Shown one piece after another: positions 1 through 64,000 of a stretch of 64,000 bases of DNA. How positions within the stretch are numbered: the stretch's first letter is position 1; each line of letters begins with the position of its first letter. The notes below the pieces were generated by a model, which ran no database searches, was not told the DNA's origin, and worked only from the letters and a program-made list of their open reading frames with translations. Source of the DNA: Raillietiella orientalis (Eukaryota); NCBI GenBank assembly GCA_036172245.1, contig JAYWIR010000008.1:186001-250000 (forward strand). Reading direction: 5' to 3'. A program made the position numbers and the translations under genes.

Positions 1-1267
1 AAAACGACGGGGAGCGACGGCGAGAGGAGGTGGTGAGTTTGCCCCATCCTCTCTCTGCGCGCTGCCCACATCACGAGCTAACGTGGCGGCGGGAGAAGAA
101 CTGAGAGAGGAAGAAGAAGAAGAAGAAGAAGAAGGGGGAGAGGGGGGGGGGCTAGAAAAACACGCATGCCAAAACGCAAGTAACGTTCGTCTGCCAACAT
201 GAGCGCAGCTGGAATTCGAGCCGCAAAAAGAGCGCGCCCAGCAAGAAGAACAAGCGGAGGGTTTTTTCGGCAGCGCTTCCCATCCTTCCGCCTCCCGGTC
301 GGGCCTATTCTCTGCTCCAGGAATCCGCCGCGAAGTACACATCGTTTGGGACGGAAAACGCCTTCGGCGGTCAACTTTTCTCGGCAGTTTCGAAACGGCT
401 CGTTGACTTTTCGAAGCGCCCCTTTGCCATGCACTGCCCCCCCCCCTCTCCCCGCGCGCGCGTCTTTGCACGCGAAACCTTCAACTTCTGCGTGCACGAA
501 ATGGGGGGGGGGGAGGAGGGAACACTTTGAACTTACACCCCGGTCGGGACTTTGGCAGAAAGGCTTTTCCAGGGAAGCGAATCCTCCCCCCCCCCCTCTT
601 CCTCTCTCCCCCACTGAATCCGTTTCCACACACACACACACGTTTGGGTGCACCGAAACCCGAGCACGGTCCATCGATCTGGACGCGACAAATTGAGTCC
701 GCTAGCGACTGCACGAAAAGTCAAAAAAGGAAGAAGGAAGGCAGGAAGGAAGGAAAAATTCGAAAATCCGACGCACGTGTCGAGGCAAGAGCCGCTGGAA
801 TTGACCCAGTTCATCTGTTCTCGGCAGCAGCTTCCACGAGGCGCATGCGCACCAACCTCACCTTCTCTTTCCTGCTCCTCCCAGTCAGACATGTCATCAT
901 AGAAACACTGCGAGAAACCCGTACACCGTTTGCTGCTGGTTTTGTTTTTTTTCGAAGTAAACATGAAGTCAAGCTCGGATGTTTTCCAGCATCGAAAGCA
1001 CAGCCTCACAAACACTGAAGGATCACTCCATGGGCGCGACGCGCTCCCCTCCTCCTCGCCTTGGCTCCGCGATCCGCACTCCGCGCAGATTGCGAAACCG
1101 AGCAACTGCAGTCCTCCGCACTCGAAAATATCTGCTGTGACGTCACGGCTCGTTCGCAGAGGAAAAAGAAAAGACCCATCGTTGCGGGCCGCAGAGGTTC
1201 CCTCGGATGGGGGCTTCCTGCCATTTCGTTCAGTAGGGAGCTCGAAAGACGTCGAGGCCACGAGCCG

Positions 1268-1270
<3 letters not shown>

Positions 1271-1303
<33 letters not shown>
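1271..1303. repeat. (TC)n microsatellite
   Basis: Directly visible; similar tracts at 2068-2087 and 8216-8243. Confidence 0.95.
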
Positions 1304-1306
<3 letters not shown>

Positions 1307-2919
1307 CTTCTTCCTCCTCCCTGCTGGCTCGCTTATATGAACGCACGGATTCGGTGCGACTTTTCGCCCTCCGAAATCGCGGCCTTTGCCATCAGCTCAT
1401 CCCGAACCCAAGAGTCGCTTCAAAACTCCCACTATCATTCATCCTTTCCCCGCCCTGTTAGCCTGAATCGAGTCCTCGCAGTTCGTTCGCTGCCGCCACG
1501 GATGCTTCGTCTATCGAATCGCACAGATGTAAGCTCTTGCACGCATTTGTTCGACGGAACGAGTCCTTGGAGCCGTTGCTGTTGTTTGTTCATCTTCCCT
1601 TCCACCACTTGATGGACCTTTTATCCATTCCATTAAATCCCTCCTTGACGGTTCCGGAAAGAGGTCCAACAGGCCGCAGAGTTGTCGCCGCAGATGGTCG
1701 TGCGCGAACACACCTTCATTTTCGGCACACCGCAGTTGCCCGGCTGGGAGTGGCTGGGAGTGGTTGGTCGCAGGGTATCCCGCGTGTTGCATCGTGGCTT
1801 TCCGCTAAGAACATCCGCTTCCTCCGATCAGCCGTGAACCCAAAACTGACCTCCGATCCCAGCAAGGGCGAACCCTCCAGCTGAACGTTGAAAAGCGTTG
1901 TGGCCAAGGCGTGACCACAGGCAAGCAGAGGACGCTCTCCTTGTTGCACCTGCTGGATATCAGAATCGAAGCACCTTCACTTCCGACTCCAAACAAAGCA
2001 GAGGGAGCCGGCAGGTCTTTTCCGGGTCAAGAAACAACTGGTTCCGCCGAAAAAGTCGGTGGAGGGGAGGAGAGAGAGAGAGAGAGAGGGGGCCGATTTA
2101 AAGTGAAACTCGCTGCTGCCTCCTTCCCCCCGGCATCGTTTCCGAAGCTCCGTCCATTTCATTCAATTACCGAAATCCGAAACCTCGACAAACATCGTTC
2201 CGGCAACACCGGCAATCAGCTAACTCGAGATTTGTGGTCAACCTGGATCTTTGAATTGCGGCTGGGAGACCCTGTTCTGCTACTCCGCCTCATCTTCGCG
2301 CCCGCAAATTTATGGCACCTCCGAATCGTATGCAAAGTGTGCGATACGACTTCCTCTTTTGGTGCCCATTCCGTGTGGATGGTTGGCCGGTTCCCCTCTC
2401 GTGGCCCTGTTCCTCTACACGCCTAATGCTACTCCTGTATGCAGGCGACGCGGAACTGCTTCGGCTAAGGTGCTCAAACTGATGAAACGCACCAGCACTT
2501 AGTGGTCCGATGCTTTCACACACCCGTTTCCAAAGTACAGATGCTATTACGGATGTGTGTACGTGTTGGTTTCGTATACTTTAGCGCGCGTTGCTATCCG
2601 CTGGCGTTGCGAGTCCCAGGAACTCGGCCTGTTGCATTCTATCAATGGAATGCTGACTCCAATTCGTTCCGATGCGCTCGGGGCTTGAAATGCATCTCCC
2701 GAGATTAAATCCGCATCAGAACGTAAGAACATCCAGGAGGAGGGCCGAGGACCAAGTCGAGAAAGAACCATTCAGATACTGTTCCAGGAATCTCAACGAA
2801 TCATGTAGGACCCTTTCTCTTTTTCTCTCTCTCTCTCGAGATATACACATAAATATAGATAGATACGGATACAGATAGATATAGATATTTCTATAAGAGA
2901 TCTCGAGTATATTAAAAGA

Positions 2920-3340
2920 TCAGTGTTCAAACACGCCAAAGGCTCCCTACGGAGGTCTTGGAATGGGGACAGCAAATACAACTTCCTCCAAACAGCAGAC
3001 AGCCAGTTGCACCGAATCTCCAATTTCAACCTTTTGTGGGACCGGGAGTTCAGCCAAGCGGGGGAGCCGCAGCAGGTCAACCAATCGGGTAACATTTCCC
3101 ACCACCTACGCCACAGTGAGAACACGAAAGAACGTTTGTCTTCCTTTAGGGGACGGCAGCAGCGGCAGCTTCCTCGCTCATGTCCTGGAATTCTCCCTTG
3201 CATTTCAGCTGGAAAACAAGAGGCAGGGGCTCTCCTTGCAGGCGCTCGCGGACGTTCTGCCGAAAAAAGGCACGATGCTTTTAAAAGCAGCTTTAGATCC
3301 CGTTTAGCTGACGGCTCGTGAAACACCTGTCCCCTGGGCA
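2920..3340 (-). mobile_element. Old LINE zf-RVT tail fragment
   Basis: LWRRWWEMLP...HKRLKLEIRCNWLSAVWRKL resembles a degenerate zf-RVT region. Confidence 0.4.
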
Positions 3341-6300
3341 AGAGGTTGCAGGTTTCTCTCGCCGTGCATAGGAAAGCAAAAACAAAAGGAAATCGGCGCA
3401 GATTAACGCTTGATCCCTTTCATCTGAATCCTCTATGTCAGCCCATCACTGACGCAGACTGCGATCGTTGAAAAGCGGACCGAAGGCGAGTAGTAAACCT
3501 CTCTGAGAACGTGGCTGAACGTTCCCATTTCGTCAGTTTTGGAAAGAAGAAATTTCTTTCTGGCTCGCTTCGCGTTCATCACTGCCTCGATAATTTGTAT
3601 GACGTTTGCTAATGATGCATGATGTAATGTAGTCTGTTTCATTACTATCATAGGCAGCACCGGCATGCAATTAAGAAAGAATGGTGGCAATTCCCCCAGC
3701 CTCGAAAGGTGGTTGCCATGGCGCTTTCGGCTCTTTTGCTCGATTCCGCCGTTTGAAAAGTCCTTTCCCAAAAGCTGACTCCGCCGATGACGCCTGTTTC
3801 CCGAATTCAGGATCAGTAAATGATCCCACACGCACTCATTCATGATTCCACAAGTTCCACACCCTCATTTTCCTGCTAACTTCACTCGGGGAATCCATTG
3901 CATTTTATGCGGATAATTTTGAAACAAAACGTGCAGTCCACCGAGAGCAACGCGATGCAATCTTCAGCTATACCTAAGGTTCAGCTGAAAGAGTCGTTTG
4001 ACTGCCCCCACGTCCATGGAAACACCACGAACTCTACTTCTTGCTGCAGCTTTTGGTTGATCTTCGGTTTCGGACGTTGGATTCCAATCGTCATGATTCA
4101 GAGTATGCCTCGTCATCTTATCAAGTCTGGGAATCCCCGGTTTGTATCACGGGGTGTCCTCGGAAATATTCAGCTCTTTTGTCGAAAAAGTCCCGTCCTC
4201 AAAACCAAATATGTAAACTGGAAAAGATGGGAAGGCAAATAGGAAGAAGCATCAGATAGATGCAATACGTGTTTTCAAACGGAGCAGATAACTCTTGATA
4301 AAACTGTCTTGAGTTTGCCAGCTTTCGAAAGTGCGAGTGCGCCGGCATGCGGGAGAGGGACCACGGCGTGCTCCGGGGGCACCCGACCCGAAGAAACGGA
4401 AGAAAGCAACCGAGTGCTGTTGGGTTTTGCAAATAATAGGGGAAGCACTTCATTAGTCAGAAGCGAAATGTGATGCATCAAGAAAAACACCAAAAAAAAA
4501 AGGGGGGGGGGGGGACACGCGCACGCACACCAGCATAGGTTTCAAGCAAAAAGAATAAATCAAGATGGCGCAAGAGCGTGGTGTTACTAACGTCACTCTC
4601 CAAAGAAAGAAAGAATACGTCACAGTAATTGGGGCGCACTCGGGCGCGATTGTTGTCGTATCCAATTAGATGACGTAATGCATTTGAGGACGTCACGCGC
4701 TGCCTCGATGCTCTTTTTTTTTTTCGTTGTTTGCCGTTGTGAATGGAGGAAACCCTTGGAGCAAACGAAAGCATTTTAAGATGAGGATGCAAAGGCAGTA
4801 CTGGGATGCCCAGCACTGCCCTCGCATCCGAGGTTGTTTGCGGTCTCCGTGAAACGGACGAGATGGCTGTTAAACGGAGGTCGGGTCTGACCGCCTGCTC
4901 CCTCGATTTCCGCCGCTCTTCCAAGGCCGTTCGGAATTTCCCCGCGGCAACTCATCCAGCGGAAGCCAGGCCGGAATGCTGGGAGGAGCTCTCTGGAACC
5001 GAGGAGCCCGCGTGAACTCGCGTTCGATTTCGCAGCATCCGGTCATCCTGGGAGCAGATGCGAGTCCTTTTCGTTCCCCCTTCTCTCACCGTGACGTCAG
5101 AAGGAAGGGGGGGAGGGGGAAGGAGACCGCGAGCCAAACGGCGAAGCTCCCGAGCTCCGAGGGAAGAGCGAAACGCGGGCCGAGGAAACGCGTGAGGTCG
5201 CGCGCCCCCGGCTGTCCGACCCGGTGCATCTGAAGAACTAGATCGCGAGGGTTGCGGACCCGATGCGGACTCGGGATCGTCGCTGGCGCTCTTGAGCGGC
5301 AGGCTGCCTGCCGCACCAAGGTTCCCCGTCCTCGGCGGCCGCCTCCTTTCTGGCACGCGGATCCCCGAAGTGCCCACGCGCCGGGGAGACCGCCGCGATT
5401 CGCCCCCTCCTTCCCGGGAGAGAAAGGGGGTCGCACACTCGAAGGGTCGGCCCACCCGAAGGAGTCGCTTCGCCCGGGGCTGAGCAACGGAGTGGTCGTC
5501 CACGTGTCTTCCAGCCGCCCGGGAGCTCAACAGCTCCCGCAGTGGCGCAGCGGGAGAAACCGTCGTTTGGCTCCGCGTCTGAGAACATTCCTGCGGAGGC
5601 CCGCGTGCCGCGCGCTCCCTGTTCCCGCGAGGACTGCCTCTGGAGACGGACTTGGGAGAGGTGGCGGTGACGGGGCGCGCGGAAGCTTCGAGATCTTTCC
5701 GGAGAACTGCTGCGCTGAAATGAGGCGCCAGCAGCCGTCTGCCGCGCGGAACGGCTCGAGGGCAAAGCACCATCGCGAGCCCGCGCGACAAGTGATCTCG
5801 CTCCAGAGATGTGCCGGTCACAAGGCAAAATCTGCATTGCCGGCTAAAGTTTTGCGGTGGTCGGAAAAAAGGAAGAAAAAATAAAAACACTAGGAGGAAA
5901 GGGTGTCATCTTTATTTTACTTCCCTCTCTTCCTTGCTTTCCCTTCGAGAGCCGGTAATCACCGGCGCTCCCTGGGAGATCCCCCGACCCTCGGGGCTCT
6001 GCAGCCGGGGTTTCGAGGACCTTGCGAGGGCGAGTGGACTCTCGCGCCGCTGACCTCTGGTCACCGCTCCCCTGCGCACTCGGGGAAGAAGGGACAGCGA
6101 AGGGAGGCTACGGTGGACCCGCTGGACTCCCGTCCGGTGCTCCTGCAGCTCGACCCGGAAGCCGCGGCGCGGGGTCGACCGGAGGCTTCCCACGGAGAAT
6201 CCGTTGCCGAGCACTGGGAGACTCCGCAGGGGAGGAGGCTGCTCTCCCGCCCCGCCCGCGTCTTCAGGAAGAGGAGGAGGGAGGGGGGAAGATACCGCCG

Positions 6301-8216
6301 GGCCGTCCTGCGACGCTGCCATAGAGGCGTCGCGTGGATTCTTCGCGCGCGGCGGACTTCCGGCAGGCGCCGCCTGCATGGCAATGGAGTGGGAGGTGGA
6401 GGTGGCTTCCCCTGAAGGAAGAGAGATCGATCCGGGGGATGGCCGCCAATACTGGGCGCCGGTGCTGAGCAGAAAGGAGCGGTAGGAGCCAAAGACCCTC
6501 TCTCCATTTCTTGTCCCCTTTCCTCCAGATCCGGGTCTTGAGGGGGGCCGACCCGCGCGTCGGCGGACCCTCCCCACGAACTCCCTGTTTTGGTTGTCTG
6601 GCAACTCTGTCCCCACTGACTTTTTTTTTGTTTTTCTTGGAAACGAACGATCCGGCCGTCTCCCAGACGAAACGTACCCAGAGCTTTCGGTCTGGCCCAA
6701 ATTCCACGGACCCCTCCCCCACTGCCGATAGGGGGTGGGGACGAAGACTCTGCTCCGCTCAACGAGGCAGGCGAGCAGAAATGGAGAGGGTGGAGTCCTA
6801 GGGAAGAGCTCCAGGGGCCCACAGGCAAAACCCTCGACGGCCCTCCGTGGAGGTGGCCAATCAGGAGTTCCTTCCCGAAGTGGGGTATGGGGGTAGAGGG
6901 GGTACGGAATGTTTGATAAGGGGTGGATCGGAAGGTCACGTGCGAGGTTCCCCCGCTGACCGCTTCCAGCGTGCTGCTCGGCGAAACGGAACCGCCGCTC
7001 CATTACGCGCCGCGCTGCTCAGAGGCTGCTCCGGCTGCGCATATGCGTGCCGGGGATGCCGCAGGGTTGCTCGCAAGCGCTACATGCTCGAAGACCGCTT
7101 CAGGTCGCAACCTCCTTTTCCCTTGGCCCTTCCGACCGTCCCCATGCAGAAGTACCTATCCCACCTCGCTTATCATGCTCTTCCAGTGTGTCTCCCGGGA
7201 GCACCGGGCGCTACCGCTCTTCGCCTCCGCCTTTCCCGGGAGCTCCTGCCTGGGAATTTTCATCCCCTCGGGCACCCTGTCGCTTTCCCGGGTCTCCATC
7301 CCACCGCGAGGAGGAAATGGGGGAGGAGGAACCACCGACCCAAGGCAAACCTCCTCCGGAGACGAGGTGCAGAGGTCCAACATCCCGGAGCTTGTTCGTT
7401 CTTCCTCCCCTTCCCGGCTTCTGTTCCCCCTCCGTCGAGGCCGCAGGCGGGAGGTAAGAGGTGACCTGCCGAAGTCTCCAAGCCCGTTGGCCGCTCCAGA
7501 AGTTCGAGTCCAGGGCCGGCAGACTGCCATCTTGCTGCCCCTCCCCCCCTGCTCCCTCTCCCCGAAACGAGGGACGCGACCACGCCCCGGCGGGGGAAGA
7601 GAGCGCCCGAGAGACGCTCCATCGCGGGACCGCAGGGACTTCACCTCAAGATGACCTTTTCAGAGAGATGAGCACGTCTCGGGGCTTGACCAGGAGCTCC
7701 TCTTTGCCCGTGGCGCTTCGGCCCGACCACCTCCGAGAGACGGCGGCTGCTCCAAAATGGCGGGGGAGAGCGCGACAGACAACTCCAGAGGGGAGCTACC
7801 AGCAATCGCCGCCTCCTTCGCGCGGAGGGCTGCGGAGTGACCCGGTCGGCAAGTGGGTCCTGGGGAGCGCTTGCGACCAGGCCGATCCCGGACCAGAGAT
7901 CCGCGCCTCTCCCCCCTACCCGCGGGTCCTCGGGAGCCAAGCGGAAGGCCGCAAGGCCCGTCCGCCCTCATCCATTTGTTTGTTTGTCCGGGAGGAAGTA
8001 GCGGATGGCAATGCCTGCCGCCGTCGCTCGGAGCTTGCCTCCGGGGCGTCGGATATCCCCCTAAGCACATGCGCCGCCTCTGAGCCTAGCGGCACGTAAT
8101 GGAGCAGTGATTTTGTTCCATCGAGCCGCACGCTGGAAGCGGTCAGCGGGGGGATCCCGCACGTGACCTCCGTTGCTCAGAAAGTGGCCGGAAGTGAGTT
8201 GCTGACCAACGGAAGT

Positions 8217-8247
<31 letters not shown>

Positions 8248-8499
8248 TCCCGTCATTCGATTGCAACGGATGCTGGAGGGAGGAAGGAGGACTGCTCTCG
8301 ACGTTCATCGCCTTGTCCTCTCGCTCAACTCAAAGTTGCTGCTGGTTCTCTTGACCCAGAAGAGGGAAGGGATGGTCGCGACAGGATCCTCTTCTTGGCG
8401 CTCACTTCCCGCTTGTGCGCGTGGCCAATTGGCGTTGACTGGACGACCCGTCGTTTCCCGAGCTGTCGGAGGGCTCTTGAACCGAGGCCGGGTGCTTTC

Positions 8500-9420
8500 T
8501 CCGCCGCTGAATAGTAGAGGGATGCTCTCTCCCGCCAGTGGTCTCCTCCGCCTGCTGCGCTTCTTGCGGAACTGCTGTTTCGTGGTCCTCGCATCACGCG
8601 GGTCGGGCGGCGCCTCGAGCCAAGGCGCGCCCGACCCTTTCTGGAGCACCGGGTCGCATGGTGCGCTTCCCGGGGTCGGTGTGTTTGCGAGGCGGCGGTG
8701 GCTCTCGCTTCATCTCCTGCGCCGCGCGTCCTTGGAGAGGCTGACCAGGCAGTCGTACTTCTCGGCAGTGCGCGTGCGTCAAAGACCCCCCCCCCTCTCC
8801 CCGTGAGGACCGTCCTCTCCTCTTCCCGTTCTCTTCCGGGTGCGCTTCTTGCGTGCCCCGCTCGCGTGCGCTCAGCCGGCCGCCGCAGGGTGTGCCGGGA
8901 ACGCCATCCGCTTGGAGGTCCGGCAAGTCCGCCCTTGGCAGATGCGGCGGCCACCAGCGTCGCGATGCACGTCGCTGCGCTCCAGGTGGCGGCGACGCTC
9001 CGGGAAACCGAAGCCAGCCGGAAGTTGGCCGGACCGGTGCATCATCTTCCACGCGTATCTTGAATCGGACGCGAGCTGGAAACCGAGGCCGGGGAACGCC
9101 TCCCGGCAACGCCGAATCGCCCTCCGGTGGGATCCCCTGCAAGAAAAGAACCGGATAGGAAAATTTCCCGACTCTCTCCAGGAGGAAGGTTTGCAGTTGT
9201 CCGCAAGTGGGTGGGTGGGGGGTCGCCTTTCGAAGACGGGGAGCAGAAGTCGCTCGCATCCTTCTGAAGGAAGGAAGGGCGAAATCGACTGATTTCCAAA
9301 GCAGATCGCGCCCTCCTCCGACAGCTTCCCAGTCGCGGACAGATACGGCCTCCGCCAGTTGCACGAAGAAGCCCGGTCGAACGCTTCCGTCTGCCTGACG
9401 TAGCATCCTTCCCTTGGAAC
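8500..9420 (-). mobile_element. Decayed LINE ORF1 (gag-like)
   Basis: VLFLQGIPPE followed, after a frameshift, by the zinc-knuckle-like TCRTSKRMAFPAH. Confidence 0.4.
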
Positions 9421-9593
9421 GAAGATGGTCAGCCCTCGCACTTTTGTCTTTTTTTCTTTTCTTCCATTTTCAAATGTGAGGAGGAACGAAAGTGGTAATC
9501 AGAGAGCGCTTCATTGCGGTGGGTCATCCCGCGTGACGCGAATTCCCAGAACGCCACGTCAAGATGGCGACAGCATTCGTATATAGCGCAACG

Positions 9594-10356
9594 TAGGGGT
9601 CGCAAACTCAAAAGCAGTAAAGGGCCATTCCATCAGATGTACATAAGAAGCGGGCCGTATTCAGTATTATTCTGTGGACCCAAACGTAAACTGAAAAAAG
9701 AAACGCTCCTCTAACAAAGACCGTTTTATTGCCACACTTTACGACTTACGTAAACAGCTACAGCGACAACTGAATTTTAAATTTTAAAAATAGGACAAGT
9801 TTAAAAGATAATGTAAGTTCAATTACATTTTATTCCTGCTTTAAGAAAATCATTAAAGTAGATAATTTTGGCTGGCTGAAATAAATATTTTAATCTACGA
9901 ATCCTTTTTTAAATTTGATCCCGAAACCTGACACCTTTTCCTCTGTACTAACATGTCAGTATCTGCTTTTTCATTTCGTGCTGCAATATGGGCACCGTTA
10001 TGGGCGAAAAATATATAAAATATATTGAGGTAACTTATTATTAACACATTATCGCGTTACAACGCTTATCACGTGATTTGAACTGTTGGAGCGACATTGA
10101 ACTTCCATTTAGTGCTGGCAAAACATTTTATGATAGAAAGAAAAATGGTACAAAGAAGAAGTATGATGGTAGGTTTTGTCTTTGTTTAAAGCTGGCACAA
10201 AAATAAAAGAATAATTTTTGGGGTGTTTCATCCACAGCAAGATTCTAGAAACATCGATTTTTGGAAGGAAACAAAAAGTCATCAGGGTCTTGTGGGCCGG
10301 ATACGATGCCTTCGCGGGCCGTAACCGGCCCGTGGGCCTCCAGCTTGCGGTCTCTG
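9594..10356. mobile_element. hAT (Charlie-like) non-autonomous element/MITE
   Basis: Imperfect 15-bp TIRs TAGGGGTCGCAAACT / AGCTTGCGGTCTCTG, subterminal GCGGGCCG motifs, AT-rich interior, and an 8-bp TSD GCGCAACG (9586-9593) / GCGCAGCG (10357-10364). Confidence 0.8.
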
Positions 10357-11639
10357 GCGCAGCGGATCGGGCCCGTACGGCCCTGCGGATTCATGCCGAT
10401 TTCGATTGATTTCAAATTTTAAGGTGCGGGGTGAACGCGGCTGCTGCTGGCACGAAGATATGAGGGGGTCGAATTCTGCTGCATTCAGACCTCCGTGGAC
10501 GAAGCAGCGCAAGAAGGTGCATTCCCGTGCAGCGAGGACGAGATGGCGTCGAAGGGGTGGAACCGTTTCAACTGATCAACCAAACTTGAAAAAAATAAAT
10601 AAATGAGTTTTTTTTTGTTTGTGTTCTTACTTTAAGTTAAATCACAAACAAACACTTCTTTGTGCTTTTGTTTTAAAGCAAAACAGTAAATATTCTACCG
10701 TCACAACACCTACATTTCATACCTTTTATAAACACTGTCCAATGTATAAGCCCATCCACGTACACAGTACAATAGGGTTCTCATAACGCGGAACTCATTT
10801 CCTGCGTGATACGAGAACCTGCCGTGAATTAAAACAGAAATTGATATGATGAATACCGTTTTAATAATATGGTATGCGTATAGTCATTCTCTCACAGAGA
10901 AACGGACTGGTGGCATGCAGGGTCCAACATGAATACCACCTATTTGAAATTCTGTCTACAGTGAGGAAGGGAGGCAGATGGCTCAAGAGGGGTTTAAAAA
11001 GTAGCTGAGAGAACGGTGGTTCGATTGAATGGACCACCGTGTTTCGGTGATCGATCCTAATGTGGTTGTCCTCATGCAGACATGGCGAACCGAAACGACC
11101 CCGCTACGGATCAACATCCGGCGACCAAGGCATTGAGAATATCGGCAGAGGCAGAAGGTTGGTGTGCCTAATCCGTTTCCCTGTCTTCGCAGTCCTTGAA
11201 ATTCGAAAGAAAAACCCTAGACGACCTCGTCGAAGGGAGAAGTTGACCTCCTTCAACCTTACAAACTGCTTTATTTGTCGACCTTTCCCGTTAGCGGATG
11301 GAAGAGGGAGCAGGCGACCTAGGAATGTGGCAGCCTTCTGGAGGCCTTCCTCCTCGCCCGGAACTCTGCACTGCGAGTTCCCCCTTTTCGGATTCGGATC
11401 GGTCGCCCCTGATTCTTCTTGGTGCATCCACAGGCAGGTTCCAGATCTCTCCGGGCATCCCACGTGTGTGACCGTCGGCACGAACGCGTCTTCGCGTTCT
11501 GCAGTGCGTGCGCTCGGAGTCTTCGCGAAGTCCTAGAGGAGAAAGCTTCCGTCCGCGCAGATGGCGTCTCCTGATGCTACCACGAATCATGATGGCTCCT
11601 TTTTCTTCTTCTTTTTTCTTTTTTTTCCTGGCTCGTTAG

Positions 11640-12055
11640 AGATTGCGCGCGCGCTCCAGAGCTTTATCGGTGCGCGACGTCAGCCAGGGCGCATTGGTTG
11701 TTTAACTGAAGGGGTTGCATCCGCAACCGCAGGGATTAGGGAACCCACCTCGGTGCTCGGTCTCAGCAGCTCGCGTACAGCTGCCGGAGGACACCACGGT
11801 CTAGCAGGCGCGCGAAGAAGACTTCTCCTGCGCGGATCACCGGAAATCCTTCCGACGTTCACTTTCGTCCAGTTTCCGATCCCCGAGGGCATTCTGCAGC
11901 TTATCTGCAGAAGAACGAGCATGCAAGATGGAGACGGGAGGAGCCGCTTTCAGGATTTCCTGCCTGCCGGAAGGGAGAAGGCCATTCACCTATTCTGCAT
12001 GCACGCTTGCTGGAGTGGCCCCATCGCAGTTTTCAAGCAGCGTTTTTTCGTTTGG
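11640..12055 (-). mobile_element. Fragment of the same LINE tail
   Basis: MAFSLPAG...ADATPSV corresponds to WISCLPAN...DAATPSV of the 12648-14388 copy. Confidence 0.5.
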
Positions 12056-12059
12056 CAGC

Positions 12060-12647
12060 CCTTTTTTATTTTTAGCCTTTTTTGGGTTGGCCAAGTGCTG
12101 AAGAACCGCTCGCCACCTCGGAAGGGGGGGAGGGGCTCATGGAGGTCTTCAGTGCTGTCCACGCCACCCCCGAGGGTGCTCATCACTCTTCAAGCTATAG
12201 GGGTAGACCCTGGGAGGGGACCACCCTATGAATCCAGGGAAGCTCCGGAGGAAGGAGTCCGTTCCTCTCTTACTCTTGGAAGGGAAGGAATTGCGAAGGG
12301 AAAGCCCCTCTCCCTTATTCTTTCTGGAGGGACCTCTAGAGAGGGTCACTTTTCGTTTTCTCTCCGGAGGGAACTCGGAAAGGATCCGCTCCTTTGCTTT
12401 CTTCCTCCTCTGAAGGCGACCCCGAAGGGAGCTCCCCAATTTCCCTGAAAGGTGCTCCCCGAAGGGAGCGGCGCTCTTCTTAACACTCTGGAGAGGCGAC
12501 CCCGAAGGGAACCGGTGCTCCTTGATTCCCGGGAGGTTGAACCAGAAGCTCAACTTCCAATCCCGGTCGGTCAACGGGGGCGTCCGGGAAGCCTACAGGC
12601 CAACGACCAGCACCATCCTGCGGGAGGAAATCGAAAACTTGCGACAT
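12060..12647 (-). mobile_element. SINE body (rod-structured family)
   Basis: Homologous to 55400-56050. Includes the perfect GCTCCC-TTCG-GGGAGC hairpin (+ strand 12454-12469) and an A-rich end. Confidence 0.85.
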
Positions 12648-14388
12648 TTGTCACCCGGATATGCCGGGGCACTTATTATTAAAAAAATTTTTTACAAAAA
12701 TTCCATAATAAAGTCGTCATAAACGTTTGTTACGTGGTAGAATACTTGGTTCTACCACGCCCTGGAGACTTGACATAAACCGTTACGCAGACCGGTGAGG
12801 TCCTCTCCAGCGGAGAAGAGGAAGGGAAAAAACAAAACAAAAATAAACAAAAAGAATTGAAAAGGAAGGGAAAATGCTTTTTCGGGAAAAGGGGGGGGAG
12901 CAGGGAATGGATCACTGTTCTCCTGGATTGGTCCTCTGCATCCTGTTCAGAATGCTGACAAGTGCTGCTCTGTCATTATTCCGGTAGGACCAGATTGACG
13001 CGGTCTCCAGAAAGATCGTCATCCAGTGGATGGCGTCCTTGCTATTTTGCCTTATTTTGGCGTTCCACTTTGCCATGATTCCGAGAACATACCAGAGGAC
13101 TGCTAGAGAGACAGCGGGGGGTGGGGCATCACTCATGAAGAGGCGCCGGAAAATGCCTTTAGAGTCGCCTACTGGAATATTCGGGATCAACGAGAGCCGA
13201 TCGCAAAGTTAACGAAGGGCGACGCAGTCTATTAGGAGATGTGGGAAGGTTTCTCTTTCGCCGCACTCTGCACAGCGGGCATCCACACTCGCTAGTGTCC
13301 AGTGCGAGAGGCGTGCTCTGCATAGGATGCATGAATGCAGGAATAGCAATGACGTCTCTTGCCACTTCATGGGAAGGGTGCCACTGTTCCAATATTCTGG
13401 GAGCCACTTCACCTCCTCCGGCTGTATTCCGAGCAGCTCGCCCCAGATCATGAGTTCTTTAGACGCGACACTCGGGGTCGCAGCGTCCACTAGCTGCCGC
13501 GTTGTCCACGCCCTCGTTACTTTTTTCCTGCCTCCAATGAAACGGGACACTTCCCACGATGCTCGTTCGTTTCTGTCTCTAGCATTCCTGAGGTAGGACA
13601 GCACGGGAGCAAGGGGGATGAAGGAGGACCACAGCAATTTGAGTGGGTTGTTTACCATCCCTCGCAGGGGTTGTCGAGTGTAAGCGCCTCGTCGGAGGCA
13701 GGCAAATTCCACCTTGCTCGAGCCGCCGATTTTTCCCCATGCGGAAACTGACTCCTGAAGCCAGGAAGTGCAGTTCGCGGGGAGGCAGGAGATCCACGTA
13801 TTCTCCTTCACCAGGGCAACCATCTGGCGCAGCTGATGGCCACAATGCCTCAGGCTGCGTTCGTACGCCACGAGGATCGAAGACAATCCTGCGCAGCCGA
13901 TCGCTCTGCTGGCGAGGGGGCGTGCAGGTTCGCACCAGGGCGTTGTCCAGAACTTCGCCGCAAGGGCGAGTCTTTGAAATTGGAGCTGACGCTCCACGCG
14001 CTCTATCGAAAGGAGGCCCAATCCACCGTCCCTGAGTGGAGTCTTTCAATAGAACACGGGATCTCCCTGTGCTCCAAAGGGCTTTTCTCAAGAGACCTCG
14101 GTCCGTTTTTTGATGATGGGTGAAGCGGGGCAAACAAAAAGTAGGGGGCGAAGGAAGGGGACCGCGAACGCATTCCACACTGTGGCCCGTTCCTGCAAGT
14201 GAAACTTGCCGTTCCGGAACGGGCCGATCTCCATCTCCACCTTTTGGAGACGGTCAGACCAGACTTCTGCTCGCAGAAGTCCCCCAACGGAACGCCACTG
14301 TACTTGATGTACCTGCCCTGGGGAACCCCAAGCGGATCCAGTCCGGCCGTCCGGCCCACGCCGCCCCAATTGGAACTACTGACGAACT
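12648..14388 (-). mobile_element. 5'-truncated L1/Tx1-like LINE (RT thumb + zf-RVT + 3' UTR), decayed
   Basis: YIKYSGVPLG (KYLG-like), WSDRLQKV...ERATVWN and CAECGERETFPHLLIDCVAL (zf-RVT), split by frameshifts; hairpin-bearing 3' end. Confidence 0.85.
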
Positions 14389-14503
14389 ACCCACGGCGTA
14401 ACCTCCCATTCTCGGCGTCCATCCTTCCCCGGGAGGGGTTCGAACCCGCGACGCTTGGCACAACGCACAGAAACCTCAGCCACGAGGCCGTTAACGCGGG
14501 GTC
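14389..14503 (-). mobile_element. SINE tRNA head, separated from its body (12060-12647) by a LINE insertion
   Basis: GTCGCGGGTTCGAACCC...GGGGAAGGATGGACGCC matches the heads of intact copies. Confidence 0.8.
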
Positions 14504-17500
14504 GTAGTAGTGGTAGTGGTGAAAAGCGACCGTGGTAGCTGGAAGGGCTCCCAAGACAGCAAGAAATGAAACAGATCCTTCGAGCCCTTGTTGCGTCCCC
14601 AAAGTTACCCTTGCTTCCCCTTCTTCCTCCGAACCCGGCGTCTCAAGCACCATTCGGGAGGAATCCAAAGCCCTCCACAGGCGGTCCGTCGCTCCTTGGT
14701 TCGGAAGAATGTCGGATTTTCCTTCCAGGGCTGCCAGGACCCAACTGACCTTCTCCCCCACCCCACCCCACTCTACCCCAATCAGTCGATCAGTTCTCCT
14801 CAGCTCGACCTGCTAAAGCCTCCGTGCCTGACCCCCCCCCTCCCCACCAGAACAGGCAGGGTCGAGAAACATTTTTGAATTGGAGAGCAGGACACCGCTG
14901 TGTTGACAACTGCCTGTGTCTCTTTGGTGCCGTTGATGGAGGAAATAGCTGCACGTTCAAGGCTGAGGGTTCGCGCAAGAAGGGACTGAACTGTTCAAAA
15001 AGCCAAAAGTACGATTTCTGTTTCTCTATTAATGATAATAATAATAATAACGATTGCAACAGAAACGGTGCTTAGTGATAACTGAGGCTACAGCAGCAGC
15101 GGTAGCCGTTGCTGCCTCGGCAGTTGCGAGAAGTCTGTTCGACGATCACATGGGTGCAAGAGACGGCAGCAACCACGTCGGCAACCGCGCCACTGGACGC
15201 CGATCGATCTCCGAAGACTCGAAATGTGTCCCTTTTTTCTTCTTTCCTTGTTTTGGAATTTGCGAAGGCAGTTCTATCATCGGCAGTTCCATCTTCTTTG
15301 CTCCTTCCTCCCTGGCTCCTCATCCTTTCTAATTCCCAGACTGGGACGCTCGGCACCTGTTGGCAGCGTACCTGATGTGTTTGTCAATCGCCTGGCTTCG
15401 TCTTGTAACGTGACCGATCGATGGTTGATGAAGGCGCCGTGCTGTCGTTTTCTTGTAAACTCAGCAGGCGCAGCCATTGGTCTAGCTGCGCCTGTTTGAA
15501 CTCAGGAGCTTCGCAGCCGTCTTTACAGGTGGTAGCAGCCGATCTTCGAGTTGCATCGGTTCGTTTGCAAGCAGAGGCTGCGGTCAGCCGGGAAGCTGTC
15601 GTCCAAACGAAATCCCATTCCCTGCTGACTCTTCTTATCCCGATTGACTGCTAGGATGGCGGTACTCGGGACGCGTGTCTCTGAAACGTGCCAAAACGCG
15701 ACGCATCCGCCGTAACTTCGCAGCAAGTGCATCCCCGGCTGCCATGTGCACACGCTGGCAGAAGATGTTCCATCCCAGCCCAATTGCTTTCCTGCACCGG
15801 CAACGAGCGCTCGCGACTGCCATGCTTCGTCGGTTCCCCAGTTGACTCATGTTGATATCGAAAGGGTAGATGGTGATGACCCCTTGCCTTCTGCAGAGGC
15901 ATGTGACCATCTCGGCGCCGCGGTTGCGTCATGCATGCAGCGTCAAGGTTCCCAACGCGAACGCCGCTGGTGTTTCAGTGCTGCCCAGCAACGCGAAAAT
16001 CCCCACCAGTTTTGAGACGACGGTCGTCGTTGACAGGGAGGTGCTCTCGTCTGCGCCCCACTTGGCACTCCGATCCACTGTGGATGACTCGACCATTTCC
16101 CGACGGACGGGTAATGGAGCCACGGCTCTTGGAAGACAGCTCAGAGTGGTTGGAGGGATGCCACTGAGGACTCTGTTTTGCTAAGAGTAGCGCACATGCA
16201 AGAACGGTGCCGGTGGCTCCTTCTACGAGTGGTCAGAATTTTGAGCATCAAATAGGAAAAACATTGGGATCAGTCGTTTATTGTATTGCTTTAGTTTAAA
16301 AGCAGGCTATGTGCTGCCTTCTATTTTAGCTCGAGACGCCTCCATCAAATACCTAAAATATACGTACGTAATGGATTCGAAACTGGAGAAATCGAATAAA
16401 AGAACCAAGGGATTTCTTAAGCGTCAGCTCCCACTGTCATGGCAACCTATATAGGCATTCATGTGTTACAGTTGGTATATACATATATATATATTTTTTC
16501 AGGAGATTATTCTACATCGCTTGGCAAACGGAATCACGTCAATTGTACGGTACTTGTGAAAAGTAGGTTATGTGAAATAATATGCTCGAACAAAATGCTC
16601 CCCGTCTCCTGGACGTGATGGAAACAAATTACGATTTAATTTCATTTCCTCGGAGCTTCGACCTCGCATCTTTCTTGATTACCCTGAAATTTCCAGCAGT
16701 ATCTTTAGAAATCGGAAGAAAACGATGAATATCGAACTGCAGAAATCCCGACAGAAGAGTGGAGGGGAAGAGGGGAGGATGAATCGCAGCTGGCATCCAT
16801 CATCTACACCTCTGTCTATTAAATGAAACGGATGGCGGCCATTTCAAATAAGCCGAGGCTTCTACGATGAAGCAAATGGAAGCGAGGAGGAGTCATCCGT
16901 TTCGTGAGTTCCTGTATCCGGAAATAGCGGAAATTTGAGGACAGAAAGCTGGAATGATTTTCCCGAATCCTTCCAGCACTAGATGTGGATCGGTGGTTGA
17001 CAACAACTCGATCCTGAGCCGCTGGCCGTGTCATCGCTTACCGGAAGGTGCAAGGCAGAAACTCTTTTCGGACGGAAGTCGTTTGGAACCAAGGACAGCT
17101 CTTTCACTCCAAAGTAGGCCCGAGCGATGTCCTTTCCCTGCTGGAAAACGCATCCGTCTACACAGTTAGTGCACATGCTCTGTTTTGTTTTTCATTTTTC
17201 TTCTTCTTCTGTATGTACGCTTATTTTGAGCGCTGCTTTCCCTTGCTGAGCATCGAAAAGCGTGGGAGATCAAAATACCTGACCAGAATGTTTTTGTCAA
17301 CGCTCATGACCAGGATTCTTCCGAAGATGATCTCACCTCCTCGAGCGTCTTAGGCAACCTCCGCTGCCCGGAAAAGCAGCACATCGGCTAAGAAAAATAT
17401 CTCAGTTGCGATAAGGTGAAACTTTCGATCTCTGATTTCGATCTTCCATTGCTGGGTGGCAGTTTTTCTTTTTTTTTCTTCCTCGTGTGAGAGAATCACA

Positions 17501-17959
17501 GTTGTAGAGAGTGACAGAGGGGTCTGAATACAACTAAAAGAAATATGAATATCTGCTTGCTCTATAACACTGCTGCAAGTAAGAGGGGAAGAATCCAATG
17601 AGAATTTCTGATGAGGCTGCAGCTTTGAAACGGGTATCTGCAATCGAAGAGTGGCCTTGTAATTTGACGAGGGATGAGTTAGCTCGAACAAATATGCATT
17701 TTCATCACGGGATGATCACCCTCCGTGTCCGTTGATCATCAGCCTTCGCACATTGGTGATTCTGAAGCTGCACTTGTTTGTTACTGATGATCTACAAGTC
17801 GGCAGCAAGAAGGAAGGAAGAAGATCGTTCAGCAGCTACAAAGGAAATTTAGCATGGAATTGTGCATCCCAATCTCTTGGAGGCACTGTCCTTAAGCGGA
17901 GCGTCACCACTTTCAGTTCTCACAGAGCTGTGTGTTTTCCTGAAGCAGGTCAAAACTCG

Positions 17960-18166
17960 AAATGATGAATAGAACTAATCCCTACCACACTAGCAATCAT
18001 GCTAATCATTTCCTCCTCAATCTCCCTTCTCATCTACCTCACCAGTAGACTCCCATCATTCACTACCCTTCCAATAAATAAACCACAAACTCCCTCTATA
18101 CCATCTTTCCTTCCAATTTCCATCTCCTCTCTCTTCATGCTTTTATCCTTCTCTCTCCTACCTTAA
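17960..18166 (+). pseudogene. nad2: Mitochondrial NADH dehydrogenase subunit 2, 3' fragment (NUMT)
   Basis: In the invertebrate mitochondrial code it reads KWWMELIPTTLAIMLIISSSISLLIYLTSSLPSF...SLFMLLSFSLLP* without a frameshift. The KW motif and hydrophobic SL..YL helix fit the nad2 C-terminus. The in-frame AGA would be a stop in vertebrates. Confidence 0.75.
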
Positions 18167-18191
18167 CCACCTACCCACCAATCAATCCCAT

Positions 18192-18256
18192 TTACAATTT
18201 CCATTAAACACATCCCCTAAACTCAAATTTTAGTGTGCAACCTACACTACCTTGTA
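18192..18256 (-). tRNA. trnQ: Mitochondrial tRNA-Gln(UUG) copy within NUMT
   Basis: Acceptor TACAA/TTGTA, D stem GTGT/GCAC, anticodon stem CTAAA/TTTAG with loop AT-TTG-AG, and a GTTTAAT T-loop-like motif (T stem poorly paired). Confidence 0.8.
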
Positions 18257-18273
18257 CCCACTATAACAAAATC

Positions 18274-18318
18274 AATTCTTACATAGCATAGAACTTGCAA
18301 TTCTACAGCCTCAAGAAC
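18274..18318 (-). tRNA. trnC: Mitochondrial tRNA-Cys(GCA) copy within NUMT, apparently lacking both D and T arms
   Basis: Acceptor GTTCTTG/TAAGAAT (5 WC + 2 GU pairs), anticodon stem TAGAA/TTCTA, loop TT-GCA-AG. Connectors are only 6 and 7 nt; 45 nt in total. Confidence 0.75.
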
Positions 18319-18340
18319 ACCGCCCAATCATCAGACTTAA

Positions 18341-18384
18341 TAGTAAAAGATTTCATCATTAATAAATTTACAATTTACCGCTTT
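18341..18384 (-). tRNA. trnY: Mitochondrial tRNA-Tyr(GUA), 5'-truncated at NUMT edge
   Basis: Anticodon arm GTAAA-TTGTAAA-TTTAT, short T arm GAT/ATC and 3' acceptor strand TTTTACT. The 5' acceptor strand is missing. Confidence 0.7.
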
Positions 18385-20081
18385 CCTCTCTGCTTCCTGG
18401 TTTCTGCAGTTGCCTGAGGTTTGCCTCTACCAGGAAGCACTCGTGGAAAACTTTCAGGTGTCCCGACGCAAAATGGAAACCACAGCTTTTTCGCCCGAAG
18501 GAGATACGTCCAATTTCAATGAAATCCAGCATTAGAAAGAGCTCCTCTTCCGTAAAGAGATGCAGCAGCAGGCTGCAGTAGAACGCGGGGAATACGTTCC
18601 GCGTTATACGAACCCCATGGGTTGCACGTGGATACTGTGCCACTATTGACAAGAGATGCAAGATGTATCTGGAAACGTCATAACGGCAGAAGATATGATA
18701 TTCCACTCTGAAACAAGAGAGGGAGAGATTTAAGCTCGGGCTTGCTTGTTCTTTCATTTTAAGTGAGAAGGAAAAAGCTTTTCGAGTTGGGTTGATATTT
18801 TTGATCGATCCCAATAATAAAAATAGCTCTTATCTCGTTCTCGCTGTCGAAAACTTATCTTTCTGTCCACGGAAATTTGAATGGAATAGAATTCGGCCCA
18901 CTGGGACCACGGGTTCGCAACAGCTGAACTGACCCTGTTCCACGGAATGGGGGGAGGGGGGGAATTCGTCCGCAGAGTCGAACGCCTGACTTGGCGTGTT
19001 ATACGAGGGCTGTCGCCATTTTTTCGTCTTGTACGAGCCCGCGTTACCATTCGGTATTCAAATGAAGGGAATCCATCCACACTGAACATCCATGCTGATC
19101 TCATCTTGGTGTGGCGACTATTGCAAAGTTTTTTAATCATCACAAATCATGCATAAAGAGAGAGAAGAACTCTCTAAACGTTAGCGCATATGGTTTTTGT
19201 AGCAGAAGAACAAGTTTGGAGGGGAGGGGGGGACTGGTAACCGCAAAGTTCTTTCACAGGTGTGGATTTTTCCTAACTCCGAAGACGAACAGCTTTCTCT
19301 GGTTGACCACCGGCAAAGGGTGACCGAGGAAAGCAAGATCTTAGCCATCAAGGAACGGCTTCCACTTGAATCTCATCCCTTCTAACTGAAAGCATCGCTC
19401 ATGAGATTGTACGAATAGAATCCCATCCTGTTTTTAGAGTGGAATTTTTGCAGAAGTTCAAAAAGACTGCCACGTTTTTGTTCTGAAGAACATTTAGGAA
19501 GTGGTGGAAAAGGAACATTCGAAAAGGAAGCAGCGGAATCATAAGGAGATCTAAAACCACGCCATCAGTCTCGATGCAAAACCGCCTCCCTGAGATTTCA
19601 CTACTCGGCTCTGGAATTGGTTAAGGAATGCAGGGGTGCACATCTTGAACTCAGGGGAACCCACCTCAGGCAGAATTCCACGTTGGGACGGGTTTTGGGA
19701 CAGTCCACTTCAACATCTTCGTCCGACGGGCTGTTGCAGAAAAGCGAAAGGGAGGCAAAGAGTTGGAGCCACGCCCGCGTGCGGAAAACACGAAACTCGG
19801 GCATCGTCCACACAAACCCGAGTTCTGAAAGGAAGAACGGGAAAAGAAATAGGCAATCACCTTGAAAAAATTCAAAAATCACAAACGATCGTTTATCCAA
19901 AGTCTTTTCTTCTTCTTCTTCTACAGCTGTTCAGAAAGAAGGAAAAGAACTACAAGTCAAAAACAACTTCCGCCAGCACGCTGATTTATTGCTTTGTGTT
20001 TACATGAGGTCAGATGAAGAATGCCTTGCCATGATCATTGATACAAGAATCTCCGGAACCACATGGAAGGGAAAAGAAATC

Positions 20082-20690
20082 CAGTGCACGCTCGATATAG
20101 TCACCTTTGATAAAGGAAACTTTTGACGTCAACAACCCTTGGTACAGTCAGCATCCAGAGTTTTTCTGCCATTCATTGATAAAGGAAACTTTTTTCAACC
20201 GCTTTAAAAGTGGGGAAAAGTAAGAGAAATTCACCAACTATCCAGCGAAAGTTGGATGTTTCACGTGAAATGGAAAAGGGGACGGAGCTCAAAGTGCCGT
20301 GCTTGAGATGTAACGCGGATCAGTCAGCAATTTCGAAAATCGTGAAAGACAAAGAGAACTCTGAGGCCTATGGTCGCCCCATGCTGTGATGTTCTGAAAC
20401 ACCTGAAAATGGGATGGTGATCTCGAAATTCGGAGCGAGCTTTACATCCGTGGTTTTTACAACAGCGAGACTTGGAAAACATCATCATCACAAAGGGGAC
20501 CTTAATATGAAAGGCCAAGGAAATTTATGTCCTGTCGGGGTGTGATGGGGAATCTCTGGCAAGTGGTGGGTGGCTGAGCAACTTCAAGAAAAGATGTGTT
20601 AACCACGCATACGGGGAGAAGCTTTCGTGCGACGCCTCACAGGTTCCACGTTTCTTGGAAAAATTTAAAGAGAGAGTTCATGAAAAAAAA
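20082..20690 (+). mobile_element. pogo/Tigger (Jerky-like) transposon 5' remnant with disrupted transposase N-terminus
   Basis: TIR-like CAGTGCACGCTCGATATAG at 20082 and a duplicated TGATAAAGGAAACTTTT. Then HTH_psq-like KRNSPTIQRKLDV...EKG...SAISKIVKDK and CENP-B HTH ALHPWFLQQR...ASGGWLSNFKKR...GEKLSCD, with stops and a frameshift. Confidence 0.88.
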
Positions 20691-23600
20691 AAAATAAAAA
20701 ATATCCAATGGAGCAAGTCTCTATAATGGAAAGGATTACCAAATAAAACCATATTTGGTATTGACAAAGTTATTGACCCATTCGACTTGGCTACTCTGCC
20801 TTCCTGTTCATAATCTTCTTCTCCTTCATGATGTGAAAGAGGAGGATACAACCGACATGATGTTGCTGAGTGGGCGAGGCATGCAAAGCTAATAAGGTCA
20901 GCAAAAGCGGAAGTGAGTCAGCTGAAGGAGGAAAGGTCAGGCCAGAATCTCCTCCATGCGAACCAAAGAGGAGAGGTACGCCAGGCTGTTCTCCTGAGAA
21001 ACATACGGGAAAAAAGCAATCATGAAGAGGTTTGAATAAAATTTCACATCGTGTCATCATCATTTACCATACAGTATCATTATTTTTACTTCTGTAATGT
21101 TACTAAATTTGTTCATTTGCAACTATTCAACAATTTGGTTTCTTTCGTTTAATTATTCAAAATTATTATATAATTATCGCAGGAAGCCACTTTTAAAATC
21201 CCGTAAGATTACTATGAACGTGGTCCACAGGGTGGCGGATTTTTCCGCGTCAGTTCCGACTTGTATTTCATCACTTTCCATCTTCAGCAGCAAAAGAACA
21301 ATGAATCTTTTCCCATCTGTGCGGATCAGTGAAAGTCGTGATCGACACTTCTCAAGAGTGGTACATTGGAACTTTGCACCGATCACTCGTACCCTCCAGA
21401 CGCAAGAAATCCATCCATCCCGCTCGTTCCGCCTGTTCATGAATCATTTGCAAGTCTACATCCAAGTGCATCTCCTAAATAGCATTCACTGTAACACATG
21501 AAAACATTTTTTCTTCTCTTTTTTTCTCGAATGCGATGAAGCTCAGAATCAATCAGAATTACCAAAACTCCCTCCTTATCAATAAGTTTAGAAAGTATAA
21601 GAATGAACTGGATCATGAATGACCTCTTGGGAGGCAATCCAGAGGTAGCGGACGTGAAAATGAAAAAAAGAAAAGAAAAGAAAAGATTCCAGACCTCTAG
21701 AACTCTATTGGCAAGAACTGTAGAAGCAACATTCATTGCTGAACAGACCGAGCAGCAGGGATGTGTTGAGGAGCTACTTGGTAAGAAGTAAGCTGTGATG
21801 AACGGCAGATGCCATCCAAATAATTCGCTGGTTGATTCACTAATTTGCGAAAGCTAATTTACATGACCGAGGTAAGATCCCAGTACTCCATCCTCCTGAT
21901 CAAGCAAAGATTCGCAGTCATCCATAAATTTTTGCGTCCTCAACAAGGAAGAACACCATTTCAGGACGAGGAAGCACTCGAAGAAAGAGGAAGTGGGTGC
22001 GTTCCTACATCGCTCACATGATTCTAAGGAAGAAGAGGGCAGCTGGAATGTAAAAAATGCTGATTATTCCAGGAAACGGAGCAAAAGTGCTTTAAAAAAG
22101 GGATTGTGGGGATCGTTCTCTTGGAAGTGCTTTCGCAGCACGCAAATGGGAACGTAGGCACGTGACTGAACGGTGACTGCGCGTTCGACAGTAAAATCCT
22201 AATAATCTGGATGACCTAGTTGAGTCAACTGGTCATCCAGATGATTGCTGTCAGTTTGGTAACTGAGCGAAATTTCCGAAGGGACAATCACCGGAATGGA
22301 TGTGATGTCGAGTGAGAAGTGCGTATATGCGTGCGCAAGACAAAAGAGATGCATCTTCAAAACGATCGAGCTTCATGTGATGCGTGTTCGTGTGACGTCC
22401 AATAGCATGCCTCTTCCGGGAACGGACTCTTTCAGCACCTCAGCAGCAGACCTGGCCATCGAGGCTTTCCGCTTCGCTCGCACCATCGCTGGCACCCCGG
22501 GCAAGTTGCGAAACCAACGGGCGTGGCTGCAAGTAAGTAGGAAGAGACGCTGCGGTACAGGAAGTCGTGCTGTAGGAAAGTCATTTAGCAGGAAGCGCAC
22601 ATTTTCAAGAAAACGAAAAAACAGTGACGAAGGAGTCTCATTCATTACTGTTTTCTGGTAAAAGGTCAGCATGGCCATTAGAGCTACCGCGGTCATCAGA
22701 AGAACTCGACAAAACACCCAGCCAAGCAGAACATCTTGATTTTAAAGTAATTTCGAAATTCGCTCTGGTCAGCATGCCGCGCAAAGTCAGCATTTCCAAT
22801 GAGGTTTCGAAAAGTGGTCCTTCAAGGTCGCTTCCTGGGATTCCGTTCCACTGCCTCTTCAGCCTGCAGAACATGGGATCCGAAGAAAAATCACACGCGC
22901 ACGTAGCGGATAAGACGAGGTTGCATGCATTCACGATGCAGTTCCGTGCTTATTCCTATCCGAAGACAGTGGTCCTCTTGATAAAATCTCTCCCAGGAGA
23001 GCAGCCTTTCTTCCGAGTGGTGTCGACGGCGTTAAACTCGGAGGTCAAATCATCGGGAGTGCTGGCATATACATCAGAAAGTCAACGCGCGATGCCTTGG
23101 AGGGCGGGAGGGATCTCCACAACGACGCTCTCACCCTTGCGCAACGAACTTACAAGCAGGGAGGGTCGCACGGGGCTCACTCGATGCCGGCGACTCGGCG
23201 GTGGGAGAAAGGCGAGAACTTCCGACGAAGAGCGTCTCACTCGGCTGGTCAGAAACGCTGGTTTCTTGCATCCGCTCCCCGAGGCGTCGAGACGACTTTC
23301 CTGGCTAGTGTCGCACGACTTTCCGACCGCCGCCTGCATCCCTCCGCATCAGGGCACCGCGGGGTCCATCTCGAAGGGCTCCGAGTTCGGCAAAACCTCC
23401 GACGGACGAAGACCTGAGAGATTCCGGAGCGCAGCAGGCCGCCTAAACGGTGAGCGGGTCCAGCCGCGGTGTCAACGGCATCTGGACGCCGGGAAGGCAG
23501 GAAGGAGGGGTCGAGGCGATGTGAGGTGGAGCACCTGAAATCCCGCTCGTGGCCTCAGCGCCTAACGTGTGCTTAAGAAAGAAAATAGCGAGTGATTCGC

Positions 23601-23879
23601 GGCGCAAGGCAGCGTCAACATTCCTTGTTACAGGACACCTGGGTCAAGGGAACGCAGCTGCGCAGCACTGAGCTTCGTAGCGTTACCTGTCCAGCCAAGG
23701 ACACCTTCTACACGCGGAAAGAGGATAAACAATTTGCAGATGCATCCAGGGGGCGCGGTTCAGTCTTCTTTCGCCTGAGCAGGTATCGCTTACCAGGCAC
23801 CGCGCCCATCGCCCGTGCAGAAGATGCGGAAGGTGGGAGAAATCACCAAGCCACATCCTCAACAGCTTCATCGGCTGCC

Positions 23880-25200
23880 ACGAGAGAATGCCGAGTCGGA
23901 GACCAAGGTCAATGCATTCATTTGGTACGGTTTCTGTCCTTGTCTCAAGGAGTGCTGAAGACTGGACTTGGTCGTCGTCGAGGCCATCTGTGGAGTTTTT
24001 GTGCATCCACGAAACCATTTCCACCGCCCGCATGCTCGAATCCGTTCCTAGGACCAATTCCGTTTCCTGGAAGGAGGATGCAGAGATCCAAGCTTGATCC
24101 TGGACCAAACCGATCAGCGAGTTTGTCCTCGAATGTCCCAGTATCGAGTATTGCTCCGCCTCGTAGCCAGGGAAACGAAAACCTGTTACAGGTTCTCAAG
24201 CTCATGCGGCGACGACGATGAGCATCCCCAGTCAGCACCACTGATGACGCACCTTCCTTATTCGTCGTGCCTATTCGGAAAGGAACGAGAGATGAATTGG
24301 ATTTCAGAATCAAAGCGTAGCGACTGTGATTCGGAAAGGAAGATAGGATGAAAAGAGGACCAAACTATGATCGATCTCCAGCTTCGCCCAGAGGTTCCCT
24401 CTCTGGTATGTGAAAATCCTTCGACCGCTTGAACGAATTGGTTAGGGTCAGAATGAACGCCAGGAAGAACACCCCACGGGTTATGGCGGTGCAGGATTGG
24501 ACGCGGTCTCTATTTGGACATGAACTGCAGTTTCTTCGGCAGCTTCCTTGTCATTTGTTCCCTCTCTTTGTAAGGACTAGGAAGCTAAAGGTGCCTTTTC
24601 ATTCTCTGTGTTCTGGACTCTACGAAATCGCGGAAAGATGGAAAACGACGCTTGTTAGTTGGCAGCGGATGCGAATCTGCAGTAGAAGTTTCTCGGATCT
24701 CTGAGGGCAAGCTTGGATGGGACACTTGGAGGCACTTCCATTCCTTTCACGTTCCCGGTCCTTCCAGGTGGCGTCCTACAGATATTTTTGAATAACGGAT
24801 GCAGCAGTTGTGGAAAGATGAGTATCCTGACTTGGGATGGGGTTCCACGTGGAAGACCCAGCGTGGACCCGCAGCTTCTCTGTTCGCGTAAAGTCAGATG
24901 AAGAAGAAAAGGCAAAAGTTCCCCTGAGAGAGACTCGCCACTTTCTCTCGCTCCCACCGCGAAGCTTCCCGCTTCAGAAACTCGGGACATGTCTGGACGC
25001 GTGCGTCCTTGTCAAAGTGTCGATGGCATTCTCAAGGAGAACCCGTTCCTCCCATTGCCAGGAGTCATCAGCCACCGCAGAGTGCAAGTAGTCAGTTCGC
25101 GTTGCCGTCAGTCATCTCACCTACCTGACGGCGGAACGGGAGTCTGCCGTCAGTCCAGTGCACATTCGTCTACTTTCTGAGTCTATTGGTGGAAAGTTTA
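23880..25200 (+). mobile_element. Mosaic of decayed LINE APE and ORF1 pieces
   Basis: EFLCIHET (APE LQET-like, about 24000) and SHCQESSATAECK (zinc-knuckle-like, about 25060). Confidence 0.35.
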
Positions 25201-25491
25201 CCGAGGATAGCAACCCCGCTTCCAGCTGAGGTCATCATCGTCCTTCGGGATTTGCACGTGCACTGGAGTAAGGACACGCGGCCGGTAGATGCACATGAGA
25301 TGTTCATGTCCTGAGAAACTTTCCTTTGCCTTTCGACGCTAATAACGAAAGCGTGGGAAAGGAGGAAGGCAGTCTCGAGGCATCATTTCAAGAAGGGTCG
25401 AAGAAATTCGCGTAGATGTTCAGCAGCCCGGTGACCTCGCTAGTGGCTCAGTAGTGCTCTCACGCACCACCGAAGCGAACACAAGAATACG

Positions 25492-28006
25492 CAAGAAGGA
25501 GCAGCACTCGAAGAACGTACCGAAGAACGCCATCCCGAACGAACGGCGGCAGCCACACCAAGAGCGAACCGCAGGACGGACCAACTCTTTGACGGAGCAG
25601 CACGGACGAACCGCCAACTTTGCTCCCTTTTCCGTACTAAGGAGGGAGATCGGCGAATGGACTGATTCCGCAACCAGCGGTTACGGACTCCGACGTCCCG
25701 TGACGGCCAGACGAATCGACAGCCTCGTTCGCATTCACGAAGGCAACCCGCACGGGGTAATAGCCCTCGAGGGGGGAGCACAAGCGGAAGAGCTGCTCCG
25801 TATCCTGCCACGCACCGCGCGCGCTTCCAAGGGCATCCAGGGGTCGCAATCCAGCATCTCGCTTCCCTCCGGTGCCGATTCCAGGGTGTTCGGAAAAGCG
25901 ACACGGAGAGGCGGAGACCCGGGTCGCAAGGGCAGACGCCGCGAAGCGTGTCGATGACCACCAGCACGCGAAAAGATCCGTAGTGGGACGTGAGTTCCTG
26001 CTAGGACCGGCAGCTCGAGGGAACGCGCCTGCTCCAGACCCGTCCCGGGAACACGGGCAGTGGGGACACGCAAGAGGGAAACAAAAGCAAAGAAAGCAGC
26101 GCAGCTGGGAACTGCTGCTTTTCGGGAAACCTCGGCGATGGACCCTGCTCGAACCAGTGTATACTGGTATGCATTGGCATACACCGGCGGTGAAGTCCTT
26201 TGCGCGGGGAGTCGCAGCAGCCATCAGTCGACGCGTGGACCACCACCCACGAAGAGCTTGTTCCTTCTTTCCTGCAGCCCTGCAGGTGACGTCTCGCTGC
26301 TCGGGAAACCATGGAGGTCGGTAGCCTCCATGGTTTCGACCTCGGCCGGACCGCCCCGGGAAGACCGGGTTTGGCGCTGCAGGGCGAACGAACGGCGCTC
26401 GTCCCGGCCCCAGCCACGCTCTCCGCTCCCTCATCGCGCCGAGTGCCCTTGCCTGCGGTGGCCGCGCTCGGCTGCCTACTCATCGCCGCCACTGCTGCGC
26501 GGAGACGCTGGGGTGGAGAAGGCGCCCGCCGCCTAGCAACCCGCCTCCTGCGAATCCCGGCGAGCTGCACCCTCCTTGCCTCCCCCATCCCGAACCATCG
26601 CCCTCGTTTCATCTTCTTCTTGTCTTCCCCACTCCGTCCCCGCCATTGCAGATATCTCGCCAGCTCCCGGAGGGAGCCGGCAGACCCTGCACGTTCGTCT
26701 CCTCTTGCGGCACCCCTGCGTGACCGGGTGGAAGAAGCACGGCACTCGTCCCGACGAGGACTCGTCGGCAGGGCCGGAAGGACAGCGACAGCCGGCCGCC
26801 CGCACGCTTCGCCTGCTTCCGCGCCACAGCGAGCCGCGAGCAGTCGTTGCGGTGCCGGCATGCGAAGACGGGTCGCCGAGCGTGGCGCGAACCGAAAGTC
26901 GCCGCGAAGCGGCAGGGGCCACGTCAGGGAAGGAATGCGGGTGGCCGAGCTCACGGCGTCCGCCGGTGGCGCACTGGGAACGGGGAGGGATGGGTCAGCG
27001 CGCTTCGAGGATCGCGCCAAGAGGCCGAGGTGATGCGCGAGGGTGCGACGGACAAGATCTCCCAACCGTCCCTGCTGGAGGGAAAACGGAGCGAAAGAGT
27101 TCCTCTGCTGCTCGCGATGGGAGCGCCCGGTGGTGGCCATGTCTTCCGTGAGCTGCCCGGGAACACGGGAGCGAAGACGACGGGCAGGCCCGGTGTAGCG
27201 CGGGGGGTTCCTTCCGCGCCGTAAGAGTCCTGCGGCATACACGCGCTTGTCGTTCCGCTTGGAAACGGGAAAAGTGAGGCGTCTCTTTTTGTCTTTCGCC
27301 GAACCGGAAGCCTCGAGCAATGCTGGAGCCTAAGCTCTCGTTCTGTCGCCTGCGAAAGATGCATCATCTTGCGGTTTTTTGTCTACGGGAATGCGGCGGA
27401 AATGGGTGGGCTCCCCACCCATCCCGCTTCGTTACGGTGCGCCAGCAAGTTGAAATCGACCCACAGCGGCGCGCGGATCCCACCTAGCGCGTGGCACGCG
27501 TGGACTGTTGCGCGTCGTGCGAGGCAGCGGGGATCGGTGATGATCTGCTGGTGTTCGGTGTACGGACGGTCGTGGTCGTCCTCATGCTGAGCCGAAACGA
27601 AGGAACCTCACCGGATGCGGATCCCAAAAGATTTCTCTCCCGAACCCGTCTGACCCCTACCCCTCCCGGGCGTCGGTTTTGCTTGGAAACGGGATGGAAG
27701 ATCCGCGAAAAGCTAGAGGGCATCGGGACCTGCGAATGCCGTTTGGAACTTCCAAACTCCCTTCCCGCCTTTCGTGTCCGGGTGTTTCTTGGCGGGAGGA
27801 AGGGAGACCGTTCGCGCACGTGCAATCTCTGCCGTCGTTGGACGGCGGACCCGAGGGGTTTTGCGTGCACGTACACGATCGTGCACGACACCGAGCTTGT
27901 ACGTCGACGAGGGATCGAACGGGTGCTCGCTGGAGCAGTCGCAAGCAGGAGATGCGGGGACGGGCGGGCGGGATGTCGGGTGTCGGGTGGAACAAGTCGA
28001 GGTCAA
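25492..28006 (+). repeat. 2515-bp inverted duplication, arm A
   Basis: Reverse complement of 50173-52687. Paired ORFs map with a constant coordinate sum of 78179 (no indels) and have identical translations. Confidence 0.97.
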
Positions 28007-28009
28007 CAC

Positions 28010-28770
28010 GTCCGGGTCTGTGGCCGTTTGGCTGCGATCTCTGTGCGTGGCGCCAGGAGTCGCGGGTTCGAATCCCACCAGGGGAAGGATCGACGCGGAG
28101 CAATGAAGGATGTGGATCATGGGTTTCCAGTCCACCCTTCCGCAGGATGACTTTGGCTGGTCCCCTGACTTCAGGTGAAGCAGTACTGGTGGAAGTCAGA
28201 ACCCCCAAATGTCACTATTGACTGGCCTGGATTGGAAATGGACCTCTGGAGGTCTTCCAGGAATCAAGGAGCTCCGGTTCCCTTCGGAGTTCCTCTCCTG
28301 ACGTGAAAATGGAGCCTTTCCTCTTCTTCGGGAGGGATCCTCCATCGAGCACCATTGAACTGGCTAATATCACCTCGGAGAGTTGATTCTCCAGTGTTGA
28401 AAGGGACTCAGCTCCCTTTGGGGAGCGCCCTTCACAGGAATTTGGAAGTATCTGTTCGGGTTGTCTTCAGAGGAGCCAACAAGGTAGTTGCGGGTTTCCT
28501 TTGAAGAAGAAATTCAGGAGCTGATCCTTTATGTTTTTTTTGCGGAGAAATGAAGATTAACCTCCTTCGGGGAGAATAAGGAAGAGACTCCCTTACCAAG
28601 CGTAAGATAGGAACGGACTCCTTCCTCTGGAGCCATCCTGGATCCATATGTTGATCCCTCCGGGGTTACCCCCTATAAAGTGAAGCTAAAGAGCTTCGTG
28701 ACCTCCTCCGCTCCCCTTAAGGAGGCGAAGGAGTCTCTTCCTCACCCGGCGACCCGAAAAAATGAAAACC
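28010..28770 (+). mobile_element. tRNA-derived SINE (rod-structured family), near full length
   Basis: A-box-like TGGCCGTTTGG (28021) and B box GGTTCGAATCC (about 28065), followed by the shared body and an A-rich 3' end. Confidence 0.85.
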
Positions 28771-28899
28771 CCAGGGAAAGAAAGAAAGGGAAGGGAGGAG
28801 AAGAAGTCGGAAGGAAAACAAAGACAACAGAAGATCGACATGTGCGCGTGGAGTCGTTCTGTACGCATCACGCTTGACGAGTGATCAAGGAGACTATTT

Positions 28900-31800
28900 A
28901 GACGCTGTTATCTGCATCCAACTTTGGCTTCACCTGGAGAGTCCTTAAACTTCCGGCGGATGCCGATTGTGTCCAGGGATGTCTACACCCATCGCAAGCG
29001 AAAAGAAGAGGTAGCTTGGCAACCCAGGATGGAATCGCGTCCGGCAGAACGATCTCTGCGAAACAAGTCCGCAGCGGAACGGGTTTTTCCTTCGCGGTCA
29101 GGATGGCACTGGAGGGCTGCGTTTGCAAATGAGGGACACAGGTGGCGGATATTATGTGGTAGGAAAGTCCAACGGCCATCTCGAGAACGCGGACTGCAAT
29201 CCTTCCTGCACGTTGCTGTGTCTTGCTCCGCACCTCCAGAGTGTGGCAGCGCTCCTGGAATGATGGCCCACAAGTCCAGCACACAAGTTTCTTTCTTTCC
29301 TTTTTGGCACCCCCCAAGCGGACCGGCGGATCTCACCGGCCATCCGGCTGTCTCCTAGCCATCTCGTCCAGAATTCTTCGGACTTTGGCAGGGACTGGTG
29401 TCCTACTGTCTTTTATTCTTGTTGTGTGCTGATTGGCACGCGTTACTATAACCAGCCTCCAGAGCGACTTTCTCGAGCCTTCCATTCAAGTTGAATAAAT
29501 AAAAAATCCGCGGAGGCTCCAGTCCGGTGGTTTTGGTGGATGGCGCCTTGAAAAGTAAGACTCCGATGGAGGTCAGCGGGTTCATGCTCCCCTTTCAGCC
29601 TCGTCTTTCTTAGGCCGCAATCCGCCGACGTCGCGCGCATCCCCAAATGGATTCCTCAGGAACTCCGTTTCAAAGAATCTGCTCGCTGACGCATGATTTC
29701 TAGCTCCATCTCTTCCTGAGAACGGGCCGGACGAGCGCAGTCGATGATGAGTGCCGCGCCATCTGCATCTTGTACTTGTGGTTGAATCATTCGTCTCCTT
29801 TGTGGTCCCTCGGAAGTGGACGGCTGCGCATCCTCACCTTCTTGGTCTTGCTCACGTTTACTCTCATCTCTCTCTGCAGTCTTTGGTACTTTTTTCGTTT
29901 TTGTTTTTTTTTATCTTATTGCTGTTTCCGTTCAGCTCGGCGCCATAATACGCGTTTGGTCTAAGTAGCGCGCCTCGTGGCACGTTTGACTTCACGGAGG
30001 AGATCTTGTTGACCCGCAACACTGTCGGAAAGCAACCCCTTCAAACTCGGCTAGACCGGATGCAGTATAAACTGGTCCCACTCTTGCCTGTGGGGTTCGG
30101 TGATGCGGGCGCCCAAAGTGTTTCCGTGTTTCGTAACGCCCCGACCTCCAGCCGAATAAGGGCGCCATTCGCGTCAGAAATAAATGCAGTTGCGGACCGG
30201 TGGGTGCCGAGGGACACCACCCTCACTTGGGACAGGGCGAGAGAGGAGCGAAAGGAGAGCTGGCGAATAAGTAGGGAACGAGATGAACTTATCTCGAGCG
30301 GTTCTCTAGGGTCTGCGACGTCAGCAGGGTCGGGATGAAGGGACCGCCATGCTTCAAGCAAGGCGGTCTGCCCGCAGTTGCCCCGGGAGGCCTCGCGTTT
30401 CGCCTCTCGAGCATGGCTATCCCGTTGTTACCGGCGTGACCTTTTCACCCCGGGATGCCGGAACGCAATGAAGGCACGAACGAGTTCCACAACACTCCAG
30501 GGGCCGGAGTGGGCCGGTCCGAATCAGAAGGAGCGGAGCGGGAGTTAGGAGTCTCTTGTGCCAATCGCACATGAGATGGTGGTCGGCCCTTCTGGAGGAC
30601 TGTCATGTCCTTTCTCCACCGACGCAGCTGCCGCTGCTGGCGCGTGGCTGGCAAAGGATCACCATCGAGGGGGCGGACGTTCCTTTCGTCGCGTCCTGTG
30701 AGGAGCTGAAGTGACCTCGCGGTCGCTGACCCAGCCTCCCGCACTCGAATGCCACCTGAGTGGAGCGCCCTTCCTACCCCCGCTATACCACAGTGGGTGC
30801 ACCCCTTGGAGGCTCCCGGCGCCGGGGTGTGGTGGCGTTCCTCGTTGCCGAGTGGCTGAGACCGGCGCACCGGCAAGATGGCGGTGGCTTGCAGGTGCCG
30901 CAGAGCAAGGGTGGAGGAGTCCAGCAGGAAGTCCGGAGTGGCGATGCTGTTCTTGCACAGGATAGGTCCAGGCCAGTGTATCCGCCTGATCTGGGTCCTA
31001 GGGCACACCTTGGGGCGTAACCTCGCGTGCGGGCCGATACGATTCCCATTGAGAGCCAGGGCCCCGGTGGCTCCCGCGAGACTTCCCACGCTGCAGGAGT
31101 AGCGTGACCGCAGCGCGACCTAGCAGGCAGCTCGGTGCTCTTGAGTTTCGCTGCAGATTTTCGAAGCTGCATTTTGGTGACCGGAAGGCACACTGCCTGC
31201 CCGCACGCGACGGTATACCATCCGGAGATCTACGTGCGCTTCCTCAGTAACCTTCCCCTCTTTGCGGCCGCTCGCTGCCTCCGTTCAGCAGCATTACAGC
31301 TCCAACGCCGCATCTTTGCCAAGAGAACCTCCGAATACGGGGAAGGGACGAAGAGCTCCTGCGGCGCTTTCTCAGGGGACTCCGGGCCAATGACTGGCGT
31401 GCACTCGTCCGGAAGCGATGCGTTGACAAGCCGCATCTCCGGACCGGTCACCAGCTGCAGTAAGCTGCTGGTCTGGTCTCATTTCGAAGCTCCGGGGGAC
31501 TCCAGAGGACAGCATCCATCATGTGAAAGTGGCAGACTCGCCGCGTGGGAGTTCCGTCCGGAGCCCTGTACGGTGCAGCTCCTCACGAGCTGCTGGAACT
31601 TCCCAGGCGCAGGCCGCTGACAGGGCTGCACCGGAGAGGCGGCATCCATCCCTGCCCTCCTATTTTCGTTTCCGCAGGTCCCTCCGAGATGCGCAGCCAG
31701 GAAGGAGTCCAATGCTGGACCGCGGCCAGTTTCCTTCGGATGCAGGACACGAGGAACCGCGTCCGAGGAGCGCAACTTCCCAGGGGTAGCGACCCTGAGG

Positions 31801-31900
31801 GGCTGCGCGAGGACGCTTGAGGGAGAGGTGAGGGGGGGAACCAAGCAGTCGAAGAGACTGGCAGAAGCTTCCCTGCGTTCCTACCCTCGGGTTGCCGCAG
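28900..31900 (-). mobile_element. Heavily decayed LINE: ORF1 zinc knuckles, APE and start of RT
   Basis: In minus-strand order: CGTC...CAGLSHSA (about 30900), EAWRSLHPD (about 30350, APE), KTTGLEPPRIFY (about 29520, KSPG-DG-P-EFY-like). Confidence 0.5.
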
Positions 31901-32143
31901 GAGCAAGCACACCCTCGTTATGAAAAAAAGGTTCTTTGGACTGCATCAGAGACCACAGTGGTGGTGGGAGCACGCAGCTCCTCCCGGGGTCTCAAGTACC
32001 GCGCTGACGGCTATCGACGGTTTCAAGGATGATCCCATGGCCTTTGGTAGTCGCATCTCTGCAGCCGGCGGCTGATCCTTTGGGAAGGGTGCTTGCGCAG
32101 ATACATGAAGGGGGACGGGTTGGCACGCGGCAAGGGATGATTA

Positions 32144-33103
32144 TCACCCGGTTATGCCCCGGGGCAATTATTATATAAATATAATACAAATACATGGAAA
32201 TGTGGTAGAAGCCTTGGTTCTACCACGTGCAAGGAACCTGCCGAAGAGCAGCACACAGACCGGCGACGTCTCATTCGGCAGTGCGGGGGAGGGGAAAGCA
32301 AAAATGAAGAAACAAAACTGGGGGGGAGAAGACTTCTGTGGTCTCGTGGAGACAGCGTGGACTGCGAGGGACGAGGCTGGCGGCAGTGCGGCCCACGCAA
32401 GAAGAGGTCTTTGAAAATGTCCCTGGGGCCGCGTGCTGGGGTTCCTAGGATCATCGCGAGGCAATCACAAAGGGGTCAGAGGACAGCACAGTCCACCAGC
32501 AGGTGCGGGAGGGTCTCCTTCTTCCTGACCCTATCGCACTCTAAGCGTTCTCGCTAACCCGTGTCCAGTGGTGAAGGAGCCCTTTGCACGGGATTCCCCC
32601 GTGCGCCACCAGCAGCGCCAACATCTGACACTTGAGGGGGAGCGTGCCACTGTTCCAGCACGCTGAGAGCCGTTTTGCTTCCTACGGAGGGATGCCGAGC
32701 TGCCGTCCCAAGCGTAGTCCTTTAGGGAATACACTCGGGGTTGTAGTGTCGAGTTGTCCACTCCCCCGATGGTTTCTTCTGCTATGCAGCGTGTCGCTTG
32801 CTTCCCACCTTTTCGGGATCACGCTGCCCCTTGAGTCCCTCAGGAAAGGAAGGCAGCACTAGGGCAAGGAGGGTAGACGAGACTCATCGCATCTTCCAAG
32901 GGCTGCGGACGACCTTCTCCAACGACTTCCAAGTGCTGACGCCTCGCTGCAGGCAGGCGTGCCCCGCCTCGCTCGTGCCGTGGATCTTCCCCCAGGGAAA
33001 CACCGGCTCCTGGAGCCAGACAGTGCAGTTCGCGGAGAGGCAGGAGATCCAGGTGTTCTCCTCCGCCAGGGCAAGCACCTGGAGGAGTTGGTATTCGACC
33101 TAA
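32144..33103 (-). mobile_element. 5'-truncated L1/Tx1-like LINE tail with target-site duplication
   Basis: ENTWISCLSANC and ETLPHLLVDC motifs; flanked by AAGGGATGATTA at 32132-32143 and 33104-33115. Confidence 0.85.
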
Positions 33104-33115
33104 AAGGGATGATTA

Positions 33116-34050
33116 CCACCTGGTTATGCCGGGACATTTATTACTTGGGTAATAAAAATACATGTTGTAGTAGAACCGTTGGTTCTACCACGTGACATGA
33201 ATATACCGAGGACCGATACGCAGGCCGGCGAGGTCCGCTCCGGCAGCGTGGGGGAAGAGAAAACAAAAACACAAAGCGGGGGGGGGGGAATTTTACACGG
33301 GGAGGGTGGAGACCAAGGAAGGGATGACGATACGCTTCCAGACGTCCTCTTCATCTTGTCCAGGATGCCGGCAAATTCCGACCGGATGTCCAGGTGGGGC
33401 CATCTCGAGGCGGTCTTCTGGAAGATTCGCTCCCAGTGGATGGCGTCCCTGACGCTTCGGCCTCTTATTCCTGCGTTCCAGGCTGCTATGATTCCGCGGA
33501 GACAGCGGAGGACTGCGAGGGACGCGGCTGACAGCAGCAGTGCGGCGCGCGCGAAGGGGCGTCTGAAAATGTCCCTGGGACTGCGCGCCAGGATTCCCCA
33601 AAGGCCGGAGGGCATCACAGTCCACCAGCAGATGCTGGAGGGTCTCCTTCTTCTCGCAACTGTCGTACTCTGAGCGTACACGCTCCCCCGTGTCCAGTGA
33701 TGAAGGCGCGCTTTGCACGGGATGCCTTCGTGTGCCACCAGCAGCGCCAACATCTGACACTTGAGAGGGAAGTTGCCTCTGTTCCAGCACTCTGGGGGGA
33801 GCTTCGCCCCCTCCGAAGGAATGCCGGACCGCTCTCTCCAGCGTAGAATTCCGTGGGGTGGGACACTCGGGATCACAGCGTCCGTCACTTCCCGATTGGT
33901 CCACGTCCCCAAAAGGCTTCTTTTGCTGCAATGCAGCAAGTCACTTTCCACCTTGCTGGGATCAGGCTGTCCCTTGCGTCCCTTAGGGAGGGTAGCACTG
34001 GGGCAAGGGCAACAGGGAGTGATGGAAATCCCTTAGGGTTCTGCTCCCCT
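33116..34050 (-). mobile_element. 5'-truncated L1/Tx1-like LINE tail
   Basis: LVAHEGIPCKARLHHW...CEKKETLQHLLVDCDAL (zf-RVT); same 3' hairpins as the other copies. Confidence 0.85.
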
Positions 34051-34054
34051 GTTT

Positions 34055-34545
34055 GGTTTTTTCTTGGTTTCCAAGGAGTGCTGAAGAACCGTTCGCCTCC
34101 TCAGGGGTTGGAGGTCTCGAAACTCTTTAACTCTGTCCACGCCACCCCGGAGGGTGCGTGTCACCCCTTCAAGGTATAGCGGGTAACCCAGAGCGACCAC
34201 GCTATGAGTCCAGGAAGGCTCAGGAGGAAGAAGTCCATTCCTCTCTTACTCTTGGGGACGAACCCCGAAGGGAAAGCCCCTCTTCCTCATTCTCTCCGGA
34301 GGGGCCGGCCACTCTACGTTTCCTCTCTGAACCCGGAAAGGATCCGCTCCTGAAATTCCTTCTCCGGAGGGACCCCTCGGAAAGGATCCGCTCCCTGTTT
34401 CCTCTCCCTCCGATGAGGACCCCGAAGGGAAATGCTTCCCTATTTTCTCTGAAGGGCGCTTCCCGAAGGGAGCGGAAGCGCGCTTCTTGACACGCCAGAG
34501 AGGCGACCCCCTGAGAGGAATGTCCAAGCAGCTCCATGGTACACG
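34055..34545 (-). mobile_element. SINE body fragment (rod-structured family), headless
   Basis: Homologous to 12060-12500, with several CCCGAAGGG motifs (cUUCGg on the sense strand). Confidence 0.8.
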
Positions 34546-36424
34546 TGAGAGCACCAGTCCGCTGGTCGTGGCAGGCGTGGGTGCGAACAGAGCCCCCAAG
34601 AGTCCATTCGTTGCCTCACCCTTCCGCTTATGCCGGCGCAACGACTCGAACGTCCGAAGCCGCGCACAGCGACGGCTGTCGGCGGGAGAGGTGGCACGCT
34701 GAGAGGCACAGGAATGAGGGAGAGGGAATGCAATCGGGAAGGGGACGAGGGAACACAGCGGACGACGGCTAGCACGCGAGACTTCTCTGGGCGCGTGCGG
34801 CCGTGCTCGCTCCAGCGACGTGCCTCCTCCACGTGGTGCTCTCGGCAGCAGTGGACTTGCCGTAGCGGCTGGACGGCCAGCGCTCCCCATCCGTCTTCCC
34901 CTCGTCTTTGGACGCCGTCGGGATGAACTCGGCAGCAGCAGAAGAAGGAGAAGCATCAGCGGGAAGAGGCAAGGACGAGGAGGAAAGGATGGGAAGCGGT
35001 CAAGGAGAGAAGAACGGGAAGGAGGGGAGGAAGAGGGAGGAGGATAAGATGGAACTGAAGGAAGGAGAAAGACGAAGTCCCCTTACAAGAAAAAGGAGGA
35101 TGAGAGGAAAGGTACCTGGACTGGAGCGGGGGTCCTCTTGACCCCCTAATCCAGCCCAGATACCATCACAGACACTCCAGCAAGCGGAGTCCCTGTGATG
35201 CGGGGGCTCCACGGAGGGCATCGCTTGCAGGAGGACTTGTGCCGAGGGTCCAGGACGCCTTGGAGTAGGTGACCCGTGTGACGAGTGATGCGGGTCAGCA
35301 AGGCATTGCCTTGCACTGCCTTGCTACGGCCAACAGTCGCCACCCGGAAGGGAGGATGGGGGATCCCTGGACCAGGATCCACGCCGGCCTGACCGAGGTG
35401 CAGCGCTCCTCGAGGTGGCATCGCTGCAGGCAGGCAGGGTCACCTGCGAACCGAGCGTGGGTGTTCGTGACGAGTTCCGAACGAGTTCCTTTCTAGGCTC
35501 GTGTCATTTTTAACCATTTTAAGGCCCATGATCAACGCTTAAAAATGCACAGAAAGCACCAAAAAAAAAGGAACGATTCGGGAGGGACTCTATGGAGGTG
35601 TTCGGCACTGTTCTTGAGCCACCGTGAGGCGAAAGCGTTCACTCGTTTCGTCATGAGTCGGTGGGGTGTTGTCGAGTTCCGAGCATGCGCCGAGTGTCGA
35701 AACATTTTTTTTTCTCGTCAAAATGCGACGAGTACCGAGTTCCGACACTGTCGAGTACCGAGGGACCAGTGTATATATATATAATGTTTAATTAATTAAT
35801 GTTAAACGAACATTAGTTAATGAAACATTTTATTTTACGTCTGATACGTTTGATATAACATTTACAATAAAGTCCTGGAAGTTTTAGAGAAGCATGCTTT
35901 GAGAATATATAAAACCCGAAATCTTTAGATTGATAATGATAAGTGACGTGCAGCATAGTAAGGGCGTTTCGTGCGTTACGCAGGAGGTCGGAAACGGTGT
36001 TTCGTAAACGGAAGGGGTGAGGAGAGTTCTAGAAGAACCGAAGAACATTTTTGTGTTCGTACCACCGCGGTCCACCGGGCTCGTGGGCGTCGGGTGACAG
36101 CCATCTCGGAGGGCAGACTAGGGACGGAGACATGGCCACCCTGCCGCTTGCCCCGCCGCTGGCTGCAACACTTCAGCACGCACTTCCGTGCACAGACACG
36201 TGCACATCTGCCGTTTCATCACCCGGTGTCGAAATGAACCCAAATGAAAATGCGCCATTCATTCAATATGTGGATTATGGAAATGATTATGTATTTAATA
36301 CCAGCAAGCATGGTTACCAACGTGTAGCACGAGGAGTCTTAACTAATTACTTGGCTGTTCAGCCACTCCTTACCACATTTACATTACAGCTGGCTTGTAG
36401 CGTAGCATTTGTAATTATCGCTGC

Positions 36425-37144
36425 CTATCAAAATTCCGACTGCCGAAATGTCGAAGGATGCGGAAAAGTAAATGTATGTGTTCACTTCTATATATTAGAC
36501 TATGAAAAATAAATAGATATGTTCGTTATATGCACTTGCATGTAGATTAGTGTATATAAATTCATTTTGACATACATATTATTAATAAAATGAAAAATAT
36601 GCATTAATATATATATTAATATTATAAAGAATAAATGTATGTTTTAATTGATATATATTTATTACATACATAAATATATATTAAACATATGAACGAATAT
36701 AAACATAATTGTAATATAATATAAATCGTAATCGTAAATAATATAATATGAATTGTAATTTCTAATAATATAATATAAATTATCGAATTATGAACATATG
36801 TAATTATCAAACGATCTGAATCCCGAAAATATCATTCATCATTTTCAGAGAAAAGTTTCATTTATTGAGTGTTTAATATTAAAAGTATGCATGGTAATAA
36901 ATATGAAAAAATATGTGGTAAAATAAATGTGTATATCAATCTATATCTGAATATACATATATATATATAATATTTATATTCAGAACATATATATATATAT
37001 TCGGATATAATTTCAAATACAGATTTATTTTACTTATACATGTATGTATAATCCTTACATTGTATATCGATATGATAACTAACCTACATCTTCATTTTTT
37101 ATGATCTTTCGAGACTTCGACTTCCGGGATTTTGAATCAAACCC
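36425..37144. mobile_element. AT-rich MITE with ~30-40 bp TIRs (superfamily uncertain, MULE-like)
   Basis: TCAAAATTCCGACTGCCGAAATGTCGAA ... TTCGAGACTTCGACTTCCGGGATTTTGA; same ends as 58767-59243. Confidence 0.7.
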
Positions 37145-37399
37145 ACAACATCTTTGAGAGAGAACTGCTCTGATGTATGAAAACCCTGAACGTCTAGAAC
37201 TTATATAGAACATTCCATAATGTGGCAAGGAAAGACTGGAATACGAAAAGGTGTAGAATTTATCAGGATTGCCAAAGACTAAATTCAGGAGGTTCACAGT
37301 GTTTTCAATGTTTACGTTTAGCACGATGAATCGAAATCGTCATGGAAAGAAAGCTGGTTTTCGTGCTCCAATCATCAATATATTCATTTGGTAACTGGA

Positions 37400-38350
37400 A
37401 TTTGGTCTTTTGTTCTTCGCGCGAGACAACAACTTTCAACTCCTGATCCACTTTTCGTCCTCCTCTTCGAGCCCAATGAGGATTCAGCGACGACATTTTC
37501 GGCTGTGTCCTTCCGACGCGCGTCCCACTTTGGAAACGTACCCTTTAAGAAACCGGGGTGTTCGTGGGTCCTCCAGGAATACTCAGGAAACGGCCGGAAA
37601 GCCTTTCGGGAGCCGCCGTTTGAAAGCAGAACAAAGATGGCCACCGAAACGGTGACCGAGGAAGCAAAAAGATCCACCCTGCGTTCAGGAAGTCTTACGT
37701 AAAAGGGAGATGGAATTGGGCAAAGGACAAACAAACAAACCGAAGGATGGGGTGCATCGGATGATCCCATAAACTGGGGTTGCATTCGCAATGTGCCACC
37801 TACCGGAATCGCTATAGGATTATAAGAGTGACAGAGAAACTGAATGCATGGATAAGAAACGTTGGTGGCTCCATCTCTGGCGGAACAAGGGAATGAAGGC
37901 AGAAAACCGGGAACGACTTTCCCCCCCTCCCCCTCCGCATCAGACGCTTGCACGGGTTTTTCGATCGTTCTTTGCTTCCTTGGACTGCACGGAAAGATGC
38001 AGCGGCCTAACAGAGTGTCTTCTGCGGGATTTGAATTGCTCTTCCTTGCAGATGCGATCTGTTTCGATCGCTCTCCTTTGCTCTTCCGAATATGACTCCA
38101 TCGAGACCTCATCCAGAAGAATTTCGGCTGCTTCGCTCTGGGAAGGACTGGTGCAATCTTTTGCAGAGGGGGAGGGAAGGAAAAAATCCAGGTGGCTTCC
38201 TGAAGAGAGAAACCTCCGGACGAGGTCCTTCCCGGTCTGCTTCCAGTGGGCGATCGTCTGCGGAGTGGTCCGTGACCTGGAAGCACGCTCTGCCGTGACC
38301 TCTTGAGGAGCCAGGAGACAGGAAGGCGCAGACGAAAAGAGTCCCTTCAG
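37400..38350 (+). mobile_element. Decayed LINE reverse transcriptase
   Basis: LLFLADAICFDRS (D..KAFD-like) and RSGP*PGSTLCRDLL (GVPQGS-like) occur in the expected order. Confidence 0.45.
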
Positions 38351-38929
38351 GAAACTCGCATTCCTCGCACTTCACCTCTCGGTCCGGGGAGGTATTCAGT
38401 CAGCGTCTCTGCCACACCCGCTTCTGCGCCCTGCCTTCAGCGATCCTCGCGTCACGCGAGGACGGTCGCTAAGCAACCCGAACAAGGGACCTTGCCCAAC
38501 ACAGGCAGGAGCGCTGGTGCTCCTCTGCTCGAGAAAAGAGGAGGGGGGAAGTCGAGGAGGAAGATCCTATCACCTGGGAAACGAGCGACAAGCATGCGAG
38601 GACGCTGATCACGAGCGGTGCTTCCTGGCTGTGATCAACGGAGACAGAGAGATCTCTGCCGATTGACTCCCGATGTTTTATCTCGCTCTCGTTCTTCCTC
38701 CGTCTCGCGGCCATCAACCTCCTGTCCTCTCAACAAAGATGAGTCGGCAGTCTCCTAGCGACCCTGCGTAGCATCGCCCGCGTGGGATCCTGCACCTTCC
38801 GGAGACCTCCCTGGGGGAGAGCGCATGCGCTCCTCCCGCCTTTCGTGACGGGGGCTGTTCCTGTGCCCCGCTCACTCCCCGGCTCCTTGGCGTCGCTTCG
38901 AGAGCGCAGAGACTGTCCCTCTCCTTGCC

Positions 38930-39303
38930 GGGAAATCCAGGAAAGCTCCGGAAGAAGGCGTCCGTCCCTCTTACGCTTGGAAAGGAACCCGTAACCTCGT
39001 CGTTTCCGGAGGGATTCCCCGGAAAAGATCCGCTCCTTGTTTTTCTCCCCCGAAGAGAAACCCGAAGGGCCGCTCCCCGAAGGGAGACCGCTCACTGCTT
39101 CACACTCTGGAGAGGCAACCAATCCCATGGAACGCTATGGAGGGTCTCCCCCCTTTGGGGAGGGGAGGGAACGGCTTCATTTTCACAACCGGAGGGAAAG
39201 ATTGAAGGGAACCGCCTCCTTGGTTCCTGGAAGGACCTCGGAGGGTCAACTTCCGATCCCGGCCAGTCAACGGGACATTGGGCTTCCAGTTTCCACCAGT
39301 GTC
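38930..39303 (-). mobile_element. SINE body fragment; its head lies at 40422-40490 beyond a LINE insertion
   Basis: Minus strand ACTGGTGGAA...TTGACTGGCCGGGATCGGAA aligns to 28185-28240. Confidence 0.75.
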
Positions 39304-39304
39304 G

Positions 39305-40421
39305 AACGCGGTCTCATCCAATGCGGACTGCACCTGTGGCAGGTGACCATGCTGGCGAGGAAAAACAGATGGATCTCGTGCCTCCCTGCGAACGGTAGCG
39401 CCTGGCTGCAGGAAACAAGTGGGCGAGGATCCAGGACCCAAGCGCGGAACAGGTGTGACGTTTCCTGTACGCGCGCAACAACAACTGCACGCTCCGGGAG
39501 ATCCTGGAAGATCCCTCGAAGAGTGTGTGGACGAGCAAAACCTCCCTCGCCGCCGCGCTGACCTCCCTTAGGGAACACGTGGACAGCAGCCTTACGGCTA
39601 GATGGGAGGTTACTGTGGAAACCTCCGGAAGGAGGAAGGAACTGGGCGATGCTCCGACCCCGAGTGCTCGACCTCGCAGACTTTTGCGCTGGGGCGTGCT
39701 AGTAGATATTCCGGAGGAAGACCTGCAGCCGCCCCCGGTGCCCATCCTCGACCCCGCCCATTACCCTCACCTTCCCCTCAAAGTGACAACAGTCGGCGTT
39801 GATGCTGCTGCATTGGGGCCTCCCGTGCAACGCCCACCGACACCATTGGGTGGTGAGCCCCAACTGCAGCAGATGCGTAGGAGAGTTCCTCCCGCACCTG
39901 CTCTTGGATTGCGTTGCCCTCCGACTTCTATGGGAATGCTTTGCCGCGTCCCTGCGGAACCCCGAGGACAATTCCAGAGACGTTTTAAAGCTCCTCCTTC
40001 ACGCGGGCCGCATCCCTAGCAGCACTCTGCTGCCTGCGCGGGATCGTGGCTGCATGGAGCAACTTCAGAAGAGACCAGAACGACAGGGACGCCGTATATT
40101 TTGCTGTCCTTTTTCCCCCAAGATGACCCCATCTGGGAACAGCAAAACGGAGCTTGTCGCCATCCTTACAGGAATTCTGAGACCCTCCAGCACGCTGTGA
40201 TCCCTTCCCGAACCCACACCCTTTCTTTTTTGTATTTTTGCTTTTATTGTTCTTTTTGTTTGTATTCCCTTCCCTTGTGCTGCCGAGGCAATCCCTCTGG
40301 TCTGAGTGCCAGATTCCCCAAAGGTTCCTTCCCATAGTTATAAGTAACGTGGAAGGATCAAACGTCCAACCATAGATATGTACGGTTTCTTAAATAAACG
40401 CCCCGGAGTGACCGGTGCCAA
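39305..40421 (+). mobile_element. 5'-truncated L1/Tx1-like LINE tail
   Basis: KNRWISCLPAN...LLHWGLPC...CSRCVGEFLPHLLLDCVAL; AATAAA at 40393 and a terminal CCGG/CCGG hairpin. Confidence 0.85.
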
Positions 40422-40490
40422 CCTACCCCATTTGTCGACGTCGATTCCTCCCAGGATGGGGTTCAAACCCGCAACGCTTGGGGACACGGC
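40422..40490 (-). mobile_element. SINE tRNA head fragment
   Basis: CAAGCGTTGCGGGTTTGAACCCC...GGAATCGACGTC aligns to the other heads. Confidence 0.7.
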
Positions 40491-43239
40491 GATGTACATA
40501 TAGGTAAGCATATATACATAGGTACATGGTACACGTATAGGCAGACGAAACGGTGTATAGATATACATATAGGTAAGAGAAACAATATATACATATGGGT
40601 ATATGGAACAATGCATAGATATAGGGATATACAGATAAATATACATGTACAGGGCGTGTCCCAGTTACTGAGGACGCCTCGTGGCCAGTGCGGTTCGACC
40701 CTGTGGATTGGCGCGCGGCAAGTTGCGTGCTGGTGCAAGGGAGGCTGGCACTTCGGGGAGGGACAGGCCCGCGTGTCGAAACGGATGCGGCTACCAACTG
40801 GAATGGAATCCCCCGGATGCCGAGGTGCTCTCCGTGTTGAGTCGCCCCCGGTTCTCCCTCTGCCAGCGTGCGACGCCGTCAGCGCCTCGTCCGAGAACAC
40901 GTCTGCTGTGCTCGGAGCCATTGCAAGTGAGTCTGCGGAAAGAAACGGAGCGGAGGATCAGGATGAGGAAGGACAAAAATAAAAAAAAAATAAAACTCGC
41001 ATTCAAGCGAGCGCGTGACGTGCGCACCTAGTCGGTGGCCTAGGCAGAGCGACGGCGCCCACTCCGAGCGGAGCTGCAACGCGCCCGCGCTTGTGCAGTC
41101 GAAGCCGGCGTGGCGCGCAGACGGCTGCTGCGCCGGCGGAGGCGCGCACCTGCCCCGCAAGAGGGGGAAGGGGGTTGGCTCGCGCGAAGGAAGCGCGCGA
41201 CCTCTTGGACAGCGGATGACTCGGAGGGGTGGAGCGTTTCCCGGACCCAGGGCACGACTGGCGCCCCTCCCGGATGCGTGGCGAAGGTGCGGGCCACAAC
41301 CTCCTGGCTGGGACGAAGGCGCACGCGTCCGTGGTCGAGGTCCGGCGTGCAGGCTTGACTCAAGGACAGGAATCGACGGTCCCTCCGGTGTTTCCCTCGG
41401 CATAGGTGGCGCTCGCATTCGGGCCGGCGCGAGGTTCCTCGTCAGGTCCCGTGGAGGACGCCACGATCGGCACCAGCTGCGGAATCGGAAGTACTCCAGA
41501 GGGCGAGCGGCGACTCGGCTGCCGGAGCAGGCGACCCTGAAGACGGACGGCGCCCGGGAGCCGAGCGGTCCATCCTCCGCCGCGGACGGAGGACTCCCTG
41601 GCAATGGGGATGCGGCCCCCTAGGTTCAGTCGACCCCCAGTCCCCGCAGGAGCCCTCGTTCCGGCACGGAGCCTCCCTGTGTACGCGTAGCTGCGGACGG
41701 GGTTTCTCGCAAGCTCCCAGCCTCGCCCTCAGGGCCGTAACGCGACGGAACCTTCGCAGGCATCCAACGCAGCTGCTGCGCCACCTCCATCTTGCCTTCT
41801 CGCTCGGCCACCCGCTCAACCCCCTTCATCCCCTTCCTCTATCCCCTCGTCCCGTCGGGGGACGTCCCACGTGTTCGCCCGCGCCTCCCAGCCGGCTGCC
41901 AGTGCGCACCCGGGCCGCTGGGGACGGGACGGGACGGAGTTGCCTCGTCACCGCCTCCTCTCGGAGACAAACAGCGCTGTCCAGGAAGAATTCACCTCCG
42001 GATCTCTCCTGAAGGCCACGACCGCGGTCCTCTTCCAGAGAGGCGCTTCGGAGACCTCCCGCGTCCTTGCGCCTCCCCTCCCCCCTTTCCTCTCCTGGGG
42101 ATGCTGCGCCGGCAGCAGCGATCTCAAGCACCTGCCCTCCGGAGCACCCGGAACCGGAGCGTTCTGCGCGCGGTCATCAACAAGTGGAGGGTCTTCGACT
42201 CCGGCTGGGACGACGCAGATGTTCTGGGAAATCGCGGGAGGCGTCCGCGCGTCCTCGCTAGCGCAGGGCTGGTGACGTCACAACCCGCGCCCGCCACCGC
42301 CTCCGCAGCGAATCGAGGAGGCAAAGAGCGCGGCGAGAACCCCCGGCTGCCTTGCCGTTCTTCGGTGTCTGCTCCAAATGAACGACCGATCGTTCCTGTG
42401 GCCCGCGGGGCTGAAATCCACCGACGGGGGTCCATGGTCCGGCAGGCGGTGGGAATGGGAAGAGGGAAGCACTTTAGAAGGGGAGCCACCGACGCGGCTC
42501 GCGATGCACGAGTGATCTTTCGGATCTTTCGGGAAACGCCCTCAAGGTCGTGACGGCGTTTCCCGCTGTTCCCGGAGGGAACGCCGAAAAGTCCAGAATG
42601 CCCGCATGCAGACCCGAACGGAAGAGGTCGGCGACGAGGAGCAGAGCCTTAAGAGATGGTGCCGAATGGATCGCCTGCCGGCGTCCGAGTCGCCTCCAGC
42701 GCCAATCTTCCGACCTCTACCCATCTCATGGCAGCGACATTTCATAGATTTTATAGATCTATCGAACTTATATACATGTATATCTTATAGATCTATGATA
42801 AACACATATTTTTCTTTTTTATAATTCCAATAATATATATTAATCCGTATACTGATCTATATAAAAATGTACTTATTAATATGTATATAGTAAGCATATT
42901 ATTAATTACAGTAATGATATGTGTGTAACAAATATTAACAAATATATGTCCAATTACAGTGATATTACTATTAATGATATGTTTAAATAAATCTCAAAAC
43001 TAATCTGTATATAAATATATAAATCAACAAGATTTTATAGATCTGATGGATCTATCTATTTTATAGATATACATATCTTCTATATATGTAATAAATACGT
43101 ATCTTCTATTTAAAACACAGACACATATGTATGTATAAATGGATATATGAATATACATAATAAGCACATGTATTTAGTTTTTATGATTTTTGTAATTTAC
43201 ATTAGTCTATATACAAATGTGTACATTAATCCTTTGCGT

Positions 43240-43690
43240 GCTATGGACTCACATATGCGTTTGGCAAATGTTTTTACTTTGTACATGCGAAATAAATTAA
43301 CGCTATCCATGTTTGAGACGCAATATACACTTGCGTTCTTATAATTGCCTTAGCAACGACAGTAAACAAAATTCTATTTCTGCCAGCTAATTATCGTCGG
43401 CTTCTCAGGGAGGTGCCTCTGAAAAAACGAGTAGCCTAATATTCTAGTTTTGTCGCATAAAATTTATTGTGTTGTACCACACTCAATTGAATTTATTGAA
43501 ATTATGATTTTTAAATAAATAATAAAGGTTTGGGAAAAATGAAAACATTTTTTTCGAAGTAGTGTAAATAAATGATTATAATAGTGACTTTCATCAGCAC
43601 TTTATAAAGTCAGTCGGTACCTCGATGGAACGCGCGGTACGCGGGAAAGCGTGTCGTCCAGAGGTCGCAACTGCGACTCGCGTGCCTCCA
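43240..43690 (+). repeat. Dispersed repeat (uninterrupted copy), paralogue of 52985-53166 + 54649-54905
   Basis: Colinear similarity ending GAGGTCGCAACTGCGACTCGCGTGCC in both copies. Confidence 0.9.
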
Positions 43691-43749
43691 GCACAGAACG
43701 TTTAAATCTGATGATTTCCACACCCATAAGCATGTATGTACGCATATTC

Positions 43750-44700
43750 CTTTAGATTGTGGATGCGGAATCTTAATCGATGGGATTCTGTTACCAAAAG
43801 TGTAGTTTAAGGGTGTTTCGTGGAACTCCAGTCTTCGGCCCAAACTGCTCATCCCTGCCGGAAAGGGCTTTCCCGAGACCACTTTGGTATTTCGACAGAG
43901 CCGATGCAGCTCCACCTTGTCGCTGCCCTCTGCCACCACATTCAAACTCGAGATCTTTTGATCTTGCTAGAAAATTCGTGAACCAAAAAGTCTCCTTCGT
44001 TCGTGCTCCTTCCAGGACGGTGGGGTTTGCCTTGTTTACCTGCATCTTTCCTCGGATGCAGTCTCCATGCTGGTGCACTTGGCTTCCTCCGTGCAAACTG
44101 CGATCACCACCGCATGCGGCAGGAATGACGTCGATTTAGTGAATCTGCTTGCTTGCTCGATTCCTTGCGTCAACCGAGGCGCTCGTTGCATCCTCAAGAG
44201 CAATGCTGAAGATTCCATCCGCGTGCAAAACCGCTTCAGTTGCGGAAATAGCAGGATCAAGATCGGAGACGTGAGTTCCTTAGATGATGTGCGTAACCCG
44301 CTCGGATGCACGTCGTCTATGAAAATCGATTCCCGGGAAGACATCCGACCCGCGTGGTGTCTCTATTTGCAATCTGTATTCCGGCACTACTTGCTACTGC
44401 TCCCTCACCGGAATTCCAATCGCCTCGTTCCTCGGCCTTCGGTCCGGACTTTCAGTTCCTCCTTCTGCGAGAGTACTGACCGCCTTGTGCCCGAGGAGGA
44501 CGCCACCCAACTGGCGCGATGGCGCGCGAAGCCTCGCGAGCTCGACCCTACGTGGGGCGCAGGAAAGTCGGATCGAATCCGTGGACGGGTGCCTCTTCGT
44601 CAGCACGTCACTGCGTTTCAAGAACCACTCCAACGACCACAACGAAATGAAAAAGTGTGCACTCGAGTAACGTTCGACGGTTTCGAGGCTCAAACTCGCC
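43750..44700 (-). mobile_element. Decayed LINE APE/linker region
   Basis: DVLTKRHPSTDS (D.WR..HP-like), then EGARTKETFWF. Confidence 0.3.
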
Positions 44701-46299
44701 CGTTCTCAAGAAGCTGCACGCACGGACCACGCATGCGACGGACGTGGTGCGGATGCGGAACGACGGCGGGCCGCCGTTCCCGCAGGCCTTCGAGGGGGCT
44801 GAGGAGGTCCATCGTCAGCCGCAGCGAGTGCACACCTCCGAGCTGGAGATGTGCGTTGTACCTGTACCGATTCGTCCTGAGCGAAGAGAAGAACGGCATC
44901 AGGGTGTTCCTGGCGATGGTGCCCCTGGTGGTCGGCACGGAGACGGAGGAGGCCGGCTTCGCGTCGGGGCAGCAGCATTAACGACTACAAGGAAAGCAGC
45001 GGCTGCAACCCGCGCAAGAAGAGCAGGATCGTGCGGAAACGCGATCCCGGTGAACGACCCGAGGTACATGAGAGAGACCCTGTCTGAGAAAGAGGAGGAA
45101 GGGAGGAGGAGGCCTTGCTTCCTACTCGCTATCCTACCCCTACCTCAGCTCGCCCCAGAAGAATTCCAAGTTCGAGGACAACTCCCGGGAGAACTCTTCT
45201 TGGTGCCGAATACCCCGGGATGATGGTGACGGAGTTCCTGCAGGCAAAGAGGAGCATCGAGCAGGACAGAATGATTCGACCTGCACGGGGGGTCGTCCGG
45301 GCCCTGGCGGTCGTGAAGGTCGTCGGCAAGATGCTGTTCATGGACGAGAAGCTGGAGCGGCAGAAGCCGCGCCGAACGTCGTCAAAGAGGAGCTGCTGCT
45401 GGCGCTGTGCTCCGACGAGGCAAGGATCCGCCTCAGCAAGCCGAGGTTCAAGCTTACCAACCTGATCGCCACCCGCAGGCTGAGAGGGGCGGCGCCAACA
45501 TGGTTGTCACTCGTACGCCTTCCGCTGCGTCCAGGCCAAGGCGGTGCTGTGCGTCGACTGCCCGGAAGAGGTCATGGACCCCATGAAGACGGTTTCGAGG
45601 GAAAGGTGGAAGGAAGGGTCCTTGTGGTGCGTGCCGGCGACGGCCGCTGCGTTTCGATCTTTTCCCCACCCTTCCCCCGTCCATGATGTTTTCCTCCTCC
45701 TCTTCCACCTTCTCGCTCCCGCTGGGCATGGCTAGCTGGCATCCGTCGTTGGCTAGGCGTTCCCGTCTTCTCAAAAGGGAACCCCATGGCATTCTGTTTG
45801 GAAGCTCCAAAAGCATCCCGCGTCTGCAACTCTGGAAATACTGAAGACGATGAAGAAGTTCCGTGGTGGCAAAGGAACGGCTCGCGAGAGGAAAGGAGAA
45901 AAGGGAACGGGGCCGATCGGCGCGCGAGGCATGGCAACGGAGAGACAATCCGTGCGCGGCATCCGCCGGTGTTCCCTTCCTCGCGCTCTTTTCAGGAACG
46001 GCCTCTAGGAAAGCCTCGCGCCTCTCAGCAAGAGAACAGGATCGACCTCGTTCGCCCAAGTTCGAAACGCGCGTCGCTCGGGGCTCCCCGTCGCGTAGCG
46101 ACGCGCAGAAGGGCGTGAGAGCACCTACGGCAACCCGAGACCGCGAAAGCAAGGGGGCGGCGGAGGGTGGAGCGACTCGGGTGACGCTTTGACTACCGTT
46201 CGGGCGAGCACGTTCGTGAAACCTAGTAACGCGTGCTGATGGCGGTGTGCGGGAAAAACGTCAACGGCGGCAGAGGCGGCCAGGAACGCGAGCCCTGGG

Positions 46300-46975
46300 C
46301 TGCGATTCGCCGATTGCCGAAGAACCGTCCGCCACCTTGAGGGGGATTCGCGAAGCTCTTGAAGGCTGTCTACGCCACCCCCGAAGGTGCGTGTTACCCT
46401 TCCAGCTATGGGGTCAACCCCGGAGGCACCACCCCATGAACCCAGGAAGCGCTCCGGAGGGAGTCCGTTCCTCTTGCGCTTGGGAGAGGACCCTGTGGTC
46501 GTCTTAAGGGACCCCCTGGTTTCTATGAGCCGCTCCTGATTTATTCTCCAAAGAGAACCAGGAAAGAATCCGCTCCCTGTTTCCTCCTCTGAAGAGCACC
46601 CCGAAGGAAAGCTTCCCGATTTCCTCGGGAGGGCGCTTCTGACACTCTGGATGGACGATCCTCCGAAGAGGGTACCGGCCAGATCCATGTTGCGCGATAG
46701 AGGGTCCGCACAAGACAGAGGGACCGCTCCATTTTCACAATCGGAGGGCGGAACCCCGAAGGACCTATCGATTCCCGGAAGGGTGCATCCGGGGGTTTCC
46801 TCGAGTGCCGCTACACCTGAAGCCCGTGTTCGCAACCGGCGTCATCTTGAGGGAAAACGGGAATCCTACGACGCACCCACTTCTCTGGTGTCGATCCTTC
46901 CTCGGGCGAGATTCGAACCCGCGACACCTGGCGTCGCGCACGCGGGGGCTGCGGCCGCACGGCCGGCAACGCAGT
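46300..46975 (-). mobile_element. tRNA-derived SINE (rod-structured family)
   Basis: Minus-strand head GACGCCAGGTGTCGCGGGTTCGAATCT plus the shared body. Confidence 0.85.
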
Positions 46976-47869
46976 AGCAGCTTGAGGCTACTTGGGAAAC
47001 GCGACTACAGGCCGGTGCCACCGGAACGAGAGCATCTGTCCTGCCACCGCCGAATCAGGAGAGTCACGTCGTCTGCACGCCGTGGAGGGGAAGAGGGGAG
47101 GGGGAAAGCGACATTCAAGTCATGATGATGATCTCGAGATGATCTCGCTGCATCCGTTCTGACGCATCCTCGCACGGTGCTTGCATCATGCAGCTTTCCG
47201 TCACACATCCGGTTCCCCGAAGGATGGGCACGGACTGATGTGAAACTTCCGCACGCTCAGGGGGTTCGCTGTTTGCGGGTTGTTTCAGGGTTCCTCCACC
47301 CCCCCCCCCCCCCACCTCCTTTTCGAAGTCTTTTCGCAAATGCAAGCGCTTCCTCAACCTTCTGTGACGCAGTGACTTCTCCTCAGTGATGCCATTAACC
47401 TTTTTTTCCCCTTAGCTCCGCGCTAATCTTTCGCCGCGCACACTGCCATCTTCCATCGACCGTAGGAACGAACCCCTCGCCGGACAGCGTGTTTCCCTTC
47501 GCTCCGCGCTTCGCCTCGCTTGCGCGCACTTCACCCGAGCTCTCGCGATGGCCGCATGCCGCTCGCCCTTCCGCTGCGCCTGCGCCGTGGTCTCCTTTTC
47601 GCGCTTCCGTTCGAGCCGGCCCAAGAGGCCCTCGACGGACATCTTCCCCTGAGTCGACCCACGGAAGCGGCTATTCCAGCTGCGCGCTCCCGGAACGAAG
47701 CCCCCTCCCCTCACCTCGTTGGAAGTCACCAGCGGATTTCCCCGCCCAGCAGGTTGCTGCGTCCTCCGGACGAAGGGGCTTGATCTCGCTCCACTTCCTC
47801 CCCTTCGAGGCCCCCTTGCGCGCATGCTGCGGGCCGCACCCGATGAAAGGTGCCTCTTCCGGAGGAGCT

Positions 47870-48235
47870 ATGGCAGTGAGGACTTCGCCGGAGGGGTCTC
47901 CTCCATCCTGAAGGGCGCTCCCCGAAGGTAGCTGCACGCTCCTGAGAAATCGGGAAGCGTCCCATAGGGAAGCCTTTCAGAGGAGGAGGAAACAAGGAGC
48001 GTCTTTTTTTTCCGGGTTCCCTTCTGAGAAGAAACAATGGAGCACCCCCCCCCCCCCCCCCCACAAACCGGGGGTCCTTCCGGAGAGAATGAGGAAGAGG
48101 TTCCTTTCGGGGTTTGCCTACCAAGTGTAGGAGGAACGGAATCCTCTCTCCGGAGTCTTCCTGGATTCACAGAGCGGTTCCCCTCTGGGGTACCTCCCAT
48201 GGCTTGAGGAGTAACATACCCTCGGATGGCGTGGA
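47870..48235 (+). mobile_element. SINE body fragment (rod-structured family)
   Basis: GGAACGGAATCCT...CCTGGATTC...GGATGGCGTGGA homologous to the 3' arm of the family. Confidence 0.75.
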
Positions 48236-48239
48236 GAGC

Positions 48240-48770
48240 CGAGGTGCGTTTTGAGGGGAGCGATTGGAGGCAGTCGACCGGCGAGGTGGCAGACAAAAGC
48301 TGATGTGTGCTTGGACCACGGTGCAGCTGACCGACTCTGAGACACCGAGTGCCCTCCCACGAGAACCACGACTCTGGGGCGAGCTGCTCGGTATTCCTGG
48401 CGAAGACCTGGAGTGTGCACCGGTGTTCGCGGAGAGCAGCGCCCTCCCCCTGAAGCGAATGGGGTCGGCACTTCTGCAGCCATTCCACTGGGGTCGCCCC
48501 TGCAATACCCACCGGCACCACTGGACGTCAGGGAGGGCGAGCCCGGACTGCTGCAGGTGAGGGGAACACAAGTCCCTCCCTTCCGCACCTGCTCGTGGAC
48601 TGTGTTGCCCTCCGGCTCCCATGGGATCGTTTCAGGACGACCTCCGAGATCCCTGTTGGCACCCTCAGGAAGGTTTTCAAGCTCCTCTTTGTGCGAGTGA
48701 GGCCCTGCCTCCAGCCGCAGTCCCAGCAGCCCTTTGCTGCATCTGTGGAGTCGTGGAGGCCTGAAGCGAA
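48240..48770 (+). mobile_element. L1/Tx1-like LINE tail fragment
   Basis: AWTTVQL...WGELLGIP...HWGRPC...PHLLVDCVAL. Confidence 0.8.
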
Positions 48771-49020
48771 AGACCCCGGAGGGTCGACTCCTAAATCCCG
48801 GTCACCCATCGGGGGCATTCGGTTTTCAGCAGCTTCTACATTCGGGACCTGCCGCACCCGAATAGAGGCAGACTAGCGTCATTTTGCGGGGGGACTCGAA
48901 CCCACGACTCACCTATTCATTCCCCTGGTGTCGATGCTTCTCCGGGAGGGACTCGAACTTGCGGCGCGCGGTCCTGCCGGGCGCCGAGACCGCAGCCGCG
49001 CGTCTTCCGACGCGTCCTCC
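48770..49020 (-). mobile_element. SINE head plus start of body
   Basis: Two GTTCGAGTCC units followed by CCCCGCAAAATGACGCT...GACCGGGATT. Confidence 0.75.
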
Positions 49021-49024
49021 GCAT

Positions 49025-49860
49025 CCTTTCAAGGATGCCGGCAAGTTCGCTCTGCGTATTCCTCACATGGAGCCATCTCTCTCGAGAAGCGGACCGCAAA
49101 GTCAATGGCACCCGTATCACCTCTTTCTCCTGAGTTCCAGGCAGCCTCAATCCCGCGCAGGCAGCAGAGAGCTGCGAAGGAAGAGGTTGGAGGAAGAGCA
49201 TCTCGCACGGATGGGAGTCTCAACCCGTCTCTGGGGAGAACCCAGGGTCTCGAAGAAGCGTTCCCACAGGGGACAGAGGGCAACACAGTCCACGAACAGG
49301 TGCGGGAGGGATTCACGCCCCCCCCCGGCACCGGACACAGTTCGGGCTGAACCCTTCCCATCTCCCCCGGGTCCAGTGATGTCGGCGGGCGTTGCATGGG
49401 AAGCCCCAATGCAATAACGGGTTGCCGACTTTTCCAACTTAAGAGGAAGGGTGTGACAGTCTTGGGAGTGGTGACAGCATTGGGGACCACTCGAGGTCTT
49501 CCCGGAGGATTCCCAGTAGCTCGCTACGCCGCAAGAAGTCCTTGCGATGGGGAAGCACTCGTCAGCACACACTCGCCATAGCGTCACTCAGCTGTCTCGT
49601 GGTCCACACGTGCCTAACGCGTTTCTTTTGCTTCCGATCTGGCCGAAGACCTTCCACCTTGGCGGCAGGATGCTGCCGCCATGCGCGCTCAGGAATGGCA
49701 GCGCCACAGTGAGGGAGGTACGGCGCGCCCATAACGCCCTCCAACCGGGATGAACGAGGATTTCCTGGAGCGAGCTTCCTCTGTAGGATGAGCAGGGCAA
49801 TCGCTGCGGTAACATCGGGCTCAGCTCCTAGATCTTCGCCCACGTTCGGAAGGTTTCCCG
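49025..49860 (-). mobile_element. L1/Tx1-like LINE tail fragment
   Basis: HVWTTRQL...RESLPHLFVDCVALCPLW. Confidence 0.75.
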
Positions 49861-50172
49861 CAGCCAGACGCTACCGTCCACGTGACAGCAATGGATCCCA
49901 CCGTTGCCCCTCGTCAGAACGGTCATATACCGAAAGATGACGCCGTATTTAAGCAAACCCGCTCCGCGAGAGGAAGGATTACAGTCCTTCATGGCGGGAT
50001 GTTCTTCTGGCGAGTAGGCGCATCGGTGCGCACCGATGGGTGCCCAGTACTTAGCCGCCAGGGTTAGAGTTTCCCATTTGAACCCGTCGGTCCACTCTCT
50101 CCGGCGTCAGGAGACCCAGTCCACTGTCCCGACGAGGAGCACACAGGTCTTACAAGCGGACACGGAGATGAA

Positions 50173-52687
50173 TTGGCCTCGACTCGTTCGACCCGACACC
50201 CGACATCCCGCCCGCCCGTCCCCGCATCTCCTGCTTGCGACTGCTCCAGCGAGCACCCGTTCGATCCCTCGTCGACGTACAAGCTCGGTGTCGTGCACGA
50301 TCGTGTACGTGCACGCAAAACCCCTCGGGTCCGCCGTCCAACGACGGCAGAGATTGCACGTGCGCGAACGGTCTCCCTTCCTCCCGCCAAGAAACACCCG
50401 GACACGAAAGGCGGGAAGGGAGTTTGGAAGTTCCAAACGGCATTCGCAGGTCCCGATGCCCTCTAGCTTTTCGCGGATCTTCCATCCCGTTTCCAAGCAA
50501 AACCGACGCCCGGGAGGGGTAGGGGTCAGACGGGTTCGGGAGAGAAATCTTTTGGGATCCGCATCCGGTGAGGTTCCTTCGTTTCGGCTCAGCATGAGGA
50601 CGACCACGACCGTCCGTACACCGAACACCAGCAGATCATCACCGATCCCCGCTGCCTCGCACGACGCGCAACAGTCCACGCGTGCCACGCGCTAGGTGGG
50701 ATCCGCGCGCCGCTGTGGGTCGATTTCAATTTGCTGGCGCACCGTAACGAAGCGGGATGGGTGGGGAGCCCACCCATTTCCGCCGCATTCCCGTAGACAA
50801 AAAACCGCAAGATGATGCATCTTTCGCAGGCGACAGAACGAGAGCTTAGGCTCCAGCATTGCTCGAGGCTTCCGGTTCGGCGAAAGACAAAAAGAGACGC
50901 CTCACTTTTCCCGTTTCCAAGCGGAACGACAAGCGCGTGTATGCCGCAGGACTCTTACGGCGCGGAAGGAACCCCCCGCGCTACACCGGGCCTGCCCGTC
51001 GTCTTCGCTCCCGTGTTCCCGGGCAGCTCACGGAAGACATGGCCACCACCGGGCGCTCCCATCGCGAGCAGCAGAGGAACTCTTTCGCTCCGTTTTCCCT
51101 CCAGCAGGGACGGTTGGGAGATCTTGTCCGTCGCACCCTCGCGCATCACCTCGGCCTCTTGGCGCGATCCTCGAAGCGCGCTGACCCATCCCTCCCCGTT
51201 CCCAGTGCGCCACCGGCGGACGCCGTGAGCTCGGCCACCCGCATTCCTTCCCTGACGTGGCCCCTGCCGCTTCGCGGCGACTTTCGGTTCGCGCCACGCT
51301 CGGCGACCCGTCTTCGCATGCCGGCACCGCAACGACTGCTCGCGGCTCGCTGTGGCGCGGAAGCAGGCGAAGCGTGCGGGCGGCCGGCTGTCGCTGTCCT
51401 TCCGGCCCTGCCGACGAGTCCTCGTCGGGACGAGTGCCGTGCTTCTTCCACCCGGTCACGCAGGGGTGCCGCAAGAGGAGACGAACGTGCAGGGTCTGCC
51501 GGCTCCCTCCGGGAGCTGGCGAGATATCTGCAATGGCGGGGACGGAGTGGGGAAGACAAGAAGAAGATGAAACGAGGGCGATGGTTCGGGATGGGGGAGG
51601 CAAGGAGGGTGCAGCTCGCCGGGATTCGCAGGAGGCGGGTTGCTAGGCGGCGGGCGCCTTCTCCACCCCAGCGTCTCCGCGCAGCAGTGGCGGCGATGAG
51701 TAGGCAGCCGAGCGCGGCCACCGCAGGCAAGGGCACTCGGCGCGATGAGGGAGCGGAGAGCGTGGCTGGGGCCGGGACGAGCGCCGTTCGTTCGCCCTGC
51801 AGCGCCAAACCCGGTCTTCCCGGGGCGGTCCGGCCGAGGTCGAAACCATGGAGGCTACCGACCTCCATGGTTTCCCGAGCAGCGAGACGTCACCTGCAGG
51901 GCTGCAGGAAAGAAGGAACAAGCTCTTCGTGGGTGGTGGTCCACGCGTCGACTGATGGCTGCTGCGACTCCCCGCGCAAAGGACTTCACCGCCGGTGTAT
52001 GCCAATGCATACCAGTATACACTGGTTCGAGCAGGGTCCATCGCCGAGGTTTCCCGAAAAGCAGCAGTTCCCAGCTGCGCTGCTTTCTTTGCTTTTGTTT
52101 CCCTCTTGCGTGTCCCCACTGCCCGTGTTCCCGGGACGGGTCTGGAGCAGGCGCGTTCCCTCGAGCTGCCGGTCCTAGCAGGAACTCACGTCCCACTACG
52201 GATCTTTTCGCGTGCTGGTGGTCATCGACACGCTTCGCGGCGTCTGCCCTTGCGACCCGGGTCTCCGCCTCTCCGTGTCGCTTTTCCGAACACCCTGGAA
52301 TCGGCACCGGAGGGAAGCGAGATGCTGGATTGCGACCCCTGGATGCCCTTGGAAGCGCGCGCGGTGCGTGGCAGGATACGGAGCAGCTCTTCCGCTTGTG
52401 CTCCCCCCTCGAGGGCTATTACCCCGTGCGGGTTGCCTTCGTGAATGCGAACGAGGCTGTCGATTCGTCTGGCCGTCACGGGACGTCGGAGTCCGTAACC
52501 GCTGGTTGCGGAATCAGTCCATTCGCCGATCTCCCTCCTTAGTACGGAAAAGGGAGCAAAGTTGGCGGTTCGTCCGTGCTGCTCCGTCAAAGAGTTGGTC
52601 CGTCCTGCGGTTCGCTCTTGGTGTGGCTGCCGCCGTTCGTTCGGGATGGTGTTCTTCGGTATGTTCCTCGAGTGCTGCTCCTTCTTG
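50173..52687 (-). repeat. 2515-bp inverted duplication, arm B
   Basis: See arm A. Content looks like decayed LINE material, e.g. the APE-like ...HP...DRVYV...GKGVWKF at about 50230-50440 (+). Confidence 0.97.
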
Positions 52688-53166
52688 GAATGAGATCGGC
52701 AGGACAGCAAGCTGTTGCTGCAAACCACCGTTCCAGGAGTGCACGGAACGCAAATGCTTGCATCTGCATGGAGGTCGTTCCGTAAAGGACGGGAGTAGTG
52801 GGCTGATCCCGGAGGTACTGCAATGACGGGTCAGTTCGCGACAGGAGAGGAACAAGCTCCAAGCAATCCGTTTACCGGCACAAATTAGTTTAATGTACCG
52901 GCCATGAGATAGGTGGCGTATCGGATATCAACCCTTTGAGTGCTATGGACGCATCTTGGGTTCGGGGAAAACCATCGGCGTGGACTATGGTCGCATATAC
53001 GCGTTTGGCAAATGTTTTTACCTTGATCACATCACATAAGTCAACCCTACCAACGTTTGAGATGAACACATACACTTGCGTTCTTATAATTACCTTAGCA
53101 ACGACAGTAAATAAAATTCCATTTATATCGGCTAATTATTGAGAATAGCCTAATATTCTAGTTGTG

Positions 53167-54648
53167 GCAGGACATTGTCGCCAAACTTGGGGAGCACACC
53201 CACCTTGTACAGGGGGGCGAACCTCTCCCTCCGAGACAAAGCCAACCTCTGGAACGGAGCGATCGCACCGAAGTTTCTCTTCGCCGCGTCCTTGGACAAT
53301 ATCCTGGAGAGGATGGTCGAAGAGCTGGGGAACATCCAGCGGGATTTGATTTGGAACGGGAGAAGACCAGAGAGGAAAAACCTGTGTCGCCCTAGGACGG
53401 AAGGGGGAACCGGCATGCGGAAAATCTCCCATGACGTGAATCTCCAGGACCTGAAGTCCCTGGACCGCTACATCAGCGAGTGGAACGAGTGGCCATTCGG
53501 GTTTCACAGGGCGGACTCGAGGATGCTGCTGGAAACCGACGGTCTCAGGTCCTCCCTGTCGCACAAACCCTGGCAATGGAAAGTCGTCGACGCCATCTGG
53601 CCGAGGCTCCACAGCCTCCTGATGACGCTGAAGCTCAAGATCGTCCTGAGAAGCAGGAGATTATGGGACAGGGAGCTCGCCAAGGTGATCCCGCGGTTCA
53701 TCAGCATCCCTTGAGAAACGCAAGTTAGGCTCCGTCAGCAAGGTAAAATGACCTGAGAGACTGCGAGCGACTAGCCACCAGCGGAGTCATCAACGCGGTG
53801 CGCGTGCAAGCGCTGGATGCAAGGCTGGGTAACAACAGGACCCGAGAGCTCTGGCAAGCCCAGGGGACGCAGTGGTCCAGGGTGAGCTCCCGACACGACA
53901 ATGTCCAGATGTCAGTGGCATCCACTGCGGAGGAAGCGCTGAGCACGACCCTGGCCAGGTTCGGTCAACCGGGAGTCAGCCCGCAGGCCATCGCGACGGT
54001 GCTCTGGAGGTCCTCTCTACCGCCGGACGTTCGGGATTGCCTCCTGATGTTTTATCACGGAGGCATCCTGTGCGGGACGACACTCCGACGCTGGACCGGC
54101 AGCCCCGACGACGACCAGGGTCCGGCTTGCGGATCGACTGTAAACGACCTGCACGTGTACACTTGCCGCACCCTTATCCGGGACTGGAGAGTGGTGCGGC
54201 GAGCCATCGGATTGGACAACACCTCGAATCTGGACATCTGCGTGGACTGCTGGAGAGCGAAGACGGCGTGCCCCGCGACAACCCTACCGTGCTCTACGGT
54301 GATCGTCGCCTTCTTCCTGAGGAGCATCCTCATTAGGAGGACGAAGCTGACAAGGGGCCGCGCCTGAAACGCCCGGGATGTCCTGCAAGGACTTTTGATC
54401 AGAGAAATCGGCATTCGTGCGTGCGGGGTGGATCTTGCATCTTGGATCCTCAAGCACTGCGTAAAGATAGTCCGCTGCGCCGCCAGGGCGGTACAGTGAC
54501 ATGCCCGCGAGGGCCACAGTGGCACCAAGAAGAACGACTGACGAATCTTCAGAGTGACTGCTTCTTTGTGTGTTTGTTCGTTGTTTGCTGTTTCTTTGTT
54601 TCTTCTTTGTTGAGTAAATTCACCCCACCGCCGGTCGGACTGGGGAAA
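53167..54648 (+). mobile_element. 5'-truncated L1/Tx1-like LINE, least decayed copy, with 18-bp TSD
   Basis: ORFs 53175-53714 (LSLRDKANLWN...LIWNG...LCRPRTEGGTG, RT C-terminus) and 53798-54367 (FYHGGILC...ACGS...HVYTC, zf-RVT). TSD CCTAATATT(C/A)TAGTTGTG at 53149-53166 and 54649-54666. Confidence 0.92.
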
Positions 54649-55353
54649 CCTAATATTATAGTTGTGCCGTATATAATTTATTATGTTGTACCACGCTCAA
54701 ATGAATTTATTGAAATTATGATTTTTAAATAAATAATAAACGGTTTGGGAAAAATGAAGACATTTTATTCAATGTGGTGTAAATAAAGGATTATAATAGT
54801 GACTTTCATCAGCATTTTATAAAGTCAGTCGGTACCTCGATGGAGCGCGGGGTACGCGGGAAAACGTGCCGTCCAGAGGTCGCAACTGCGACTCGCGTGC
54901 CGCCAATCTGATGAGCCCCGCACCTAAAGGGTTAAGCTGATGAGAACAGATTTTATTTAGTAATTTGCTTACATTATATACAGCGATAATTTGGATCACT
55001 GCTGGATCTCATTATTTCTCGCTAACGGCTTCTTCGTTTTGCATGGATTTGATGAGAGACTTTCTTCTTCTGCAGCCACTTCGTAAGCGCGTCATTTGAT
55101 GACATCGTCCAGAGGATACCCTGATCGGTGTGTCCCATAGATAATACCTCTGCTGTGCTGCATGCATGAGGCCACCGTAAGATGCCTCATTTTTTCCGCA
55201 AACGGCTTCGGGACACGCAACTCGCGCATCATTCGATCGTTCCATGAGTCTGTGGACCTCCCCCCCACTTTGGTTCGCCTCAGCAGTGCGTGAGCCACCA
55301 GAGAGGTCATTGCACTGAATCGGTTGCTAAACGTTTCCTCGAATTCGTTCGAC

Positions 55354-56058
55354 CCGGGTTTGAATCCCCACGGGAAGGATCGGCTCCAAGAACGAGGGGT
55401 GCGTCGTGGGTTCGAGTTTTCCCCGCAAGATGGCGCTGGTTGGCCCACGGGCTTCTGGTGCAGCGGCACTGGCGGAAGCCGGAAACTCCCGGATGCCCCC
55501 GATTAGTGTCCGGGATTGGAAGTTCCTTTCCAGAATCAAGGAGTCCTTCGGGGTTCCCTCTCCAGTTGCGGAAATGGAGCTTTCCCCTTCCTCCATCCCT
55601 CAGGGGGTGACCTCCCCCGTGTACTATGGAACTAGTTGACATCCCCCTCGGGGATTCTCTCCGGAGTGCACGCTGCTCCCTTCGGGAAGAGTCCTTTAGG
55701 GGTTCTTTTCTGAGGTGGGAACAGGGAGCCGTTGGGGTTCCATCGGGAGAAGAAATTCCAGGAACGTTTCCTTTCCGGATTCCCTCCGGAGAGAATGAGG
55801 AAGAGGTGGTTCCCTTCTAAGATAACCGGGACGAGGGGTCCCTTGAGGGTTCCCTGACAAGCGCGAGAGGAGCACGACTCCTTCCTCCGGAATCTTTCTG
55901 GATTCATGGGGTGGTCCCTCCGGAGTTGACCCCTAACTAGAAGAGTCACACACACCTTCGGGGGTGGCATAGACAGAATTAAAGAGCTTAGTGACTCCCC
56001 TCCTCCCCTAAGGAGGTCAGAGGTTCTTCTGCACTTGGCGAACCAAAAAAAAAAAAAG
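55354..56058 (+). mobile_element. tRNA-derived SINE (rod-structured family), 5'-clipped, with A run
   Basis: GGTTTGAATCC, then a second GGGTTCGAG unit, the shared body, and GAACC followed by a 13-nt A run. Confidence 0.85.
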
Positions 56059-56517
56059 GCTAGAAGGAAAGCAGAGAAAACGAAAGATCCCAACAGGATT
56101 GCACCATTCGAAACCACCGTAAAGTCAGAAGGTTCTGCTTGACTGGATGTTTTGTCGGCGGTTCTAATGGTCGTGCTGACCTTTTAGCCGGAAAACGTGG
56201 AAAAACAAAAGGAAAAGGTGCTATGATCGGGAAGATCGCGACAGATGGAGGGATGGACGACGACACCTCTGAAAAAGATGACGGCGAACATGTCGAAGAG
56301 GAACACCAGGAGCTGGTGCCGACGTCCTTCGAACACATGACCGCGGCTCTACAAATCCTACACAGCGGAGGTATTATCTTCGAACCGATCTTTACAGGCT
56401 GGCGTGTTTTCCAGCACTCTCGGATGGCGCCATCCTCACCTTCAGCCGGGTAGGAGCCGCAGCGGCAGGACACCGAGAGTGCACGGGGGAGAAGAATGAA
56501 TTCCGTTCTGCAACCAA

Positions 56518-56523
56518 TTTATT
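56518..56523 (-). promoter_or_regulatory. Candidate polyadenylation signal of the stomatin-like gene
   Basis: AATAAA on the minus strand about 50 nt downstream of the stop codon. Confidence 0.5.
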
Positions 56524-56573
56524 TCCGAAGGCACGGAGGCCCCATCTGGCCACGCGCAGGAGTCTCCGACTCC

Positions 56574-56678
56574 TCACGTCTTTCTCGCGAACATCTCCAA
56601 AATTTGAATGGGAAATGGGAATATGATGGTCGAATCCTTTTCCGTCGAGATGTTGGTCAGCGTCTGCAGGAAGCGCAG
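56574..56678 (-). CDS. Stomatin/band-7 (SPFH) family protein, terminal coding exon
   Basis: After ttccAG it reads LRFLQTLTNISTEKDSTIIFPFPIQILEMFARKT*, matching the stomatin C-terminus LRYLQTL...STI.FP.P. TGA stop at 56576-56574. Confidence 0.93.
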   Translation of the reverse strand: MRFLQTLTNISTEKDSTIIFPFPIQILEMFARKT

Positions 56679-56725
56679 CTGGAAGGGACAAGCTGAAAGC
56701 GGAGTTGACCCTCAGAGGTACGCAC

Positions 56726-56891
56726 TTGCAAGGACACAGGAGACTTTTCCAGAACGCAGGACGCGTCGAACAGGGATTTCGCTGCACGCTGCTCTCCTTG
56801 GGCGGCAATGACCTTGGCTTTCGCCTCCCTGGACGCCTCGGCCTCCGCGGCCATCACTCGCTGCATATGAACGGGCAGTCGGGCATCCTTT
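56726..56891 (-). CDS. Stomatin/band-7 (SPFH) family protein, penultimate exon
   Basis: Translates KDARLPVHMQRVMAAEAEASREAKAKVIAAQGEQRAAKSLFDASCVLEKSPVSLQ, the stomatin coiled-coil (MAAEAEA-REA-AKVIAA-GE). Flanked by aacAG and GTgcgt. Confidence 0.96.
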
Positions 56892-57029
56892 CTGTTTGGA
56901 GACAAACCACCGTTGGTTAAAACTACGACAAACACCCGGGTTGCTTGATGCATGTGCGGGGGAACTGGAGACAGAGAGGTTCTCGTTGACTCGCCCGCCT
57001 GCCATTGCGGCAGTGACCATTGGCATCTA

Positions 57030-57758
57030 CCCGAGCTGGCGTCCGCGTGTCTGCGGCCTCCGCGCGCGCGGCGCCAGGCGTCGCGGGTTCGAATCCTGCC
57101 TGGGGAAGGATCGACGCCGAGAGATAGAGGATGTCTCGCGGGTTTCGAGTCCCCCCCCCTCCCCCCCCCGCAAGATGATGCTGGCTGGCCCATTCGGGTG
57201 CGGCATCGGTGAGTCGAACCCCCGGATGCTCCCGTCGATAGGTCAGGATCGGAAATTGACCTTTCGGAGTTGACCCTCCAGGACATCGAGGAGTCCTTCC
57301 GGGTTCCCCCGCCGGTTGCGAAAGTGGAGCCATCCATCTCGTGCCATGGAATTGGTGGATCGACACCCCTCCAGAGGGTGAAGAAACGGGTTGTTCCCTT
57401 CGGGGAGTGACCATTCAGAGAAAGTTGGGAAGCTCCCCTTCGAGATTCTCTTCAGAGGAGGGAACAGGGAGCAGGTCCTTTCCGGGGGTTCTCTTCGGAG
57501 GAGAAAAAATGGAGTGGATGAACAAGGAAGGATATGGAAGAAATGGTTCTCTTCGAGGTTTCCTCCCGAGCGTAATAGGAACGGATTCCTTCCTCTGGAG
57601 CCCCTCCTGGATTCATAAAGTGGTCCCCTCCCGGGGCACCCCCTAACCTTAGGAGTCAGGCGCACTTTCGAGTGGCGTGGACGGTATCAAACAGCTTCGT
57701 GAGCTCCCCCCCCTTCCCCTAAGGATGCGGATGGTTCTTGCGCACTTCGCATCTCGAA
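57030..57758 (+). mobile_element. tRNA-derived SINE (rod-structured family) in stomatin intron
   Basis: GGCGCCAGGCGTCGCGGGTTCGAATCC head; body homologous to 28010-28770 and 55354-56058. Confidence 0.85.
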
Positions 57759-57824
57759 TCGACGGCAGATGGGAAACCTCAACACGCCCTGCGGAGGTGT
57801 CAACGCCTGAAGAGCCTGGCTCGC

Positions 57825-58500
57825 ATTCCGGTTCGAAGACCCCGGGAATATTATTTTATTATGTAGAATAGAAAGCAAGAATCCACTACATAACGGTACT
57901 TGATCTCTGATTCTAGGAAACTGCGGCTAACGATTGTGAAAGCTCCGGGAGAGTTGAGAAACACGTTGCCAAGGGAACGGGGAAAGAGTCGAAACACTGG
58001 AAGGGAGGAAAGTGGAATTTCTGCCTTTTCCCCTCCTCCTCTTCCATGCAGGGAGGATGCACCAACGATCTCACGAAGGCGCGCAGGGGCACCGCCGCAG
58101 CGTTGAGACATTCAAAGGGATGGGTGGCGCTGCCGGGTAGCATTCCTTACTTTATTGCCGCCCAAAGAGAAAAGGGAAAGCGCTGGAAGAATGCGCGCCA
58201 ATGCCTGATCCACAATCGGAAGAAAATGGACACTCTCGATGGAAACAAATAGACCGTGGGCTTTTTTTTTCTCCTTTTTTGAAGTCGCTAACTGAAAGGT
58301 TCGCGCAGGCCGATGATCCGGCGCTGTCTTATGGTGCTGACGTATTCGGGGCATCTCCTAGAGATGGATAGGGGAACGCAAGGAAACAGTAGGCGGATGT
58401 GGCTTTGGGGACCCCGTAGCTCAGGCTCCAAATCAGAGTGGTCTTCTGCACCACTTCGCCTGAACGCGCCGACAGCGACGCGGCGACGGTGTTAAGAACG
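57825..58500 (-). mobile_element. Probable old LINE 3' tail
   Basis: 3' end has the same layout (TTATGTAG/CTACATAA stem, A/T tract, CCGG hairpin); coding motifs are barely recognisable. Confidence 0.4.
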
Positions 58501-58766
58501 TTGAGAATGAACTTTTCCGAGTTCATCTTTCACCATCGATATGCATCCTTGGCAGGACTTTCGTCCTGCATTTGCCAATTCAGAACTTCTTTTTTCTTTT
58601 GAAATAACGGGGCTGAGATTAGCGTTTTTTCCTTCCATTCATAGAACGGCCATAAAAGGCTTTTTCTCAAGCTAGGCATCTTCTACGTCGTCTGGATGGT
58701 CTGCGCTCCAAGAAGCGATTGCCCGGGGCATCAGTAGAAGGGGGAGGAGGGATGGATACGTTGCCG

Positions 58767-59243
58767 TGGTGCCGTTCGAAATTCCGAATGTCGAAATCTC
58801 GAAAAATAAATGTGTGTGTGTGTATCCTGTGCATTAACACACATATTCACGCATGGTGCGTTAAATATACATTTATATATGTATATGCAAAGTTATTTTA
58901 GCACACATGGTTATTGATATTTATCAACACATATTAATAAATATATCAAAGATTTTAAATATATGTGTGTATTTATTATGCATTAATATACGCCTATATT
59001 TATAATATATATATATATATTAAGTGAATATGTACATATCGAGTTATAGGAAAATTAAAAATGATGGTGACAATTAAAAACAATGGAAAAATAAAAAAGC
59101 AAGCACATTATTTTATTTATACATTTCCGGGATCTTAATCATTTGGTGAATACGTATGTTTATGATACGATATTTATATATTCATTTCATTTCATATTAT
59201 TATTCTTTCGAGATTTCGGCATTCGGGATTTTGAACCCAACCC
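58767..59243. mobile_element. AT-rich MITE, same family as 36425-37144
   Basis: GTTCGAAATTCCGAATGTCGAAATCTCGAAA ... TTTCGAGATTTCGGCATTCGGGATTTTGAAC. Confidence 0.75.
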
Positions 59244-59502
59244 GATCTGTGAATGTGACGTCGAATACATATAAAACTGAGTGCTGAGCGTCCTTTTTTG
59301 AGCAAAAGAAAGAAAGAAAGAACGTGGAAAGGGACCGCTGCGGTGTCCAAAACCAAATCTATAATCAACACCCTATTCTTAGAAGTTACCGAGTTCAGAA
59401 TAGAATCCAAGATACAAACACGAGCTGCTTTGATCGAAAGGTACCAAGCGAGAAAATCGGAAGGCGGATATTGCCAAGTATGTACGTTGCTTGTTTCTTC
59501 TC

Positions 59503-59533
59503 CTTCTTCTTCTTCTTCTTCTTCTTCTTCTTC
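59503..59533. repeat. (TTC)n microsatellite
   Basis: Directly visible; (GAA)n also at 110-133 and a compound (GT)(GA)(GAA) tract at 62943-62993. Confidence 0.95.
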
Positions 59534-59893
59534 CTCAAGATTCAAAAAGACAACAACCCGAGTTTAGAAATTCAGAAATGCCTCCACCCTACCCCCCTCC
59601 GCCCGTCCCAGGAGAAATCAGCATTCAAAGATGCAGTGCAACCCCACGAACAAGAACGGTTTGCTCATGAAACGAGATCGAATCTTCACCAGCAGCCTGC
59701 TGGTGCTGCAACGAATAGGGGGAAAGAAGAAAAATCCAACTTAGCCAACCTCACGACTGCCGATGACTGCGACGCGATATCCCCACATCCCAAACCCCCC
59801 CAAAACTGGGTTGGACTTTGTGTGTCCAGGGAACCAAGCAGAAGGAAAGCCCAGTAGGTAAGTAACCAGTAAAAATAAAAGAGGAATTCTTAC

Positions 59894-60055
59894 ATTTCCA
59901 CTCTCTCTACTTTTATCCCCCATGGGTGGGTGGCCTCGTCTAAAGCGGTCTGCATGGTGAGGGCTGTTCCTTCCCTGTCTCCAAGCGCTTCACTCAGGTC
60001 AAGGCTTCCCATAACATTTCTCAGTGTGGTGGCAGCTAAGAGTTGGGCCGACACG
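59894..60055 (-). CDS. Stomatin/band-7 (SPFH) family protein, internal exon
   Basis: Translates (S)VSAQLLAATTLRNVMGSLDLSEALGDREGTALTMQTALDEATHPWGIKVERVE(I), with stomatin motifs TTLRN and WGIKVERVE. Flanked by ttcAG and GTaag. Confidence 0.96.
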
Positions 60056-61049
60056 CTGAAGGAAAAACACATACACAGGGCGTTGTCAATATTATTCAAA
60101 AAGAAAGCAGACGACAAGACTGATAGGTGTTTGAGAGCATCGTGGGCCCACGATTCAGATAAAGCTCATCCTCATGAAACGCTTCTGATTCTTCACCGGC
60201 AGCTATCCGACTATGGGGGTGGTCCGAAAAACTCTGCAGTTGTTGTGCGTAATGGTCAAACTTTGTTACCATGGTGCCGTTCCTCGAGTCGCCGATCCGG
60301 GAAACTGTGCTCTGCACCTTAGATCTTTCTTTCTCTCTCGAGACAAGCACGTGATACCAGGTACATGCCATCCAACAGCCACAGTAGATGACTATAGCAA
60401 GAATAGTGTGGCGGTTCAGTGAGCTTGATTGTCCCCCATCTCGGTTGCCCGGCAACGAAGCAAGAATATTATACGTGATCGCTGATCTCAGGAAACTGCA
60501 GCTGACAATAGCGATCGCCTACTTGGTGGATTGCCCTTGGGCTTTCGAGCTCTGAAGAGGCGTTCATATTGCTCAGCTAACGGCAGAAAGCTTTCCATGC
60601 GCTTCGTTGTTGATGCTGCTTGTTTTTTTCTACAAGTCGAACGTCAGTGGCAGAAGATACAGGAAAATCCGCAGTCCCTCGATCGTATTTGCGCATAGGT
60701 CCATTTCCCCCACATCATGGGACTGCACATGTTCTCTTCCGGAACTCTAAGGACGAAGCCTTTGCTTTCTGGAATTTGCTCCATCGCATTCCTGAGCGCG
60801 GACGTGAAAGTCATGGTTTCGTTCTACGAGCCGGATAAAGCTACTCCATTGCTTCCAATAGAATCCTATCCTTGTTGAGGACAGCATCGGATTTCAAAAT
60901 GATTTTGTTATGATAATCAGGTACCTTATCTTCTTTTGGTCACCTTTTAATGTTCATCTCCGCTTTCGAGGGCAGCAAGATCTTTCATCACTCTGTTGTA
61001 AATGGATTGGGAAAAAAAAGAAAGGAAAGAAGGAAAGATATCGTGCATC

Positions 61050-62200
61050 GTGCCTTCTGGGAAGTGATCCATTACTGGGAAGCCGTTCTATGGATCGTAT
61101 GAGAGCTTGCGCTACCAGAAACGTTCCCCGATGATGCTTTTGGAACGCACCACAAACAGCTGAAATCCATCGCCCCTTCCAGCAACCACAGCCGGCAACA
61201 GTGAGGAGAGTTTCTCTTCTTCTTGCCAGACATTGCCGTTCCGTAACGGATTTGTAGGAAAAGCGTAAAGCGAATCTCACACCAAACTGCAAGAATTTCG
61301 GCGGTTGTCCCGAACGCCCTTGAGAATCACAAAGGACGCGACATTCGCAGGAATTCGCAGGAGCTCAGACACGATGCAGGCAGGGCAAAATGCCCGAAAC
61401 CTCCGAAGCCCAACAGGAGCCGTTTCATCCATTCAGATCCTGAAGTCTGAGGAATGGCAAAGAGCAGCTCCAGTTGTGATGCAAATAAAGAAAATGCAAG
61501 CACTAGAAGCCCCTGGGATATAAATGTAGAAGCGAATGACAACCTGCATCCATCGATCGATATGCCACAGGTTAAAGAAAGTTGCATGATGGTGCTCGCT
61601 GAAACAGATGATGATGATGAGTGTCTTCTGCAAAGAAATTTCAGAAAGCATGATGCTGCAGAAATAGAACTTGCCCTTTTCACGGATGTTTCTGCGGCAC
61701 TCGAGCGGTAAATGGTGTGGGACCATGGATCGTTTGCGTGATGGAAAGAGTTGCATCAAGAGACTTGGAAAATTCTTCCAAACAATTCTCGGTCGGTTCA
61801 AGAAATCATGGAAAATGGCATGCATCCAGGACACTGTCGATATGAACGGAAGGTGAGAAAACACAGAGAGACTCTTCCTGACGTTTCTTGATCCCTGAAT
61901 GGGGTTCGTCTTCGATAGCACGGTGAAGGTTAGATGCATCCCTTAAGACTTGAGCCACTATTCTTGTTCACGAATTCGAGAAATCTTCGACCAAAGCTGA
62001 AGTTTTTTGAGATCAGTGCTTACTGCTTCTAATCTTCCAGGGTTTATCTGCCAGTACGCTGCGAAACCCCAAAATCCATTTGGGTGGTGAAATTTGCCTG
62101 GTTGAGTTTCCCTGATCTCTTCATTGATGGCTTCATCAGGATTTTTCATGACTCGGCATCATGAGGAAAGTGTCGGGAAAGAATTCCTAAGAACCGAGGA
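61050..62200 (-). mobile_element. Possible highly decayed LINE ORF2 in stomatin intron
   Basis: Scattered motif-like strings GKFHHPNGF, FFNL..D, FALPASCL and WKGRWIS in RT order. Confidence 0.3.
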
Positions 62201-62452
62201 GGCGGTGAGGAGAACTGCCGAACGGGATTTCATGTTCAAAGCGACTTTCTTCGAGTGCTTCCTGGTAACTGATGACCGGAAGAATTGACCCGCATTCTCG
62301 GAAAGGACCAATGCCTTTTTCCTCAAGCAGTGACGAAGAGATAGGGAATCGCTTTTGTTTCGTTTGATTCACGAGTACGGAAAAACTCCAAGCCCTCCGA
62401 TCCCTCTTGTACATTAGGCCGATTGAATTTACCTTTTTCCAAGTGGATTTAC

Positions 62453-62550
62453 CTGTAGTCCTGAATATTAATGATAGCCGCTACAGGATTCTGTACCCTA
62501 TAATAAACCACAGCGTCGACTGCCACCGTAACTGAATCCCTGGACAAGAT
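62453..62550 (-). CDS. Stomatin/band-7 (SPFH) family protein, internal exon (first exon found in window; upstream exons not found)
   Basis: Translates ILSRDSVTVAVDAVVYYRVQNPVAAIINIQDY, matching the stomatin DSVTV-VDAVVYYR motif. Acceptor tccAG at 62552-62551 and donor GTaaa at 62452; phase 2 joins the next exon in frame. Confidence 0.95.
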
Positions 62551-64000
62551 CTGGAGTACAAATAAATCAAGGGATGAGTGAGATCGTTTTCTGCAAGTGT
62601 GTTGTTGTTTTAGATCGAGGAACAAAAGTGCAGCCGCGGAAGCAAAACGATATCTCCCCCTTTATCATCATCCGCCTCAGACCAAAAATAACGGGGCCCA
62701 CGCCTCGTTATTTTCTGCCAGTTTTGAAGCGTGGGTCTCAGAGCTGACAGGAAACAAAAACAGCAATGACAAAAGGGAAAAAAGGCAAGCGGGAGTGAAA
62801 TTATTTCATGAAAATTCTGTCCGGAGCAAACCGCCATTCTGAAAGCAGTGGCAGGCAAGGTGGCAGATGGAATTCGGGCGATTTCGAAACGTGTGTGTGT
62901 GGCGGACAGAATGCTGACAGAATCAACAACTCCCCAGCGAAATGTGTGTGTGTGAGAGAGAGAGAGAGAGAAGAAGAAGAAGAAGAAGAAGAAACAGTAT
63001 AGAACGAGAGAGTGAGAGAGAAAACCATCGATTTCTCCCCTCCTCCCCTCCCCGAAAAACCTCTGAATTATGGATGAGGCTTAATGAATTTTCACAAAGG
63101 TCTCGATAAGAGGTATAAGCAGCGTCCACAATAGCAGTCTATAGGAGCAATCTCAATGCTGGACCCGTTTTCCGTGTGAGGGTGATACGCAGCTTTAGCA
63201 TGTTTGCCGATTAGATGGCATCGCAGCCTCATTACAGTTCCGGCGGATCTTCGTATGCCCCAGTGGTCATCGAACGGACGGCTTTCGAGATTCTCTGTCG
63301 AGGGAATTGCTCAAGATCAGCTCCGCAACAACAGAAATCCCGTAAAAGAACGCAGAGGAAGCGAGCCGAGAAATCGCTGCCAGATCCCGAAAAAAAACTC
63401 CAGGTTTACGAGGAAAAATGGAAAGGAAGGTGCGCCACAAACTTTCAGACGGAAACACCCAATCCGTGGTTCCTACAGGAAGCACCAAAGAACTCGCCGG
63501 ACCAGGAGCTTGCGTTTCGCGAGCAGCTGACCCAAAGAAGACTTCAAGCCGTTCCAGAATCGGGAGGGAATGGCGGACGCGCCGTCCCTCGGGGAACAAG
63601 AAGCGTGGAGCAGGGAAAAAGTGCAAGTCGAGGTTCCGCGACGAGTCTCCAGAAGCCTCTCGACGCATCGAGGGGGGAAGAAGGTCCTTACTCTTTGTCC
63701 AGCAGGCCGTGTCGAGTGCGCATGCGACTCCTAAACGGAAACGGAACGCAGCGCTGTACATTTTTGCTCGTTGGCGCGTACGGACAGAGTGCTTGGGTTC
63801 GTGGGAAGCCGACCTGCTGCTCCTCGGAAAAGATCTCGTTCCTCGGAGGGCTCGCGGGGAGATCTCGACAGCGCCGACTTGGGCTCCCTCCTCTCCGTGC
63901 ACAGTGGTCCAGGTTGGTGCGGGAGCTCCGCTCTTGACTTTCCGTCCCTGCCTGCCTCCGCGCGCGTGGATTGGCGCGCCCACTGCCACCGTGGGTTCTG

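Follow-up and report, generated by a model that had tools for sequence, protein, structure and literature searches.

A probable dead copy of an old SINE-type retroposon with a UUCG-bearing repeat body, and no support for a selected RNA rod

The window, by which we mean the whole 64-kb stretch of DNA analyzed here, is 54% G+C, with no depletion of CpG (observed/expected ratio of 0.98) and a depletion of TpA (0.56). Its 2-kb blocks swing between 39% and 65% G+C. A Pfam search of 182 ORFs from the window found zf-RVT, the zinc-binding domain at the C terminus of LINE reverse transcriptases, alone above threshold, together with a sub-threshold match to TMEM72 and no recognisable host gene. The window looks like part of a large, repeat-rich eukaryotic genome that is unmethylated or weakly methylated.

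A repeat family is spread over this DNA. We built a family profile of 812 positions from the longer copies, and an nhmmer search of the window with this profile found nine copies or fragments on both strands, the number that the preliminary description had put at about nine, which together take up 5,251 nt, equal to 8.2% of the 64 kb. The copy in question (c55) lies at positions 55354 to 56057 on the plus strand, matches positions 76 to 810 of the 812 in the profile (E value of 4e-194), and is truncated at its 5' end. On the same strand, it carries a first B box, GGTTTGAATCC, at 55357 to 55367 and a second B-box-like motif, GGTTCGAGTT, at 55409 to 55418 and ends in an A13 tail at 56045 to 56057. 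Three copies are full length. One of these (c28; 27988 to 28768, plus strand; profile 2 to 810, E value of 7e-202) has both the head, as seen in the head alignment, and an A-rich tail; another (c57; 57005 to 57758, plus strand) was recovered in full by the profile search; and the third (c46; 46301 to 46999, minus strand; profile 2 to 800, E value of 1e-179) has a decayed tail. On the minus strand, c12 is in two pieces, with body and tail at 12071 to 12646 (profile 126 to 811) and a head piece, recognized by both the profile (21 to 136) and the head alignment, at 14388 to 14504; a LINE fragment splits the head from the body. The remaining copies are c34 (34053 to 34536, minus strand; profile 304 to 810), which is 5'-truncated with an A-rich tail; c39 (38934 to 39303, minus strand; profile 189 to 653), a body fragment to which a head fragment at 40427 to 40488 (minus strand; profile 60 to 120) probably belongs, with a plus-strand LINE fragment between head and body; c47 (47889 to 48238, plus strand; profile 369 to 727), a body fragment followed by a LINE ORF2 fragment at 48285 to 48615; and c48 (48660 to 49013, minus strand; profile 28 to 377), which consists of the head and the 5' part of the body.

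Identity to the majority consensus is 82 to 89% across the copies and falls to 76% in c48, the most diverged of them, and we therefore regard the family as old. No convincing target-site duplication was seen around any of the six copies examined, which is unsurprising in a family of this age. The profile search showed c55 and c34 to have a truncated 5' end and an intact 3' end. None of the 10 ORFs overlapping or adjoining the copies contained a Pfam domain, and pattern scans of metagenomes with one conserved word from the body and one from the head gave no matches for either.

Full-length copies comprise a 5' head of ∼75 nt, a body of about 0.6 to 0.7 kb, and an A-rich tail. The head ends in a T-arm-like hairpin containing the B box GGTTCGAATCC, and homology begins ∼65 nt upstream of this box. 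A second T-arm-like box, with the consensus GTCGTGGGTTCGAGTCC, is found ∼55 nt past the first and is evidently a duplication of it. The 3' end of the body reads ...GGCGAACC and runs into the A-rich tail, which was seen in c55, c28, c12, and c34, as A13 in c55 and in a decayed state elsewhere. The heads of c28, c57, c46, and c12 resemble one another (z scores of 2.6 to 7.1) and have their B box in a constant position. The 70 nt preceding c55 show no relation to the other heads (z of about 0). Since c55 starts at the B box and what precedes it is unrelated, this copy lacks the 5' half of the head and is not itself tRNA headed. The preliminary description had called c55 a tRNA-headed SINE with C(UUCG)G hairpins; the assignment to a SINE-type retroposon family and the C(UUCG)G motifs on the sense strand hold, and the tRNA head has to be withdrawn for this copy.

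The likeness of the head to a tRNA was assessed with ARAGORN and Rfam. ARAGORN found no tRNA in the window at default settings; when relaxed, it made 74 calls in 64 kb at -ps80, a non-specific result, and three at -ps90, one of them the head of c57 (57028 to 57108, plus strand), which is tRNA-like to this program at relaxed settings only. The Rfam tRNA model matched only the 18-nt T-arm of c57 (57082 to 57099, plus strand; model positions 46 to 63, 11.3 bits, E value of 7.5) and gave no match in c46, and the Rfam search produced no match to 5S or 7SL RNA. A B-box motif was present in all seven head regions scanned, two of them degenerate, whereas an A-box-like motif was present in two of the seven. 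A tRNA origin of the head would thus rest on little. Another of the three -ps90 calls was a tRNA-Ser-like fold at 55452 to 55523, within the body of c55; it may be due to chance, or it may be what is left of an additional tRNA-like unit of a multimeric head.

In SINEBase (PMC3531059), a SINE is defined as a short (<1 kb), interspersed, non-tandem repeat; the head is required to share at least 60% identity with tRNA, 5S, or 7SL RNA across 60 nt or more, and A and B boxes are treated as an indication only of Pol III transcription. Full-length copies of 699 to 781 nt, scattered over the window, agree with this description in being short, interspersed, and non-tandem. The commonest type of SINE, with 41% of the SINEBase families, has a Pol III-type head, a body whose origin is not known, and a tail (PMC3531059), and our family resembles it in its head, body, and tail, in the B box and T-arm at the 5' end, in being interspersed and non-coding, and in its A tail, 5' truncations, and nearby LINE fragments. 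It differs from the commonest SINEs in having a head that, beyond the T-arm, has diverged too far for recognition by the Rfam tRNA model, a duplicate of the T-arm box, and, within the body, ∼41-nt units in a degenerate array, described below. At ∼0.7 to 0.8 kb, it also exceeds the 75 to 662 nt spanned by the 175 families of SINEBase in 2012 (PMC3531059). Our literature searches found nothing specific to such an element, although searches made without the name of the organism cannot show a family to be undescribed.

Fragments of LINE ORF2 C termini were located by tblastn at at least six places in the window, of which three lie within a SINE copy or directly beside one. The fragment in c12 (12647 to 14387, minus strand) is L1-like and 5'-truncated, with the ORF2 C-terminal domain zf-RVT at 13212 to 14045 on the minus strand (Pfam PF13966, E value of 6.3e-07), the end of the ORF near 12913, and an A/T-rich 3' end. 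It is a probable example of the partner type of LINE. The ESM Atlas matches to its ORF were zf-RVT clusters from Mucoromycota, Arthropoda, and Chlorophyta, and no relatives of near or longer length were found in the homologous-protein search. As the head of c12 (profile 21 to 136) lies beyond this LINE and the match to the body picks up again at position 126 of the profile, we conclude that the LINE inserted into the SINE. The overlapping profile coordinates, 126 to 136, suggest a putative target-site duplication at the junction. Counting all contacts, L1-like fragments lie inside or against SINE copies at four places, at 12647 to 14387 (minus) in c12, at ∼39259 to 40114 (plus) in c39, at 48285 to 48615 (plus) at c47, and at 34007 to 33212 (minus) at c34, which suggests a target preference for the A/T-rich spots of the SINE or a hot spot of nesting.

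The body of c12 begins ∼270 nt downstream of the stop of a LINE ORF2 on the same strand, an arrangement that would also be seen if the element were the 3' UTR of the neighboring LINE. Against this, the head of c12 (14504 to 14388) lies beyond the LINE fragment, another LINE 3' end (34007 to 33212) has no SINE body after it, and a BLASTN comparison of the 3' part of the LINE with the SINE copies found no shared sequence. We rejected an origin of the SINE body from a LINE 3' UTR, because in c12 a LINE divides the SINE in two. A DNA transposon of the MITE type, with a fold produced by its inverted repeats, would agree with the equal folding of both strands reported below and would be at odds with the A tails, the 5' truncations, and the absence of terminal inverted repeats from all three full-length copies, in which the first 60 nt matched the reverse complement of the last 60 no better than shuffled sequences did. 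We regard both of these origins as extremely improbable.

The SINE and the LINE both end A-rich, which fits mobilization of the L1 type, dependent on the tail. Source copies would have been transcribed, probably by RNA polymerase III through the internal boxes, and an L1-like LINE with a zf-RVT ORF2 and an A/T-rich 3' end would have reverse-transcribed the RNA at its A tail by target-primed reverse transcription, a process that would also yield 5'-truncated copies such as c55. Each copy would then inherit from the master sequence whatever helices can be drawn in it.

The body is G+C-rich and repeats the words GGAG, GGAAG, CTCC, and TTCC and the palindromes TCCWGGA and CTCCGGAG. Because of these recurring complementary words and palindromes, any copy allows many nested helices to be picked out by eye. 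Autocorrelation of 4-mers over eight copies gave peaks at offsets of 40 to 44 (z scores of 7 to 8), 77 to 82, and 115 to 125, and exact internal direct repeats of 17 nt and 14 nt are present in c12 and c34, respectively. The ∼41-nt periodicity is visible in the k-mer autocorrelation only, as Tandem Repeats Finder reported a 12-nt repeat of 1.9 copies in c55 only and none in c12 or c34.

The 5,073 nt of copies contain 22 CTTCGG motifs in the sense orientation and a single one in antisense, so that the C(UUCG)G hairpin motifs previously noticed on the strand of the B box reflect a real enrichment; the hairpin given as an example, GCTCCCTTCGGGGAGC (GCTCCC-TTCG-GGGAGC), is found in c12 at 12454 to 12469 on the minus strand. 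In the majority consensus, there are five sense and no antisense occurrences where 0.52 would be expected, and none of 1,000 dinucleotide shuffles reached five. The spacings between these consensus motifs are 37, 53, 53, and 114 nt. Purine-rich and pyrimidine-rich words flank the mini-palindromes, and the indels between copies are roughly unit sized and fall at the UUCG motifs. As read from its sequence, the central body consists of ∼41-nt units in a degenerate tandem array, with a CCYTTCGGRG mini-palindrome (CCYUUCGGRG in RNA) in every unit. Such an array would explain the recurrence of the UUCG motif by duplication rather than by independent selection and would bring with it both a strand-symmetric local foldability and many alternative long-range pairings.

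SVA (SINE-VNTR-Alu) elements of hominoids are composite retroposons that have no tRNA-like head and are held to be Pol II transcripts. Our family shares with them a non-autonomous nature, a probable mobilization of the L1 type, an A tail, an internal G+C-rich array with units of a few tens of nt, and unit-sized indels. The family could be a composite mobilized by a LINE rather than a genuine Pol III SINE; one form of this would be an SVA-like element that carries an internal VNTR and is transcribed by Pol II. In that case, the T-arm boxes would be incidental relics. The ∼41-nt array with its unit-sized indels and the restriction of the tRNA likeness to the T-arm would suit this origin, as would the A tail and the 5' truncation, which are compatible with any L1-mobilized RNA, and the length of ∼0.7 to 0.8 kb, which is above the SINEBase maximum of 662 nt for 2012 (PMC3531059). 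On the other side, six of the seven heads scanned have two B-box-grade motifs at conserved 5' positions, the homology among copies reaches ∼65 nt beyond the first B box on its upstream side, the extent anticipated for a head of tRNA size, and the sense strand of the consensus has no T4 run, a weak argument since by our own estimate only ∼0.8 would be expected by chance. Unlike SVA, the family has a T-arm head, and a relation in sequence to SVA is not expected. We think a composite of this kind unlikely and continue to treat the family as a SINE-type retroposon.

The preliminary description had further proposed that the body folds end to end into a rod maintained by selection at the RNA level, on the basis of five nested helices between the 5' and 3' parts of c55 and of pair-preserving differences in other copies. 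As features of the sequence, all five helices are present: H1 (55437 to 55445 with 56037 to 56045) has 8 of 9 pairs, H2 (55458 to 55463 with 56029 to 56034) has 6 of 6, H3 (55493 to 55502 with 55958 to 55970) has 10 of 10 with a 3-nt bulge, H4 (55529 to 55535 with 55896 to 55902) has 7 of 7, and H5 (55538 to 55545 with 55876 to 55883) has 8 of 8. The variants cited from other copies are likewise real: TCCAGGA/TCCTGGA lies at 28256 to 28262 and 28636 to 28642, the 12-kb copy has ACGC/GCGT, and the 57-kb copy has GAGGAGTC/GATTCCTT, which includes two G.U pairs. H5 is kept at 8 of 8 pairs in four of the six copies that have both arms, and H4 is kept in six of six copies after a 1-nt realignment by eye. 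Individual hairpins can also be compensated, as in the change from CACC..GGTG to CACT..AGTG in c57. All this, along with the sense-specific CTTCGG motif, is what would be expected if the source RNA were a large structured ncRNA, a rod or a multi-domain fold capped by cUUCGg loops, whose selection at the RNA level is reflected in the pair-preserving differences. Two of the details point the other way: the covariation in H3 consists of two single transitions off a consensus U.G pair, and the 5' arm of H5 overlaps a local GGAGUCC-UUCG-GGGUUCC hairpin, so that the rod and this hairpin are mutually exclusive.

Folding energies were compared with those of dinucleotide shuffles (20 and 60 for c55; 40 per strand for the consensus). 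In c55, the z score of the minimum free energy (MFE) was -0.59 with 20 shuffles and +0.05 with 60 on the sense strand and +0.02 and +0.11, respectively, on the antisense strand. The sense z scores of c46 and c57 were -0.14 and -1.02, and the consensus gave +0.27 in sense and -0.27 in antisense. The exception was c28, which folds better than its shuffles (z of -2.49), as a structured RNA would, and better still on the antisense strand (-3.96). When the three domains predicted by RNAalifold (see below) were folded in the individual copies, 12 of 15 sense z scores lay between -1.1 and +1.7; the negative values belonged to c28 and the central domain of c55, where the antisense strand was equally or more negative. 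In the predicted ensemble of c55, the helices of the rod are nearly missing, with pair probabilities of at most 0.056 for H1 and at most 0.002 for H2 to H5, and their bases pair elsewhere in the MFE structure. The body, therefore, folds no better than chance in c55, c46, c57, and the consensus, and the folding is not specific to the sense strand, with z scores near zero on both strands in c55 and the consensus and lower on the antisense strand in c28.

Covariation among the copies gave a similar picture, with low power given five to nine old copies. RNAalifold predicted 14 pairs at -5.4 kcal/mol for nine sequences; for the five longest bodies, its consensus had 104 pairs, divided among three separate domains, an energy of -58.7 kcal/mol, a covariation term of +3.31, and none of the 5'-3' helices. 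No pair spanned more than 300 columns in the native alignment, compared with a mean of 14.5 such pairs in 55 column-shuffled alignments. Pairs with changes on both sides numbered 14 on the sense strand compared to 11.9 ± 3.2 in the shuffled alignments, 18 of 55 of which reached 14, and 10 on the antisense strand compared to 11.0 ± 3.4 in the 55 shuffles. Covariation among copies is thus at background, and no long-range consensus helix supports the rod. The RNAalifold energy was below that of the column shuffles on the sense strand (z of -2.7, with 1 of 55 as low), which favors a structured RNA, and further below on the antisense strand (z of -4.1). Some conserved local foldability exists, and it is stronger on the antisense strand.

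We also counted changes within fixed sets of pairs. For the 54 long-range pairs of the consensus MFE structure, pairing was kept in 30% of the changed cells compared with 35% in the null, and there were 8 pair-keeping double changes compared to 5.4 ± 2.2 (86 of 500 shuffles reached 8). All 231 pairs of that structure, with most of the signal from local pairs, gave 33 pair-keeping double changes compared to 18.9 ± 4.2 (2 of 500), an excess that would favor a structured RNA and that we discount because, for local pairs, the regional correlation of divergence is not preserved by the re-pairing null. The five quoted helices gave the strongest figures in favor of the rod: 5 double-change pairs compared to 2.3 ± 1.0 (8 of 500 shuffles reach 5), a covariation score of 0.040 compared to 0.030 (2 of 500), and 78.9% of cells paired compared to 35 to 54% in slid controls. 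We discount these as well, since the helices had been selected by hand for showing such changes and came from one of the very sequences compared, the 1-nt alignment offset in H4 accounts for one of the five double changes, and the H3 change starts from the U.G pair described above.

Genomic copies decay neutrally once they are inserted. Differences between the copies of an old burst therefore say little about selection on the source RNA. The preliminary description had itself named equal folding of the two strands and covariation at background as outcomes that would tell against its rod, and both were observed, leaving selection at the RNA level unsupported. We consider a selected, large structured source RNA quite unlikely, slightly more so than the composite origin discussed above. 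With a probability of about 0.78, the element at 55354 to 56057 is instead a dead copy, truncated at its 5' end, of a SINE-type retroposon of ∼0.7 to 0.8 kb that is old, non-coding, and non-autonomous and whose body contains no selected rod. The case illustrates that in G+C-rich, internally repetitive elements, nested helices can be traced by eye and a few "compensatory" changes encountered in the absence of a selected RNA structure, and such helices should be read with caution.

With viroids and viroid-like or retrozyme RNAs, the family has in common only the nested 5'-3' helices that can be drawn in one copy. It differs from them in having no thermodynamic excess, no ribozyme or Rfam match, and no long-range helix in the consensus and in being a linear genomic retroposon with an A tail. 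Rfam gave no match in the whole window at gathering thresholds, and in four sub-regions searched with E values up to 10, it returned noise and the T-arm only. No rRNA was among these matches, and the alternative of an rRNA expansion segment, raised in the preliminary description, finds no support in Rfam. A viroid-like, SRP-like, or ribozyme-bearing RNA is also unsupported, as is a dsRNA precursor.

A narrower proposal concerns the array itself. The central ∼41-nt units with their cUUCGg-type hairpins may have been functionally selected in the RNA of the master gene, to serve, for instance, as a scaffold resistant to nucleases or a multivalent platform that binds a protein of the partner LINE. 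We hold this to be a long shot, about on a par with the composite origin; if true, a selected hairpin array would be an undescribed type of SINE body and modestly interesting. Otherwise, the family adds a long, repeat-bearing retroposon headed by a T-arm, together with a probable L1-like partner, to a G+C-rich genome without CpG depletion, and its importance beyond repeat annotation is small.

Two further repeats were observed in the window. An inverted duplication of 2.5 kb, with arms at 25492 to 28006 and 52687 to 50173 that are 99.7% identical, ∼65% G+C, and ∼22 kb apart, ends in one arm at the 5' end of c28 and adjoins a LINE fragment in the other; its long ORFs are rich in Arg, Ala, and Pro, have no Pfam match, and seem to be spurious. 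A direct repeat of 257 bp, at 43435 to 43690 and 54649 to 54905, is 91.8% identical between its two copies and is neither SINE nor LINE.
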